Shown: positions 1 through 64,000 of the stretch, one piece after another
How positions within the stretch are numbered: the stretch's first letter is position 1
How the letters are laid out: the number at the start of each line of letters is the position of its first letter
Source: Promethearchaeota archaeon
Lineage (GTDB): Archaea; Asgardarchaeota; Lokiarchaeia; Sigyniarchaeales; SOKP01
Reading direction: 5' to 3'
Length of the DNA: 64,000 nucleotides
Assembly: GCA_030603385.1 (NCBI GenBank)
Contig: JAUVXW010000001.1
Location: 32,001 to 96,000, forward strand
Notes under the pieces: model-generated
Database searches by the model: none
What the model was told of the DNA's origin: nothing
Seen by the model: the letters and a program-made list of their open reading frames with translations, nothing else
Program-made: the position numbers and the translations under genes

Positions 1-584
1 CAGCACTCAGTCATTATTGGGGGATAAAAAACGATGGAGAGATTAAGGTGAGGGGTATTGAGGTAAGACGCAGAGACATACCAAAAATTGTAAAGGATGC
101 TCAGTATGCATTTATTGATATTTTTCAAGGTGCAAAGACTGTTGATGAGTTCGCGAAAAGGATTCCTGAAGCAAAGAAAAAACTCTATGAATACGTAGAA
201 AGAGTGTATTCCGGTACAGTTACCCGTGAGGATCTTACAATCCGACAGAAGATCTCTCGTAGACCTTCGCAATATAAGGTTAACTCCTATCAAGCTGTTG
301 CCGCAAGACAATTAGAACGATCTGGTGTTATTGCATCTGCTGGAAAAAACGTTCGATATATAATTCTTAACGCCGATGCAGACCCAGATTTCCCTGAAAA
401 GAAGGTTATCCTTTCAGATCTATATGATGAAAAAAAGCACAAATACGACAGGAGAAAATATGTTGAATTGTTAAAAAGATCTTTTGAAAACATCCTTCCC
501 TTCAAATTTCCTGAACTCGAAGAATTATTAAAGTCTGATTATAATAAAAAATCGATTCAAAAAGATCTTTCATGTTTTATATAG
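1..584 (+). CDS. polB: Family B DNA polymerase, C-terminal part (PolB2-like), truncated by window start
   Basis: Frame is open from base 3 (ALSHYWGIKNDGEIKVRGIEVRRRD), matching the PolB Y-x-G...KG.E..RRD thumb motif. It ends in a PIP-like QKDLSCF. The PolB2 subtype is inferred. Confidence 0.8.
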   Translation, partial: ALSHYWGIKNDGEIKVRGIEVRRRDIPKIVKDAQYAFIDIFQGAKTVDEFAKRIPEAKKKLYEYVERVYSGTVTREDLTIRQKISRRPSQYKVNSYQAVAARQLERSGVIASAGKNVRYIILNADADPDFPEKKVILSDLYDEKKHKYDRRKYVELLKRSFENILPFKFPELEELLKSDYNKKSIQKDLSCFI

Positions 585-663
585 GAGATTGGGAGTTCCG
601 ACTTAAATAATAGATTTTTTAATGCTACCGACAAAAAAGTATAATAACCCTTTAATAGTTTCA

Positions 664-673
664 TTTAAATATA
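664..673 (+). promoter_or_regulatory. TATA box upstream of the candidate ncRNA
   Basis: TTTAAATATA lies about 20-25 nt before the first hairpin, and no ORF follows. Confidence 0.5.
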
Positions 674-690
674 ATTCACTCAAATCATAT

Positions 691-990
691 ATTGTTCGCA
701 TCTAACGGTGTGAAGCAATTCGCATCTCATGTGAATGTCGAGAAGTAGTATTAGCATCTCAATGTGTTGTGCCAATTGAATTACTTTCGAGTAAGACAAA
801 TTGGAAAAATTGTACTTCCCTCACAGGAAGAAAAATTATATCTTCGGGTATAGAATTGAATAATAGGTTTTCGGATCTGTTATTCAAAACGATTTAATAC
901 ATTGAAAAACCTATACGAAAGTATGGATTGCTTATACATTGCCGATGAAAACCTTCGGGTTTCATAAGCAGCTTCTCGTCCCTTTATTCT
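691..990 (+). ncRNA. Candidate large structured non-coding RNA, family unknown
   Basis: At least 8 hairpins, with 4 UUCG loops, 1 GAAA loop and 1 UAAC loop. Nested long-range helices at 739-746/971-978, 759-769/895-905 and 808-813/889-894. G-U wobbles fit the + strand. TATA box upstream, T-tract downstream. Confidence 0.7.
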
Positions 991-1073
991 TTTTACTATT
1001 TTTCTAAAACTTAAGACAAATTATGGTCTATTGGATCGTTTTAATATATTAATAATAAAGAAAAAAAAAGAAT

Positions 1074-1616
1074 TTAGGGAAGTGTAATTACTTCAAAAAA
1101 GTCAAATGTAATTATTATTAAGCAGATTAATTCTATGAAAATCCATAGGTTACGTTTTAGACTTCTAATCGCTCCTAGAGGTTTACCGAAATAGTTTATG
1201 AGATTGTATATGAAGATAACTATCCAAGCAGTCCCCAAAAACGCAATAGGAAGAATTAATGTAACAATTTCACGACCCTCATATTTCAGCAAATATTCAT
1301 AGCCAAGAATTGAAAATCCAATAATCACAAGAGTGAAACCAAGGCCAAATGAATATTCTGCGAAAGTTACAAAACGTTTAATTCGCTCATCATTAACATC
1401 TTCTGAATTGGCTTCAAAACTTGCTTTTGAATTAGCAGATACGGAATTAACAAAGAAGATAAATGAAAGCATTAGTAAGAATGTTGAAGTAACAATACCG
1501 TTATCGGGAGGTAATTGCCAAATTAACGCAAGAATTGTTAATACCGCACCAATCATTACAGTGCTTAATGTTATCCAGTCTTTAACATTTATTTTCTGAC
1601 TTTCTTCACGACTCAT
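1074..1616 (-). CDS. Hypothetical integral membrane protein (~5 TM)
   Basis: Hydrophobic helices. The ATG at 1616 (MSREE) follows AGGTAA and is preferred over the 1694 TTG. Confidence 0.7.
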   Translation of the reverse strand: MSREESQKINVKDWITLSTVMIGAVLTILALIWQLPPDNGIVTSTFLLMLSFIFFVNSVSANSKASFEANSEDVNDERIKRFVTFAEYSFGLGFTLVIIGFSILGYEYLLKYEGREIVTLILPIAFLGTAWIVIFIYNLINYFGKPLGAIRSLKRNLWIFIELICLIIITFDFFEVITLP

Positions 1617-1723
1617 TTTTATTACCTGAAAACCAAAATGAATTAAACTTACTAAAATCTCAGTATTTAAAAATGTTAATATTGCTTTGGACAAAAAAGA
1701 ATTAAAAAAATTAGATCTACTAA

Positions 1724-2344
1724 TTAAAATGGTTGTCTAATAACAGTTTTCATAGTTGCGAGATTAGCTTTTCTTGGATCACTAAGATAGATTTCATGAT
1801 GTTTAGTTTTAAGACCATCAAATTTACCACCCTCTTTCTGAATGAAATCATGTACCTTTTGAATAGTCGGACCTTCCTCAGAGTATGGTCCTATATGCAT
1901 AATCTGAGCTGCTTTCCCTTCTTTATACTTTTCCAATCGGAGTTTTGGTAGTAATTCCGAAAGTTTGGGCTTTTTCTCTTTAGTAATAGCTATCGCTTCA
2001 TTAATCATATCCTGAGTAATCCAATCAGGTTGCCTTATCATCATCGTCCATTTCCATTTATCTCTATTTCCTTCTGTAAAATCATTCATATCATCTGCAA
2101 ACCAAAGTCCCTCCAAAGGAGGCACTACATAGTCTTTACCCTTAGCTTTACTAAGGAATTTGGTTCTAAACGACACCGGGTAAAGAACCGCGAGAGCATC
2201 CTGGTATTCTTTAGAATCTCCTGGAGAACCCATCCCATCTATCATTAGAAATTGCATTTCTGGAACTTCAATTATTACTGGTTTTTGAGCACTTGGTTGA
2301 TAAAGCTCTTTTTGTGACTTTTTAAAATCAATTTTTACTGGCAT
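1724..2344 (-). CDS. GyrI-like small-molecule-binding domain protein
   Basis: FLMIDGxGxP, VPPLEGLW, WKWTMMIRQP, HIGPYSEE and HHEIYLSDPR motifs. Confidence 0.9.
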   Translation of the reverse strand: MPVKIDFKKSQKELYQPSAQKPVIIEVPEMQFLMIDGMGSPGDSKEYQDALAVLYPVSFRTKFLSKAKGKDYVVPPLEGLWFADDMNDFTEGNRDKWKWTMMIRQPDWITQDMINEAIAITKEKKPKLSELLPKLRLEKYKEGKAAQIMHIGPYSEEGPTIQKVHDFIQKEGGKFDGLKTKHHEIYLSDPRKANLATMKTVIRQPF

Positions 2345-2459
2345 TTACACCTACACTCTCTTTCAATTTCTTAAGAATCTCTTGGTTGAAATGATTTTGC
2401 AGGACAATTGTTTACATCCAGAGTTGCTGGAACTTCATGACCAAAGCAATCTCCTTTTG

Positions 2460-2696
2460 TTAAATCCCATCTGTATGCTCAATTACATAATCAAGATTTT
2501 TTTTCATAGCAGCTATGGAATCTACTTCTTCACCATCCATAGATCGGTCTGAATGAGAGATCGTACCAAGGCCACCAGCTTCTGTGACCGCTATAGCCAA
2601 TTCTGTTGTTCTATAAGGTCTCATAGGAGCACTTGCGAGGGGGTGCTTAATTCCAAACATTTCAGTAATATTCGTTATTATTGTCAGATATAACAC
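2460..2696 (-). pseudogene. Truncated nitronate monooxygenase / FabK-like flavoprotein (N-terminal fragment)
   Basis: ITEMFGIKHPLASAPM...ELAIAVTEAGGLGTI is the family N-terminus. It stops after 78 aa, whereas the family is over 300 aa. Confidence 0.75.
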
Positions 2697-2839
2697 CTTC
2701 GATTCTAATTGAATTTGTAACTAAAAAATTTCCTTTTTATTTGTAGTTTTTCTTAATTTAAAAAGTAGCAACTCAAGAAGGAAACGGAAATATGTTCTCT
2801 TTTCCTATAATTACTTCTGTCAAGACAAGACGGTTTATT

Positions 2840-3238
2840 TTAGGGTTTCTCATAGTTTATTTGCAAAAACTCTATAATGTGACCGAAGATGTCAGTTGTA
2901 TCGAAGTAAACAAATTTTGCGGGAGAAATGATCCCTCCTAGAACTTGTTTAAAACCTTTTGAATCCCACTCTTTGATTTTCTCATCAATATTTTCAACTA
3001 GAAATCCTATATGATGAAGGCCCACATTGCCATCCTCTAAAAACTTATAAAATATTGAGTTTCTATCTTGAGGCTCAATCAAATCTATCTGTAGCTTTCC
3101 AATCATGGATCTTGCTACTTTTACTACACCCATATCAATCCGATTAAATTTTTCTATACCAAAAAGATTCTTGAATTGTTTAACTGCTTCTTCACCATTT
3201 TTATACACAAATCCAATATGATGGATCTCACCAAACAT
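2840..3238 (-). CDS. VOC/glyoxalase family protein (methylmalonyl-CoA epimerase-like)
   Basis: IHHIGFV, LIEP, GLHHIGFLV and FDT...IIEF motifs. Confidence 0.85.
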   Translation of the reverse strand: MFGEIHHIGFVYKNGEEAVKQFKNLFGIEKFNRIDMGVVKVARSMIGKLQIDLIEPQDRNSIFYKFLEDGNVGLHHIGFLVENIDEKIKEWDSKGFKQVLGGIISPAKFVYFDTTDIFGHIIEFLQINYEKP

Positions 3239-3329
3239 TGATTAAAATCACCCTTTTTACATTTTTTATTAAAAAATAATATATTATTAAAAAATTCTTT
3301 CTTTAGACTTGAAAATTCTCTTTTTATTA

Positions 3330-4541
3330 CTAGAACTGAAAGTCCACTTTTTTTTCAGTTTCTTCCCCAATTGGTTTATTAAATCCTTTATAAATGTCCT
3401 TTTGAATTATGTATTTCATAATTTCATCAGTACCACCACCTATTCGGTGGAGTCTTATATCCCTTAGTAACCGTTCTACTGGATATTTGTTTGTGTAACC
3501 AATACCACCCATAATTTGCAATGCTTCATCACAAATCTTATGTGTACTTGTGACAACAAACAGTTTGCACATAGCACAAAGTGCGGGGTTCTGTGAGTTT
3601 TGGGCTGCTTTTCCGTATAATGCCTTGCCTGCTTCAAAGTTTGCAACCATTTCAGCAATTTTAAAACTTATTCCTTCAAATTCACTTATGGGTTTTTTAA
3701 ACTGTACCCTTTCCTGAGAATATTTAACTGCGATTTCGATTGCTCGTTTAGCTACCGCCAGGGCTTGTAGTGACATAGCCACCCTTTCTGGACCAAGGAA
3801 TTGTTGCATACTTGAAATTGCAGATGTTCTCTTTCGCTGAGATCCTTCGGTTGCGGGTTTTAATTCCCTGTAAAATAAGAGGTTTTCTTTCGGAACTTTT
3901 ACATCTGTAAACTTCAGATGCCCCAGGTTTAAACCGTGAAGTCCCATTAATTTATATTCTTCAAGCATCTCAAATCCCTTAAAATCGGATTCAACAATAA
4001 ATGCTCCGTTTCGCCCGTAAACAACCATTACATCGGCTACAGTACCGTTAGTTATAAATCTTTTTTCACCGTTAAGTATAAAATCACCATCTTCGTCCTT
4101 TCTATAAATAGTTTTCATCCTTGAAAGATCAGATCCTGCATCAGGTTCGGTAAAACAAAAACATCCTTTTTTTTCCCCAGTGATTATAGGTTTAACGTAT
4201 TTCCCGAGAGCCTCTTCTTTTCTAAAAGCTCTTATCAAGCCTGCGGGATAGACGGATGAACCTCGTACCATATCATAAACCAAACTCTCATATGATAATG
4301 CCTCTGATAGTAACATTTCTTGGAAATAAGAACCACCCCTACCTCCCAATTCTTTAGGATACATTAATCCAAGCAAGCCCTTTTTTCCTAAAGGTTCCAA
4401 AACATCCCAAACACTAATTTTACCATCTTCCATATCTTGCGTTTTAGGAGCAACTTCTGATGCAATTAGTCCATCAATCTCATTTTTAAACTCAATATCT
4501 TTTTCACTGAGGAGTTCGAGATCAATTACAATTTTTTTCAT
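3330..4541 (-). CDS. Acyl-CoA dehydrogenase
   Basis: FTEPDAGSD, LNGEKRFITNG, RVQFKKPI, QIMGGIGY and IGGGTDEI motifs. Confidence 0.95.
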   Translation of the reverse strand: MKKIVIDLELLSEKDIEFKNEIDGLIASEVAPKTQDMEDGKISVWDVLEPLGKKGLLGLMYPKELGGRGGSYFQEMLLSEALSYESLVYDMVRGSSVYPAGLIRAFRKEEALGKYVKPIITGEKKGCFCFTEPDAGSDLSRMKTIYRKDEDGDFILNGEKRFITNGTVADVMVVYGRNGAFIVESDFKGFEMLEEYKLMGLHGLNLGHLKFTDVKVPKENLLFYRELKPATEGSQRKRTSAISSMQQFLGPERVAMSLQALAVAKRAIEIAVKYSQERVQFKKPISEFEGISFKIAEMVANFEAGKALYGKAAQNSQNPALCAMCKLFVVTSTHKICDEALQIMGGIGYTNKYPVERLLRDIRLHRIGGGTDEIMKYIIQKDIYKGFNKPIGEETEKKVDFQF

Positions 4542-4556
4542 TTTTCATCAATTTGC

Positions 4557-4814
4557 TTAATTTTCTATAAATAATTTGAATAAACCAAATTTTATAATCT
4601 TTCTCCCATCCACCCACTGAAACATGAATTCACCGGGTTCTAAAATACATTTCTCCTCATTATTTATCAAAGCCATTGTCTTGGTGTTATTGTAAACGAA
4701 ATTTTTTTCTTTTTTCGCTTTTTGAGATTGATTTTTTTTATACCTTGAAGTTTCGATGAGATTTTTGTCGGCAAAAATCCTTCTAAATTGTTCCAGATTT
4801 TTTGTCGGCATCAA
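4557..4814 (-). CDS. Hypothetical protein (uncertain)
   Basis: 85-aa ORF abutting the acyl-CoA dehydrogenase gene, with no recognisable motif. Confidence 0.35.
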   Translation of the reverse strand: MMPTKNLEQFRRIFADKNLIETSRYKKNQSQKAKKEKNFVYNNTKTMALINNEEKCILEPGEFMFQWVDGRKIIKFGLFKLFIEN

Positions 4815-4960
4815 CTTACAAAACTGTTAATTACGTTCCTTCAGTACGTAATTTTGACAAAATATTCAAAACTAAATATTTAGATTTTTATTAGGTTCTT
4901 GGATATTAGAAAATTATTACACTGTATTGATTTATTTGAATAAACTATCATCTTAAAATT

Positions 4961-5125
4961 ATGTCAAAAGCAGTATCGTATTACGATTGGAAATTATCAT
5001 TTCAAAGAAAAATTGATACCAAAGAGGATGAATTAAATGATAATAAACCGGTTAATACATTAGGTATTTCTGAAAACAATTTTAAAGATTTTATAAAAAA
5101 TTGGAAAGAGAAAAATCTTAATTAA
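4961..5125 (+). CDS. Small hypothetical protein (54 aa, not in ORF track)
   Basis: ATG to TAA, encoding MSKAVSYYDWKLSFQRKIDTKEDELNDNKPVNTLGISENNFKDFIKNWKEKNLN, in an otherwise empty gap. Confidence 0.5.
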   Translation: MSKAVSYYDWKLSFQRKIDTKEDELNDNKPVNTLGISENNFKDFIKNWKEKNLN

Positions 5126-5189
5126 ATTGTTAACTTCTTATTTTCTGTTTTTTAGATTTTGATTCACTTATATTATTTCTAAATTATAA

Positions 5190-7784
5190 CTATTCTATTA
5201 CATCATAACGGTTAAAGAGTCGAACGATTATTTTTACAAACCAAAAATACTTTTTTGACATTTTACTTACTAGTGAGTTTAAAAATGGCATTGAGTCGTC
5301 TGCTTTTGAGGGGATATTTTTTTCAAAATCTGGATAATTTAATCCACCCGTAGCTTTAGGAGGACTACCAAAGCTTTTAACGTTTTTCCAATCATTTTCA
5401 TTTGTTCTTGATCCTACCCATGTTTTATCTGTTTTAATCTGAATTATTTTTTCTGACCTTAACTTTATAATCCCGTATATATTGATTGGGCCAATACCGC
5501 CAATATAATCAATATTTTCGATCAAAATCGCATTTTCACCTTTTTGAATAAATTCTCCAAAGTTAAAAATTTTAATATTGTTTTCAATCCCCACACAGTT
5601 AAGCGTTCGCCTTGTTATAACATGTCCCATATATATTCCATTTATAGAAACTTTTGAAAAACAACCTGCTATTACCTGTAAATAAGCTTGTTCAACTTCT
5701 TCATCAATCTGAATAATTTTCCTGTAAAATGTTGAATGAACTTGATGGATAAAACTTGAATCTAAATAAATTAATTCACTAGGGATATTAGGATCCTGCC
5801 ACTTTTTATTACTTCTAAGCTCTTCTAATTTTTCATTGTAAAATTTCAATAACCATAGATACTTTTGCTCAACTGGTTTAAAACCATCTTCCTTAGAACA
5901 ATTAAGCCAAAGAATTTCATATTCATTTAACAGATTCTTTAAATCTGATATCAAATTCTCAATTTCATTAATGCACTTATCTTTGAGAATTGATCTTCCT
6001 CTTTTTAGATGAAAATCAACAACATTTAATGAGTTAATTCTTTTTTTGCAATAAAATCTTATGTGCTTAGCTATAAATGAAAGATTTCTGATATTTATAC
6101 TATTTTTTAAGACGATTTTTTCCAATTCTTCACATTTTTCAATTACCTCATCCATGTCAGAAATTAAATCCTTAAAACCCTTAATCTTAATATTTTTTCT
6201 ATATTTCGATGTGTTTTTGTTAAAAGGATGAGCAAAGAAGTGGTTATAATAGCTGGATGAGCGTGTGTGCAATAAATTTTTATCTTGTATTAATCGAAAC
6301 TTACTAAATATCTCGATTAATCGATGGTCATTTATACCAAAGAAATGAATAATTAAACCTATCCAGAAAATAGCTTTATTAATCTCTTTACCTGGGTCCC
6401 AACCTACCATAGCAGAGAATAAAAATCCATACATTCTGTTTTCTCGAATTTCTTTATTCCTATAATCACCCCAGCTTGAAGTAATTTCTCCATTTATTCC
6501 TTTATTATACCCATACTTAATTAGGTTGGTAATATTTTGCTCATATTTATCAATAGATGGAAATATTCGATTGAAATCCATTATTGAAGGACTTACTATT
6601 ATTGGAAAATCATAATTCTTAATTTTGTCTAATATTGGATGACTTTTTTTACTATTATACTTCCAATACATTATTATCATGTCTTTAGGAAGATTTTCAA
6701 GAACATCTTCATATTTGTAAAGAATATCATGATAAATAACCACCTTCTTATATCCATGTTTTTTGACTATATCGTATACTTTTTTATAATGATTAAGGTA
6801 TGCATTCCCAAGACCCTTTTCTTCAATACATTGCTTTGAATTTACTTTTCCAACATCAAAACTTTCATCTGCTCCAATATGAAAATATTCCGAAGTAAAA
6901 ACTTCACTTAATTCGCCAATCATTTTATCTAAAATTTCATAAATATCTTTATTTGCAATATTTACACTATTTGAACCTGGGAATTCTCCATACTTCCAAT
7001 ATCTTGGATTATGTAAAATATTATCCCAATGCCCAATAGTTTGAAAAATTGGAATTATTTCAACAAACCTATTTTTTGCAAACTCAATTAACTCTTCTAT
7101 TTCTTCTTTTGAATAGGCACCTCTATCCTTTCCAATATCAGGATAATTTTTAAACCTAAACATATCTTGCATATAAACTAAATAATATTGATTTATTTTG
7201 AAATGACTTAAATTCTTAATGAATTTCTTTAAGTTTTCAATTTTTGGTGCTTGACCTCTTGAAATATCATCAGAAACACCACGAATTTGTAAAGCAGGAA
7301 AATCTAATATTTTTATATTATTTATTGATAATTTATCCTGACTTGAATTTAATAATTGAATAAAGGTCTGAACACCATAGAAAATTCCTTGTAAGGAATT
7401 TGCTTCTATAATGAGTTTAGAATCTCTTGAAATTAAGAGATATCCTTGATCTCTATAATTTTTATTTGTTATAACTTTATCATAAAGTGTTTCTGGAAAA
7501 AGGGTAATATTTTCATCTAAAAATAATTTTATTTCCGACAATTTCTCAAGATTTTGTACTCTAATAATTTCTAATCTTTCTTTCAAACTAAAAGATAATA
7601 GGGTGTCTTGTATTTGCTCGATTATATAATGAAAGTCTTCTGCCAAATCTGTGAATAATTTTGTATATTCATTAATTTTCATTTTGTATGAATTATTCAT
7701 CTTAACGTATCGTGGGTTAGGGATCAAAAATATTTCTTCTTTGATTCCTTCGGCTTTAACTAAATTCTCTAAATAAATAAACAT
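5190..7784 (-). CDS. Glycoside hydrolase family 20 (beta-N-acetylhexosaminidase-like) with C-terminal extension
   Basis: [26 protein letters not shown], catalytic HIGADE and MYWKY motifs. Confidence 0.9.
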
Positions 7785-7935
7785 AATATTATTTAAATGG
7801 TATGAAAAAAAATAAATTTAGCTAAAAATAGAAAATTTAAATAAACCAGAAATTAATAACAGTTATTTTTCTAGGTTTGATGACTTGAAAATTTTCGAAA
7901 AAAAGAAAATTGTTTATAAGAATTTTATTTCTAAT

Positions 7936-9633
7936 TTATACTTCTTCTCCTCTTCTTCTAGCTTCTATTTCCTTTAGATCTTTTCTCAAAACTTTTCCCA
8001 CTAACGTCTCAGGTAATTCTTTTCTGAATTCTATGTATTTTGGTACTTTATAGGGCGCCACATTCTTTCTAAGAAAATCTTTAATTTCAGCTTGAATTTC
8101 ATCAGTTTCTTTATATCCATCCTTTAATACTATAAATGCTTTCACTTGTTCATTTCCAGGTATATCTGGGTTGGGGATTCCAATTATTGATGCATTTTCG
8201 ACAGCTTCATGTTCAAATAACACATCCTCGACTTCTCTTGGATACACTTTGAATCCACTGATATTTATCATGTCCTTCTTCCTGTCAACTATATATAAAT
8301 AGCCGTCCTCATCCATTTTTCCAATATCTCCGGTTAAAAGCCATTCCCCTTTCAATTGACCTGCAGTTTCTTCTGGTTTATTCCAATATCCTTTCATAAC
8401 TTGTGGACCTTTAATCATAATCTCACCTGATTCGCCTTGGGGAACGATTTTAGTGTAGTCATCAATATCAACGATTTTATATTCAGTACTTGATATTGCA
8501 AGCCCTACAGAACCAATTTTTCTTGTTCCCTTTAATGGATTAACATGAGTCGCAGGTCCGCATTCTGTCATTCCATATCCTTCGATTATTACTGCTCCTG
8601 TTCTTTGTTCAAACTCCTTAAGAACTTCAGGTGGCATTGGAGCAGCACCAGAATTACAAACTTTGATTGACCTGAGGTCTTTAGCATAGTCTTCAAGATC
8701 ATCACGCTCTAATAGACGCATGTACATCGTTGGTACACCAGGAAACATTGCAGGATGAGTTGCTTTAATTACTTCAAATAAGCCTTTTTGATCTCGAGGA
8801 TCGGGGTGTAAAGCGATGGTTGTTCCACTGTATATAAAACTGTTCATACAAACTTGCATTCCATATATATGGAACAATGGTAGGGTCGTAAGTGCAGTCA
8901 TTTTCCCTCTCCTCCCTATAGACTTTGTCCATTCGTACATCTGCACACAATTGGCTACTAGAGAATAATGTGTAAGCATTGCTCCTTTAGGTAAACCGGT
9001 TGTTCCTCCTGTATATTGTAGAACTGCGACATCTTCTTTTGCGTTAGTCTCAAATTTGGGAGGATTAGGCTTTGTTTTTTCGATTAAGTTTAGAAGTTGA
9101 AGCGTTCCCGCTATTTCTGGAGGTACCCTTTTACCTAATTGATCAGCCATCGGAGCATAATCAAATACATTCGTAATTATTATATGTCTAAGACGTGTTC
9201 TTTCCTTGATATTCATAATTTTTTCTAATTGATTATCCCATGCTATGATTATTTCTGCACCCGCATCATTTAATTGATATGCTAACTCATGTTCTGTATG
9301 AAGTACACTACATGCAGTAACAGTTCCTCCTGCCTTCAAGATGCCATAAAAACTAAACATAAATTGAGGCATATTCGGTAGCATAATCGCTACCACATCA
9401 CCTTTCTTCACACCCAAATCTACAAGAGCAGTAGCAAGCCTTTCAGCAATATCTTTGAATTTTTTATACGAAATTTTATGTTTCATAAACCAAATAGCAG
9501 TTCTACTACCAAATTCTTTTGTTGTATTATCAAGAAACTCTGAAATATTCATCTCAGGGATATCTGCTTCGGCTGGAACATCGTCATCATAGTGCTTTAA
9601 CCAAGGCTTTGCAGCATATGGATTTTCACTCAT
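7936..9633 (-). CDS. fadD: Long-chain fatty acid-CoA ligase
   Basis: YTGGTTGLPKG, EGYGMTE, TGDIG, DRKKDMI and LPETLVGK motifs. Confidence 0.93.
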   Translation of the reverse strand: MSENPYAAKPWLKHYDDDVPAEADIPEMNISEFLDNTTKEFGSRTAIWFMKHKISYKKFKDIAERLATALVDLGVKKGDVVAIMLPNMPQFMFSFYGILKAGGTVTACSVLHTEHELAYQLNDAGAEIIIAWDNQLEKIMNIKERTRLRHIIITNVFDYAPMADQLGKRVPPEIAGTLQLLNLIEKTKPNPPKFETNAKEDVAVLQYTGGTTGLPKGAMLTHYSLVANCVQMYEWTKSIGRRGKMTALTTLPLFHIYGMQVCMNSFIYSGTTIALHPDPRDQKGLFEVIKATHPAMFPGVPTMYMRLLERDDLEDYAKDLRSIKVCNSGAAPMPPEVLKEFEQRTGAVIIEGYGMTECGPATHVNPLKGTRKIGSVGLAISSTEYKIVDIDDYTKIVPQGESGEIMIKGPQVMKGYWNKPEETAGQLKGEWLLTGDIGKMDEDGYLYIVDRKKDMINISGFKVYPREVEDVLFEHEAVENASIIGIPNPDIPGNEQVKAFIVLKDGYKETDEIQAEIKDFLRKNVAPYKVPKYIEFRKELPETLVGKVLRKDLKEIEARRRGEEV

Positions 9634-9722
9634 TTTTATTCAACTACATTTTATTTATTATTTTTAATTAAATTCTATTGATAATTTATTATATAGTTAA
9701 AAAAAATCAATTCATATTAAAG

Positions 9723-11147
9723 TTATTCTTCGGTTAGGCTATCAATAGCATTTATTGCTGAATCACATACATAGTCACATTTATCATGAATTAATTCATT
9801 TAAACCTGAAATAACTTCTTCTGATTTTACACCTATTTTTCCTAATGCTTCAGATGATCTCCATCTAACATCTGGATTTAAATCCTCTAAGGCTCTAATT
9901 AATGAAGGAATTCCCGAGGTTGCATGAGAACCCAATTTTCCTAAAGAAAGTGCAGCTTCACGACGCACGAGACTTTTTGGATCGTTCAAAGCAAGTTCAA
10001 GGGCATATACTGAATCTTCTGAATCAAATCCAATTTTTCCCAATGCTCGTGCCAACTCTCCCCTAATAAAGGCTTTTCTTCTCAATGGATCTTTTAGAAT
10101 TGCTAAAAATGCCCTTTTTATCCTATTAATAAAAGAAGGGATATATTCTAATCCTTGTTCAGGTATCTTTAAATAGTTAATAATGGTCGGTATCGCTGCT
10201 TTAGCTTCTGTCCCAATCCCTCCGAGAGCAGAAATAATAATTATTTTCATTTTGGTACTAGCTTTTTCAAGTGCTTTTAGTAATGCAGGAACAGCCTCTT
10301 TGCCAATACTTCTAAGAGCATCAGCTGCTTTACCCCTAACTTTTTCAGAATTGGAAGTTAATAGATTTGAGATATTTTTAATTATATTCGGATCGGGAAT
10401 TTTCATTTCTCCAAGACACTCTAACGCCTCCTTTCTAATTATACTACTTTTCTGCTTTAAAACCTCAAGTAAAGCTGGAACTGCTGGTTCCCCTACTTCA
10501 GCAAGAGTATTTACAACCCTATATCGTACTCTCCAATCAGGGTCTTCAAGTGCGCTGATTAAGCTGGGGATAGTTTTAATAGATTCTTTTCCAATTAAAC
10601 TGATTGATTGAGCTGAAGCAATTCTTACGGCCCAACTTACATCTTTAAGGCTATTCATTAAATTAGGAATAGCTTCATAAGCATCCGCCCCTATTTCTCC
10701 AAGTGCCTTTGCTACTTCAGTTCTTACAATATCGCTTTCATCGTTTAAAGCTTTTATTAAACTCGAAATGGATTCTGGGGTGGAATTTCCAATTTTACCG
10801 AGAGCAATCGCAGCTTCTTTTCTGATCGATTCCTCTTTATCTCCTAATAATACAGATAAACGCGATATTGCTTCTTTAGCTATGTTTCCAATTTTCCCTA
10901 ATGAACGAGCTGCTTCTCGGCATATACTCCAATCATCATCTTCTAAGCAACTAATTATTTTTGAGACAGCATGAGCTGATTTTTGACCCAATTCTCCTAA
11001 TACATGAATAGAATTAAATTTGATTGACCTAATATCATTTTCTAAATGTTTAATTACTTCATTAATAACAGACTCATCCTTCTCGATCCTAGATAAAACT
11101 AAATCAATTCTGGCATCTCTTAATAGTTTCTCTAATGGAGCTGACAT
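9723..11147 (-). CDS. HEAT/PBS-lyase repeat protein
   Basis: Many (L)xDxxxxVRxxAAxALGxIG repeats. Confidence 0.92.
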   Translation of the reverse strand: MSAPLEKLLRDARIDLVLSRIEKDESVINEVIKHLENDIRSIKFNSIHVLGELGQKSAHAVSKIISCLEDDDWSICREAARSLGKIGNIAKEAISRLSVLLGDKEESIRKEAAIALGKIGNSTPESISSLIKALNDESDIVRTEVAKALGEIGADAYEAIPNLMNSLKDVSWAVRIASAQSISLIGKESIKTIPSLISALEDPDWRVRYRVVNTLAEVGEPAVPALLEVLKQKSSIIRKEALECLGEMKIPDPNIIKNISNLLTSNSEKVRGKAADALRSIGKEAVPALLKALEKASTKMKIIIISALGGIGTEAKAAIPTIINYLKIPEQGLEYIPSFINRIKRAFLAILKDPLRRKAFIRGELARALGKIGFDSEDSVYALELALNDPKSLVRREAALSLGKLGSHATSGIPSLIRALEDLNPDVRWRSSEALGKIGVKSEEVISGLNELIHDKCDYVCDSAINAIDSLTEE

Positions 11148-11158
11148 GATAAATTACC

Positions 11159-11872
11159 TCATATTCCTAGATATATTTCTTTTATTCGTGGTTCTCTTTC
11201 TAATTCTTCTTTTGTACCTCTCATTTCAATTTTTCCTTCTTCAAGAACATGAATATTCTCAGCAACATTCATAGCTAAGACAGCATCCTGTTCAACCAAT
11301 AATAAGGTTGTACCTTCTTGTTTTATTGTTTCAATTGCATCAAAAATCTTTTTCTTAACTTTTGGAGCCAAACCTAATGAAGGTTCGTCCATTAAAAGTA
11401 GCTTAGGATTAGACATAAGTGAACGTGCTATGGCAAGCATTTGTTGCTCTCCTCCACTTAGAGTTCCAGCTCGTTGTTTTCGTCTTTCTTTTAGACGTGG
11501 AAATGTTTCAAAAACAAAATCTCTTAGTTCCTTATATTTTTCTTTGTTTTTTATTAAACATGCTCCCATTTTGAGGTTATCTGCAACACTCATATCATAA
11601 AATAATCTACGACGCTCTGGGCAATGAGAAATTCCTTTTTTAGCAATTTTATGAGCTTTTAATTCGTCTATTCTTTCGCCTAGGAATTCTATTTTTCCTC
11701 TGTCAGGCTCTTCTAAACCAGATATTACTCTGAGAAGTGTCGATTTTCCAGCTCCATTTGGGCCGATAACAGCATCTAGAGCTTTTTCTTCAACTTTTAA
11801 ATTAATTTCTTCAAGGGCTTTTGCCTTTCCATAATAATGATAAATTTTTTTTATTTCAAGCAAATTCTGCAC
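11159..11872 (-). CDS. livF: Branched-chain amino acid-type ABC transporter ATPase
   Basis: GPNGAGKS, LSGGEQQMLA and MDEPSLGLAP motifs. Confidence 0.93.
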   Translation of the reverse strand: MQNLLEIKKIYHYYGKAKALEEINLKVEEKALDAVIGPNGAGKSTLLRVISGLEEPDRGKIEFLGERIDELKAHKIAKKGISHCPERRRLFYDMSVADNLKMGACLIKNKEKYKELRDFVFETFPRLKERRKQRAGTLSGGEQQMLAIARSLMSNPKLLLMDEPSLGLAPKVKKKIFDAIETIKQEGTTLLLVEQDAVLAMNVAENIHVLEEGKIEMRGTKEELEREPRIKEIYLGI

Positions 11873-12608
11873 CTCTTCCTAAATATGCTTCGAGCACAAT
11901 TTTATTATTAGCCACCTCTAGAGGAGGACCATCGGCTATTAATTTACCTTGATGCATAGCAAGTACTCTTGGAACTAATGTCATAAGCTCACGTAATACA
12001 TGACCAGTTATAAAAATTGTTACCCCATCTTCATGTAATTTTTTTATCAAATTAGTAATTCCTAATTGTTCCTCAAAAGACAAACCACTAAATGGTTCAT
12101 CTAGAAGGAGTAATTCTGGATTGGAACCAATAGCTTTGCCAATCTGTAATCTTCTCAAATCGCCATGAGGTAAAATAACGGGCGGTATTCTAGCCTTATC
12201 TACAAGACCAATTGAACCGAGAATTGAGCTGGCATACTCATCAGTTCCTATTTTTTTTGAAATTTTTTTACCTCTTTTTGAAAGACATGAAACTGATACA
12301 TTATCAAGAAGTGTAAGGAATTTAAATGATCTTACTAACTGAAATGTTCGAGCAATTCCTAAATTTACAATTTTATAAGGTTTTAAACCAGTGATGTCAA
12401 CTCCATCAAATCGAATTGTTCCTGAGTTTGGTTTCTCAAATCCCGATATTAAATTAAACACCGTGGTTTTCCCAGCACCATTTGGGCCTATTAAACCAAG
12501 GAATTCTCCTCGTTTAATTTCAAAACTAAAATCATTAACTGCAGTCAATCCACCAAACTTCTTTGTTAAATTTTTAACTTCTAAAATTACTCCCATATTC
12601 TTACTCAC
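11856..12608 (-). CDS. livG: Branched-chain amino acid-type ABC transporter ATPase
   Basis: FGGLTAVN, GPNGAGKT, GIARTFQ and LDEP motifs. Confidence 0.93.
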   Translation of the reverse strand: MSKNMGVILEVKNLTKKFGGLTAVNDFSFEIKRGEFLGLIGPNGAGKTTVFNLISGFEKPNSGTIRFDGVDITGLKPYKIVNLGIARTFQLVRSFKFLTLLDNVSVSCLSKRGKKISKKIGTDEYASSILGSIGLVDKARIPPVILPHGDLRRLQIGKAIGSNPELLLLDEPFSGLSFEEQLGITNLIKKLHEDGVTIFITGHVLRELMTLVPRVLAMHQGKLIADGPPLEVANNKIVLEAYLGRGAEFA

Positions 12609-12646
12609 TGATTTTTCCTATCTTTATTCATTTTTTTAAATATCTA

Positions 12647-13717
12647 TTACCTTCCAAGTAATACATCCCATAGATCTTTTAATTTTTCTAAGGCAGATTT
12701 TAATATTCCCTCTGAAGCAAATCGAATTATAAGGATAAGTAGGATAGAGAATACAAATGCGGGGTGAGAAAAAGCATCTAAGAAAACGTTTGTGGGATCC
12801 AATTCTTTTAAATCTCTAAGAGCTTCGGTTAATAAAACAAATGTGAATGCCCCTAAGGCTGATCCAGAGATTGTTGCAATTCCGCCTAATGCTGTCATTA
12901 TTAATATAATGAATGAATAATAAGGTTGAAAAATTAATGGACCTACACTTCTATTATACATGACAAAAAAACCGCCAGCAAGTCCAGCAAATAAGCTACT
13001 AATCATAAATGCAATTACTTTATATTTTGTTGTATTAATACCTGAAGCTCCAGATCCTGTTTCATCATCACGAATAGATTTAAAAATAGTACCCATATTT
13101 GTTTTGGTTATTCGGAGCATTATTGTAATAGAAATAATCATAAAAATTAAGGTAGTATAATAGACTACTATAGCATTAGTAGATAATGCGGGAACACCTG
13201 TTATCCCTTCATCCCCCCATAAATACTTTTTAAATGGTCCAATTCTATACAAGTTCATAAACATTAAACCAATTGTCATGGTGCCTAAAGCCAAGTAGGG
13301 ACCTTTCATTCTTAAACATATAATTCCTATTATGAAACCAATAAACACTGCAATGATGACCCCGACAATTAAAGCTGCCCACCACGAGAAATTATTGAAT
13401 ACAAGAGTGGCACTAACATAATAGCCCGATATTCCGAAGAAAATAGCATGTCCAAAACTAACTTGTCCTGTAAATCCTGCTAAAAAATCCCAACTAGCAG
13501 CAAAAATCGAATATATCATAGCCAGAACAAAGATATCTAAGTAATAAGGATTTTGAGTCATAATTGGAAAAATAAAGAGTATTAATAAGCAAAATAGAGT
13601 TACCCCTCCTTTGAAAGTTGTTGACCAATCTTTAAAATAACTAGGAAATCCTATCAATTTTTTATGTGCTTTTTTAAGATTACGACTCATTCCTTCCATT
13701 TTATTAATTACTGACAT
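12647..13717 (-). CDS. livM: Branched-chain amino acid-type ABC permease
   Basis: GFTGQVSFGHA, LRMKGPYLAL and IRDDE...GINT motifs. Confidence 0.92.
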   Translation of the reverse strand: MSVINKMEGMSRNLKKAHKKLIGFPSYFKDWSTTFKGGVTLFCLLILFIFPIMTQNPYYLDIFVLAMIYSIFAASWDFLAGFTGQVSFGHAIFFGISGYYVSATLVFNNFSWWAALIVGVIIAVFIGFIIGIICLRMKGPYLALGTMTIGLMFMNLYRIGPFKKYLWGDEGITGVPALSTNAIVVYYTTLIFMIISITIMLRITKTNMGTIFKSIRDDETGSGASGINTTKYKVIAFMISSLFAGLAGGFFVMYNRSVGPLIFQPYYSFIILIMTALGGIATISGSALGAFTFVLLTEALRDLKELDPTNVFLDAFSHPAFVFSILLILIIRFASEGILKSALEKLKDLWDVLLGR

Positions 13718-13761
13718 TTTTCAAATTCATCCTTAAATGTGTAATTTAATTCTCTTTTCTA

Positions 13762-14793
13762 TCAACTGATTTCTTTTTTTCCGAATAGACCTTGAGGCCT
13801 AAATATTAGAATCAAAATGATGATTATTACTGGAACTAAAGAGGAATAGACTGGATCGATTAGGTAATCGGTAGCAATTCTAGCATATCCTATAATGAAA
13901 GCTCCAATTACACTGCCCGGGACACTTCCCATCCCTCCAAGTATTACTACAGCAATCGCACTTGTTAATACAGGCCAACCTTTAAAAGGAGCTACTACAT
14001 CCAATGGGGCATATAGAATCGCGGCTATACCAGCAAGAAACGCTGATATCATAATGGTATACATAAGAGTTCTATCAGCATTTATACCCATAAGCATAGC
14101 AGCCTCACGATCCTGCGAGACCGCTCGAATAGATTTCCCAATTTTTGATTTATTTATAAAAATTATTGTCAAAGTCACAATGATTGATGATGTAATAATA
14201 ATTATAATCCAATGTACTGACAACCTCACAATTTGTGGCTTTTCTTTAAAAATTACTATTAAAATTACACTAATTAATGATACAATAAAAATTGAAATAT
14301 AATGTACTTTAATGTACTCGAATTTTTTTATAAAAATTATTACCAAATTTATAATTATTATTGATGCTACAATAATAATTAAAATATAATGTAGTTGAAT
14401 ATTTACATAATCTTTAAATATTGTAGAAATTGTATAATATTTCGGACCGACTGCCACTATTGCTAATTGTTCACAGAAAAAAGCTATTGCGAATGTTCCC
14501 ATCAACATACTTATATGAAACTCTTTTAAAGGTTTAATAATTAAGAAATACGAAACTACGCCAACACTAGTTGCGCCAATCAAAGCTATGACCATTCCTA
14601 ACCAATAACCATACACTACTCCAATTTGCATATTTGTAATTATATAAAATGCATATACTCCGACTAAATAATAGGCACCATGAGCCAAATTCAATATACC
14701 ACCTACACCATAGACTAAAGAGTAACCCAACGCGAGTAATGCATAAACAGCTCCTTGTACGGCACCATAGATTATTATTTCTTCAACAACCAA
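13762..14793 (-). CDS. livH: Branched-chain amino acid-type ABC permease with internal TM triplication
   Basis: YALLALGYSLVYG, LNLAHG, IRAVSQDREAAMLMGIN and ILGGMGS motifs. Confidence 0.92.
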   Translation of the reverse strand: MVVEEIIIYGAVQGAVYALLALGYSLVYGVGGILNLAHGAYYLVGVYAFYIITNMQIGVVYGYWLGMVIALIGATSVGVVSYFLIIKPLKEFHISMLMGTFAIAFFCEQLAIVAVGPKYYTISTIFKDYVNIQLHYILIIIVASIIIINLVIIFIKKFEYIKVHYISIFIVSLISVILIVIFKEKPQIVRLSVHWIIIIITSSIIVTLTIIFINKSKIGKSIRAVSQDREAAMLMGINADRTLMYTIMISAFLAGIAAILYAPLDVVAPFKGWPVLTSAIAVVILGGMGSVPGSVIGAFIIGYARIATDYLIDPVYSSLVPVIIIILILIFRPQGLFGKKEIS

Positions 14794-15207
14794 ACGAGAT
14801 TATCACCTTACTTGATAATGGTCATAAAATATGTCTTAATATAATAAAGATATTTTGTATTTATTATATAAAAAGCTTGTTATTCATAAAAGAAACATAA
14901 ATTTTGTTAAAAAAAGATTTATAATTTAAAGTAAGAATTAAATAAAATGCAAGATATAATACTTTTTTATCAATTAATTATCCTAAATCCTTAACCTTTC
15001 AATATATGTTTATTTGAACTTGTAAATATTAATCTATAATATATCTTAAAAAGTAATTAAAAATGGGAAGCTTTAACAAAACAATGGGTTTAATACCAAA
15101 ATCAAAGCTAAATAAAACCTTGAATATTTAATTTTGGGAATAATTTATTAGAATTAAAAAAAAAAAAGTAAATTAAATTTATTTTATTATTTTTCCTCGT
15201 TCGCAGT

Positions 15208-16629
15208 TTAATCGTAAAAGTATACACCCCAATCGGGTAATCTAAAGGGGTCCATATTCGAAAGTCCACCGCCGGGGAAAATACCCAAACCACTAGGATA
15301 TTGAGCAGGCCCAGGAATTAATCTCTTGCTACCATCATACCATTGAATCATTAGCCCCGTACCATATGGCCACCCATATACAGGTCCATGACTGTTGGGC
15401 CAGTAAGCACCATTTCCACCAGCGCCCAACCTAGGATTTGCCTTAGTTATTCCCTCTAATGTTGTAACTAAAACATCATTATCAAGCGATTGAGCTGTTT
15501 CAATTGCCCAAGCAAGCTGATACATTGCATCATATGATCCGACAGCTGTATAAATTGGCGAATGACCAAATTCTGTCTCATAAGCGTTCCAAAATGGGAG
15601 AGTTAGTGAGGTTTTATTTGTCTCAAATACAGATTCCATAGTTATTCCATATTCGCATTTTCCATTAGTAATAGACCAGAATTCTGAATCTTGTGCTACA
15701 ACATTAATGCCAATAGGGACACATGGTGTTTCATCATCGTAGTAGGCCGTTGCAAAAGTTGTTCCTACAGGACCAGAAAAGATAGGGATTAATATTTGGG
15801 TATTATTTCCTCTGATTCTACTCAAATATGTAGCCATTTGTGCCGGAGTTGAATCTGGGGGGGCTGCAATACTCGTTCCTGTAAAGATCAGTCCAGAAGC
15901 CGTTAAAGCTGGTGTCATAGCTGTTTCAAAATCCTCAGTCCATTCATAATCTTCTCTTATATACGAAAATCTTGTTAAACTGTGGTTAAAAATCAAAGAA
16001 TTGTTAGAATAGATGATGCTTGTATAGATTATGTGGGTTATCAACTGTATTGCTAAAGCAGTTGTGTTTAACGGGCTAGGTTGGAAAAAATATTTATATG
16101 TGTCATAATCGTCAATAACATATTGACACCAGCTACTAGGAGCCGCTCCAGTATTCCAGAATATAATTTCTTTTTCCATAAATAAAAGTTGATATGCCCC
16201 CATTGCTTCGGATCTGAAACCTCCTGTTACAAATTGAATTTTTTTATAATTAATAAGTCTTTTTGCCGCACGTATAGCAACTGATGTATCTAGTAGAGGA
16301 TTAGCTTCATCCGTATTTTCACTTGTAATTCCAAGATAATATGTTGTGTTACCAACGGTAATACCACCTGCAGTATTTATTTGTTTTGCGGCTAACCATG
16401 CTCCATTCTCTGCTCCTTCACCTTGTATTCGCTCTGTATCACCAATTACTCCTACTTTAATAATTTGATCTGCACTTATGTCAGTTGGAGCACCTGGACA
16501 ATCATCTGCACTCCATGCATATTCACCCGCTCCTGGAGCTAAAAGAAAAATCCATGCTCCAACTCCGATTCCTACGCCTATTACAGCAACAAGGACAATT
16601 GCTAAAATTCTTTTTGTTAATTGTTCCAT
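15208..16629 (-). CDS. ABC substrate-binding protein (LivK/PBP1 type), N-terminal membrane anchor
   Basis: N-terminal TM helix, IKVGVIG, AAKQIN..GGI, GGFRSE and YDAMY motifs. It heads the liv operon. Confidence 0.88.
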   Translation of the reverse strand: MEQLTKRILAIVLVAVIGVGIGVGAWIFLLAPGAGEYAWSADDCPGAPTDISADQIIKVGVIGDTERIQGEGAENGAWLAAKQINTAGGITVGNTTYYLGITSENTDEANPLLDTSVAIRAAKRLINYKKIQFVTGGFRSEAMGAYQLLFMEKEIIFWNTGAAPSSWCQYVIDDYDTYKYFFQPSPLNTTALAIQLITHIIYTSIIYSNNSLIFNHSLTRFSYIREDYEWTEDFETAMTPALTASGLIFTGTSIAAPPDSTPAQMATYLSRIRGNNTQILIPIFSGPVGTTFATAYYDDETPCVPIGINVVAQDSEFWSITNGKCEYGITMESVFETNKTSLTLPFWNAYETEFGHSPIYTAVGSYDAMYQLAWAIETAQSLDNDVLVTTLEGITKANPRLGAGGNGAYWPNSHGPVYGWPYGTGLMIQWYDGSKRLIPGPAQYPSGLGIFPGGGLSNMDPFRLPDWGVYFYD

Positions 16630-16823
16630 TTATTAGATCACTTTTTTAAAATTTTTTAATTTTTTATAAAATTTAAATTGTCCATTAATAGTTCATTTTA
16701 ATATATATATAAATTTTATAACTTTTTGCTGACAAAATTCAAATATTACTAAACAAGTTATTAAAAAATTTTCATAGGAATAAATAATATTTTTCTACTT
16801 AATTTGCTAACATTGCCGTGATT

Positions 16824-19800
16824 TTAGCCATGAATATATATTTGCTGTATTACTAGTAGAATAATAAAGCTAATAAATAAAATAAAAAGAGTGAGAAGGG
16901 TATAAAACCTCCACTTTACTGCTATTTTTTCTCTTTCCTCCTTTCTGCGTAAATATACTAAAATTATGGATCCTACTACAGATATTGATATTAGAATTGT
17001 GGCTATATACCAAACAGGATCTATATATATAAATAAAAATGCGATAACACTACCCCAACCATAAGATAAACGTAATACTCTTCTTTTAAATATTACATCT
17101 GGATCACTTGATTTTGAAGAAGGAACAACTAGGATCAAAAATGCAAAAATCGCAATCGTCAACAATGTCGGATGAACTGGACCTAACAAAATACTTAAAT
17201 ATAGTTCGGATAGAAGAATGCCAAGAAATACCGCTAAACAAGCGCTAAATAGTATCCAAATCACTTTGTAATGAGCCTTTAAAAAGTTAAAGAATATTCT
17301 GAACGCTTGATTTATCAGTTGCTTGATTTCTCTAAAGAATTTAACAAGAATATCAACAAATTTGTTGAAAAGTTCACGTAATTCTTCTAATAAAAATACA
17401 AAAGGATAAATTAGAATCATTAAAATAACTAAAGCAGGTATAATCTGCCAAAATTGAGATAATTCAGATATAATTAAACTTGATAATGAAAATATCGCAG
17501 CCCAAAAAGCGAATGCTGTTAAAGAATGCTTTCTAAAAGGCTTAACTATTATCCCTAAGAAAAATATAAAGTTTAACGCGGCAACACTTAGATTTAATAG
17601 AAGAGTGGTGTTTGGAACAAGTCCTAACAGTATGAAAATATCGATTGATAACAAAAGACCAATTGTTAGAAATGAAGCTTTTCTAAGAGTCACTAAGGAT
17701 TTTTCTTTCACCGTTCCTATGTATTTGTCAATATACGTGAAGACAAACAAGATAATAGACGAAAAAATAAATAGATTAAGTAGATGTACAGGATCTGAGG
17801 TTACAAAGTAAATTGGCCAACTGATAAAATTAAAATATGAAATAGATATAAGATAGAATCTAAGTCGCCTTTTATGTGAAACAATATATTCCCAAAAATC
17901 CAATATTTTGAATAAATATGCTGTCTCAAGGATTAAAATAAAAAATATGAGCGGTATTGACGTAATTAATAAAGTGATAAGGTAAGTAGTATAGAGCCAG
18001 GTTGTTGTAAAGGTTATTATAAAAATCCAAGACATTATTCTAAGATAATTAGAAATTCTTCCTAAAAATTTCAGAATGTAAACATCGATTATCATTAAAA
18101 TGTGAACTGTAATGCTAAGGTTTAAGAATATTAATGTAAGTGGGACATTAAACGAAATTAGCACTTGGAACAGGGGAAGAACTAAACTTATATAGAAAAA
18201 CGTTCCTAAAACCTGTGTCATTTGGGATCTTCTTTTTTTAATAGATTCTACTCTATTTGGATATAATTGGCTCAGTGAAGCAAAAAATGAATAATTCGTA
18301 TAAAATTGCATCAAGATAAATATTAGTATTTCAAAACTTAGTAAGATTGGATATTGTACGACATACTGACTTAGAATAAAAACGATCATCAATGTAGTTA
18401 TAAAAAAGCTAATAGTATGGATAAACTGAGCATAACCTTTCTTAATTCTCTTTATAGAATAAATATCTAATAATGTAAATGCAAAAAGGATCAACTGAGA
18501 TACAAGAATGCTTTCGAAAATTCCTGTAAATTCAATCATTAACCCGTACATTAATAAACTGATCTCAAAATATAGAAGTATTATGATTGATGAAACAGAT
18601 TTAGTTATGAATTTAGGATGTTTTATTTCAAAGAATAAAACATTAAGATTTTTAGCTAGAGTAAACAAGAAACACGTTTCAATTAAAATAAGTAGGGAAA
18701 TCGTGAAATAATTTACTATATTAAAGATATTGAACATACTTATTAAATATGTTGCTGTAAAGACCATTATAAAAATCCAAGACACAGTTTTTAGATAACT
18801 AGTAACTTTTCCTAAAAATTTCACACTATAAGCATCTATTATCATTAGAACATAAACCGAAACACTTAAGCTTAAAAATATTAATTGAGGTTCAACATTA
18901 AATAGAGTTAGCGCTTGGAACAGAACAAGTACCAAATTTATATAGAAGCATGTTCCTAAAACGTGTGTCATCTGGGATCTTCTTTTTCTAATCGATTCCG
19001 TTTTATTTGGATAAAATTGGCTAAATGAAGCAAAAAAAGAATAACTTGTATAGAATTGCATCAAGATAAATACTAGTACTTCTAAGCTTAGTAAGATTGG
19101 ATATTGTGCGACATACTGATTTAGAATAAAAAAGGTCATTAATGTAATTACAAGAAAGCTAATAGTATGGATAAATTGGGCATAATTTTTCTTGATTTTC
19201 TTTAAAGAATAGATATCTAATAATGTTAAAGCAAAAAATACCAATTGAGATACAAGAATGCTTTCGAAAATTCCTGTAAATTCAATCATTAACCCAAACA
19301 TTAGGAAACTAATTTCAAAATATAATATTATTATAAGAAACGAAAATGCTCTTGAGAGGAACTTAGGTTTTTTTACTTCAAAAAATAGTGAATTAAAGTA
19401 TTTTATTGTTTTAAAGCAGAAACATGTCTCGATTAAAATAATAGAAATTAATGAGAAGAAATTTAATATATTAAATAAATTAAAGATGATGATCCAATTA
19501 ATGGCGAAGAAACCTTGAAATACTGATAATAGAATAACCTCAATTGAAGATTTCAATCCCGTATCAATTCTGATAAAAATGTAGCTTGAAATAAATAATA
19601 ACAGAAAAGAATTTTGAAAAAGTAATAAAAAATAGCTAATCCCTTCCAGTTCTTCAAAGAGCATTAGAATTCCATTAGTGATCATATCTCCCAAATAAAA
19701 TGAGCCTGAAATAAATAAGATGTAGAATAACACAACCCGTAAATTGGAAATTGCTTTTTTTGAAATATCTAAATGAGAAAGAAAATAGAGGGAACTTTGA

Positions 19801-22800
19801 TTTAAAAATGACCATGATAATATTAAGAAGAACCAATTTGAGTGGAATATAAATAAGAAAACAGATAATGTATTGATGAATGCTAACCAAGACCAAAAAG
19901 TGAACTTGTCTCGTATTGAATTGAATAAATAATAAAAAAATCTTCTGTCTATTATGTATGATTCAAAAAATATTCCGCCGCTCAAAGTTAATAAAAAGGA
20001 AAACAAAACTATGATAAAATCTAAGTTATTAAAAACCATAAAAAGTAAGAGATTAGTCGCCACAGATATTGGAATAAGCAAATATAGAACAAAACAAATC
20101 CTATTGAAATAAAGAAGTGGATCTCGTATTTTTAAATCAATCTCTGATTTTTCGATATATTTTAAACTAAATAATATAAAAATTGGCCAAATTATCAGAA
20201 AATCAAGAATATGATAAATATAAATAATATCGTTAAATAAGAGCTGAGTAGTTAAAAGAGGAATTATAACTGAAATAAATAATGAGAAAAAAACAGAATT
20301 AAGTAGAAAACAAGTGAAATTTAGCATTTTGATTTGATTTTTTTCTTGGTAGATCTTCATTAGGCTATTTTTTATTTCTTCAGATTCATCTTTTATAATA
20401 GATTTGAACATATTAATTAAAATCTGGAAGAAGATGATATATATCGTTGAAAAGGCTGAAAACGCTAAAAGCCAAATGTTCCTAATTACTTCGAATGTTA
20501 GTAATAGTTCTAATATAGGTAATGTTAAAGGAATCGGAATTAAGGCCCAGAGAAAATATCTATATTCAATAATCAGGAAATATAAAAATATTAAGAAAAT
20601 TCCCGAAAATGTAGTAATTAAAATATATGGCGTTAAATTGAATAAAATCGAAAATAAGGACGTGATGGAAGAAGAAGTTCCAATTGCCACAATTAAAAGT
20701 GGAAATACTCTATTGATACGAAATTTCATCTTATAGCGATTAAAAATAAAAAATGAGCATCCAAAAACTGTTAATGCTAAAAAGAAAGAAAAAATCTCCA
20801 TTCTTGGCAATAAGCTAAAGGTGTTAAAAGTTAACCAAGAGAAGTTTATTATTAGAATCCATGAAAGAAAATTATCAACTGTTTTACTTACAAATTTAAG
20901 TGGTTTAGACGAAAAGAGGCTAAATCCCATTACAATAAAACTAATATTGATGGAAAAGAATACATCTAAAATAACTGAATATAATATGAAATAAATCGTG
21001 AGAAAAATCCCGATAAGAACTACAAAGTAACTGAATATTAATATTATACCTATTGATCTAATATTAGGAAAGAAGGAATAAACAATTAAAAATAACCCAA
21101 TGACTAAAAGATCAATAGAAATTGTAATTTCTAAAGAAACTCCTATTGAAATTAAATAAAAAAACAAAAATGTAGCATTAATCACTGTTAATGGGATCAA
21201 CCAAAAAATTGATGCTATTTTCCAAAATTTAAGTCCTATTAATAACGGCATTAATAAAATGACTGAAAACAAGACAAATGAAAGGTTTGTTAGAAGGATA
21301 TCTCCTGCAAATAGATTTTGGCTAATCCAATACAATAAAAATAAACTTTCAGCCCAAACTATAAAGATTATATTTAAAAAGTATTTTTTAATTTTAGAGT
21401 ATATTACAGGTAAGAAGAATAAAGAACAAATTATTATAGATATTATTGATGAGCCACTGAAATCACCACCAAAAAGGCTTACTGATCTTCCAAGAACATC
21501 GATTCCTCTTAAACTTTGATATATTATTAAAAAATTAACAAAAGGCAAAATATTCCAAGCATACCAACCTGACTTCCAGATAGCCCAAGAAATTCTCCAC
21601 TGATAAATTCCAATGGAAAGGTAAAAAAGAAAAACTGCAACGTTAATTACAATTATTATTGGAATGGGATCTCCAAAAAGGGACGGGAACGGAGAAACTA
21701 TGCAAAAATACAAGAAAATAGGAAAGCAAATGTTAATCGCAACTAAAGTGAAGTAAAACGATTTTTTTCTAAAATTTGCAGGTGCACTGTTATATAATAT
21801 TACAAATGTGAATCCAGTAATACTCATAGTCAAAGTAAAGGTGAGGATTGGACTGAAATTAATGTAAAGTGGATTATTGAAAAGTGTAGTATAAGAAATG
21901 AAACTGATAAAGTCAAATACAAGCAAAAGAACACAAGGTTTAATAAACCACTTATATAATTCATTATTCTGGCGATAGAAATAAATCCCCATAAATAACG
22001 AAAATATGAATAATGATATTGTTATATTGTAGAGAATGAGAATATTGGTATAAGAATTTAGAAAAGTAAAAGACAACAGGGAAAGGAAGCCATATAATGC
22101 AAATTTTTCAAGATTATTATTTCGCTTATAATTTAATAATATTGAAAAAAGCAAAACGGAAATTAAAGTCAGTAGATATGTACTAGTCAAAAATCCAAAT
22201 ATGATTAAATTAAATCCACCCAAGATCTCAAAGCTGTTAAAAATACTCAGAAGATCTATAAATATAACATAGCTCAGGAGAAAATATGATATAAATCTGA
22301 AAATAATATTTAGACTTCTTCGATAAAGTAGAAGTATAATAGCAAAAAGTACAGGAACAATTAAAAGTATCCAATAAATGTAAAGAAGGCTTAAAAATAG
22401 TATAAATGAAGAGAGATAAAAACCAAATATTTGAACAGTAGAATCTATTTGTAGAATCGTATTATATCTCAAAAGAAAATAATATAGATATAGTAATGAA
22501 TTAGCAAGAATAAAGCTGATATGTAGAAATAGATAATCATTGAAAAATGATTCATTAGCTGTAAGCTGATAAAAAAGATCGATATATAAGATTAATAATG
22601 AAATGACAAATACCCCCAACATGAATCTTTTTATAATAAGTTGATTTTTTTCTGAGAAAATCTTTAATTTTTTGAAATAAGAAAGAGTAATTGGAGTAAA
22701 AAATGTAAACGTTAAAGAAAATGAAATTATCAGAGCTAAAATTGAGAATGAAAAAATCATTGAAATAAAAATACAGATAATAATTTTTAAAATCGACCAA

Positions 22801-25800
22801 GATATGAATTCAATTCCGTTATTTACCTTTGTATATTCAATTTTTACTAGTGACCTGAAAAATTGAATAAGAGGAAGACTAATCAATAAAAACAACCCTA
22901 GATACCATACAGCATTAAAGGAATTCAAAAAAGATGGCATAAAAGTGAGAACAGTACTTAATCCAATTAAAGATATAATTAAAAAAGAGAAAGAAAAAGT
23001 AAGACCATATAACAAAAATTCTTGAAGGTAATTAATAATCCTTAAATCTTTAGAATAATTGATTAACAACTTAAAAGTATAGATGTTTAATATAAAAAAT
23101 ATAAAAAGCATAATGGAAATTGATATATCAGTTAGCACATAAGAAAAGATTACATAAGATACAAATATAGATATTGAAAACCATGTAAACACCTTAAATA
23201 ATTTAAAAAGGTTAGTCCATTTTTCTTTTACATTGTACCATATACCAATAAAATCTAAGAAATTTAAAACTACAAACAATAGGATTAAAGAAATTGCTGA
23301 AATAATGAAAATATCAATATCTAAACCTATTCGTAATAATTCTAATCCACTTATCGTTGGTATTAGTGTAATCAACACAGAAAGAAGAATACTATTAGCC
23401 AGTATGAACTTTTTGACAACATTCTCTTTAAAATATCGTATTCTATAAGAAAATATACTAGGCAAATATAAGAAACATGATGCCATGATAAAAGGAAAAA
23501 GAAAACTATAGACAGTTCCAGCCAGTAGTATAAAAAAATAATAAAAAACAGTTGTCCCTGCGATAATTATTTCAATAAAAATTTGAGATTTTAGAACCCC
23601 AGAAGTATATTTTTCATTGATCTTATACTTCCTTAATAAATAGTAAGTAAAGATTAATATCCCGAAAGCAATATACAGAGTGTAATTTATTGTTGGTATT
23701 ATTTCAATAAAAACACCTAATCGAATAGCCTCTAAATTAATAATAGTGGGAATAAGTGTAAGAAAAATAGCTATTAATATGCAATCTACTAAAAAGAGTC
23801 TATGAGTAACCTTCTCATAAATTCTCATTCTTAACATATAATAGATTGGAAAGAACAAAATTGAAAATAGACAGAGAAAGGGTATTAGTAATACATAAAA
23901 AGTGCCTAAAGTAAATAAAAATGAATAATAATATGCTAAACCTGCGCTAAATGTTAATGTTATAATATTAATTTTAAATGTCAATGATTCGGAAAAAATA
24001 ATTCTATTCCACGAAAGTAGGTTAACTAAAGTGGTTATAATTAGTAGTGAGAAGTAAATAGAAAAAACAATATTTATCAAGACAATCGTGTAAAAGAAAA
24101 AGAAGGATAGTGCAAAAAGCTCTCCTGTAATAATATAAGAGTTTATATAGACATAACGCTTAACTGTAGAATCTTTTATTTTTTCTAACTTCACCCCAAA
24201 CTGTAAATTAAGCTGACTGAAAATAGATAAAAATAATAAATCTAATGTTAAAAAGACAAATTCAGTTAGAGAGACTAGAAATATTATAACGAACAAATCT
24301 GTAATTAAAACCCATAATAGATAAAAGGTCAATATTAAGAATTGTTTTCGAGATAACAATTTTAATAGATAGTCTGTAAAACCAATAAATAATAATGTAA
24401 GTGGAAAGATTAGCAATGTATAATTTATTACTGATAAAATATCTACGGATAATCCTATTCGGGAGAATTCTAAATTGAGAAAAATTGGTATTAATGTTAT
24501 AAAAATCGCCAACAAGGCAGAATTTATTAATAAACCCTTGCGTATGAAAGTCTCATAAATCCTCTTTCTTAACAAGAAATAAAACGGGAAATATAAAGTT
24601 AGGAACAAACTTATAAAAGGATATAAAAACACATAAGAAGTGCCTAAAGTGAATATATATGTATAATAGAATGCTAAACCTGTGCTAAAAAATAGGGCTA
24701 TTATATTTATTTTAAGAGTTATTGAACTTGAAAACACTACTTCACTTCTAGAGAGTATGTTAGCTAGAATAGTCATAATTAAAAATGAGAAATAAGTTGA
24801 TAGGATTATCTTATCGTGGAGAGCTAAATCAGCTAATTCAGCTAATGCTATTGAATAAAAGAAAAAGAAAAACAAAGCTATTAGTTCAATAGTCATAAAA
24901 TAAGAGTTAGTTTTGGTAAATTTCTTAACTACTGATTCTTTTACTTTTTCAATTTTTAATCCATACTTTAAATTAAACTGACTGAAAATTGACAAGAACA
25001 AGAAATCAAGAGTCAAAATTACGGGATTACTTAGATTTATTAACAATATGGAGAGAAATATATCACCAATTAAAGCCCATAGTAAATAATAACTTATTTT
25101 TAAGAAATCCTTTCGTGAAAATACCCCTAGTATATAATTTACAAATATAAAAAACAAGAAAATAGAGGGAAATAATAGGCTTGATAATATTAAAATTTCC
25201 ATCAAGAAAAATGTTCTTAAATTAATTAAGAGAAATATGAAAAGCTCAATAAGAAAGAAATTTATAAATAAACAAGATCTAAAAAGCCTTGAGCGTTTTT
25301 GATAGAAATACCGAGAGTATAAGATATAAAATGAAACTAGTGATACTAGTGAAATCAATAAACCATGTATCATGAAGTTGAAAATTAAGATGATTGTTGG
25401 ATCTGAAGTGAATCGAGCAAACTCAATTGAATATGCTATTGAATATGCTATTATAGTAAAACAAGCAATAGCAAGTATATTTTGGATAATTATAATGTTT
25501 TCTTTAGCGAAATAGTCAGTTTTAACAAATATTTGTAAGATGAAATATAAAGAAAATAAAAATATTAAAAATTGATAATTTAGTAATATCTCTGAAAAGA
25601 GCCCAAATGAAATAGAAATTAAAATGATAATAGAATTTAGAAGAAAAATATATTTATTATAATTTTTAGGACATATACCTGCTTTCTGTTCAGAATAAGA
25701 AAAAATAAAGAAAAATGGTAGAACGATTACAATAAGCAATGGAGTGTTTATTAAAAAAGCAAAAGCTGCTATGAGAACTATTAAAATTCCCGAGAGAAAA

Positions 25801-26795
25801 GTATTATATTTTTGATATTTGATACTTTGAGCCGGAACCTTATCATTTGAATTATTACTCTTTATAGAATCCCTATAAACATTAATTCTATTGCTATAAT
25901 AGAAATTGATATAAAAAAGTGATTTTAAATATAAAAATAAGAAGATAATGCTTAAAAAAGAAGTATTTATCAATTCTAAACCTGAAAAGCTAAAAATAAT
26001 AATAACTATTAAGGGCATTTGAATTAATAAAACGAAAACTAAACTTGTAATTAATATTACAAATTTTTGTTTAAATTCAGTTAAAAGTTGCAGAATTGAT
26101 CTATTTTCTTTAATGGATTCTTTAATACTGTTACAGATTTTCCTTGTATTAGCAATTGTAATAAGGTATATCGTCAAATTAGTCATCAGAGCAAAAACCC
26201 AAGAGAGATTTGTAATGAAAGTAATTGAAAGGAAAATAAGGTGAGTAATATAATTAATGACAATTATGAAATTATATGGTTGCTTTATAGTTATTTTAAC
26301 ATCGATTCCATGCTTAAACTCTCCCTCAGCTATACTGAAAAAAGCTATAGGTTTGAATCTATAATAGAAATACACTATATTATAGAGTGTGGCAAAACTT
26401 ATCAGTGGGAGCAGTTCAAATGAAACATCCTCTTGTGTAATCCATGAAATTAGTGTAAAAATTGGAGTAACAATGAAAGATAGAATAGATATTAAAAAAG
26501 TAATGTGAATCCTTGCAATAAGGTTATTTTCTTTATTTAGAAAAAAAGATTTATCTCTAAATTTGTCATAAGCTTTAAGGAAAAATAGGAAAGCGAACAT
26601 GAATGTTATTACTGAAAGGGATAAGACAATATAAACACGAAGACTGAATAACTGAAAAATCAAAAGACTAACAAAACCTATTGTTAAAGGTGAAATTACT
26701 AAATAGAAAAAAAACCACCATAACTTTTGAAGTAATTCTGTGGCTTTTTTATACTTCTCTTCTTCTTCTGAATTTATATCAGGATCTGATTTCAT
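16824..26795 (-). CDS. Giant (3323 aa) polytopic membrane protein with internal ~250-aa repeats
   Basis: Uninterrupted 10-kb ORF made almost entirely of hydrophobic helices and short basic loops, with visible internal duplications. Confidence 0.85.
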   Translation of the reverse strand: MKSDPDINSEEEEKYKKATELLQKLWWFFFYLVISPLTIGFVSLLIFQLFSLRVYIVLSLSVITFMFAFLFFLKAYDKFRDKSFFLNKENNLIARIHITFLISILSFIVTPIFTLISWITQEDVSFELLPLISFATLYNIVYFYYRFKPIAFFSIAEGEFKHGIDVKITIKQPYNFIIVINYITHLIFLSITFITNLSWVFALMTNLTIYLITIANTRKICNSIKESIKENRSILQLLTEFKQKFVILITSLVFVLLIQMPLIVIIIFSFSGLELINTSFLSIIFLFLYLKSLFYINFYYSNRINVYRDSIKSNNSNDKVPAQSIKYQKYNTFLSGILIVLIAAFAFLINTPLLIVIVLPFFFIFSYSEQKAGICPKNYNKYIFLLNSIIILISISFGLFSEILLNYQFLIFLFSLYFILQIFVKTDYFAKENIIIIQNILAIACFTIIAYSIAYSIEFARFTSDPTIILIFNFMIHGLLISLVSLVSFYILYSRYFYQKRSRLFRSCLFINFFLIELFIFLLINLRTFFLMEILILSSLLFPSIFLFFIFVNYILGVFSRKDFLKISYYLLWALIGDIFLSILLINLSNPVILTLDFLFLSIFSQFNLKYGLKIEKVKESVVKKFTKTNSYFMTIELIALFFFFFYSIALAELADLALHDKIILSTYFSFLIMTILANILSRSEVVFSSSITLKINIIALFFSTGLAFYYTYIFTLGTSYVFLYPFISLFLTLYFPFYFLLRKRIYETFIRKGLLINSALLAIFITLIPIFLNLEFSRIGLSVDILSVINYTLLIFPLTLLFIGFTDYLLKLLSRKQFLILTFYLLWVLITDLFVIIFLVSLTEFVFLTLDLLFLSIFSQLNLQFGVKLEKIKDSTVKRYVYINSYIITGELFALSFFFFYTIVLINIVFSIYFSLLIITTLVNLLSWNRIIFSESLTFKINIITLTFSAGLAYYYSFLFTLGTFYVLLIPFLCLFSILFFPIYYMLRMRIYEKVTHRLFLVDCILIAIFLTLIPTIINLEAIRLGVFIEIIPTINYTLYIAFGILIFTYYLLRKYKINEKYTSGVLKSQIFIEIIIAGTTVFYYFFILLAGTVYSFLFPFIMASCFLYLPSIFSYRIRYFKENVVKKFILANSILLSVLITLIPTISGLELLRIGLDIDIFIISAISLILLFVVLNFLDFIGIWYNVKEKWTNLFKLFKVFTWFSISIFVSYVIFSYVLTDISISIMLFIFFILNIYTFKLLINYSKDLRIINYLQEFLLYGLTFSFSFLIISLIGLSTVLTFMPSFLNSFNAVWYLGLFLLISLPLIQFFRSLVKIEYTKVNNGIEFISWSILKIIICIFISMIFSFSILALIISFSLTFTFFTPITLSYFKKLKIFSEKNQLIIKRFMLGVFVISLLILYIDLFYQLTANESFFNDYLFLHISFILANSLLYLYYFLLRYNTILQIDSTVQIFGFYLSSFILFLSLLYIYWILLIVPVLFAIILLLYRRSLNIIFRFISYFLLSYVIFIDLLSIFNSFEILGGFNLIIFGFLTSTYLLTLISVLLFSILLNYKRNNNLEKFALYGFLSLLSFTFLNSYTNILILYNITISLFIFSLFMGIYFYRQNNELYKWFIKPCVLLLVFDFISFISYTTLFNNPLYINFSPILTFTLTMSITGFTFVILYNSAPANFRKKSFYFTLVAINICFPIFLYFCIVSPFPSLFGDPIPIIIVINVAVFLFYLSIGIYQWRISWAIWKSGWYAWNILPFVNFLIIYQSLRGIDVLGRSVSLFGGDFSGSSIISIIICSLFFLPVIYSKIKKYFLNIIFIVWAESLFLLYWISQNLFAGDILLTNLSFVLFSVILLMPLLIGLKFWKIASIFWLIPLTVINATFLFFYLISIGVSLEITISIDLLVIGLFLIVYSFFPNIRSIGIILIFSYFVVLIGIFLTIYFILYSVILDVFFSINISFIVMGFSLFSSKPLKFVSKTVDNFLSWILIINFSWLTFNTFSLLPRMEIFSFFLALTVFGCSFFIFNRYKMKFRINRVFPLLIVAIGTSSSITSLFSILFNLTPYILITTFSGIFLIFLYFLIIEYRYFLWALIPIPLTLPILELLLTFEVIRNIWLLAFSAFSTIYIIFFQILINMFKSIIKDESEEIKNSLMKIYQEKNQIKMLNFTCFLLNSVFFSLFISVIIPLLTTQLLFNDIIYIYHILDFLIIWPIFILFSLKYIEKSEIDLKIRDPLLYFNRICFVLYLLIPISVATNLLLFMVFNNLDFIIVLFSFLLTLSGGIFFESYIIDRRFFYYLFNSIRDKFTFWSWLAFINTLSVFLFIFHSNWFFLILSWSFLNQSSLYFLSHLDISKKAISNLRVVLFYILFISGSFYLGDMITNGILMLFEELEGISYFLLLFQNSFLLLFISSYIFIRIDTGLKSSIEVILLSVFQGFFAINWIIIFNLFNILNFFSLISIILIETCFCFKTIKYFNSLFFEVKKPKFLSRAFSFLIIILYFEISFLMFGLMIEFTGIFESILVSQLVFFALTLLDIYSLKKIKKNYAQFIHTISFLVITLMTFFILNQYVAQYPILLSLEVLVFILMQFYTSYSFFASFSQFYPNKTESIRKRRSQMTHVLGTCFYINLVLVLFQALTLFNVEPQLIFLSLSVSVYVLMIIDAYSVKFLGKVTSYLKTVSWIFIMVFTATYLISMFNIFNIVNYFTISLLILIETCFLFTLAKNLNVLFFEIKHPKFITKSVSSIIILLYFEISLLMYGLMIEFTGIFESILVSQLILFAFTLLDIYSIKRIKKGYAQFIHTISFFITTLMIVFILSQYVVQYPILLSFEILIFILMQFYTNYSFFASLSQLYPNRVESIKKRRSQMTQVLGTFFYISLVLPLFQVLISFNVPLTLIFLNLSITVHILMIIDVYILKFLGRISNYLRIMSWIFIITFTTTWLYTTYLITLLITSIPLIFFILILETAYLFKILDFWEYIVSHKRRLRFYLISISYFNFISWPIYFVTSDPVHLLNLFIFSSIILFVFTYIDKYIGTVKEKSLVTLRKASFLTIGLLLSIDIFILLGLVPNTTLLLNLSVAALNFIFFLGIIVKPFRKHSLTAFAFWAAIFSLSSLIISELSQFWQIIPALVILMILIYPFVFLLEELRELFNKFVDILVKFFREIKQLINQAFRIFFNFLKAHYKVIWILFSACLAVFLGILLSELYLSILLGPVHPTLLTIAIFAFLILVVPSSKSSDPDVIFKRRVLRLSYGWGSVIAFLFIYIDPVWYIATILISISVVGSIILVYLRRKEEREKIAVKWRFYTLLTLFILFISFIILLVIQQIYIHG
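18000..19490. repeat. Tandem duplication, 750-bp period, inside the giant membrane gene
   Basis: AAAAATCCAAGACA at 18021 and 18771. GATACAAGAATGCTTTCGAAAATTCCTGTAAATTCAATCATTAACCC at 18499 and 19249. Confidence 0.9.
23660..25170. repeat. Older tandem duplication, ~750-765-bp period, inside the giant membrane gene
   Basis: LTLDFLFLSIFSQFNLKYGLKIEKVKES versus LTLDLLFLSIFSQLNLQFGVKLEKIKDS. CTGACTGAAAAT at 24213 and 24978. Confidence 0.8.
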
Positions 26796-27029
26796 CGCCC
26801 TACAAATTACTTTTGGATCCGATTCCTTGAATATAATAGAAATGTTAATTTATAAATTTATTTGAAATATATTTACTTATGTGAAAATGAAGTATAAAAG
26901 TTTTTATTAAATTTTGATACATTTCTCAAAGAAATTTCGAAAAGTGATAATAAGACCAAAAATTATTTACAATTTCGTAAATTCTTTCCCGACTTAAAAA
27001 ATTATAATTCGATGTTAATAAGCCACTAA

Positions 27030-28355
27030 TCATTTGAATTTTGGGAGAAACTCTTGCTGCACTTCGCTCATCTCATCAAAGATGCTTTCTGCCATTTCAA
27101 AACTACCTACATTCGGATCTATAGCCAAACATGCTATCGCAAGGTCTTTAGATCTGGTTAAAACTGCCTCAACACACAAATCTTGTATTGTGGCTTCAAT
27201 GCGAAGTAATGCTGCTATATTCTTAGGCAAAGCACCTATCTTAACACCATGAACACCATCCTTATTAACGGTTGCTGAACATTCAAGTATTAAATCTTGA
27301 GGCAGATTTTCAATGATGTTCTCATTTGGAATATTCACAGCAAATTCATAAGAATTTCTATCATTAATTATTGCTTCGATTATAGGAATCGCTCTCTCTC
27401 CAGAACGACCTCCAAATAAAATGCTTCTCCTAGAATATTTTTCTCTTTTGAATCGCTTATAGTAATATAGAAATCTTTCATATACATACAGCCCTATTTG
27501 ATCCATGCGATCTATCCAATCTATCATATCCTGAGTTTCCGTAAATTCTGAACCGGTTTGTAAGTACTCCCCTAGGTGGTTATCACCGACGTAAGGAAAA
27601 TAACCAAATCTCTTAAAAAATTCAAATGTAAGTGTAGAAAATTCAAATCTATTCTCATGCTCTCTGAAATAATTCAACGCCTTCTTCTTAAACTTAGGTA
27701 TTAAGTCTTTCCCTGTTGATAAGTCCTCAAGTCCTAAAAGGAATGCAAAATGGTTGAGTCCCCCTACTTTCATCTTCATATTTTTTATTGATTTATTGAA
27801 CAGCCTAGGTAAGTGGTGTACCATAAAGCCAATTTGATGACATAAACCAATATATTTTAAATCCTTCACACTTCTTTTTATCGCTAAACATACTCGAGAT
27901 AAAGGGTTTGAAAAATTGATAAAAAAAGCATGTGGGCAGATTTTTTCGGCATCTTTAACTATATCTAATATAGGTGGTATAATCCGCCATGCATGAAATG
28001 ACCCCCCTGGACCTCCACACTCGCCCAAAATCTGATGTGAGCCATGTTTTCTGGGAATTTCAAAATCTTGTCTCCACAATCTATATCGTTCACCCACTTC
28101 TATGGAATTAATTATGAAATCAGCGCCTTTAAAAGCCGAAGACCTATCAGTCGTTCGTTCAAGATTGAATTTATTATTTAATCTTTCATTCTCAGCAAGT
28201 AATAACTCATATATCATTTCTAATTTGGCCTTATCAATGTCATGAAGCACAATTGTAGATCCTTCTAAAACATCACTTAAATAGATGTCATTAAACATGC
28301 TGGGTCCAAATGATGTCGAACCTGCCCCTACTAAAACTATTTTCTTTTCTATAAT
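27030..28355 (-). CDS. Glycoside hydrolase family 4 (NAD+-dependent alpha-glycosidase)
   Basis: GECGGPGG, NFSNP, GLCH and GLNH motifs. The NAD-binding KIVLVGAGSTSFGP lies upstream of the track ATG (28298), so the start is extended to an in-frame ATT/ATA. Confidence 0.88.
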   Translation of the reverse strand: MIEKKIVLVGAGSTSFGPSMFNDIYLSDVLEGSTIVLHDIDKAKLEMIYELLLAENERLNNKFNLERTTDRSSAFKGADFIINSIEVGERYRLWRQDFEIPRKHGSHQILGECGGPGGSFHAWRIIPPILDIVKDAEKICPHAFFINFSNPLSRVCLAIKRSVKDLKYIGLCHQIGFMVHHLPRLFNKSIKNMKMKVGGLNHFAFLLGLEDLSTGKDLIPKFKKKALNYFREHENRFEFSTLTFEFFKRFGYFPYVGDNHLGEYLQTGSEFTETQDMIDWIDRMDQIGLYVYERFLYYYKRFKREKYSRRSILFGGRSGERAIPIIEAIINDRNSYEFAVNIPNENIIENLPQDLILECSATVNKDGVHGVKIGALPKNIAALLRIEATIQDLCVEAVLTRSKDLAIACLAIDPNVGSFEMAESIFDEMSEVQQEFLPKFK

Positions 28356-28540
28356 ATTTAAAATCCCAATTCTTAAAATTCAATATTATTTTAAATAAAA
28401 TCTGTATTGATTTAAAAAATTATTATAGGTTTTCTTCTTAAAAGCACATTATACTTACATGTCAATTTTGCTTAAGGTGCTACGACAAATGGGAAATATA
28501 TGGGTAAAGTTTAAATATAACATTTAACATCTTTTTATTA

Positions 28541-28660
28541 ATGAGTTTTTCACATAATACTATAGATTATTGGTGCGGTTTTACATTATCCGTAAAGCCG
28601 GTAATTATCCGTAGTATTATTAAGAGAGAATAAATCCTTTCGACCTCTTTCTTTTACTTT
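28541..28660 (+). ncRNA. Candidate small RNA (long imperfect hairpin plus short hairpin and U-tract)
   Basis: TATA box TTTAAATATAA at 28510-28520. Stem 28554-28563/28611-28620 encloses CGGTTTTAC/GTAAAGCCG. Confidence 0.4.
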
Positions 28661-28772
28661 TTACTGATTTGTTCTCTTTTAAAACTACATCTCATAAAAT
28701 TTACTAGAAATAGGTCAAGATAAGAAAATATTTTCCAGTGAAAGACTAAATTAAAAATGGAGGTGAAAACTA

Positions 28773-28952
28773 CTGGGAAAGGAATCAGACGAGATGGATC
28801 TGATATTGGATTATTATAAAGATTGGGATTCTGAGAAAACTCCAGTTATGATGATGCTTCAGGGTTTAGATGGATCTGCTGAATCTCTTCAAGCTGAAGA
28901 TGAAAAAAGATTGGGATATCTCAGGAAAAAATATACCAAATCTTCTGGATAA
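28773..28952 (+). CDS. Small acidic protein (59 aa) with probable CTG start (not in ORF track)
   Basis: Strong SD GGAGGTGA just upstream of CTG. Encodes MGKESDEMDLILDYYKDWDSEKTPVMMMLQGLDGSAESLQAEDEKRLGYLRKKYTKSSG. Confidence 0.6.
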   Translation: MGKESDEMDLILDYYKDWDSEKTPVMMMLQGLDGSAESLQAEDEKRLGYLRKKYTKSSG

Positions 28953-29000
28953 GAATCCCTTTCAGATATAAAATATATATAGTCTTTTTTTTATCAATAA

Positions 29001-30182
29001 CTAGTTTAATAATTTATCAATTCTTTCTAATGCTTCTTTAATCCGTTCAATGGGTTGAGTTAAAGCAAATCTTACAAAACCTTCTCCATATTTCCCAAAT
29101 CCTGTCCCTGGTGTAATAATTACTCCAACATCAATTAATTTTTTAACAAATTCCATACAAGACATCTCACAATACTTTTCAGGAATTTGGGACCAAACGT
29201 AAAATGTTGCTTTGGGTAAGTCGGTTTTCCAACCTATCTTATTTAAGCCTTCAACAAGAGTATTTCTGCGTTTTTCATATATTTTTATGTTTTTTGCGAT
29301 AACATCAGGCTTTTTTTGAGACTTATACAAATTTAATCCTTTAACAACAGCTTTTTGGATAAAAATCGGACCGCCAGAGTCGATTTGAGATTTTACCTTT
29401 CTTAAACCTTTGATAATTTCAGCATTTCCTGCAACCCATCCACACCGAAATCCTGTCATGTTAAACATTTTTGAAACACTATTTAATTCAACATGTTCAT
29501 TATTTACTTGTAGTATACTTGGAGCAATATAATCTTCAAAAGTAAATTCTGAATAAGGATTGTCATATACTATAATGAAATTATAATCCTCTGCGTAATC
29601 TATAACTTTTTTCAAAAATTCTATAGGTGCAACTGCTCCCGTTGGATTGTTTGGATAGTTTAAATACATTAACTTAGCTTTTTTAAGAATATTGGTATCA
29701 GTTTCCTCTAAATCTGGAAGAAAATTACATTCTTTTTTGAGTGGCATTAAATATGGTTCTCCATCACATAATTTTGTGGCTCCGTTTACATATACAGGAT
29801 ATCCCGGATCTGGACATAATACAATATCTCCAGGATTAACAAATACTCGTGCTATATTTGCAACACCCTCTTTTCCTCCAAGTACATGTGAAATTTCAGT
29901 TTCTGGATTTAAATTTACTCCATATCTTACTTTATTCCATCTAGCAACTGCTTCTCTAAAAAAATTTTCACCCATACTTGAAGGATAGTTTTGATTGCTC
30001 GGAATTTTTGCTTGTTTATTCATCTCTTCTATAATTAATTCAGGTGTAGTCAAATCAGGATCTCCTATTCCTAGAGGGATAAAATCCTTTCCTTTTTTCC
30101 TCCCTTCAGCTATTAATTGCTCAATCTCAACAAAGATATATATAGGCAATCTCTTTACCCTTTCAGCATATTCCAGTGTAAT
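29001..30182 (-). CDS. Class I PLP aminotransferase (LL-diaminopimelate aminotransferase-like)
   Basis: LGIGDPD, GGKEG, NYPNNPTGA, YDNPYSE and SVSKMFNMTGFRCG motifs. The N-terminal EYAERVKRLP lies upstream of the track start (30149). Confidence 0.88.
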   Translation of the reverse strand: MTLEYAERVKRLPIYIFVEIEQLIAEGRKKGKDFIPLGIGDPDLTTPELIIEEMNKQAKIPSNQNYPSSMGENFFREAVARWNKVRYGVNLNPETEISHVLGGKEGVANIARVFVNPGDIVLCPDPGYPVYVNGATKLCDGEPYLMPLKKECNFLPDLEETDTNILKKAKLMYLNYPNNPTGAVAPIEFLKKVIDYAEDYNFIIVYDNPYSEFTFEDYIAPSILQVNNEHVELNSVSKMFNMTGFRCGWVAGNAEIIKGLRKVKSQIDSGGPIFIQKAVVKGLNLYKSQKKPDVIAKNIKIYEKRRNTLVEGLNKIGWKTDLPKATFYVWSQIPEKYCEMSCMEFVKKLIDVGVIITPGTGFGKYGEGFVRFALTQPIERIKEALERIDKLLN

Positions 30183-30719
30183 TTAAAACACCATCACTTT
30201 AAATTTTGGTTTTGAAATATGTAGAATTAAACATTTTCAAAAAATTTAAAATTTTTCAGTTTGGATCTTTCTGTTGATTAAAATATCAATGAAACCCATT
30301 GAAAAAATATATATAAAGTTCACTTACTCAGTTTTAACAAAAAAAAGAGTGGGATATTCTTAAAGTAGTATATTTTTATGTATTTGAAGTTCTTGCTTAT
30401 ATACATTAATGCGTTTTTGTATACGGTTCAAATAAAACGATTCATTTTGATTCCTAAGTTTTTTTAAAATCAATTCTAATACCTTTATGGAATTTTGTAA
30501 TATAATCATTCTATCCTGAATTTCACTCCTCATAAATTTGTACCTTATCCCTTATTCTTTTAACTTTTATTAATTAGGTTTACTTTAAAAATTATTAGAG
30601 GCATATTCTTTTGTGGATTTTTGCTGAATTGTATAGGATATTATGAATTTTTCTCAAAATTTAATTAAATTATGGAGCTTTTAATCAATTAATTTAAAAT
30701 TAGCAAGTTAGGGATATGA

Positions 30720-31817
30720 ATGACTGAAAAATTTTGGTACAAAGTAGCAAGGACCATTGTTAAAGCGGGAGTCTTTCCTTTTCCTGTCAATGAAAGCTTG
30801 ATAGAATTACTCCAAGAACTAATAACTGAAGAACAAGCAAAATTCTTATTGATATTTAAAAAACCTTCATTAACACTTGATCAAATAAAACAAAGTACAG
30901 ATAAAGATGAAGAGTCTATCCTCAAAATGCTTGATATTTTGATGTATAATGGTATTATAATTGGTACAAAAAGTAGGAGTGCTGGAGTGATGGTTTATCG
31001 TTTAATGGGTCCATTTCCAGGAATATTTGAATATACTAATTTGAGAGGAGAGACGGATGAAAAGCATGTAAAATTAGCAAAATTGTTCCAGAAGCTATTT
31101 TCGGAAAGGAGTAGGATAAATGAAACCAATCGCGAAACAATGATAAACACATTTAAAGCTCTACCCCCCACTGATAGAACTTTACCAGTCGAAAAAGAGG
31201 TAGAAATAGGAACAGAAACTGTAATGCCTTTTGAGGATATTAAAAAATATGTTGAGGAATATGATGATATTGCTGTTGCCCATTGTTACTGCCGACATCA
31301 TAAAGATCTTATAAATGATCCTTGTAAATTAGACGCTTCGAAGGATAACTGTTTTCTTTTTGATAAAAGTGCCCAATTTGCTATCGAGAAGAACTTTGGG
31401 CATCGAGTTTCAAAAGAAGAGGCCATTAAAATCTTTAGAGAAGCAGAAGATCAAGGATTGGTTCATAAGGTGTTCCATGTTCACTCAGACACTAATCGAG
31501 GGATAGAAGCAATTTGTAATTGCTGTAAATGTTGTTGTGGAATTATAGGAATGTATCGAGGAGGAATTATGCCATTACATACTGTATCCTCTTATATTGC
31601 TGAAGTAGATGAAGAATTATGTGTGGGATGTGCAACTTGTCTTGAAGTATGCCCGATGGAAACGATTTATTCCGAGAATAATAAAGCTATCGTTGATCCA
31701 GAAAAATGTATTGGATGTGGGCTATGTGCTCACCATTGTCATGAAGAGGCAATACATTTAAAAAGAACTGGTCCAAGAGATGTGTTTATACCTCCAGTAA
31801 AAATAAAAACAAATTAA
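30720..31817 (+). CDS. 4Fe-4S dicluster (ferredoxin-domain) protein with N-terminal HTH-like region
   Basis: CYCR, C..C, ICNCCKCCC, CVGCATCLEVCP and CIGCGLCAHHC motifs. Confidence 0.88.
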   Translation: MTEKFWYKVARTIVKAGVFPFPVNESLIELLQELITEEQAKFLLIFKKPSLTLDQIKQSTDKDEESILKMLDILMYNGIIIGTKSRSAGVMVYRLMGPFPGIFEYTNLRGETDEKHVKLAKLFQKLFSERSRINETNRETMINTFKALPPTDRTLPVEKEVEIGTETVMPFEDIKKYVEEYDDIAVAHCYCRHHKDLINDPCKLDASKDNCFLFDKSAQFAIEKNFGHRVSKEEAIKIFREAEDQGLVHKVFHVHSDTNRGIEAICNCCKCCCGIIGMYRGGIMPLHTVSSYIAEVDEELCVGCATCLEVCPMETIYSENNKAIVDPEKCIGCGLCAHHCHEEAIHLKRTGPRDVFIPPVKIKTN

Positions 31818-31933
31818 TAATTCCTCTTCCTTTCATGCTCTTTTTGAAATACTGAATAATATTTTTATTTCAATTTACTTTAATTCCTTTAATTATTCAA
31901 TTTAAATTGAATTATAATCAAAAATGAAAGAAA

Positions 31934-32761
31934 ATGAGCGAAAAAAAGGTAGTCTTAATAGAAGAAAATGAAGACCAAACAATAACCACAATCAAGTTGA
32001 ATCGTTTAGAGAAAAAAAATGCTATAAATTGGGATGTATTAAACGGTTTAGAAAAAGCGATTGAAGAAGCAGAACAATCAAAAACTAGGGTTATTATTTT
32101 AACCGGCGCGACTGATTTTTTTAGTTCTGGAATTGACTTAAATCTTCTAGCTGGTCAAGATCCTACTTCAACAGAAAGGGGACCAGACTTGTCCACCCCA
32201 TCCCATTTTAGATACTACTTAAATACTAAATTTCACCCAATAGTGATAAAAATTGGAAAAGTTGAAAAGCCATTTATAGCTAGAATTGAAGGATTTTGCT
32301 TTGGATTAGGTTTTGAACTAGCCCTGGCATGTGATTTCCGATTTTCTCTAGAAAATGCTAAATTTAGTATGCCTGAGGTAAAGGTAGGAATCATTCCTGA
32401 CGTGTCTGGAACAACAAGACTCACACGATTGTGTGGAATATCGCACGCAAAGGATATTGCATTAACTGGAAGGATTTTTGATGGCATAGAAGCATATAGA
32501 ATGGGTGCAGTAAACGGAATAGCAAAAAATAGAGAAGAATTAGACGTCTTGGTGAAAAAATACTCGGATGAACTAATAGATAGCGCCCCACTTGCAGTAG
32601 GATTAGGTAAAAAATTAATCGATAATATTTATGGTCAGAATCTTGAATTTGGTTTAGAACTGGAAGGCCTTGTAAATTCTCAATTATTACAATCAAGCGA
32701 TTTTAGAAAAGGAGCTATGGCTCGATTACAAAAACAAAAGCCAAAATGGAAAGGTAAATAA
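31934..32761 (+). CDS. Enoyl-CoA hydratase/isomerase family protein
   Basis: LNRLEKKNA, FSSGIDL, GLGFELALACD and PEVKVGIIPD motifs. Confidence 0.93.
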   Translation: MSEKKVVLIEENEDQTITTIKLNRLEKKNAINWDVLNGLEKAIEEAEQSKTRVIILTGATDFFSSGIDLNLLAGQDPTSTERGPDLSTPSHFRYYLNTKFHPIVIKIGKVEKPFIARIEGFCFGLGFELALACDFRFSLENAKFSMPEVKVGIIPDVSGTTRLTRLCGISHAKDIALTGRIFDGIEAYRMGAVNGIAKNREELDVLVKKYSDELIDSAPLAVGLGKKLIDNIYGQNLEFGLELEGLVNSQLLQSSDFRKGAMARLQKQKPKWKGK

Positions 32762-32797
32762 ACATTATTTAAATATTATTTTTAACATCTAATTGGA

Positions 32798-33703
32798 GTG
32801 CCTGATTTTTTGGTAGTCAAAGTAGATTATCATTGTAATAATGAAATTTTAGAATGGCAGTGGTCATCAGATAGTGAATTGATGACCGACCCTTTCTTTA
32901 CGTCTTGTTATTTAGTTGATGGTCTTCTCATTGATTCTGGAGCTCCTGGAGGAGTTGATGACTTGCGGGAGTTTGTGAACTCATTAAATCCTGAAGACAT
33001 GATTGAGAAATGTTTTATTACACATGCTCATGAGGATCATGCTGGTGGAGCTCATTTATTAAACACAGAGTTTGGAATTCCTATATATTCTGGTGAAAAA
33101 GCCATTAATCTTTTAAAATCTGGTAATACTTATCCAGATTATCGTCAAATGGCTTGGGGACCGAAACTATTACCTGTGAATGCTATATTTATAGAAGAAT
33201 TCATAATCACGAAATCAAAAAAATATAAGTTTGAATTATTTCCTATGTCTGGACATGCTCCAGAATTAATCACTCTTATAGAAAGAAAGCAGCAATGGGC
33301 TTTTGTTGCAGATGCAGTACAACCAAAATACAAGATGATATTCGGTGGACATAGCGATATACAAGAAGATATTTCATTAATTTTTCAAGCTCTACAAGAA
33401 TTGTATGACTTTACTGAGGGTATGAATGACTTACTAATATTTTCTGCAGGTAATGGCGTATTTCATAGCAGAGAATTTTTGATTGAGAAATTAAGGGAAA
33501 TTAAAAAAATGCATCAACAAGTCCATGAAGTTTATAAAACCCTTCCCAAAAATAAATATTCTAAAAAGCAAATTATAAGAAAAATATTAAAACAAGTATA
33601 TGGTAAGGAAAGTTTTGTCGGACAAATGACTCGAGGTGCTCTTTCGAGAAAAAATTTGATATCATCTCTACTTGATTGGCCAATAGATGGAAAATTAGCT
33701 TAA
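32798..33703 (+). CDS. Metallo-beta-lactamase fold hydrolase
   Basis: LIDSG, THAHEDHAGG, GHAP and ADA motifs. Confidence 0.88.
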   Translation: MPDFLVVKVDYHCNNEILEWQWSSDSELMTDPFFTSCYLVDGLLIDSGAPGGVDDLREFVNSLNPEDMIEKCFITHAHEDHAGGAHLLNTEFGIPIYSGEKAINLLKSGNTYPDYRQMAWGPKLLPVNAIFIEEFIITKSKKYKFELFPMSGHAPELITLIERKQQWAFVADAVQPKYKMIFGGHSDIQEDISLIFQALQELYDFTEGMNDLLIFSAGNGVFHSREFLIEKLREIKKMHQQVHEVYKTLPKNKYSKKQIIRKILKQVYGKESFVGQMTRGALSRKNLISSLLDWPIDGKLA

Positions 33704-33749
33704 CAAAACAAGTGTCTATTAAATATTGATATTAAAAAAAGCCTTAATT

Positions 33750-33899
33750 TCAATTAATCAGTTTTAGAAAGTTGTCGATTATAGTATTATGATATTGTTT
33801 AGGTTGAATCTGTAATTCTTCACTTAACCAAATTTTATTTAAAATTTCCTCCCGCGAAATCTCTAATCTTATATCATAAGCAATTTCTTTATCCGACAC
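33750..33899 (-). CDS. Small ORF or gene remnant (49 aa, not in ORF track)
   Basis: GTG to TGA, encoding VSDKEIAYDIRLEISREEILNKIWLSEELQIQPKQYHNTIIDNFLKLIN. Protein-like composition. Confidence 0.3.
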   Translation of the reverse strand: MSDKEIAYDIRLEISREEILNKIWLSEELQIQPKQYHNTIIDNFLKLIN

Positions 33900-34124
33900 A
33901 ATTGATTAATGAAATTACTTGTATTTAAATTCATGCTTAATGAAAAATAGGTACATTAAATTCATTATTAACCCATTAACATAAAATAGAAACATACTTA
34001 ACTCTAAATTGTTTGAAGATTAATAATTAAATCATAAAATTAAAGTTCTTTTAGGAACTATATATTCATATAATTGTCTGCTTAAATGTTATGTAATCAT
34101 TATTTACATAGATAATAATTATTT

Positions 34125-34796
34125 TTGATTAATATGATAGAGATTGACGAGAAAGAGCTTAACAAACTAAGCATAGATAAACTAACTCATCTATTTATGG
34201 ATGTTATCAATGAACAAAATTTAAAGTTAATTGAAGGAATTGAATTTCTTGTAGAGGAAAATTTTGATAGCTTTGAAAAAAATTTGCGTTATGTAATAGA
34301 TACTAATACAGAAGTTAAAATTAAGAAGAGATTCGAATCCAAAATATTTAAATCAAAATTAATGTTTTCAAAAGGAGATAGATTAAAACTTTTTACTAAA
34401 ATAAATGATATAAAAAATATCGGGGAATTCATAGCCAATAAAATGCTTCTTTATAAAGCAGTGTTTCCCGATGATAAATTTAAATTACAAATTCAAAGCG
34501 TTCTCAAATCTTTAAAAATAATTTCAAATGAAGTAGCTGACGCTGTTAAATCAATAGGAATCGATTTAAGTAAAGCTCATGACATCTGTGAAGAAGTCAA
34601 AGAAGAAAGACGGAAAATGAGAATAGAAGAATTCCAACTATTAAATCAACTTTATAATTATGATATGGATTATTTATCAAGGACCTTCTTGTATCTAAAA
34701 GAATTGATAGAAAGTATCATGATGTTAGCCGATCACCTTAAAAACTTCGCTGAATACATCCAGTTTTTAGCAACAAAATATCTAGTTTTCGATTAA
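34125..34796 (+). CDS. DUF47/PhoU-like phosphate transport regulator (divergent)
   Basis: Helical-bundle pattern. It sits directly upstream of the Pit gene and resembles the downstream DUF47 gene. Confidence 0.6.
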   Translation: MINMIEIDEKELNKLSIDKLTHLFMDVINEQNLKLIEGIEFLVEENFDSFEKNLRYVIDTNTEVKIKKRFESKIFKSKLMFSKGDRLKLFTKINDIKNIGEFIANKMLLYKAVFPDDKFKLQIQSVLKSLKIISNEVADAVKSIGIDLSKAHDICEEVKEERRKMRIEEFQLLNQLYNYDMDYLSRTFLYLKELIESIMMLADHLKNFAEYIQFLATKYLVFD

Positions 34797-34818
34797 AAAT
34801 ATATATTTATGATTTGAT

Positions 34819-35856
34819 ATGGCTACTGACATTAATTTAACTCTGATCATAGTCTTAATAGTTATGGCGATTGCACTCGCCTTCTCGATCGGCTCCAATG
34901 ACGAGACACTTGCTGCAATGGTCGGCGCTGGCGTCCTCAAATTTAAAATTGCTCTAATTGTAGGAGGTGCCGCAATAGGTTCTGGTATGATTCTTTTTAG
35001 TGGGGGTTTTGTTCCTGAAACAGTAGGTAGAAGTCTTTTAGGTGAAGGTTTAGAATCAAAATATACTAATATTATGCTCTTAGCCGTACTGATAAGTAGC
35101 ATTACATGGTTAGTAATAGGTAGTTTTGCCGGCATTCCCTTAAGTAGTACTCACTCTTTAATTGGTAGCATTGTTGGAGTAGTGATAGTATATGCAATCT
35201 TTCAAGGTGGGGTTGATCTTAATAATGCATTTAACTATGATAAGTTAAGAGATGTAGTGTTAAGCTGGTTTATATCCCCATTATCTGGCTTATTAATAAC
35301 ATATGTTCTCTTTAAAATCAGTGCTAAGTTATTTTTATCTCGTCTCAGAGGTCTTAATCAGATAGAAAAATCTGAAAAATCTTTTAAATGGTTATTATTT
35401 ATTGCAGTTATATTTGCCGAAATCTGGGTTGGAGCTAATTCTGGGGAAGCTTTAGGTATTCTTTTAGGTCTTAGAGAAAATAATTCTATAACCAATGGTC
35501 AATACCTATTCTTTGCAATTTTCTGCGGGATTTTTGCTTTCCTTGGCATTTATTTTGCGGCACGATATGTAATCCGAAATTTGGCTTCCTATATGATAGA
35601 TACGCGTCCTAGCGAGGGATTTATTATTCAAATAAGTTCTGCTATAATTCTAATGATTGCCACACTTTTGGCTCTCCCAATTAGTCACTCACATGTAATA
35701 GTATTTTGTATTATTGGTTTAAGTCTCGCTCAAAAGAAAGAAATAGACTATAGAGGTTTGGGTAAAATGGGACTCTATTGGGTTCTTACATTTCCAATAG
35801 CTGCTTTTTTAGCAGGATTTTTATATTTTATTTTTAGTTCATTTGGATTATCATGA
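34819..35856 (+). CDS. pitA: Inorganic phosphate transporter (PiT family)
   Basis: GSND, GIPLSSTHSLIGSIVG, GAN and LPISHSH motifs. Confidence 0.88.
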   Translation: MATDINLTLIIVLIVMAIALAFSIGSNDETLAAMVGAGVLKFKIALIVGGAAIGSGMILFSGGFVPETVGRSLLGEGLESKYTNIMLLAVLISSITWLVIGSFAGIPLSSTHSLIGSIVGVVIVYAIFQGGVDLNNAFNYDKLRDVVLSWFISPLSGLLITYVLFKISAKLFLSRLRGLNQIEKSEKSFKWLLFIAVIFAEIWVGANSGEALGILLGLRENNSITNGQYLFFAIFCGIFAFLGIYFAARYVIRNLASYMIDTRPSEGFIIQISSAIILMIATLLALPISHSHVIVFCIIGLSLAQKKEIDYRGLGKMGLYWVLTFPIAAFLAGFLYFIFSSFGLS

Positions 35857-35936
35857 TAAATGTTAAAAAGAAAAAAAAAATATATAATAATAACTGAAAC
35901 AATATGGTGGTATAAATAGGGTCTTTAATTGAATTT

Positions 35937-36599
35937 TTGAAAAGAGAAACTGCTGTCAATGCTTTAGAAAAATCCGTTAAACATGCTCAAATAGTTCAAG
36001 AAACTGTAAAGAATTTAGATGCAGGTTTACAGATTTTATTGAAAGAAAAAGATGTTGAAAAGTCACATAAACTATTTCATAAAGTTGATGTTTTAGAAAG
36101 AGATGCAGATAACTTAAGAAGAAAAATCCAAAAAGATATTTCAAGAGGAGAATTAAATCCAAGCGTAAGACAAAATTTATCACATTTAATTAAAAGGATG
36201 GATGATGTTGCAAATTGCAGTACAGGTGTTGCACGTAGAATTAATACAATTCCTTTGAAATTTTGGGAGGAAAGTAGTAAAGAAACAATTGATTTAATAT
36301 TAGAAATGATGAAAACTACCGTTGACTGTGTTCAATTTCTAGATAAAATCGTACTCGATTTGCTCGAGGAAAGAAAAAATATAATGAAATTCTCCACACA
36401 AATAAATCAGCTTGAGCATACAGTAGATCTGCTTAATATTGAATTGAGAAAAAATCTCCAAGAAACCGAATATACTGTAAATTTTTTTACGATTTTCACA
36501 GCTGGAAACGTATTTGACATTTTAGAAGCAATATCAGATTCAATCGAGGGTGTTGCAGATTATATTTTGGTACTATTAACAAGCGCAGAAAGATTGTAA
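35937..36599 (+). CDS. DUF47 family phosphate transport regulator
   Basis: LERDADNLRR, MDDVAN, LEHTVD and ISDSIEGVAD motifs. Follows the Pit gene. Confidence 0.85.
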   Translation: MKRETAVNALEKSVKHAQIVQETVKNLDAGLQILLKEKDVEKSHKLFHKVDVLERDADNLRRKIQKDISRGELNPSVRQNLSHLIKRMDDVANCSTGVARRINTIPLKFWEESSKETIDLILEMMKTTVDCVQFLDKIVLDLLEERKNIMKFSTQINQLEHTVDLLNIELRKNLQETEYTVNFFTIFTAGNVFDILEAISDSIEGVADYILVLLTSAERL

Positions 36600-36651
36600 C
36601 TTTGTATTAAAGGTTAGATTTATTAATGGATAAAAGAAGAATTAGTTTGAA

Positions 36652-38226
36652 TTATATTAAACTTTGACCAACAACACTCTTATGAGGCATCTTCCCTAAC
36701 ATTTTTAACAGAGTTGGAACAATGTCAGTTATTTTACAATAAGAAATATGTTTATGTGGAATTTCTGGAGATCCCCCGATAATCAACGGAACGTTCATAC
36801 ATTCTCTTATACCCCTATCATGATTATAGATATTTTTATTCCCTTTTTTACCATTTTTTAGATTATAAACTACTGATCCATCATTGCTTAAAATTATATC
36901 GGAGCTTCTAGGATTTTTAAAATGACGGGGTATTAAATCGGAGTACATTGGATAATCAAGGTGGTATGTAGCACCTAACCATTCTTGAATGGTGTGAAAT
37001 TTGTTATCCATTAATTTGCTAGCATTTTCGTCGTTTGAGTAATCGAAAATATCGGTATCATCATTTTCCATAATGTATCTTGTTTTATAATTATTACCCA
37101 TACCGGAATATTCAATAGCACCGGAAATTATTTTTTTTGATTTTTTATTCTTCTTCTTTAAATGAATAATTCCCTTGTTGACTGTATTTTTTTCATCTCT
37201 ATAGTACATTAAATGGCTGCCTTCAATTTTGAATAAGTCTTGCAGTAAATTTATTTTTTTAGGACCATATCTTTCTAATTCTTTAACAGTGGGATGAGAC
37301 CAACTATTTTTTACATCAGAATTAGTATTTCCTTTAAAATTAAAGAAGCCAATTCCGTCATATTTCGCTAAATTCATATTTCCCCGTAAATTCCTTCGAG
37401 GATGATAATGAGTTAGTTTATTTGCTTTAAAAAAATCAAATATCTTACCATATCTTTCTGCTTTATAATTTCCATGATCGGAAACAATTGCTATCGCAGT
37501 ATCATCTAAATATCCCATTTTATCCAAACTCTCAACTAATAGACCAATTACTTTATCAATATGCAAAATATTTAATTTATAGATTTGCGAATTGAACCCA
37601 AAAATATGTAATAAAATGTCAGGTGTCATAAACCATAATAATGATGCAACTGGAGGTTCAGAATCTTTAATAAATTTTTTTGGTTTTTTAAAAGTGTCAA
37701 TTAGCTTTTTTACTACACCAGTATCAGCTCTGGCCATCATTTTCTTTATATTTCGTGAATAGTATAAAGTTAGATAAAACATAGCAAGTTTAGTTTTTCT
37801 TTCTGGAAAAAAATACTTTGATCCCCGGCTGACAAACTGAGCAATACTAGCAGTCTTCCCATCTCCAACCATTTCAAGAATGGTTTTGCATCTGTTTCCA
37901 AGATCTTTATTTAACTTATATATTTGTAGATTTTTGGCAGTGTAATCTCTTAAAAATGGAGGGGCAATATCACGACCCATCCAATTCATTAACGGTACAC
38001 CATGACAGAATTCTTTACGGTAATCACCAGTGTATGTCCCTGTTACTAATGAGACATGAGTTGGAAAAGTAATAGGTGGAAAATCAGTTATGCAATTCTT
38101 GGAATAAATCCCATTTTCCATCAATTTCTTTATGTTAGGGAGCAATCCTTTTTCTATAAAATTAAATAGAAGGTCAGATCTTACATTATCAATTATGCAG
38201 TAGATAATCCTATTTATCTTATTCAT
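36652..38226 (-). CDS. Alkaline phosphatase superfamily / nucleotide pyrophosphatase-phosphodiesterase
   Basis: IIDNVR, catalytic TFPTH, PDILLH, SDHG and DIVPT motifs. Confidence 0.87.
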   Translation of the reverse strand: MNKINRIIYCIIDNVRSDLLFNFIEKGLLPNIKKLMENGIYSKNCITDFPPITFPTHVSLVTGTYTGDYRKEFCHGVPLMNWMGRDIAPPFLRDYTAKNLQIYKLNKDLGNRCKTILEMVGDGKTASIAQFVSRGSKYFFPERKTKLAMFYLTLYYSRNIKKMMARADTGVVKKLIDTFKKPKKFIKDSEPPVASLLWFMTPDILLHIFGFNSQIYKLNILHIDKVIGLLVESLDKMGYLDDTAIAIVSDHGNYKAERYGKIFDFFKANKLTHYHPRRNLRGNMNLAKYDGIGFFNFKGNTNSDVKNSWSHPTVKELERYGPKKINLLQDLFKIEGSHLMYYRDEKNTVNKGIIHLKKKNKKSKKIISGAIEYSGMGNNYKTRYIMENDDTDIFDYSNDENASKLMDNKFHTIQEWLGATYHLDYPMYSDLIPRHFKNPRSSDIILSNDGSVVYNLKNGKKGNKNIYNHDRGIRECMNVPLIIGGSPEIPHKHISYCKITDIVPTLLKMLGKMPHKSVVGQSLI

Positions 38227-38529
38227 AATATTAGAAATCTTGAGCTAAGAATTATAATATTTCAAGAATTAAAAAATATAATATTATTGAATATTTGAAA
38301 ATAAGAAGATGTCAACAAAAATAAATACAAAAAGTTGATTTTCTGGATGGATGATCCCTCCTTTTTTTAAGAAGGGGAGGTATTCTTCCTCAAGTATCTT
38401 CTTATTCCCCTTTAATTGCTCTCGATATACATATAATGCATAATCTAAATGAGAAAACTTCTTACGAGTATTTAAAAAAGTAATTAAATGATGATTTGAT
38501 TAAGGAGAATAAGGTTTAATATGGGATAA

Positions 38530-38662
38530 TGGAGCCCCCGGTGGGAATTTCAGGATAAAACACAATGTTCAACCCAATTGAACCCACGGCCGGCAGATTA
38601 CAATTACAGCGTAGTATAATTTATTACTACTGTCTGCTGCTCTACCACTAAGCCACGGAGGC
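38530..38662 (-). tRNA. tRNA-Thr(UGU) with two introns (32/33: 38604-38631; 59/60: 38547-38576) and encoded CCA
   Basis: Acceptor stem GCCTCCG/CGGGGGC, U73, CCA. Anticodon arm GCAGA-C|TTGTAA-TCTGC after removing 28 nt. T arm GTGGG-TTCAAT|T-CCCAC after removing 30 nt. Spliced length is 75 nt. Confidence 0.88.
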
Positions 38663-38805
38663 GAAACTTTTTTCTATATTTTATATGAAAATGTTATAAA
38701 TTTTTAATTTTGTGGTTTTAGGACGTTTAAAAATCAACACAAATAATTAAATGTTAACTTGAACTATTGTTCATAAATTATTAAATAATATTTTTGAGAG
38801 GAAAA

Positions 38806-39153
38806 ATGCCGTTTACTAAAGAAGATGTTGCTAAATTGGCTTTTAGGATATATAAGAAAGGGGAAACACTAGAAAAATCGACTTGGCGCCTTGCGGAGCT
38901 CTGCTGCGTTATTAACAAAAATATCAAGAATGGATATGATATCAAGCCATTAGAGACAGACAATCTAGTTATATTGATAAGGGATGATGTAAACGGTGAA
39001 ATAATTCAACCTCCCGAAAATGAAATAAAAGACATTGCAAAAGTAATTTATAATGAAGGGCCGAGTAAGAGCGAGCTAGATTATTTTATCGCCGAGAAAC
39101 AACTTCTTTTAGAAGAGATAAAGAATATAATTGTCCAAAATAGAAATACTTAA
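38806..39153 (+). CDS. Small protein with two DUF2934-like repeats
   Basis: EDVAKLAFRIYKKG...WRLAE and NEIKDIAKVIYNEG...YFIAE. ATG follows GAGG. Confidence 0.6.
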   Translation: MPFTKEDVAKLAFRIYKKGETLEKSTWRLAELCCVINKNIKNGYDIKPLETDNLVILIRDDVNGEIIQPPENEIKDIAKVIYNEGPSKSELDYFIAEKQLLLEEIKNIIVQNRNT

Positions 39154-39316
39154 TAAAATCTCAAAGTAAATTATTTGAATCTACTTTTTTTAATAGAATA
39201 TTGAATTTTGAAGAAGCCTAAGGACTATTAAATTAGGAATAGTTGGTATTATAATAGATATTATACTAATTATTAATAGTTGACAATTATATTATCATTT
39301 TTTATGGGATTGTAAA

Positions 39317-42307
39317 TTGCCGAGTCCAAGAAAAGGAAGAAATAAAAAAGCTGAAGATCAAATTCAAAAATCATTATTTTCCTTTGTTGATGAAAAAGAA
39401 AAGGAGAAGAAAGAACCAGCAGAAGAGTCTAAGAAAGAGCAAATTAAAGCCTTAGAAAAAGAAAAACCAATTGAAAAAGCTACGACTACTGAAGAAGAGA
39501 AAATTGTAGAAACTCAATCAAAAGAAAAACCTGAAATAAAAAAAATCTCTCAAATCTCCTTCTTTAAAGAAAAAGATGAGCCCTTTGGATTAATGGAAAG
39601 TAATATAAAGTTAGAAAAAGTCCTCAGAGAAGGAGTAACCTCAAAATATATCCGTTATTTGATTGCAAAGGGAGAAATAGTCGAGAATTTAGATAGAGGA
39701 TTATTACTGGATGTTGATTATGATGGTGGACAAAACAAAGCATTTTGTAAATTCTATGATTTAGACACTGAGGATATAAAGATTTGGATTGATACAACTG
39801 AGCATGAACCTTATTGTTTAAGTAAAGAGCCAATTTCCGAATTAGAAAAATTATATTATTCAGAAAAAATTGGACAAACGAAGCAGAAAAAGAAATTAAC
39901 CGATTATGTGGGATTCAAGCGATTCGAGGAAATAAAACGATTTGATTTATTAAAAGATAAAGAAATTAAAATGACAAAGCTATACGGTGATACTCCTATA
40001 GATATAGGGGGCTCCGGAACGAATCTTCGTAATATCTTAAATGAAAATAAAAAGAAGGCGTGGGAAGCAGATATACGGTATCATTTAAACTATATCTTTG
40101 ATAGACAACTAATCCCTGGGTTAATTTATAGCATAAAAAATGGGAAACTTGAAATATTAGATTTTGAGAAAATTGATGATAATTCTAAAAGAATGGCTGA
40201 CGAGCTTCGAATTCTATTTAAAGACGAAGCTCCAGAAATTCAAGAATTCTCTGAGAAATTTTTAAATATCTTTATTACGCCTATCCCTGATGTCAAGCGT
40301 GTGGCTATGGATATAGAGATTAAAATAGGTGAAAAAGATTATAGAATTCCTGATCCACGTTCAGCTAAACAAGAAGTTATCAGTGTATCGTTTGTAGCTA
40401 CTGATGGATTAAAAGTAGTGTATATGCTTGAACGAGAAGATTATAGTTTTGAAAAACTTCATGAAGAATTTCCCTCAGATGCAAGAATTGTTCTCTTTAA
40501 ATCTGAAAAGGAATTAATTACAGAAACGTTTCGGCTCCTATGGAAATATCCTGTTGTTATAACTTTTAATGGCGACAATTTTGATTTAAACTATCTATTC
40601 CATCGAGCGAATGAAAAATTGAAGATTAATAGAGATTTAAATCCTATTCATGTAAAGCGAGGTTTTGGAATCTTATCAAAAGCAGAGTGCGATTTAAGAA
40701 GCGGAATTCACATTGACGTATTTAATATATTCTTTAATAGAAGTATTTCAGGATATGCATTTGGAGGTGTTTATGAAAGTGCTTCTCTCAATGCCATTAG
40801 TGCTGCCTTATTGGGAGAAGAAAAGTATCAACATGAGGAACTAATTCATGAAATGGAATTTGATATTCTTTCATGGTATAATCTTAAAGATTCCATATTG
40901 ACACTAGATCTTACGAAGTTTAACAATTCTCTCGTTTGGAACCTGATAATTCTATTATGTCGAATAACAAAAATGCCAATCCATGATATGGTGCGAAGGC
41001 AGATTTCAACCTGGATACAAAATATTTTTTATTTTGAACACCGTAGAAAAGGTTATCTAATTCCTCAACGGTCAGAAATAAGAGAATTAAAAGAAGGGGG
41101 AAAATTATCATCTAAGACTAATGATGAAAAATTCATGGGAGCCTACGTTATTCCTCCTGTTCCTGGAATTCATTTTGATGTTGTTGTCATGGATTTCGCC
41201 TCACTTTATCCCTCTATAATTAAGGAATATAATCTTTCTTACGAAACAGTTTTATGTCGTCATAAAGATGATGAGGATAATCTAGTCAAGGGGACTCCTT
41301 ATCATATATGCACGCATAAAATGGGAATATTTGCTTATGTAGTCGGCTTTTTCCGTGATATTAGGGTAAAGTATTTTAAACCAAAATCAGGCGATAAAAG
41401 CTTATCAGAAAAACAACGTAGTTATTACCAAACAATCCAACAAGCGCTTAAGGTTTTTATTAATGCTTCCTACGGAGTCTTTGGCTCACAAAACTTCCCT
41501 TTGCTTTGTTTACCCGTAGCAGAAAGTATTACAGGAATCGGACAGTATTCTATTAAGCAAACAATCAAAAAAGCTAAAGAATTAGGTGTAGAGGTTTTAT
41601 ATGGGGACACAGATTCAATTTTTCTTAAAAACCCTACAAAAGATCAAATGAAAGAAATATCCGATTGGAGTAAGAAAGAATTAGATTTAGATTTAGAAGA
41701 AGAAAAAACATATCAATTCTTAGCCCTTTCTGAAAGAAAAAAGAACTATCTTGGTATATATAAAGACACTAAATATGTTGACAAAAAGGGTTTAGTTGCT
41801 AAGAAGAAAAACACTCCCGAATTTATCAGAACTGTATTTAACGAAGTAATTGAAATCTTAAAAAATATCAATAATAATGAGGATTTTTTGAAAGCACGAA
41901 AATCTATTATTGATATTATTAAAATAAACAGAAAAAAAATAGGTAAAGAGGGTGAATTCAACTTAGAAGACTATTCGATTAATATAAGTATGCAAAAATC
42001 ACTTAAATCTTATGAGAAAACGATCCCCCAACATGTGAGAGCTGCGTTAGAATTAAAAGCCAGAACAGGAAGAGAACTCCAAAAAGGAGACAATGTTAAA
42101 TTTATCAAAAGTAACGATAAAATTGGAGCTAAAGCGTTTGAATTGGCTAAATTTGGAGATCTAGATGTTAAAAAGTATAAAGAACTATTGAGATCAGCAT
42201 TAGAGCAGTTATTAGATGCATTAGGAATTGAATATGAAGAAATTATTTTAAAAGGATATAAAAAGAAGAAAGAAGCCGAACCAAAACATCAATCGACACT
42301 TTTTTAA
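39317..42307 (+). CDS. polB1: Replicative family B DNA polymerase PolB1 (intact, intein-free)
   Basis: Dpo1-like N-domain LLDVDYDG..KAFCKFYD..HEPY. Exonuclease motifs DIE, FNGDNFD and YNLKD. Polymerase motifs DFASLYPS, KVFINASYG and YGDTDS, then PQHVRAA. N-terminal PIP-like QKSLFSF. Confidence 0.95.
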   Translation: MPSPRKGRNKKAEDQIQKSLFSFVDEKEKEKKEPAEESKKEQIKALEKEKPIEKATTTEEEKIVETQSKEKPEIKKISQISFFKEKDEPFGLMESNIKLEKVLREGVTSKYIRYLIAKGEIVENLDRGLLLDVDYDGGQNKAFCKFYDLDTEDIKIWIDTTEHEPYCLSKEPISELEKLYYSEKIGQTKQKKKLTDYVGFKRFEEIKRFDLLKDKEIKMTKLYGDTPIDIGGSGTNLRNILNENKKKAWEADIRYHLNYIFDRQLIPGLIYSIKNGKLEILDFEKIDDNSKRMADELRILFKDEAPEIQEFSEKFLNIFITPIPDVKRVAMDIEIKIGEKDYRIPDPRSAKQEVISVSFVATDGLKVVYMLEREDYSFEKLHEEFPSDARIVLFKSEKELITETFRLLWKYPVVITFNGDNFDLNYLFHRANEKLKINRDLNPIHVKRGFGILSKAECDLRSGIHIDVFNIFFNRSISGYAFGGVYESASLNAISAALLGEEKYQHEELIHEMEFDILSWYNLKDSILTLDLTKFNNSLVWNLIILLCRITKMPIHDMVRRQISTWIQNIFYFEHRRKGYLIPQRSEIRELKEGGKLSSKTNDEKFMGAYVIPPVPGIHFDVVVMDFASLYPSIIKEYNLSYETVLCRHKDDEDNLVKGTPYHICTHKMGIFAYVVGFFRDIRVKYFKPKSGDKSLSEKQRSYYQTIQQALKVFINASYGVFGSQNFPLLCLPVAESITGIGQYSIKQTIKKAKELGVEVLYGDTDSIFLKNPTKDQMKEISDWSKKELDLDLEEEKTYQFLALSERKKNYLGIYKDTKYVDKKGLVAKKKNTPEFIRTVFNEVIEILKNINNNEDFLKARKSIIDIIKINRKKIGKEGEFNLEDYSINISMQKSLKSYEKTIPQHVRAALELKARTGRELQKGDNVKFIKSNDKIGAKAFELAKFGDLDVKKYKELLRSALEQLLDALGIEYEEIILKGYKKKKEAEPKHQSTLF

Positions 42308-42339
42308 TTTTTCAATATTTTGAAAGGAGTGTATCGATT

Positions 42340-44397
42340 TCAAGATTCAATGTCATGAACTAAGATTCCGTTTGTTGAGATAAACCAGCCATTGTCAGTC
42401 TTTATATTAAAGATATCATGATTTTTCTTAATTTTTTTTATAGATTTGATTTTTACGGGAGTTGTACTATTGAATTTGAGAAGCCCCATGAATTTTCTTT
42501 TATAATGTTTTCCTTTGGTCTCTACTATGCGATGACAATTATCTGAAGGAGAAGAATTGTGAATAGAAACAAATTGCCCAATTGCTCCTAACATACTCAC
42601 TAAATCATTTTTTAATTGTTTACTTACTGTTGTAAATCTTCTTAATCCATTTGGTAATTGATCACCATCACCCTTATAGTATGCATCTAAAAAAGCGTTT
42701 ATCCTGTCATTTGTTAATAATTCAAATGGAATTCTCTTATTTTGAGCTAACTTTGAGCATAAATTTGTGGTTAATTCCATCAACATATTTGAATTTATTC
42801 TAATCATGTTATTTCCGTTATTTGTCACAGGAAAATTTAATTGTTCAAGAAGATTAATGATTTCTCTCCAGTTTTCGTAATTTTTACTTTTTGATTGGCT
42901 AATCTGAATCCTATTTTTATCTGTACTACCTTCTGAAGCATACCAACCCAAATATCTGAAGAAATCATTAGTTAATGGAACAATTGAGGAATACCAATAC
43001 CCAACTCTTTCATGAATTTTTATTAAAATTTCAATATTTTTTCTCCTCGCTTCATTTTCAAGTAATTGTCTTTCCGAATTTGATAAATTCGACCAGATTG
43101 TTCTATATATTTTAGCTACCTTAGAATATTGAAATTTAGAATTAATTAGTTGTATTAACGGATCATTGGTCTGTTGATTTGTCCTATATGAGAATTTTAG
43201 ATATTCATTCCTCTTTATTCCAACCCATCGATTCTCCCAATTTAGGAAGCTAGGAATAAAAATAAGATCTAGAACATTTGAAGAGAGTAGAATCTTATGG
43301 AGCACCAGCAAATTATCTTCTTTATTTAGATCTCGAGCCTTGGTATATTTAACATACCAATCATTTAATGTGGAATCATAGGATTTATTGCGAATTCGAA
43401 TCACCATTTTAGGAATTATTTGATCTGGAGTGCAAGTAATGTGTCTTCCATCAGATAAACGAATATTTAGTAAGTTTGAAGATTTACTTCTTGTAAAATC
43501 CCTAATATGTATAAATTTTGGAGCCCCAAATAACTTACCTTTTTTGTTGATTGATAATATTTTTAAATTTTGCCATGAATTCTCTAGAAATCCAATTTGA
43601 ACCTTGTTAACTATCCCCTTTGTATCCTTTACCACTATTTCCTCATCATAAGGAAGCCCACTTTTGATTTTCTTGTTTCTAGATTGATAACCTGAATCAA
43701 TTTCCTCAAATGGATAATTCTTTAAGTTTTTAATTATTGTAGCTTCAAATTTTGGAAGACCTTTCATTTCCCACATCTCCGAAACTAATTTAAACACGGT
43801 TTTTGTCAGCCATAATAAAAAAATTTTAACATGTGCATGATATTTTTGATCTAATTGAATTTTATTTTGCAATAATTTAAGCCAATCTTCAAATTCCTCA
43901 ATACTAAGTCTAAATAAATTTCCTAATAATTTATTGCTTATACGTTTATTAATTATTGGTTTAAGGTAATTTGCTAAATCATAGAGTAAGGATTTTGTTA
44001 GGTTCACTCGACATATGAAAGTATTTGCATTTTGTTCCCATGTTCTTATAAAAAGGTAGATTAAGCGAGAGATAACAATAATTAAATTTTCTTTAAAAAT
44101 TTGAGGGAAATCATTGTCTCCCAAAATCAAAGCTACAGAGATTTTTTGAGATTTCCTTATCTTAATGACTCTTCTAATTAAGGATTTCGTCTTTGGACCT
44201 AAATTTTCTTTTGTGTTTATAGTAATATCATTATTATGCCAATCTCTACAATTAATGCTTGAATAATTAATTTCTAATCCACAAAATTCACATAAAGCAA
44301 ATTCTTTATTTTCTGTGATTCTTTGAATGATTTCATATGGTATTTCCCAACCACAATATTTACAGAAATTTGTAGATTTTTTTCCTTTTTCGATCAT
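42340..44397 (-). CDS. Zinc finger + helical domain + non-splicing Hint/LAGLIDADG (intein-derived) endonuclease
   Basis: N-terminal CKYC-x20-CEFC. Intein block A GLPYDEEIVV (aa 247), block B LSDGRHITCTPDQ, LAGLIDADG motifs YLGWYASEGS and FLDAYYKGDG, blocks F/G IFNIKTDNGWFISTNGILVHD, then IES and stop. Confidence 0.85.
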   Translation of the reverse strand: MIEKGKKSTNFCKYCGWEIPYEIIQRITENKEFALCEFCGLEINYSSINCRDWHNNDITINTKENLGPKTKSLIRRVIKIRKSQKISVALILGDNDFPQIFKENLIIVISRLIYLFIRTWEQNANTFICRVNLTKSLLYDLANYLKPIINKRISNKLLGNLFRLSIEEFEDWLKLLQNKIQLDQKYHAHVKIFLLWLTKTVFKLVSEMWEMKGLPKFEATIIKNLKNYPFEEIDSGYQSRNKKIKSGLPYDEEIVVKDTKGIVNKVQIGFLENSWQNLKILSINKKGKLFGAPKFIHIRDFTRSKSSNLLNIRLSDGRHITCTPDQIIPKMVIRIRNKSYDSTLNDWYVKYTKARDLNKEDNLLVLHKILLSSNVLDLIFIPSFLNWENRWVGIKRNEYLKFSYRTNQQTNDPLIQLINSKFQYSKVAKIYRTIWSNLSNSERQLLENEARRKNIEILIKIHERVGYWYSSIVPLTNDFFRYLGWYASEGSTDKNRIQISQSKSKNYENWREIINLLEQLNFPVTNNGNNMIRINSNMLMELTTNLCSKLAQNKRIPFELLTNDRINAFLDAYYKGDGDQLPNGLRRFTTVSKQLKNDLVSMLGAIGQFVSIHNSSPSDNCHRIVETKGKHYKRKFMGLLKFNSTTPVKIKSIKKIKKNHDIFNIKTDNGWFISTNGILVHDIES

Positions 44398-44437
44398 TTA
44401 ATTTCATTATTTACATTTATATTTAAAAAAAAATAAT

Positions 44438-44462
44438 TAGTCTTTATTATCTCTAAAGACTA
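44438..44462. promoter_or_regulatory. Inverted repeat next to the endonuclease promoter (possible operator)
   Basis: TAGTCTTTA-N7-TAAAGACTA lies just upstream of a minus-strand TATA box (TTTAAATATAAA, 44416-44427). Confidence 0.4.
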
Positions 44463-44628
44463 TTAGAATTTTCTTACACCTTCGGTTATATTATGTATAT
44501 TCTCTATAGGTTTATTATTATTTTATATAAATCTAAGAAAATATTTTTTATAAAGAAGAAGAGAGAATAGAAAAACGATAAAACTGAATATATTTTTCTA
44601 CGGAATAATTATATTGAATTTAAAATAA

Positions 44629-44914
44629 GCAAAAAAACTTGGAAAATTATACCAAAGTTGTTCCTCAGCATGTTAGAGCAGCTAAAGAATTAATGAAGGT
44701 CACAGGAAAAACATATCAAAAAGGTGAAACAATTAGTTTCATCAAAAGTAAAGGGGCACTCGGAGCTAAAGCAATTGAACTTGCTAAACTCCAAGACATT
44801 GATACTAACAAATATAAAGAACTTTTAAAATCTGCTTTAGAACAGGTCTTAGATGCTCTTGGTATTACTTTTGAAGAAATTAGGGGAATTAAAAAGATGG
44901 ACGCCTTTTTCTAA
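44629..44914 (+). pseudogene. Orphan (displaced) 3' end of polB1
   Basis: QKNLENYTKVVPQHVRAA...LGITFEEIRGIKKMDAFF is 53/84 aa identical (hand count) to the C-terminus of the upstream PolB1. An in-frame stop lies at 44621-44623 just before it. Confidence 0.88.
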
Positions 44915-45139
44915 ATTATTTGGCAATACAAAAAAAAGAATATAATTATATGTAATTATATTATTTTGAAATGGCCATGATTCATGGACCTGATAACATA
45001 GGTTATTACACAATTTTTTTTTACCAACATTAGAAATTTAGTTGAGTTATAATATTTTTATACTAAAAATGTTTACTTTCTTTTTAAAAGTAAATAGTTT
45101 AATTTAAATAATTTAAATTTTAATAGTTAATTGGATTAG

Positions 45140-45490
45140 ATGAATTTTAATCAGGATGAGATTATTAAAGAAGTTTTTGAAAAAAAGAATCAAATAAATT
45201 CTAATACATTTACCATAACACGTTTCATTTTACTCACTTTGCTTTCATATTTCATTGATGGTCTTCAATTTCGTGAGTTAAAAGCATCATTAAAAATCTC
45301 AGATGGGAATATAGCATCAAATCTTCTTTATTTAACAAAGATGGGATATATTAATAAAAATGCATTAGAATTTGATAATAAAAAATTACATTATTATACC
45401 ATTACGGAGAATGGAAAAGAAGAATTAAAAAAAATATTAAATTGGATGGAATTAATAAAAAAACTTTTGGGGGAGACTAATGATGAGTGA
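45140..45490 (+). CDS. Winged-HTH transcriptional regulator (MarR/ArsR-like)
   Basis: FRELKASLKISDGNIASNLLYL..GYI and YTITENG motifs. Confidence 0.85.
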   Translation: MNFNQDEIIKEVFEKKNQINSNTFTITRFILLTLLSYFIDGLQFRELKASLKISDGNIASNLLYLTKMGYINKNALEFDNKKLHYYTITENGKEELKKILNWMELIKKLLGETNDE

Positions 45491-46028
45491 AGATTTTAAA
45501 AAAGTTATTTCAGTTCTAAAATATTGGGATATGTATTTGGAACGGCCTAATAGAAATTATGGTTCTCGGTTTAAAATTCAAAAATTAACTTATTTATGTA
45601 AATCAATGGGATTTCCTCTCAAATATCAATTTACCTTATATATTAGTGGACCATATAGTACAGGATTAACCCGAGACTATTTTAATGCACCTCAATTAAT
45701 AGAAACGCTTGAAACAGATTATATTTTAAATGAAGTTGATTTAGAAATTTTAGATAAAATTAATGAATATGTGCTTATTCATCCGATCACTAATAATTAT
45801 GAATCAGAGTTTTTAGAAGCAGTATCAACAGTTGATTATTTAAAAAAAAGATATCCTGACATGTTAGATGATGAAATATTTGCAAAAACTAAAGAAGTTA
45901 AACAATATTTAAAAGATTCTATAGTTGTCATTGCTATTAATACTGTAAAAAAACTATTATTTAAACCAGAGTTCTTAACTGAAGAAGTTCAAGAGGAAAT
46001 TGACATCTGGGATAAAGCAGAAGATTAA
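45480..46028 (+). CDS. Panacea/SocA-like (DUF4065) antitoxin
   Basis: KIQKLTYL...YQFTLYISGPYS..L signature. It lies directly upstream of a toxin gene. Confidence 0.7.
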   Translation: MMSEDFKKVISVLKYWDMYLERPNRNYGSRFKIQKLTYLCKSMGFPLKYQFTLYISGPYSTGLTRDYFNAPQLIETLETDYILNEVDLEILDKINEYVLIHPITNNYESEFLEAVSTVDYLKKRYPDMLDDEIFAKTKEVKQYLKDSIVVIAINTVKKLLFKPEFLTEEVQEEIDIWDKAED

Positions 46029-46042
46029 CATCTGGGGATATT

Positions 46043-46411
46043 ATGGAACGATGGAGAAGGTTTCAAATAAAAAGGCGAGAAATATGGGATGTTAAATTAA
46101 GTTATCCTGGTGAAGGAGTTGGCCATGAAGAAAGATTTCCACATCCTTGTATTGTTATTAAATATAACAAATTTGTGGATATGGCAACTATTATACCTTT
46201 AACGAGTAATGTACAAGCATTAAAGGATTTTCCATATACCCATATAATAAATCCTAATACTTCAAATGGTTTAACTAATCAATCAATTGTAATGATATAT
46301 CAAGTTCGATCTTTAAGTAAACAACGTTTTTTACGAAAAAAAGGGAGAGTAATAAGAGACAATTATGATAAGATTCAAACTATTTTTAAAGATTATTTTC
46401 AACTATATTAA
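46043..46411 (+). CDS. mazF: PemK/MazF family endoribonuclease toxin
   Basis: REIWDVKL, GHEE..HPCIVI, IIPLTS, NGL..S and QVRSLSKQRF motifs. Confidence 0.88.
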   Translation: MERWRRFQIKRREIWDVKLSYPGEGVGHEERFPHPCIVIKYNKFVDMATIIPLTSNVQALKDFPYTHIINPNTSNGLTNQSIVMIYQVRSLSKQRFLRKKGRVIRDNYDKIQTIFKDYFQLY

Positions 46412-46488
46412 AAACAATTTTATTTTTTCTCCTGAATCAACAACAATTAGAAAAACAAAAAAAGAATAAAATTAGTTTTAATTTTTAT

Positions 46489-46902
46489 CTACTTCTTACT
46501 GAATTCGTTTGGATTTCCTCCAGTTTCAAGATATTCAGCATATTTTTTTAAACTTTTTAACAGCATCTCCCCTGCTATTCCTAATATCTGTTCTTGGCTT
46601 GCATCGTCAAATTCTGCCCAAATTGTTGCCTCAACAACATCTCCTTTTGGTTTTAAAGCATATCCCAAACTTGTCATTGGACTACCCTCTTGAGTTGCTG
46701 ATAAACTCTCAGGGGGGTTTGTTTCTATACGAGTCGATGTTACGTCTCCAACATTCGTTTTAAAAAAATAGTTACCTGGACCAAGTTCTTTGACTTCATT
46801 AACTACGATATTCCACCTAGGATAATCGTTGTCTTCATCTATGATCTTAAAAATTCTCTCTTGAGATGCGGAAATATCAACTTTTTTTTCTACACGTGGC
46901 AT
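46489..46902 (-). CDS. SRPBCC/polyketide cyclase fold protein
   Basis: VEKKVDISASQERIFKII..YPRW and C-terminal LKSLKKYAE. Confidence 0.8.
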   Translation of the reverse strand: MPRVEKKVDISASQERIFKIIDEDNDYPRWNIVVNEVKELGPGNYFFKTNVGDVTSTRIETNPPESLSATQEGSPMTSLGYALKPKGDVVEATIWAEFDDASQEQILGIAGEMLLKSLKKYAEYLETGGNPNEFSKK

Positions 46903-47004
46903 AAAATTAACACCTTATGAAATTCAATTGAAATCTTTATAATTTCGATTAAATATCTTTAGAACGAGATAATTTATAAAACTTTATTTTTTTAAGATAC
47001 TCCA

Positions 47005-48087
47005 TTACAAGATATAATACAATAAGCCCATTATCAAGGCACTAAAAATGGGATTTAGAATATTATCATCTATCTTATGATTTGAAACATCAATTATAAG
47101 GAATGTTATTGCTCCACTAAATGAGATTACTAAAATCTCAAATAATATTAACGAACTTTCAAATATCCACAAAGAAATGAATGCAATACCGAATGAAGTC
47201 AGAAATCCTGCGATATAACCAATAATAGTCTTTTCTGATGATTTAGGATAATGAATCTTTCCAAATTGAAGACCAAAAACAGATGCGGCACCATCCCCTA
47301 ACGTTGCAATCAGAGAAGCTGCTGCAAAAATACCAAACGGAAAAATAAAAATAGGGGCAAATGATAAAGCTAGTATTAATGGTTTAATATAATTATAATT
47401 TTCATTTCGCTTCATAGTCTTTCCTAATAGATTCAATACATTCTCAGGGATCAAATGGAATAAGTTATGATTTTCGAAAATAAATGATAATCTGATATAA
47501 TCTAATCCCCCTAAGATTAATATACCTGAATAACCAGCAGTTAAAATTAAAAAAAGACCAAACTGCTGGCCAGTAATTCTCCATACCTCATCAGCATTCC
47601 ATAGACCAGCCCATATATAAACAGCAAAAATCCACAGAAAAATAATAATTCCTGCTGGGAATAAATGTAAAGCTTTTCGGTGGATATCCGTTTTAATTTT
47701 ATGAGATCTTAAACTGTTTAGGTCGTCTTCTTGTTTATCAAACTTATTTAAAAAGCTCTTAATATTTCTCCTTTCCTTAATATCTGGATCATTCCTTAGT
47801 ACTACTCGGTGTTGATAAAAAAATATCAAGAAAATCAAAAAGGGTGTAATTATACAAATAAAAAACATGGATAGGATTTGAAACAACCTAAAATGTGGAT
47901 TACTTAAAGATAAATACAATGGATATATTAGTCCCGCGATAATCCATAAGAAGAAAGTCAAAATACAGTTTACAAAATTATGTTCCTTAGGAAATTTCTG
48001 ATTCAGTTTAATAGCATAGTAAAACAAGCCAAATCCGCTAAATATAAAGAGAATTGTTACTGGCAATAATACTATGTCATATACCAT
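47005..48087 (-). CDS. Polyprenol/phytol/dolichol kinase family membrane protein
   Basis: RKALH, GDGAASVFG, KTIIG and IDDN motifs. Confidence 0.82.
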   Translation of the reverse strand: MVYDIVLLPVTILFIFSGFGLFYYAIKLNQKFPKEHNFVNCILTFFLWIIAGLIYPLYLSLSNPHFRLFQILSMFFICIITPFLIFLIFFYQHRVVLRNDPDIKERRNIKSFLNKFDKQEDDLNSLRSHKIKTDIHRKALHLFPAGIIIFLWIFAVYIWAGLWNADEVWRITGQQFGLFLILTAGYSGILILGGLDYIRLSFIFENHNLFHLIPENVLNLLGKTMKRNENYNYIKPLILALSFAPIFIFPFGIFAAASLIATLGDGAASVFGLQFGKIHYPKSSEKTIIGYIAGFLTSFGIAFISLWIFESSLILFEILVISFSGAITFLIIDVSNHKIDDNILNPIFSALIMGLLYYIL

Positions 48088-48175
48088 GATATCTTTTAGT
48101 AAAATGCTATTTCAAAAATATCTTATGGAAAAATTATTTTCTAGAAGATATATAAAAAAAAATTAAATATTAATT

Positions 48176-49090
48176 CTAAATTATCTGAACTTCTTTTTTT
48201 AAGTGTTTTTGAATAAATACCCCAATTTTTTCAGTTGCTTTCTGACCTTCTGGCGCCCACGAAGCAAACATTTGAAACATATGAATCATATCTTCCCATA
48301 TATCTAAAATAACATCAACTCCAGCAGCTTTTGCTTTTTCTGCAATTCGAGTAGAGTCATTTAGCAAAATTTCTGCACTACCTACTTGTATTAACATAGG
48401 TGGTAATCCTTTGAGATCAGCATATAATGGTGATATAAAAGGATTCTTGGGATCATCCTCTCCGATATATAAAGAAGCCAAAAAGAAAAGATCACTTGCA
48501 CTCGCAAGTGGATCTACTTTTGCTTTTGTTATAATTGATTCTCCAGTCATAAGTAAATCTACCCATGGTGAAAGTATAATTGCTGCGGCAGGCAATGTGA
48601 TACCAGTGTCTCGTAATTTCAAAAGTGTTGCGAATGTTAAACCACCTCCAGCTGATTCACCTCCGATTATTACATTTTTAGGATTAATTCCCTCACTATC
48701 GATCAGCCACTTGTAAGCAGCAACAGCATCCTCTAAAGCTGCAGGATAAGGATTTTCAGGTGCTAGGCGGTAACCTAATAATAAAACTCGCGAATTTGAG
48801 ACCCGAGAAATCCTTGAACCAAACTCCTTATGTGTATTGATTGAACCCTGAACATAACCTCCCCCATGTAAATATAGGACAACAAATTCCTCTACAACTT
48901 CAGGGGTGCTTATCCATACGGCAGGGACACCGCTAACATCGACATTCTCAATTTTCACATCATTTGGAATTTGTAGCATAGCTTCTAATTGATCAAAACC
49001 AGCACGACCTTCTTCTACTCTTTTTTTCGTAGCAACTTCTCCTTGTTGCGATAACATTTTTATAAGTCTTTCCAGACCTTCACTAACCAT
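48176..49090 (-). CDS. Alpha/beta hydrolase (HSL-family esterase)
   Basis: HGGGY, YRLAPENPYPAA, GESAGG and HMFQ motifs. Confidence 0.93.
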   Translation of the reverse strand: MVSEGLERLIKMLSQQGEVATKKRVEEGRAGFDQLEAMLQIPNDVKIENVDVSGVPAVWISTPEVVEEFVVLYLHGGGYVQGSINTHKEFGSRISRVSNSRVLLLGYRLAPENPYPAALEDAVAAYKWLIDSEGINPKNVIIGGESAGGGLTFATLLKLRDTGITLPAAAIILSPWVDLLMTGESIITKAKVDPLASASDLFFLASLYIGEDDPKNPFISPLYADLKGLPPMLIQVGSAEILLNDSTRIAEKAKAAGVDVILDIWEDMIHMFQMFASWAPEGQKATEKIGVFIQKHLKKEVQII

Positions 49091-49199
49091 TTGAGATTTC
49101 CCTCTGTAAACTTTTTAATAATAGATTTTAGTAAAATAAGTAGTTTTTATGAGTAAAAAAATATATCTGAAAAAAATAATAAGAAAAAGGCTAGAAGAA

Positions 49200-49406
49200 T
49201 TAAATAATAAATTTGATAATTAGATAGAGTCCAATGGCTATTAATATTACAGAGACGATTATAATAATTGCCATTCCAGTTAGCTTTAGTTGATCAACCC
49301 ATACATCCCATTGGGTAATTACGAGGGATAGAAGAATGACACCAAAAGCTATCATGAATAGTCCAACCCCAATCAAAACTAAACTTGATTTCGTAGAATC
49401 TTTCAT
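49200..49406 (-). CDS. Small 2-TM membrane protein
   Basis: Two hydrophobic helices, with an SD-like GGATGTGA upstream. Confidence 0.65.
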   Translation of the reverse strand: MKDSTKSSLVLIGVGLFMIAFGVILLSLVITQWDVWVDQLKLTGMAIIIIVSVILIAIGLYLIIKFII

Positions 49407-49507
49407 AATTACTCACATCCTCTATTATTATTAGAAAAACAGAATAATAAAATTAATGAAAAAAATAACTAAAAATTAAAAAATATAATAATATAGATAA
49501 AAAAGAG

Positions 49508-49795
49508 TTATAATCCTAATAACAATATTTTATCGACTGCTTCATGCACTTTTTTTAAATTATCTTCTCCGAGAGCTTCATCAACCTTAACTTTAAGATT
49601 TAAAAGAGTTCCAACACCAGTTACTAACGTATTCTGTATAAAATTATTAAAAATACTCTTCTCTGCGTTCTTATTCTTGAATTCTTCGACTCTATCGAGC
49701 ATTATTTGTTCGTATTCTTTTGCAGTACTAGTTTTTAGCTCTACTAATTTGCGGATCTTCTTCCCATCTTTGTCTTCAATATATTCATCAGACAT
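49508..49795 (-). CDS. Hypothetical protein abutting the tetraether synthase gene
   Basis: The ATG immediately follows the TAA of the radical SAM gene. Confidence 0.7.
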   Translation of the reverse strand: MSDEYIEDKDGKKIRKLVELKTSTAKEYEQIMLDRVEEFKNKNAEKSIFNNFIQNTLVTGVGTLLNLKVKVDEALGEDNLKKVHEAVDKILLLGL

Positions 49796-51535
49796 TTACG
49801 CATCACTCTCCTTTTTCATTCCACCGTTTCGGGCTACTTCTTGCTGTATTTCTTCAACTGTTTGGCCTGTAGTGGTATCAAATTCATTTCTAACTTTGGC
49901 AGTTATTTGTTTAGCAATTTGTTTTTCAATTTCAGGCCTGTGAATTGTATTCATAGTGCAGAAACTGACCTCTTTTACTGTGCCATCTGGCATTGCTACC
50001 CCGAAATGTACAATACATCTCTTCACTCTTTCAAGATCCATATTATATGCGTCTTGGAAATGCATTGAGCTGAGAAGAAGTGTACCGTAGCTAAATGAAC
50101 TTATGCTCTCCCAATCACCATTAATTAGCACTCTACTGAACATTTCCATTAATTTACCCGGCTTTTTTGCGTATTGCAGTATACCGAGTAGAAATCGTGC
50201 CCGAAGTTGTGTTTTATCAAGAAAATTTAAACCCTTGTCCAATGTTTCTCCAATTCCTTCCCCTAAGAGATCAGTAAATAATTTAATAGGTTTCTTCTCT
50301 TTATGCTTAATTTTTTCCCAAAATTTATTTGCGAAATCGATAATCTTCAGTGGGTCAAAATATTCCATTATTGGCATCATCTCGCCCGTATCGGGATCTA
50401 TTGCCATATATGAAGCGAAGCCACAGTCAGGATGGCACGTAAACTCGATTGGATCAACATCAGCAAGGTAAGCGATTATTCTACCCATTTCCACGATAGT
50501 GCTCAAAGGATACCATGCATTCTCCATGCTAATCCTTCCCCCTGTCTGTTCCTCTATTTTCTTAAGAATATCTGCGTTTGTAATTCTCAATTCCTCACGT
50601 TCTTCGAAGGCTATTCGGCCACAGAGCGAAACGGGCTGAAATGTTATGCCTCGTACTGTATCAATATTGTCAATAGCGTATTGGATGATGTTACCAACTT
50701 CAATATCTGTAACTCCACTTGCAATCGTTGCTACTAATACAATAGAATTGAGTCCTGCTTCACGGCAATTGTCAATAACTCTTTGCTTATACGGCATTAA
50801 ATTTTTAATCCCGCGAGTCTTCTCATATGTCGCATCGTTTATGCCATCGAATTGGAAGTATAATGTGTCTAAACCAGCTTCTTTCACCTTTTTAGTCCAC
50901 TCGAGGCCACCCTTTTTGGATTGAAAGCCATAACCATTTGTAGCTACAATAACTTCCATGAAACCATGATCCTTAGCCATTTTACAAATCTCAGGAAAAT
51001 CTTTTCTAACAGTTGGTTCTCCACCTGTGAACATGATAGCAATAGCCGGTATCGGTTTGCTCCTGAAATGTGTCATAATTCTATCAATTTCTTCTAAGGT
51101 TGGTTCCACAAGGTAACCACTCTGTAAAACATTAGCATAACAAAAGTTACAGTTAAAATTACAACGATTTGTAAGATCTATCAAGGCTAATGAACAAGTT
51201 GAAATGTGTTGTTCACACAATCCACAATTGTAAGGACAACCTCTTGGATCTTCACCAATACAATCAGGAGGATTAGATTCTCCATCCTTATCAAATTTCC
51301 AAATAATATTTCCATTTTCATCTTTGATAGCCCAATGAGTCCATTTATAATATTTTGCGGAACTGCTGATTTTATCCTTGAAATCCCCATGATCAGGACA
51401 GGTTTTTCTCATAAAAATTTGATCATCTTCTTCATAAACCTCAGCATCAATACGTTCTAAGCATTCTGGACAAACACTCTGAGTCTTTCTATAATATTTC
51501 TCGTTTATATAATCGGAATCGTTTAAATGGTACAT
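49796..51535 (-). CDS. tes: Radical SAM tetraether lipid synthase (Tes/GDGT-MAS, MJ0619 family)
   Basis: CPEC..CPDH, CPYNCGLCEQH, CNFNCNFC, CHPDC, MHFQDAYNMDLERVKRC and FC motifs. Confidence 0.88.
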   Translation of the reverse strand: MYHLNDSDYINEKYYRKTQSVCPECLERIDAEVYEEDDQIFMRKTCPDHGDFKDKISSSAKYYKWTHWAIKDENGNIIWKFDKDGESNPPDCIGEDPRGCPYNCGLCEQHISTCSLALIDLTNRCNFNCNFCYANVLQSGYLVEPTLEEIDRIMTHFRSKPIPAIAIMFTGGEPTVRKDFPEICKMAKDHGFMEVIVATNGYGFQSKKGGLEWTKKVKEAGLDTLYFQFDGINDATYEKTRGIKNLMPYKQRVIDNCREAGLNSIVLVATIASGVTDIEVGNIIQYAIDNIDTVRGITFQPVSLCGRIAFEEREELRITNADILKKIEEQTGGRISMENAWYPLSTIVEMGRIIAYLADVDPIEFTCHPDCGFASYMAIDPDTGEMMPIMEYFDPLKIIDFANKFWEKIKHKEKKPIKLFTDLLGEGIGETLDKGLNFLDKTQLRARFLLGILQYAKKPGKLMEMFSRVLINGDWESISSFSYGTLLLSSMHFQDAYNMDLERVKRCIVHFGVAMPDGTVKEVSFCTMNTIHRPEIEKQIAKQITAKVRNEFDTTTGQTVEEIQQEVARNGGMKKESDA

Positions 51536-51892
51536 ATTATCACTTTTTCAAAAAAATTTTTATTTATTAAAATACTTATTTATACAAAAATAGTTGCGTT
51601 AATTTATAAACAATTTCAGATGATTCATATTATTACAAATAATATTAGTAAAGTTAGTAAAACCTATAGGAATCCCTTCTCCTTACTTCTACAATCATCC
51701 TATGCTATTTTAATATTTTGAAAAAGTTAAGACTCGTTTTTTCTCAATTTCTATATATGAAAGATAAGTATTTCTAAATTGTAATTTATGATTAGTTAAT
51801 TTTATAATATTACAAAATGAAATATTTGGAGATAATGTAGCGAAACTATTAGGATTATAAATTTATATGAAGATACTATCTTCATAAATGAA

Positions 51893-52696
51893 TCATTTAC
51901 CTTTAAAGTCAGGATTTCGCTTTTCAAAAAAAGCTTTCAAACCTTCTTGAAAATCTATAGTTCCCGCAGTTTTTACAATAAGTTCAGCCTCTCTGTCTAG
52001 ATGAGTTTCCAAATCATTAATATACGATTCTTTTAAAAGTTTTTTAGTGAAACCAAACGCGATTGGTGCTCCAAGGCTCAGTTCGATAGAAAGCTTTTTG
52101 ACTTCTTCCATAAATATTTCTGAGCTGACAACCTTATTCACCAAATTAAATTGTAAAGCTTCTTTGGCATTAAGTATTCTATGAAGAAAGAACATTTCAT
52201 TTGCTATACTTAATCCTACAAGTTTGGGAAGATGAAACGTAGAAGACGAATCTGGAGAGAGTCCTATCCGTGTGAAAGCGCAACCAAATCTTGCGTTTTC
52301 CGAGCTTATTCTAAAATCACAGGCAGTGGCGTATCCCAAACCTGCCCCAAAACAAGCACCATTTATCGCAGCAACAGTTAGTTGCTTCATGTTTTTGAGA
52401 ATTTTTATCCCCTTATGTAATCTACTTGCCATTTTAGCCATGAATTCATCAGGGACTTCTGCTTTTTGAAATTTGACCACATCTCCTCCAGCACAAAAAG
52501 TTTTTCCTCTTCCAGTAAGAATTAGGCATCTTACCTTTGGATTATCTGAAATTTCTATAAAAGCTGAAATTAGTTCATCAAGAAACTCAATATTGAATGC
52601 ATTTAATTGCTTAGGGCGATCGAAATATATAATTGCTGATTTATTTGATTCATCAATCTCTGCTTCTATTGATTTATAATTCGTCATAATGTTCAA
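51893..52696 (-). CDS. Enoyl-CoA hydratase/isomerase (PaaG-like)
   Basis: FCAGGD, GAGLGYATACD, GLSPD and EGLKAFFEKR motifs. Confidence 0.92.
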   Translation of the reverse strand: MNIMTNYKSIEAEIDESNKSAIIYFDRPKQLNAFNIEFLDELISAFIEISDNPKVRCLILTGRGKTFCAGGDVVKFQKAEVPDEFMAKMASRLHKGIKILKNMKQLTVAAINGACFGAGLGYATACDFRISSENARFGCAFTRIGLSPDSSSTFHLPKLVGLSIANEMFFLHRILNAKEALQFNLVNKVVSSEIFMEEVKKLSIELSLGAPIAFGFTKKLLKESYINDLETHLDREAELIVKTAGTIDFQEGLKAFFEKRNPDFKGK

Positions 52697-52784
52697 AATT
52701 AATGAATAGATAATAAATTATTTATCAGGCTTTAAATGAAGTTTAAGAAATATGCTTGTTATTATTTCAAAAATTTTTAAAAAA

Positions 52785-54164
52785 TTACTTGAATTTTTCT
52801 TTCAATGATCTTGTTAATTTATCTAAATTTTTAGATAGTTTTAATTCAAAGGTTTGAACCTCGTTTAAATCCTTATACCTTTCTGGTAACTTCTTTATAT
52901 TTTCTCTATAGAACGCTTGGATATCATCAATTTCTGGTAATTTACGAATTAATTCTCCATTTTTCATGATTGGTTGTAATAATGGTGTTGAATCAGAGGG
53001 AGTAGACTCATCATCAAGAGCTAAGATATCCTCCTTAAACTTACCGTTTTTCTCAAATACCCTATAAACTTGCTTAATCCCAGGATAAGTTATTTTTTCT
53101 TCACTAATCTTTATTTTTGGAGTGTTGTTATATTCTATTAATTTGTAAACACCAGCAATGGTTGGGTCATCCCGTGAGGTTGCTAATTCTGTTCCTACTC
53201 CAAATGCATCGATTGGAGCATTTTGATCGATTATTTCTTTAATTTTATATTCATTGAGGTCAGAACTAGCGACAATTAGAACCTTTTCACACCCGATTTC
53301 ATCTAGAATTTTTCTAACTTTTATGGCATGATTAATTAGATCACCAGAATCTATTCTTACTCCTTTTATTTTATTTCCAAATTGAGCACATTTTTCAGCA
53401 CCCTTTTCAGTATCGTAGGTATCAATTAAAAGAATTGAATTCTCATCATAAATATCAAAGTATGTTTTAAAGCTATCTATCTCTTTATCAAATTTTTGAA
53501 CAAAACTATGAGCCATAGTACCGGTTGAGTTAATTCCTAATTCAATATCAGCAATTACATTACTTGTACCATTGAAACCTGCAATATAACTTGCTCTGGC
53601 GGCATAAACACCAGCAAGAGGACTATGAGATCTTCTTGTACCAAACTCGAGTAGGATCTTATCAAGTGCAATATTTCTAATTCTTGATGCTTTTGAAGCA
53701 ACTAGAGTTTGATAATTAATTACATTTAGTAAGTATGTTTCTGCTAACTGTGCATGAATGATTGGACCTTGAATTCTCATAATTGGCTCATTAGGGAAAA
53801 AATAGTTTCCTTCTTCCATTGACCATACGTTTAAATTAAATTTGAAATTAGGTAAATACTCGTCAAAAAAACTTGAATCAATTCTTTTGAAAACTGGTTT
53901 ATTTCTTAAAAAATCGATGGTTCGTTTTGTAAATCTAGCATTTAGTAAATAATAAATTGCTTGTTCTAAACCTGCAAAAATTAAATAATTACGGTTTTTA
54001 GGAAATTTTCTAATAAAGAGTTCAAAAGCAGCAATGTCATCTTCTTCCTTGATATTATTTTCGAGGTTATATTGAAAATATGCTGCTGTCATTGTGAGTT
54101 GATAGAAATCAGTACTCAAAATCATATTCTCATCATTTACATAACCAGAACTATAATTAGTCAT
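52785..54164 (-). CDS. pncB: Nicotinate phosphoribosyltransferase
   Basis: TDFYQLTM, EFGTRR, GTMAHS, LIDTYD, VRIDSGD and FGVGT motifs. Confidence 0.95.
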   Translation of the reverse strand: MTNYSSGYVNDENMILSTDFYQLTMTAAYFQYNLENNIKEEDDIAAFELFIRKFPKNRNYLIFAGLEQAIYYLLNARFTKRTIDFLRNKPVFKRIDSSFFDEYLPNFKFNLNVWSMEEGNYFFPNEPIMRIQGPIIHAQLAETYLLNVINYQTLVASKASRIRNIALDKILLEFGTRRSHSPLAGVYAARASYIAGFNGTSNVIADIELGINSTGTMAHSFVQKFDKEIDSFKTYFDIYDENSILLIDTYDTEKGAEKCAQFGNKIKGVRIDSGDLINHAIKVRKILDEIGCEKVLIVASSDLNEYKIKEIIDQNAPIDAFGVGTELATSRDDPTIAGVYKLIEYNNTPKIKISEEKITYPGIKQVYRVFEKNGKFKEDILALDDESTPSDSTPLLQPIMKNGELIRKLPEIDDIQAFYRENIKKLPERYKDLNEVQTFELKLSKNLDKLTRSLKEKFK

Positions 54165-54304
54165 TTTCTTTAGAGATTTTAACTTAGGTTTTTTAATTAA
54201 TTATTTTAATTCTATCAATTATAAACCTTTTTTCTGAAAAGAATATGATTAAAACTTAGAACAAAGAAAAAATTAAAGGTCTCTCAGTTAAAAACAATCT
54301 AGAA

Positions 54305-55192
54305 TTAATTCAATTTTTCAGAATTCAAATTAGTTAATTCTACACTAATATCCCATAAATGTTTAGCTAATTCTTTATCATAGGATGCTTTAACAGACTT
54401 TGCTTCCTTTCTTTTTTTAAAATATTTTCCGCTTACACCTTCAATATCAGGAGAAGAGGCACAATATATTGATGTTTTAGCACCTCTTTTTGGGCTTCTC
54501 ATAAACAAGCCTATAAATGGAAAGAAATATTTAACAAATTTTCTAAAGTTACGAACCATATTTGTTTTTACATATCCGGGATGAAGACAGTTAATGGTAA
54601 CCCTATTTCCATCAAATCTCTTCGCAAATTCATAGGTAAAAATAATGACTGCTAATTTAGATATGGCATATGCTTTTAATTGGCGGTAGTGCTTTTCCCC
54701 ATTAAGGTTATCAAAATCAATAGATTTAGCATGTATATTTGAAGTGACATTCACTATTCTTGCGGGTTTACCAGCTTTAAGTGAATCAAATAATAAATTA
54801 CATAACAAAAAAGGAGCCAAGAAATTGACAGCTAATGTAGTTTCAATTCCATCTTCGGCCAATATAAGTTTGCTAAGATTTAGACCAGCGTTATTAATAA
54901 GTACATGCAAATGTTGATATTTTTCTTTAAAATCTTTAACTAACTGATGGATTGCTTTTTGTGAAGATAAATCTGCTAACAATAAGTAAACTGATTCATT
55001 ATTGGATTTTCTCTTAATATCCTTCAATGCCTGTTCACCTCTTTCTTTGTTGCGGCATACCATAACAATAGTTGCTCCCATTTTTGCCAATCCAATAGCT
55101 GTAGCCTTGCCAATCCCAGAATTAGCACCAGTAATCATACAAATTTTTCCTTTCATAATAATATCAAATATGTGATTATTAAATTTAGCCAA
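54305..55192 (-). CDS. Short-chain dehydrogenase/reductase (retinol dehydrogenase-like)
   Basis: TGANSGIG, NNAG, YAISK and HPGYVKT motifs. An alternative start lies at 55156. Confidence 0.92.
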   Translation of the reverse strand: MAKFNNHIFDIIMKGKICMITGANSGIGKATAIGLAKMGATIVMVCRNKERGEQALKDIKRKSNNESVYLLLADLSSQKAIHQLVKDFKEKYQHLHVLINNAGLNLSKLILAEDGIETTLAVNFLAPFLLCNLLFDSLKAGKPARIVNVTSNIHAKSIDFDNLNGEKHYRQLKAYAISKLAVIIFTYEFAKRFDGNRVTINCLHPGYVKTNMVRNFRKFVKYFFPFIGLFMRSPKRGAKTSIYCASSPDIEGVSGKYFKKRKEAKSVKASYDKELAKHLWDISVELTNLNSEKLN

Positions 55193-55326
55193 AACAAATC
55201 CCTAAAGATGAGAACAATTAATATCCTAATTAAAAGTAAATTAGAGAAGGAGATAAAATTAATAAAATCTTTGAAGTACTTCAAAAATGCTGATAAAATG
55301 AGAAAACATTCTGTTAAACTCTTTTT

Positions 55327-56505
55327 TTAGAGCTTTTGAACTTTCCTAATATTTTTTACCAGTATTCCCCAGAAATTATCTTTATCAAGTTTACCATTTA
55401 TACTAAGCTTGTCGTTTACTTTTAATTTCTGATCATTCTGCAATTTTTCGCTAATTCTAATTTTTAATTTTTCAATGCCTACAATATCTTCCTCTCGAAA
55501 ATCACTTTTTCGATATACTCTTGGTCCTAACCTAACATCTTTTAATGTGATATGATAATAAATGGTAACATTTCCTTGAAAGTCTGATTGTCTTTCAACA
55601 ATATCTAATATTTCACCTTCATAAATAGTAATACTATTATTCAGGAATTTCATTAATACCGCACTATCAGAACTCTCATCTACTAATCTTCTTTTATCAC
55701 CACTTCTAGGTCGTTCCTCCCCTGTTCTAGCAGCTGAGAGTTTGATCGAATCGATAAGTTCTTCAAAGTTATCTGGTAATTTTGTTAAAGTCCAATCTGA
55801 AAGATTAAAATATTCTTCTTTCAATGAGAGAATAAATCCCACCCAAAAATGGCTACAAAAACCCATATTAGCGCCAGTTCTGCAATCACAATCTCTTTCC
55901 GGATCATTTATATTGGATGGTGTAATAGATAAATACGATTTAGTATCCCAGTTCCAACCTTTAAAGGAAATTTCAACTTCATGATTTTCAGGGTTAACTA
56001 TATTGATTTCAAAGATATTTTCTCTATCTTCCCCGTTTATTTTCTTTAAAGCTAGATTTATCTCTTTTGAAATAATTTCTAACTCATTGTTGTATAATAC
56101 TCGTTGATGTTCCTCTTCAGATAATGAATCTAAAATATATTCTAATAAATCACTTTTTTTCGAGTATCTTGAGCAATCTTCAAGATAGTATTCTTTACAA
56201 AGTGCTCTTAATTCTTTTACGTTCAATGATTGCAATAAATAAGTCAAATAAGCTTTATTATCAATTTTCCTTAGTTTATTTAATGAGGCTATAATCTCCT
56301 CGTCAGTCACCTCATCCTCAGAAATTAATCCTTTTTCCATTAAGATTTCCTTAACATTATCTTCCGAGAGATTTTGTAAAATAAAATCTATTAAATTTGG
56401 TTTAGATAAACTTGAATAACCCTTTAAATTGTTATCTTTACAGATTTCTTTTAATTCTTTTGAAGTAAACGAGTGTAATACTCTAGCTTTATCTAAATAA
56501 CTCAT
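55327..56505 (-). CDS. Protein with two SAP/Rho_N-like HeH repeats, a SWIM zinc finger and a probable OB fold
   Basis: KELKEICKDNNLKGYSSLSKPNLI and KELRALCKEYYLEDCSRYSKKSDLL repeats, CDC-x8-CSH, and a beta-rich C-terminus. Confidence 0.65.
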   Translation of the reverse strand: MSYLDKARVLHSFTSKELKEICKDNNLKGYSSLSKPNLIDFILQNLSEDNVKEILMEKGLISEDEVTDEEIIASLNKLRKIDNKAYLTYLLQSLNVKELRALCKEYYLEDCSRYSKKSDLLEYILDSLSEEEHQRVLYNNELEIISKEINLALKKINGEDRENIFEINIVNPENHEVEISFKGWNWDTKSYLSITPSNINDPERDCDCRTGANMGFCSHFWVGFILSLKEEYFNLSDWTLTKLPDNFEELIDSIKLSAARTGEERPRSGDKRRLVDESSDSAVLMKFLNNSITIYEGEILDIVERQSDFQGNVTIYYHITLKDVRLGPRVYRKSDFREEDIVGIEKLKIRISEKLQNDQKLKVNDKLSINGKLDKDNFWGILVKNIRKVQKL

Positions 56506-56871
56506 TATATCATCTCTAAGATTTCATTAATATATTATTTAAAATTACTATTTAACACTTTTTATTTAATCTCTATATAAAAGTTAAGAATTTTAAGATT
56601 CACTTTAAATTCGCTTTAAAGATAAGAACTAACATTAAAGTAAAATTAAGAAATAAAAATATATTTATCAAATATGTAAAAAAATCCTCTTTTTTTTATC
56701 ATTTTTCGACATTTTCTTTGAAAAAAATGTCAAAAACCAAAAATCATTGCTATGCTGAATCGTATGAAAATGTTTAAATACAAGATTATCCTTTTTAATT
56801 AAATATATAAATATTTAAATAAATAAATCTTTAAGTGAACAAAATAAATTTCGACTTGGTGGTAATGAAAG

Positions 56872-57081
56872 ATGAGCATTGAAAGTCCTGATTTTCTGAA
56901 ACATTTTGGAGAGATAAAATTTGCTGAAGAGAATAGTATGTGTATAAATGATTTTGAACTCGCTTTAAAGAAACATGTATTCGGAAAGAAAAAAATTCCA
57001 AGTGGAAGTTATAAATTTGGTGAAATTGATAATAGTTCTATAAAAGATTTTGAACGTTCTCTTAAAAATTATTTTTGGTAA
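56872..57081 (+). CDS. Small hypothetical protein with an internal FGEI...I.DFE..LK repeat
   Basis: SD GGTGG before the ATG. FGEIK..INDFELALK and FGEID..IKDFERSLK. Confidence 0.65.
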   Translation: MSIESPDFLKHFGEIKFAEENSMCINDFELALKKHVFGKKKIPSGSYKFGEIDNSSIKDFERSLKNYFW

Positions 57082-57403
57082 AATATTAGATTTTAAATTT
57101 ACTTATACTCCTTCTCTTTATTGTTTCTATATTTTTTAACAGTATACTAACAATTATTACAAATTCTATACTAAGGATTTATATTATTTTACCAATACCA
57201 TAGTCTTTATTGATATTGGAAATTCTTCATTGCATATTTTTCAAAATGGCGTAAAATGTAAGATTTTCACTCTTTTCTGGAAATTATTGATTAAAATAAA
57301 TAAATTTATAAGTTTCATTTATCGGTAACAACGTAAGAGTATTTACGTAAAATTTATTTTTGTACAATAACTATATTAAATATAATAAAAAAAATCTGAA
57401 AAT

Positions 57404-57862
57404 ATGGCAGAAAACGAGAAAGAATTTCTTTGGACAGTAAAACTGGATTGGTTAAACATCATAAGTATACTTAACCTAAACAACATTAACCAGATTTCAG
57501 AATTCAAAAAAACGAAAGCTATAAAAAGACTTACTAAAATTTACGGCTTGGAAAGTCTAATGTCTTTCGAACCAGAATACTTAGAAAACCTAGTAGTAAA
57601 TGAGTTAAAGGAATTAATGAAAAAAGAATTGACTATGAATGCTAAGAAGCAGGAAAGAATTGAGAGAGAGATGCGTAATAAAATAATACCATTTCAAAGA
57701 GGTGGTATTATTAAAATTGATCCTCGGGATTTAAAAGATTTTAAGGGAGATGAAAATGATTTGCTTAAGTACCTTTATAAAAAATTTCTTGGGGATAAGG
57801 ATGATGATAAAGACGACGAAAAAGATAAATACAAAGAGGATAACACAGGTTATTATATTTAA
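57404..57862 (+). CDS. Hypothetical protein with acidic tail
   Basis: 152-aa ORF ending in GYYI. Confidence 0.7.
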   Translation: MAENEKEFLWTVKLDWLNIISILNLNNINQISEFKKTKAIKRLTKIYGLESLMSFEPEYLENLVVNELKELMKKELTMNAKKQERIEREMRNKIIPFQRGGIIKIDPRDLKDFKGDENDLLKYLYKKFLGDKDDDKDDEKDKYKEDNTGYYI

Positions 57863-57917
57863 TCGAATATCTTAAATCTATTCTAATTTCTAACTTTTCA
57901 GTACATATATAAAAAAG

Positions 57918-59516
57918 CTAATAGATTTTGTGTTCTAGGTGCTTTGCATCTACTTTTTTTATCTTTCTATAACTAAAACAGAAGATTAAATAAATTAATC
58001 CAGACCAAATTATCCATGATAAAGCCTGAAATACATCTATATTTAAGATGTAATTAATATAATCTTCTAATACATAAAATCCAAAATCATTCAAATCACC
58101 GGGAAAATCTACTATTTCGGGATTAAGATTAATCGCAATAACTTCATGTGTATTGTTTTTCAAAGTTTCAAAAACGTTAGTAATAGAAAAATTTGTTGGA
58201 TCAACTAACTTTAATTTAATAAAAGTGTTTAAATCCTCATTAGTATGAATATCTGAGCCACCCATACAAGTAAGATTATTAGATAAGCAATAATCTCTTA
58301 TTTGCTGATAATCCCATCCATAACTTCCACCATTAACAATTTTAAAACCATCGACACCCCAATCTCTTAACTGATCCAAAGAATATGGAACCCCGTAACC
58401 CCCATTAGGATTTGGGACATAATTGTAGTGATTAACAGTAATATAACCCCCATTTGCTTTTACATAACTTATTGTATCTGAAGCGTTCATAGCTATAGGA
58501 CCTCCAGAAGTATATGATTGAAGGGGTACAATCTCTTCAATAATACCAAAAATATTCATATGTATCTCATTTGCATTGTCCGTCCATTCTTCTGCCATAA
58601 AAACCACAAAATCTAAGCTATGGTCTTCCACGTACTTTTGGGCCGATTTCGCACCTCTTAAGTTGTCATGGTCAGAAAAGGCTGCTCCTGAAATTCCTTG
58701 TTTTATATACCATTTAATTCTTTCCTCTACAGTAATCCATCCATCGGAATAAGTAGTGTGTACATGAAAATCAAACAAAAATTCATCATCATCAAGAGGT
58801 ACTATTGGAGTAATTTTATGGGGCGGAACGGGTGTAGAGATTAAGATAATATTAGTACTAAGTAGTAAAACTCCAATCCCCACGAATAACACAATTTCTC
58901 GTTTTATCCCCTGTAATTTCGAGTTTTTTCGGTAAAAAGATTTCTTAGATAAATTGAGTGATAACCTATGATGAAATAATTTAATACACATGTAAACAAT
59001 TTTTATGAAGATTAGAACAATGCTAATACGGACAGCTAATTGTAAAGGCACCATAAAATATCTATTTACAAAAAAATAGCCTTGAACCATATATCCAATA
59101 AGAATATATATCCCAACTATCAGAATAGCGACACTTAATATTTTAAAAGAAAATCTAATGATCTCAGCTAATGGATAAGAGATTATTTTAAACTTTTCTG
59201 ACCGAAATAAACCAATTCTCTTTAAACATAAATAAATTCCTCTGAAAATTGGATAAAACATCAAAAATAGAAACATCCATGTGAATTTAAACTCTAAAAC
59301 ATAACCAATTGCATAAAAAGGCTCTATAATATATCTCAACAGTGGAAACTTACTTGTATAGTTTGAAGAAACATCAACTTGTCCAAGTGCATCATAGAAA
59401 ATTACAGTTCTTTCTCCAATAATAGATAACCCTACGAGAAAAATAAACCATATAAAGAAAGCGATAGAAATGATTGTAAAAAACTTATTATTTCTGATGA
59501 ATAATCGAAGTTTCAT
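57918..59516 (-). CDS. Membrane-anchored PHP-family phosphoesterase
   Basis: N-terminal TM helices, DFHVHTTYSDG, SDHD, NH and GGSDIH. The ATG at 59516 is preferred. Confidence 0.82.
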   Translation of the reverse strand: MKLRLFIRNNKFFTIISIAFFIWFIFLVGLSIIGERTVIFYDALGQVDVSSNYTSKFPLLRYIIEPFYAIGYVLEFKFTWMFLFLMFYPIFRGIYLCLKRIGLFRSEKFKIISYPLAEIIRFSFKILSVAILIVGIYILIGYMVQGYFFVNRYFMVPLQLAVRISIVLIFIKIVYMCIKLFHHRLSLNLSKKSFYRKNSKLQGIKREIVLFVGIGVLLLSTNIILISTPVPPHKITPIVPLDDDEFLFDFHVHTTYSDGWITVEERIKWYIKQGISGAAFSDHDNLRGAKSAQKYVEDHSLDFVVFMAEEWTDNANEIHMNIFGIIEEIVPLQSYTSGGPIAMNASDTISYVKANGGYITVNHYNYVPNPNGGYGVPYSLDQLRDWGVDGFKIVNGGSYGWDYQQIRDYCLSNNLTCMGGSDIHTNEDLNTFIKLKLVDPTNFSITNVFETLKNNTHEVIAINLNPEIVDFPGDLNDFGFYVLEDYINYILNIDVFQALSWIIWSGLIYLIFCFSYRKIKKVDAKHLEHKIY

Positions 59517-59779
59517 AATAACTACTTGTATTGAACTACCATATAAATTTAACATTATTTTGGGACGCTTCTTTTGAAACGAGTTTAGTGCCAAATTTAA
59601 TTATAAAAAAGTTCTCAATAGTCATCAATAATCCTATAAATAATCTACAGGTAAATTATTACATATATAATTACCAGCTTTTTAAGTAATAAAAGTCTAA
59701 AAAAGTAGTGAATAAAAAAAATTATTAATTTTTCGTGAATTATTCGACTTACTATATGTATAAATAATTTGAGGGGAAA

Positions 59780-60355
59780 ATGGAGTCTAGAGAACCAAAC
59801 TATGAGATAGGTGTGATTCATGGACGATTCCAAGTGTTGCATAATGATCACATAAAGTATTTAATGGCAGGTAAAAAATTATGCAAATTTCTGGTAGTGG
59901 GTATTACTAATCCTGATCCATCGTTGACAAGAAACTCAGATGCCAATCCACATCGCAGTACTCCTCTTGCAAATCCATTAACTTATTATGAACGTTACTT
60001 GATGATACAGGCTGCACTCCTGGAACAAGGCTTACTACTAACAGAATTCTCTATTGTGCCATTTCCTATAAACGTGCCAGAGCTCATAAAATATTATGTT
60101 CCTTTAGATGCAATATTCTTTCTAACAATCTATGATGACTGGGGACGACAAAAAAAAGATTATTTTCAATCTCTTGGATTAAAGATTCACGTACTCTGGG
60201 AAGTCCCCTTAGAACAAAAGGGGCTCAGCTCAAGTGATATACGTGATTTGATGAGAAAAGGTGAAAAATGGGAGCATCTTGTACCTACAAGCGTTGCAAA
60301 CCTTATGAAGCAATGGAATGTTACCAAAAGATTAAAAGAAATCGGTTTAAAATAA
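59780..60355 (+). CDS. Nicotinamide/nicotinate-nucleotide adenylyltransferase (cytidylyltransferase-like)
   Basis: HGRFQVLHNDH, NPLTYYER, SSSDIR and WEHLVP motifs. Confidence 0.85.
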   Translation: MESREPNYEIGVIHGRFQVLHNDHIKYLMAGKKLCKFLVVGITNPDPSLTRNSDANPHRSTPLANPLTYYERYLMIQAALLEQGLLLTEFSIVPFPINVPELIKYYVPLDAIFFLTIYDDWGRQKKDYFQSLGLKIHVLWEVPLEQKGLSSSDIRDLMRKGEKWEHLVPTSVANLMKQWNVTKRLKEIGLK

Positions 60356-60529
60356 GAATTTGTCTAATATTTAGTATATAAAAACAATTTATGAGTTAAT
60401 CAATTTTTACTTAAAGCTTTAAAAGAGATTATCTTTATTAATGTTAATGGTAATCTATATATATAAAACTTAAATAAAGAGATACTGGTGATATAAGTCA
60501 CTTTATTCCAAGCATATACGAGAATCATA

Positions 60530-61243
60530 TTGGTCTATATAATTCAAGGAATTCTTGGTATCTATTTTGGAATATTAGCTTTTCAAATTATAAGAAAAAA
60601 AAGACAACGGCTAAATCTTATTTTTAGCGGATTTTTTATATCTCAGATTATAGGTTTTATCTTTAATATGATTTACGTTGTTATCCCTGATGTAGAAGTT
60701 GTGAAAATTTTTCATTTTTTAGCTAATTTCTTTGTCTATTTTGCATTAGTATTTATTTTAATCGTAAATATGATAATATTAGAATCAACCATAATATATT
60801 CTGTAAAAAGGCAAAATAGGTATATCCTTTTATTTGGTATTTTACTCTTCGTAATACAACTTATATTGGTTCTACTTCCTTTTGATTTGGTTTCATTTGA
60901 TGACACCCTTCCAATATGGGAGCGATATCCAAAGTGGCATCCAATCTTTTTTGGTTATATGTTTTCTATTATAACAATCTTTGCGATTTTACCGATATTT
61001 TCGACATCTTTTAAAATATATTTTAGGTTTGAAACGAAAGAGCTGAAAAAAAGATGGCGCTTTTATTTAATTGGGTCTTTAGGATTAGTTATTTTTAATT
61101 TATATCCAATATTTTTATCAAATTTATTGAATTTTTTACTTGGGGAACAGAATACGACTTTTAGGTTAATTATCAGCATTCTAGGACTTTCGGTAATAAT
61201 TTGGGTTACTTTCATGTATTATGGTTTCCAATTAAAACAATAG
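60530..61243 (+). CDS. Hypothetical ~7-TM membrane protein
   Basis: About 7 hydrophobic helices. The frame is open back to 60497, just behind an SD GGTGA. Confidence 0.75.
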   Translation: MVYIIQGILGIYFGILAFQIIRKKRQRLNLIFSGFFISQIIGFIFNMIYVVIPDVEVVKIFHFLANFFVYFALVFILIVNMIILESTIIYSVKRQNRYILLFGILLFVIQLILVLLPFDLVSFDDTLPIWERYPKWHPIFFGYMFSIITIFAILPIFSTSFKIYFRFETKELKKRWRFYLIGSLGLVIFNLYPIFLSNLLNFLLGEQNTTFRLIISILGLSVIIWVTFMYYGFQLKQ

Positions 61244-61434
61244 ATTCTTCTCTAAAACACTTTTTTCATTAGAATAAGCGAAATTTCTATGATATCTTCT
61301 TTTAAAAGTGTTCATTTTTTTTATATTTTTTTTTATATTTTCCCTTTTTTCACGTGAAAAAGAGAAAATTTTATAAATGGTTTCGAAAACTATTACTTAG
61401 CCTTTTTTATATTGATCAAGGTAAGGAGATTAGG

Positions 61435-62538
61435 TTGGCAGTCATAAGTAAAAAAGATTTATTTCTCCAAGAAGAAAATATATATTTTCAAGAATTCGTT
61501 GATAAAAATGGCAACGAATATGGTTTAAGATTCGGAGAACCTAAAGACGCCATATCTATTTCTAAGATTTTTAAAGAAATTTACGATTATCAGTATGTAG
61601 ACCCCTTGGTATATGATATTAATTATTTAAAGAAAGAATTATCAAAGAAAAACAATCTCTGGTTTGTGGGTGAATTAATAGAAAACAAAGAATTTGCTGG
61701 TACTGGAGAATTGAAAATCAATAGATATATTGCCTCTGCTAGCAAGGGTATGACAAGAAAAAAATTTCAGGGTCAGGGAATAACAACTAAAATCGGTGCT
61801 GCGGGTATTATAACTGTAACTAAAATGCCTCAATTTAAAAATGTTTTAAGACTAGATTGTGATTGTAGAGCTCCTCAAGTTAGATCCCAAAAACTTCTTA
61901 ATAACTCTGGAGCGATTGTATATGGTTTAATTCCTGCATTTAATAATTTTGGGGATAAACGACGCTATAAAATTGAGAATAATACACCTTTTCCTCCGAA
62001 AAGAGAAGAAGCGGCATTTCTTTATTCCATTCCTTTTAAAGGTTTATGGAGAAAAAGAGAGAAAAAAATCTATTTATTAGATAATGAAGATTTCGTTTTT
62101 TTCCACGATTTTATAAAAAGCCAAACAAAAAAAATGAATAATGACATAGTAATTTTAGAGAACGGCAAAAAAAACAAAGGCTTTGAAATATATGGTGTTT
62201 CTAAAGATTATTTTAACGGACATGTACAATTGTATGGTTCGATTAAAGAAAAGTCATTAAATCATCTTATAAAAACGTATACTAAATGGAGAATTATCTT
62301 ATGGCGAATTCCAACAACTCAAAATGGAATTCATTCAATGGCCCTCGCCCTTGAAAAAGGATTTAATATAGTTGGATATGATGTAGGCTTCAATAGTATG
62401 AAATCGAAATTATTTGATTCAGTAATATTAGCTTACTATCCGAAAGGGGGTTCTAATGCTTTTGAAGTAAACTATCTTGAGGAAAATAAACCACTTTTTA
62501 ATAAGATTAGAGAAATATTTTACTCTCGTGTTAACTAA
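61435..62538 (+). CDS. GNAT-family N-acetyltransferase-like protein
   Basis: RKKFQGQGITTK acetyl-CoA motif. The TTG start follows AAGGAG. Confidence 0.7.
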   Translation: MAVISKKDLFLQEENIYFQEFVDKNGNEYGLRFGEPKDAISISKIFKEIYDYQYVDPLVYDINYLKKELSKKNNLWFVGELIENKEFAGTGELKINRYIASASKGMTRKKFQGQGITTKIGAAGIITVTKMPQFKNVLRLDCDCRAPQVRSQKLLNNSGAIVYGLIPAFNNFGDKRRYKIENNTPFPPKREEAAFLYSIPFKGLWRKREKKIYLLDNEDFVFFHDFIKSQTKKMNNDIVILENGKKNKGFEIYGVSKDYFNGHVQLYGSIKEKSLNHLIKTYTKWRIILWRIPTTQNGIHSMALALEKGFNIVGYDVGFNSMKSKLFDSVILAYYPKGGSNAFEVNYLEENKPLFNKIREIFYSRVN

Positions 62539-62575
62539 TTATTCTTCTATTTACTTCAAACTTTATACGTTCTAG

Positions 62576-63031
62576 CTATAATAACAGAGATACAACTTTT
62601 TCTTCTAAAGTTTGAGTACCAGTTCCAAAAAGTTTGTCAATAGTCTTTTTAAATGGTTCAAATTTAGCAACTTCAGTCACTTTACACCCATTAAATTCTG
62701 AAATGAATTTTTTAAGCAATCTATCCAAAAGTGGCTTTATAGTTCTATCTAAATATTTTTCAAGTCGATCATCTTTATCTATTACCAAAAAAGAGAGAAT
62801 ATCTTGCTCTTTCCCATAAAAATCTTGCATTATTCCTTTCTTAAAAACTATGGTATATTTGCTACTTTCAAAATACTCTATTGGTGCCATTAAGCATTCG
62901 GCAAATGTTAAAAGTCCACTCATTAAACCGCTTGAACATATTAAATCTGCTTTTTCCTTACGCGCTCTATGATAACTAGCAAATATAACAGGAATTCCAT
63001 TGAAGATGATACCAGCTTCTCGAATTAACAT
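62576..63031 (-). CDS. Longin-like domain protein (Asgard eukaryotic-signature type)
   Basis: Beta-beta-alpha (SGLMSGLLTFA)-beta-beta-beta-alpha pattern ending in FEPFKKTID. Confidence 0.55.
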   Translation of the reverse strand: MLIREAGIIFNGIPVIFASYHRARKEKADLICSSGLMSGLLTFAECLMAPIEYFESSKYTIVFKKGIMQDFYGKEQDILSFLVIDKDDRLEKYLDRTIKPLLDRLLKKFISEFNGCKVTEVAKFEPFKKTIDKLFGTGTQTLEEKVVSLLL

Positions 63032-63348
63032 ATTAATTCTAATAAGGGTTTAAATCAAATCGCGTTAAAAATATATTCTTTATGGGTGTTCCTCATATAC
63101 AACGAAATTCACGCTTTTAAATATTAGCCTATTAATAATATTTCGTAACGATAGAACAACACTTTTCTAAATATAATTCATCAATATTTAATGTCGATTT
63201 TTTGTCGTTATCACACAGAACTTATATTCCTCTAATCCATGATTAATATCTCTATTATTAATTAAAATAAGCTCTCAGAGATAGAAATTGCACAAATACG
63301 TTGAGTTATAATGATTTTAAAAAAGTAAAAATAAAAAAAGTTAAAAGT

Positions 63349-64000
63349 TTATTTCTTCTTACGTCTTGGTTCAATTTTTTTAATAATTATGCTCTCGGCG
63401 TGGATCTTACAGTTTTTAAGAATTACTCTGAATCCCCCAGCACCACCTACTCCTGGAATTGTCATACCAACAGTCCCCATTGGAAGCATAGCACCTTCTT
63501 CTTCCCATTCTTCTTCCTCTTCCATTTCACTTGCGACTGCTTTGTATTCTTCTGTTTCTATAATCGGATGCTGAACTTTTTCTAACCATGCGGGTAATTC
63601 ACTTAAATCAGAAACTTCTTCTTCGGTTGCAATTTTATCCCTTAAATCTTCTGGAAGAAAATCATATACGCGATCTTTAACTGTTTTTCCCATCCATACG
63701 ATTGTATGAATTCCACTCTCCAATCCTGAATTTATTCCATCGAATTTTTGGTATTTGGGCGATATAATGTATTGTATGCTTATACCATTAAAACCCGGCA
63801 TTTGTTTTCCTCCACCCGTCTGATTGGCCATTGCACTAAAAGGTAGCCCATTAATAGCAACTCCATCGTGATTTCGATCAATAATTCCATGACCTGCACC
63901 GGTCTCAGGTAAAAAAAAATCAATTGCTTCAAAACAGCCGCAGCTAGTATGAGGGAACTCCATTCCGCTATAAAGATAAATTCTTTCGATTTCTCCAAGT
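63349..64000 (-). CDS. cdhC: CO dehydrogenase/acetyl-CoA synthase beta subunit, C-terminal part (truncated by window end)
   Basis: PHTSCGCFE, GLPFSAMA..GGGKQ.PGF and IATEEE motifs. The frame is open to the window edge. Confidence 0.92.
   Translation of the reverse strand, partial: LGEIERIYLYSGMEFPHTSCGCFEAIDFFLPETGAGHGIIDRNHDGVAINGLPFSAMANQTGGGKQMPGFNGISIQYIISPKYQKFDGINSGLESGIHTIVWMGKTVKDRVYDFLPEDLRDKIATEEEVSDLSELPAWLEKVQHPIIETEEYKAVASEMEEEEEWEEEGAMLPMGTVGMTIPGVGGAGGFRVILKNCKIHAESIIIKKIEPRRKKK

Follow-up and report, generated by a model that had tools for sequence, protein, structure and literature searches.

The polB gene of this Promethearchaeota genome (G000) is a mosaic of a host-type 5' part and a foreign 3' part, and it is followed by a convergent, free-standing gene for a putative endonuclease that demonstrably descends from an intein of polB motif B. 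This endonuclease gene and the adjoining polB 3' part probably form a selfish homing cassette. An earlier note, made from the letters of the window (the whole 64,000-nucleotide stretch of DNA that was analysed), had proposed a selfish element at polB resembling the WHO elements of yeasts, and every comparative test named in that note came out as it had predicted, as far as sequences can speak to such an element. The features of the locus are as follows, in window coordinates.

39317-42307, plus strand: polB (P0001, 996 aa), with Pfam domains DNA_pol_B and DNA_pol_B_exo1
41450..41476, plus strand: motif B, KVFINASYG, with the ancestral intein site A717/S718 (between 41467 and 41468); putative target in its presumed resistant form
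41726..42307, plus strand: main foreign 3' tract of polB, from about codon 804 to the stop, placed by breakpoint and identity drop
41993..42265, plus strand: duplicated part of the in-use polB tail, Q893-K983, from BLASTP against the orphan
42340-44397, minus strand: putative endonuclease ORF (P0002, 685 aa), convergent to polB
42340..43668, minus strand: Hint and LAGLIDADG part, P0002 residues 244-685 and stop, from homology to the G050 intein
43669..44397, minus strand: Cys4 zinc ribbon and all-helical module, P0002 residues 1-243, from homologues in the genus
44398..44629, no strand: AT-rich spacer (17% G+C), right-hand end of the inserted segment, from composition
44630..44914, plus strand: orphan native polB tail, 94 codons and stop, from homology to genus tails

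An intact polB, a convergent gene joining a zinc ribbon to Hint and LAGLIDADG domains, and a second, stop-free polB tail thus all lie where they had first been placed. The Pfam match of P0001 to DNA_pol_B (7.5e-47) was accompanied by one to DNA_pol_B_exo1, and 32 bp separate the polB stop from that of the convergent P0002 ORF, leaving the host gene uninterrupted. The empty allele of G002 has nothing that corresponds to the spacer at 44398..44629, which presumably holds the endonuclease promoter. None of the seven ORFs scanned (38.8-46.4 kb) matched an integrase or transposase, in line with the earlier reading, and no tRNA gene was found at 36-50 kb of the window. A toxin-antitoxin-like cassette is inserted immediately beside the orphan.

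Comparison of the in-use tail with the orphan protein by BLASTP gave 56/91 identities (62%, E = 3e-37), a match far beyond chance that agrees with a previous hand count of 53/84; DNA identity of the two tails was about 71% over 181 nt. The differing codons reported for PQHVRAA in the two copies were found exactly as quoted, and the shared start of homology, given before as GCAAAAA, is a CAAAAA common to both. The orphan frame is open from 44624, directly after the in-frame stop already noticed upstream (TAA, 44621-44623), homology begins at 44630 and the stop codon occupies 44912-44914; the frame is still open, with no gene body upstream. Its C-terminus, ...GIKKMDAFF, is the genus-typical polB ending, in place of which the in-use tail carries a novel end after K983, ...KKKKEAEPKHQSTLF. 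The orphan protein was 74-89% identical to the in-use tails of 28 genomes of the same genus, it lines up with codons 901-994 of G002 polB and the 3' flank beyond them, and it clusters with native host-type tails in the tail tree, supporting the proposal that it is the original polB end. As a stand-alone gene it was not found in cassette-free relatives, at 40 or more empty loci. Differences between in-use and native tails are strongest from about codon 830 onward, and dN/dS among in-use tails was 0.05-0.15. Accelerated or relaxed evolution of the in-use tail in place was considered and rejected, since strong purifying selection acts on this tail, which in the trees falls among those of unrelated hosts.

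Empty alleles were identified in G002, G105, G018 and G030; as the earlier note had anticipated, those of G002, G105 and G018 run directly into QK..L.NY...KKMDAFF and then into the same downstream genes. Separate trees placed the 5' part of the window polB as sister to G002 and its 3' part with G095, G108, G032 and G093. A single clade of cassette-bearing polBs was rejected by the 5' data (p-AU 3e-45), and a grouping of G000 with its host sisters was rejected by the 3' data (p-AU 1.3e-6). The expectation that the orphan would fall with native host-type tails and the in-use end would be discordant with the 5' part was therefore borne out. The orphan of G109 is likewise 88% identical to the tail of its sister G022 and clusters with it (99/83).

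Maximum chi-square analysis placed the breakpoint of the window polB between codons 803 and 804 (P0001 numbering), with element-like sites making up 0.25 of the informative sites on its left side and 0.80 on its right, and DNA identity to G002 dropped from 85-95% to 62-68%. The start of the foreign part, previously put at 41992, lies farther upstream, near codon 804 in this genome. In the relatives with the cleanest pattern it lies at motif B (codons 713-717), and the sister pairs of that kind have a foreign tract that sets in precisely at the ancestral intein site. Divergence over the 100 codons to the left versus the right of this site was 8.7% versus 22.3% for G095/G030, 7.3% versus 26.7% for G109/G022 and 5.7% versus 21.7% for G108/G032, and control pairs showed flat divergence across it; with five independent pairs only, a sign test cannot go below p = 0.06. 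Between G095 and G030 the breakpoint lies at codons 713/715 and the converted tract extends from motif B to just past the endonuclease, colinearity returning approximately 60 bp beyond the ORF. This pair therefore displays a co-conversion tract running from the neighbouring gene through the endonuclease gene; G095 has no orphan.

Pfam analysis of P0002 identified Intein_splicing and LAGLIDADG_3 domains. LAGLIDADG motif 1 (LGWYASEGS, residues 483-491, 42925-42951) and motif 2 (LDAYYKGDGD, residues 570-579, 42661-42690) are conserved in all free-standing copies and in inteins, and the acidic residues Glu and Asp are both kept, giving P0002 the two helices with an acidic residue each that characterize LAGLIDADG homing endonucleases. 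The endonuclease gene is under purifying selection (dN/dS 0.24-0.34). The residues for splicing are replaced (Cys1 by Gly, the block B His by Gln in TxxQ and the terminal Asn by Asp), and the C-terminus reads VHDIES, three residues following His-Asp before the stop, as against VHN/C in inteins. Being a separate ORF on the opposite strand that has no exteins, P0002 lacks the defining properties of an intein and is predicted to be an intein-like protein that does not splice. A Cys4 zinc finger fused to the Hint and LAGLIDADG domains had been put forward in the earlier note, and the fusion is present, with CxxC pairs at residues 12-15 and 36-39, but this N-terminal ribbon has no relationship to the WHO/HO finger and is missing from most members of the family. 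Among polB-linked copies the N-terminal module (residues 1-243) occurs only in the window copy and one metagenome copy (L102), and the alignment of P0002 to the G095 endonuclease ends at 43674. The module is common to other LAGLIDADG proteins of the genus, with 30-52% identity to the N-terminal parts of further ORFs in at least 10 genus genomes; its AF2 model had a pLDDT of 71, and no PDB fold match was obtained at E <= 0.001. No duplicated gene ends were found beside other zinc-ribbon and LAGLIDADG genes of the genus (five loci, 9-14 kb flank).

Residues 244-682 of P0002 are 46% identical to the in-frame polB intein of G050 at KVFING/C...VHN/CYG, and genuine inteins at KVFING/C...HN/[SC]YG were identified in G050, G145 and G046. 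The free-standing copies formed one clade against the inteins (support 98/98). The nearest solved structure, and the only solved relative by sequence, was PI-PkoII (PDB 2CW7). Descent from the polB motif-B intein makes the origin of the endonuclease independent of that of yeast WHO/HO. G046 carries both a mini-intein at the motif-B site and a free-standing endonuclease adjoining polB.

Residue -1 of the intein site is Ala in the window polB (A717, GCT at 41465-41467) versus Gly in endonuclease-free relatives. Ala or Ser at this position was found in all nine intein-less, endonuclease-linked polBs versus 7/48 others. Judged by this pattern, the change from Gly to Ala at A717, the old intein insertion site, is likely to be the resistance determinant. 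The earlier idea of a cleavage-resistant replacement C-terminus holds in that a replacement 3' end is carried, but A717 is a likelier determinant than the duplicated C-terminus.

Homologs were sought in 154 genomes of the order, in metagenome contigs and among 5.8 billion proteins, all genomes compared being MAGs or metagenome contigs. Free-standing copies were present in 6/154 genomes of the order and in four distinct metagenome types; every one found is convergent with polB and 3-115 bp from its stop, and this layout recurs at 10 other loci. Of the six genomes, five have an orphan tail together with the endonuclease, as do two metagenome types (G000, G109, G087, G091, G046, L103 and L104-106), matching the prediction that endonuclease homologues in other genomes would sit beside duplicated 3' ends. 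Orphans occur at no fewer than nine loci, with starts that correspond to polB codons 841-939 and junctions that vary by lineage (841, 868, 893, 924, 927, 939). G093 and G108 have a foreign tail, an orphan and two unrelated ORFs as cargo, the endonuclease being absent, indicating that the tail can travel or persist without it; G032 shares the foreign tail, on a contig that goes no further than the polB stop. In G109, G087, G091 and G046 the endonuclease and the orphan are separated by other cargo genes. For the alternative and the extra cargo alike, Pfam and PADLOC returned weak matches only (BrxF-like, DarG-like and, in G046, a HerA/mad8-like ATPase) and Atlas returned hypothetical-protein clusters only. 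A PD...EAK motif was seen, by eye only, in the cargo protein P0005. Neither integrase nor recombinase was found in or near any of the inserts compared.

If the locus is a homing cassette, the putative endonuclease would cut polB alleles with an unoccupied Gly-type motif-B site, the old intein homing site, and the break would be repaired from a cassette-bearing genome. Repair would copy the resistant motif B (Ala/Ser at -1), the remaining polB 3' end and the endonuclease gene, and a right-hand join inside the recipient's own tail would strand the native tail as an orphan. Alternatively, the donor's orphan might serve as homology arm for the right-hand join, and the native tail would again be stranded. 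Cleavage of polB by P0002, the position of the cut and the first making of the right junction are inferred. Several observations count against this proposal: seven polBs have A or S at -1 with no endonuclease detected; the orphan starts lie 124-222 codons past motif B, away from the proposed cut site; G093 and G108 have foreign tail and orphan but no endonuclease; and in G000 and G087 the main foreign tract runs only from about codon 800, with a small element-like patch at motif B, possibly a separate one at codons 710-729 in the window polB.

The same architecture might instead be due to an enzyme of shifted specificity that cuts not at motif B but in the region coding for the thumb domain, at about codons 822-841. 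Such an element would be strictly WHO-like, its orphans beginning at the cut, and the breakpoints at motif B would be crossovers resolved where conservation is highest. The seven left breakpoints that were estimated (codons 713-822) do all lie upstream of every orphan start (841-939), and the rise in tail divergence from about codon 830 fits as well. A cut in the thumb region nevertheless leaves unexplained the loss of Gly at the intein site in 9/9 linked polBs, the mini-intein at that site in G046, the abrupt divergence steps that three pairs show no more than a few codons away from the insertion point and the clean tract from motif B in G095, which has no orphan; we consider it unlikely. Somewhat less probable again is a passenger role or domestication for the endonuclease, with a recombination hot spot for variable cargo at the 3' end of polB and in the region downstream, exchange proceeding by ordinary homologous or illegitimate recombination with tail duplications as its scars. 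The endonuclease-free loci of G093 and G108, with their foreign tail, orphan and unrelated cargo, would be accommodated by such a hot spot, as would the cargo with weak defence-type matches between endonuclease and orphan in four genomes and the toxin-antitoxin-like cassette next to the orphan of the window. Against it, every free-standing copy found among 5.8 billion proteins adjoins polB, the endonuclease is derived from the intein of polB itself and occurs in step with the state of the old homing site, foreign tracts begin at that site, and the gene is under purifying selection with its catalytic residues intact.

A duplicated gene end flanking an insert is also the classic signature of site-specific integration, as in tRNA-targeting integrative elements, and the locus could be read as what is left of a provirus or plasmid whose attachment site was the 3' end of polB and which brought a replacement for that end. 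This is very improbable given that no insert has an integrase or recombinase in or near it, that junction codons differ between lineages and that the two copies are 62% identical rather than near-identical; moreover, a single att crossover cannot yield a foreign tract that extends upstream beyond the duplicated segment, as this one does. A Campbell-type single crossover was rejected on the same grounds of missing recombinase, variable junctions and tract start. A chimeric assembly is the least credible explanation. Contamination of the window genome, a MAG, is estimated at 7%, but the contig is long, sister genomes are colinear with it on both flanks, and at least 10 other genomes and samples independently yielded the same architecture.

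The homing-cassette reading can be set against known systems. WHO elements have been described as a third category of homing element, much rarer than the others and confined to a few yeasts, in Torulaspora and Lachancea, where they target FBA1 (Coughlan et al., 2020, PMC7282813; Osborne, Monnin & Wolfe, 2026, bioRxiv 10.64898/2026.08.13.744650). Shared with them are a free-standing, non-splicing intein-like LAGLIDADG gene directly downstream of an essential gene (in WHO sometimes in opposite orientation), a replacement 3' part of the host gene included in the element, old 3' ends stranded downstream, different phylogenies for the two halves of the host gene and substitution of a catalytic-motif residue in the presumed target. 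Unlike WHO, the host is an archaeon and the target polB rather than FBA1; the origin lies in the host gene's own intein, with PI-PkoII and not VDE/HO as nearest solved relative. P0002 shows neither the C-terminal zinc finger nor the VDE/HO affinity of the WHO/HO protein family, the unrelated N-terminal ribbon being confined to two polB-linked copies. WHO fragments begin at the cleavage site, whereas the orphans here (codons 841-939) are not at the inferred cut site (codon 717), and no tandem clusters were seen at the polB loci, some of which hold additional cargo genes.

Intronless homing by free-standing endonucleases is known from SegF, SegG and MobE of T4-like phages (PMC2988022, PMC2790892, PMC6083498). 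These intergenic enzymes cut a nearby conserved gene in genomes without them and co-convert its flanks, and the G095/G030 pair looks exactly so, with a tract from motif B through the endonuclease and no orphan. The phage enzymes differ in being GIY-YIG or HNH proteins, in leaving no stranded gene end and in not deriving from an intein of the target. Collaborative homing has been described for F-CphI and the psbA intron of cyanophage S-PM2, where an endonuclease-less intron protects psbA against the free-standing enzyme encoded next to it (PMC6083498). G046 is similar in having an endonuclease-less mini-intein at motif B with a free-standing endonuclease alongside, but there the occupant is an intein and not an intron, and enzyme and intein are homologous; the window's own site is empty but mutated. 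Archaeal polB inteins, such as PI-PkoII (PDB 2CW7) and that of Haloferax volcanii (PMC3024317), share the homologous Hint and LAGLIDADG domains, the host gene and the ancestral site, whereas the gene described here is not in frame, lies on the opposite strand as a gene of its own and no longer has Cys1, the block B His or the terminal Asn. No archaeal precedent for a WHO-type element was found in the literature searched.

The arrangement seen at this archaeal polB has so far been described only for yeast WHO elements, and the window locus with roughly ten relatives represents a WHO-like solution in archaea, in which the element replaces the end of an essential gene rather than splicing itself out of it. 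Related genomes retain the intein in polB, so the ancestor of the endonuclease can be seen directly, and the route from intein endonuclease to free-standing gene that has been proposed for HO, a question of long standing, is now directly testable. In the closest prokaryotic relatives of eukaryotes the replicative polymerase is thus of mosaic make-up, with a catalytic motif B and a C-terminal tail that a selfish element has probably shaped, which bears on polB-based phylogenies and on Asgard gene flow. A bolder version, on which we are evenly divided, is that an active WHO-type element, independently evolved from a polymerase intein, spreads between species and genera by cutting motif B, forces the change from Gly to Ala or Ser and swaps a PCNA-binding-like tail, with the stranded tail acting as a portable homology arm and cargo hitch-hiking. 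If true, this would capture the transition from intein to free-standing endonuclease that has been inferred for yeast HO, where intermediates have never been seen, and the intermediates would be a full intein, a mini-intein with a neighbouring endonuclease, and an empty resistant site with a neighbouring endonuclease.

Residue and codon numbers refer to P0001, the 996-aa polB protein read from the TTG at 39317. The locus in the window comprises the following features.

39317-42307, + strand, polB (P0001), with DNA_pol_B and exonuclease domains
42340-44397, - strand, endonuclease ORF of 685 aa (P0002), convergent with polB, with weak Intein_splicing and LAGLIDADG_3 matches
between the P0002 ORF and the orphan frame, spacer of 232 bp with 17% G+C
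44621-44623, + strand, in-frame TAA, directly after which the open frame of the orphan begins
44630-44914, + strand, orphan tail, the last 94 polB codons repeated

The intact polB, convergent Hint/LAGLIDADG gene and duplicated polB 3' end described in the earlier note were all found in place, with 32 bases between the polB stop and the end of the P0002 ORF. The 3' end of the intact gene (the in-use tail) and the orphan are identical at 56 of 91 residues (E = 3e-37) and, as had been claimed, differ at most third codon positions. Neither a recombinase, in agreement with the reported lack of an integrase or transposase, nor a tRNA gene was found near the locus. The same contig carries, ~40 kb upstream of polB and shortly before the window begins (G000:C4:31193-32554, G000 being the window's own genome), a distant second homologue of family B polymerases, with 27% identity over residues 544-985.

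P0002 has two CxxC pairs close to its N-terminus and two clear LAGLIDADG motifs; its Pfam matches, Intein_splicing and LAGLIDADG_3, are weak. Residues 244-682 share 46% identity with an insert that lies in frame in polB of a relative, G050; this insert follows KVFING, runs from CLPYDEE to NGIVVHN and is followed by CYGVFG, identifying it as a canonical intein in polymerase motif B. The same site holds inteins in G145, G153 and G157 and a mini-intein without endonuclease domain in G046; in the window it is empty (KVFINASYG). P0002 has Gly where inteins have Cys1 and TPDQ where they have block B TxxH, and it stops three residues after VHD, where they have VHN and a following Cys. It retains both LAGLIDADG acidic residues. 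Judged by these residues, it is a non-splicing, intein-like endonuclease, and its only solved relative by sequence is PI-PkoII, the Thermococcus polB intein. The dN/dS ratios of the endonucleases (0.24-0.34) and in-use tails (0.05-0.15) point to selection, which supports function in both.

Residues 1-243 constitute a module of their own, with a zinc ribbon ahead of helices; structure comparison gave no fold match for it. It is common to many other LAGLIDADG proteins of the genus; among polB-linked copies it occurs only in the window and in one metagenome copy. This Cys4 module (43669-44397) recurs in same-genus genomes (loci L007-L016), where it is joined to plain LAGLIDADG domains that lack Hint or to other C-termini, the proteins measuring 540-1260 aa. 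No duplicated gene ends were found beside such genes at five loci, one of which adjoins RFC small-subunit paralogues. Several same-genus genomes encode polBs of 1318-1378 aa (L024 in G018, L044 in G008, L026 in G013 and L088 in G098), with inserts near codons 630 (motif A region) and 765 (motif C region) that are presumably inteins at other classical polB sites.

The earlier note took the orphan for the original polB end. It shares 74-89% identity with in-use C-termini from 28 same-genus genomes, all ending GIKKMDAFF; the window's in-use tail, which ends ...KGYKKKKEAEPKHQSTLF, is only 62% identical to it. Empty alleles, that is polB without the cassette (endonuclease gene plus adjoining foreign 3' part of polB), were also present as proposed: in the closest relative, G002, polB leads without interruption into sequence equivalent to 44630-44961, followed by the equivalent of 46457 onward, and G105 and G018 share this layout. 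By comparison with these relatives, the orphan is the native polB end. Its terminal IKKMDAFF (44840-44914 region) is similar to PIP-box-like C-termini that interact with PCNA; in its place the in-use tail (42200-42307) has KKKKEAEPKHQSTLF, and related cassette tails end in QKTLF, EKFF, NDFF or KLDGFI.

Relative to the G002 allele the window carries two inserts, the cassette and a toxin-antitoxin-like cassette. The latter, ~1.5 kb directly after the orphan (44931-46483), is flanked by imperfect 27-nt direct repeats (44931-44957 and 46457-46483, 85% identical) and contains three co-oriented ORFs.

45140-45490, winged-helix HTH_34/PadR-like protein
45480-46028, 182-aa protein, no family assigned
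46043-46411, PemK/MazF-like toxin

Recurrence was surveyed in 154 genomes of the order, all sequences being MAGs or metagenome contigs and the relatives not independent samples. Two copies of the polB tail, on a single contig or on contigs that were joined, were found in G000, G093, G108, G109, G087, G091 and G046 (contigs C119 and C122 of the last being joined on an 8-residue overlap of one ORF). A free-standing Hint-LAGLIDADG protein was found in six genomes (G000, G095, G109, G087, G091 and G046), always immediately after polB and convergent with it. A search of 5.8 billion proteins returned only 11 relatives of similar length; the four further contig types inspected, from six samples, all had endonuclease and polB tail to tail, with orphans in L103 and L104-106. 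The expected linkage of endonuclease homologues to duplicated 3' ends was largely borne out: all free-standing homologues found adjoin polB, most with an orphan, and G095 has the endonuclease and no orphan. The labelling of the relatives as Promethearchaeia/Promethearchaeota bears out the Asgard assignment of the host.

G093 and G108 have a foreign tail and an orphan, with two unrelated ORFs in place of the endonuclease. This cargo (L064 3326-5459 and L066 3231-5364, respectively) consists of overlapping co-oriented ORFs of 374 and 357 aa, 94-97% identical between the genomes and without a Pfam family; a PD...EAK motif, seen by eye only, in the second is suggestive of a PD-(D/E)xK nuclease. 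Extra genes between endonuclease and orphan encode a HerA/mad8-like ATPase of ~1130 aa in G046 (L055 8094-9824 and L056 2-1735), four ORFs, one with a weak DarG-like match, in G109 (L065 3473-7394), and a CxxCxxCC-domain protein in G087 (L067 3265-4068) and G091. These may be hitch-hiking defence or accessory genes.

Separate trees gave discordant histories for the two parts of polB. In the 5' tree cassette-bearing polBs were scattered, G000 falling with G002, G095 with G030/G033, G093 with G001/G100, G109 with G022, G032 and G108 together, and G087 and G091 in another genus; constraining all cassette-bearing polBs to one clade lowered the log-likelihood by 738 units (p-AU 3e-45). In the 3' tree G000, G095, G032, G093 and G108 formed one clade (support 100) and G109 paired with G087 across genera (support 99), and placing G000 with its host sisters was rejected (p-AU 1.3e-6). 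Orphans grouped with host-type tails, as the earlier note had predicted, that of G109 clustering with its sister G022 (88% DNA identity), in trees that rest on short alignments of ~90-150 codons. A similar extended tail is in native use in part of another genus (G143, G145 and others); this subgroup may be the source lineage, or one that kept the tail after losing the rest.

The old homing site itself is altered. Of the 54 polBs in the family-level set, 42 have Gly as the residue before the intein insertion point (between A717 and S718 in P0001). Ala or Ser is found there in 5/5 endonuclease-linked genomes, whose sisters have Gly, and in 4/4 metagenome types; in the endonuclease-linked G046 the site is taken by the mini-intein. 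Ala/Ser was associated with endonuclease presence (Fisher p = 3e-4, uncorrected), and all five phylogenetically independent differing pairs pointed in the same direction (p = 0.06, the floor for five pairs). Over 36 nt around the site, linked polBs had 6-9 differences from the endonuclease-free consensus versus a mean of 5.3 (uncorrected Mann-Whitney p = 2e-5), with no excess in upstream control windows. Ala or Ser also occurs in seven polBs for which no endonuclease was detected; of these, G108 and G032 have a foreign tail.

Single best breakpoints, from sites where host sister and element reference differ, placed the start of the foreign tract at codons 713/715 in G095, 803/804 in G000, and about codons 735 in G108, 745 in G093, 797 in G087 and 822 in G032; in G109, divergence from the host sister sets in at codon 717. 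In comparison with the host sister over 100 codons each side of the exact insertion point, nucleotide divergence rose from 8.7% to 22.3% in G095/G030 (p = 5e-6), 7.3% to 26.7% in G109/G022 (p = 2e-10) and 5.7% to 21.7% in G108/G032 (p = 1e-8). Two of three cassette-free control pairs were flat, and the third (G030/G033) rose modestly, from 6.7% to 12.0% (p = 0.035). In G000 and G087 a small patch at motif B is element-like and is followed by a host-like stretch and then the main foreign tract, a pattern consistent with a conversion tract that is discontinuous or with subsequent back-recombination. The replaced tract of G095 extends to ~60 bp past the endonuclease ORF, where colinearity with G030 resumes.

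The best reading is that P0002-type proteins would still recognise the unoccupied motif-B site of their intein ancestor. Repair of a break there would draw on a cassette-bearing genome, with the left end invading at motif B or upstream and synthesis proceeding through the resistant site, the remaining polB and the endonuclease gene. Capture of the right end in shared downstream DNA would leave no orphan, as in G095; capture in either the native tail or the orphan of the donor would leave one. A cut at codons ~822-841 instead would fit the rule that every left breakpoint precedes every orphan start, but it leaves the altered homing site in endonuclease-linked polBs unexplained, and we consider it unlikely. 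Because orphan starts vary between lineages (codons 841, 868, 893, 924, 927 and 939) and agree within them (G093 with G108; L104 with L105 and L106), the orphan is presumably passed on together with the cassette as its right-hand homology arm; the first right-hand join would have been illegitimate.

In WHO elements, yeast homing elements ancestral to HO, the gene of an intein-like endonuclease that does not splice lies downstream of an essential gene, and the element supplies a new 3' part for the latter; by definition they also have stranded old ends, discordant phylogenies of the two halves of the essential gene, and a target altered at a catalytic-site residue (PMC7282813; bioRxiv 10.64898/2026.08.13.744650). 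The WHO/HO-like label of the earlier note holds for the architecture, which matches this definition, but not for membership of the WHO/HO protein family, the origin being independent and the zinc finger not homologous. The G095 form matches intronless homing as in T4, and that of G046 parallels collaborative homing. Among the papers searched there was no archaeal description of a WHO-type element, in line with the claimed lack of precedent. Given the patchy distribution (6/154 genomes) and the transfer across genera, a selfish element is a better explanation than a domesticated host gene.
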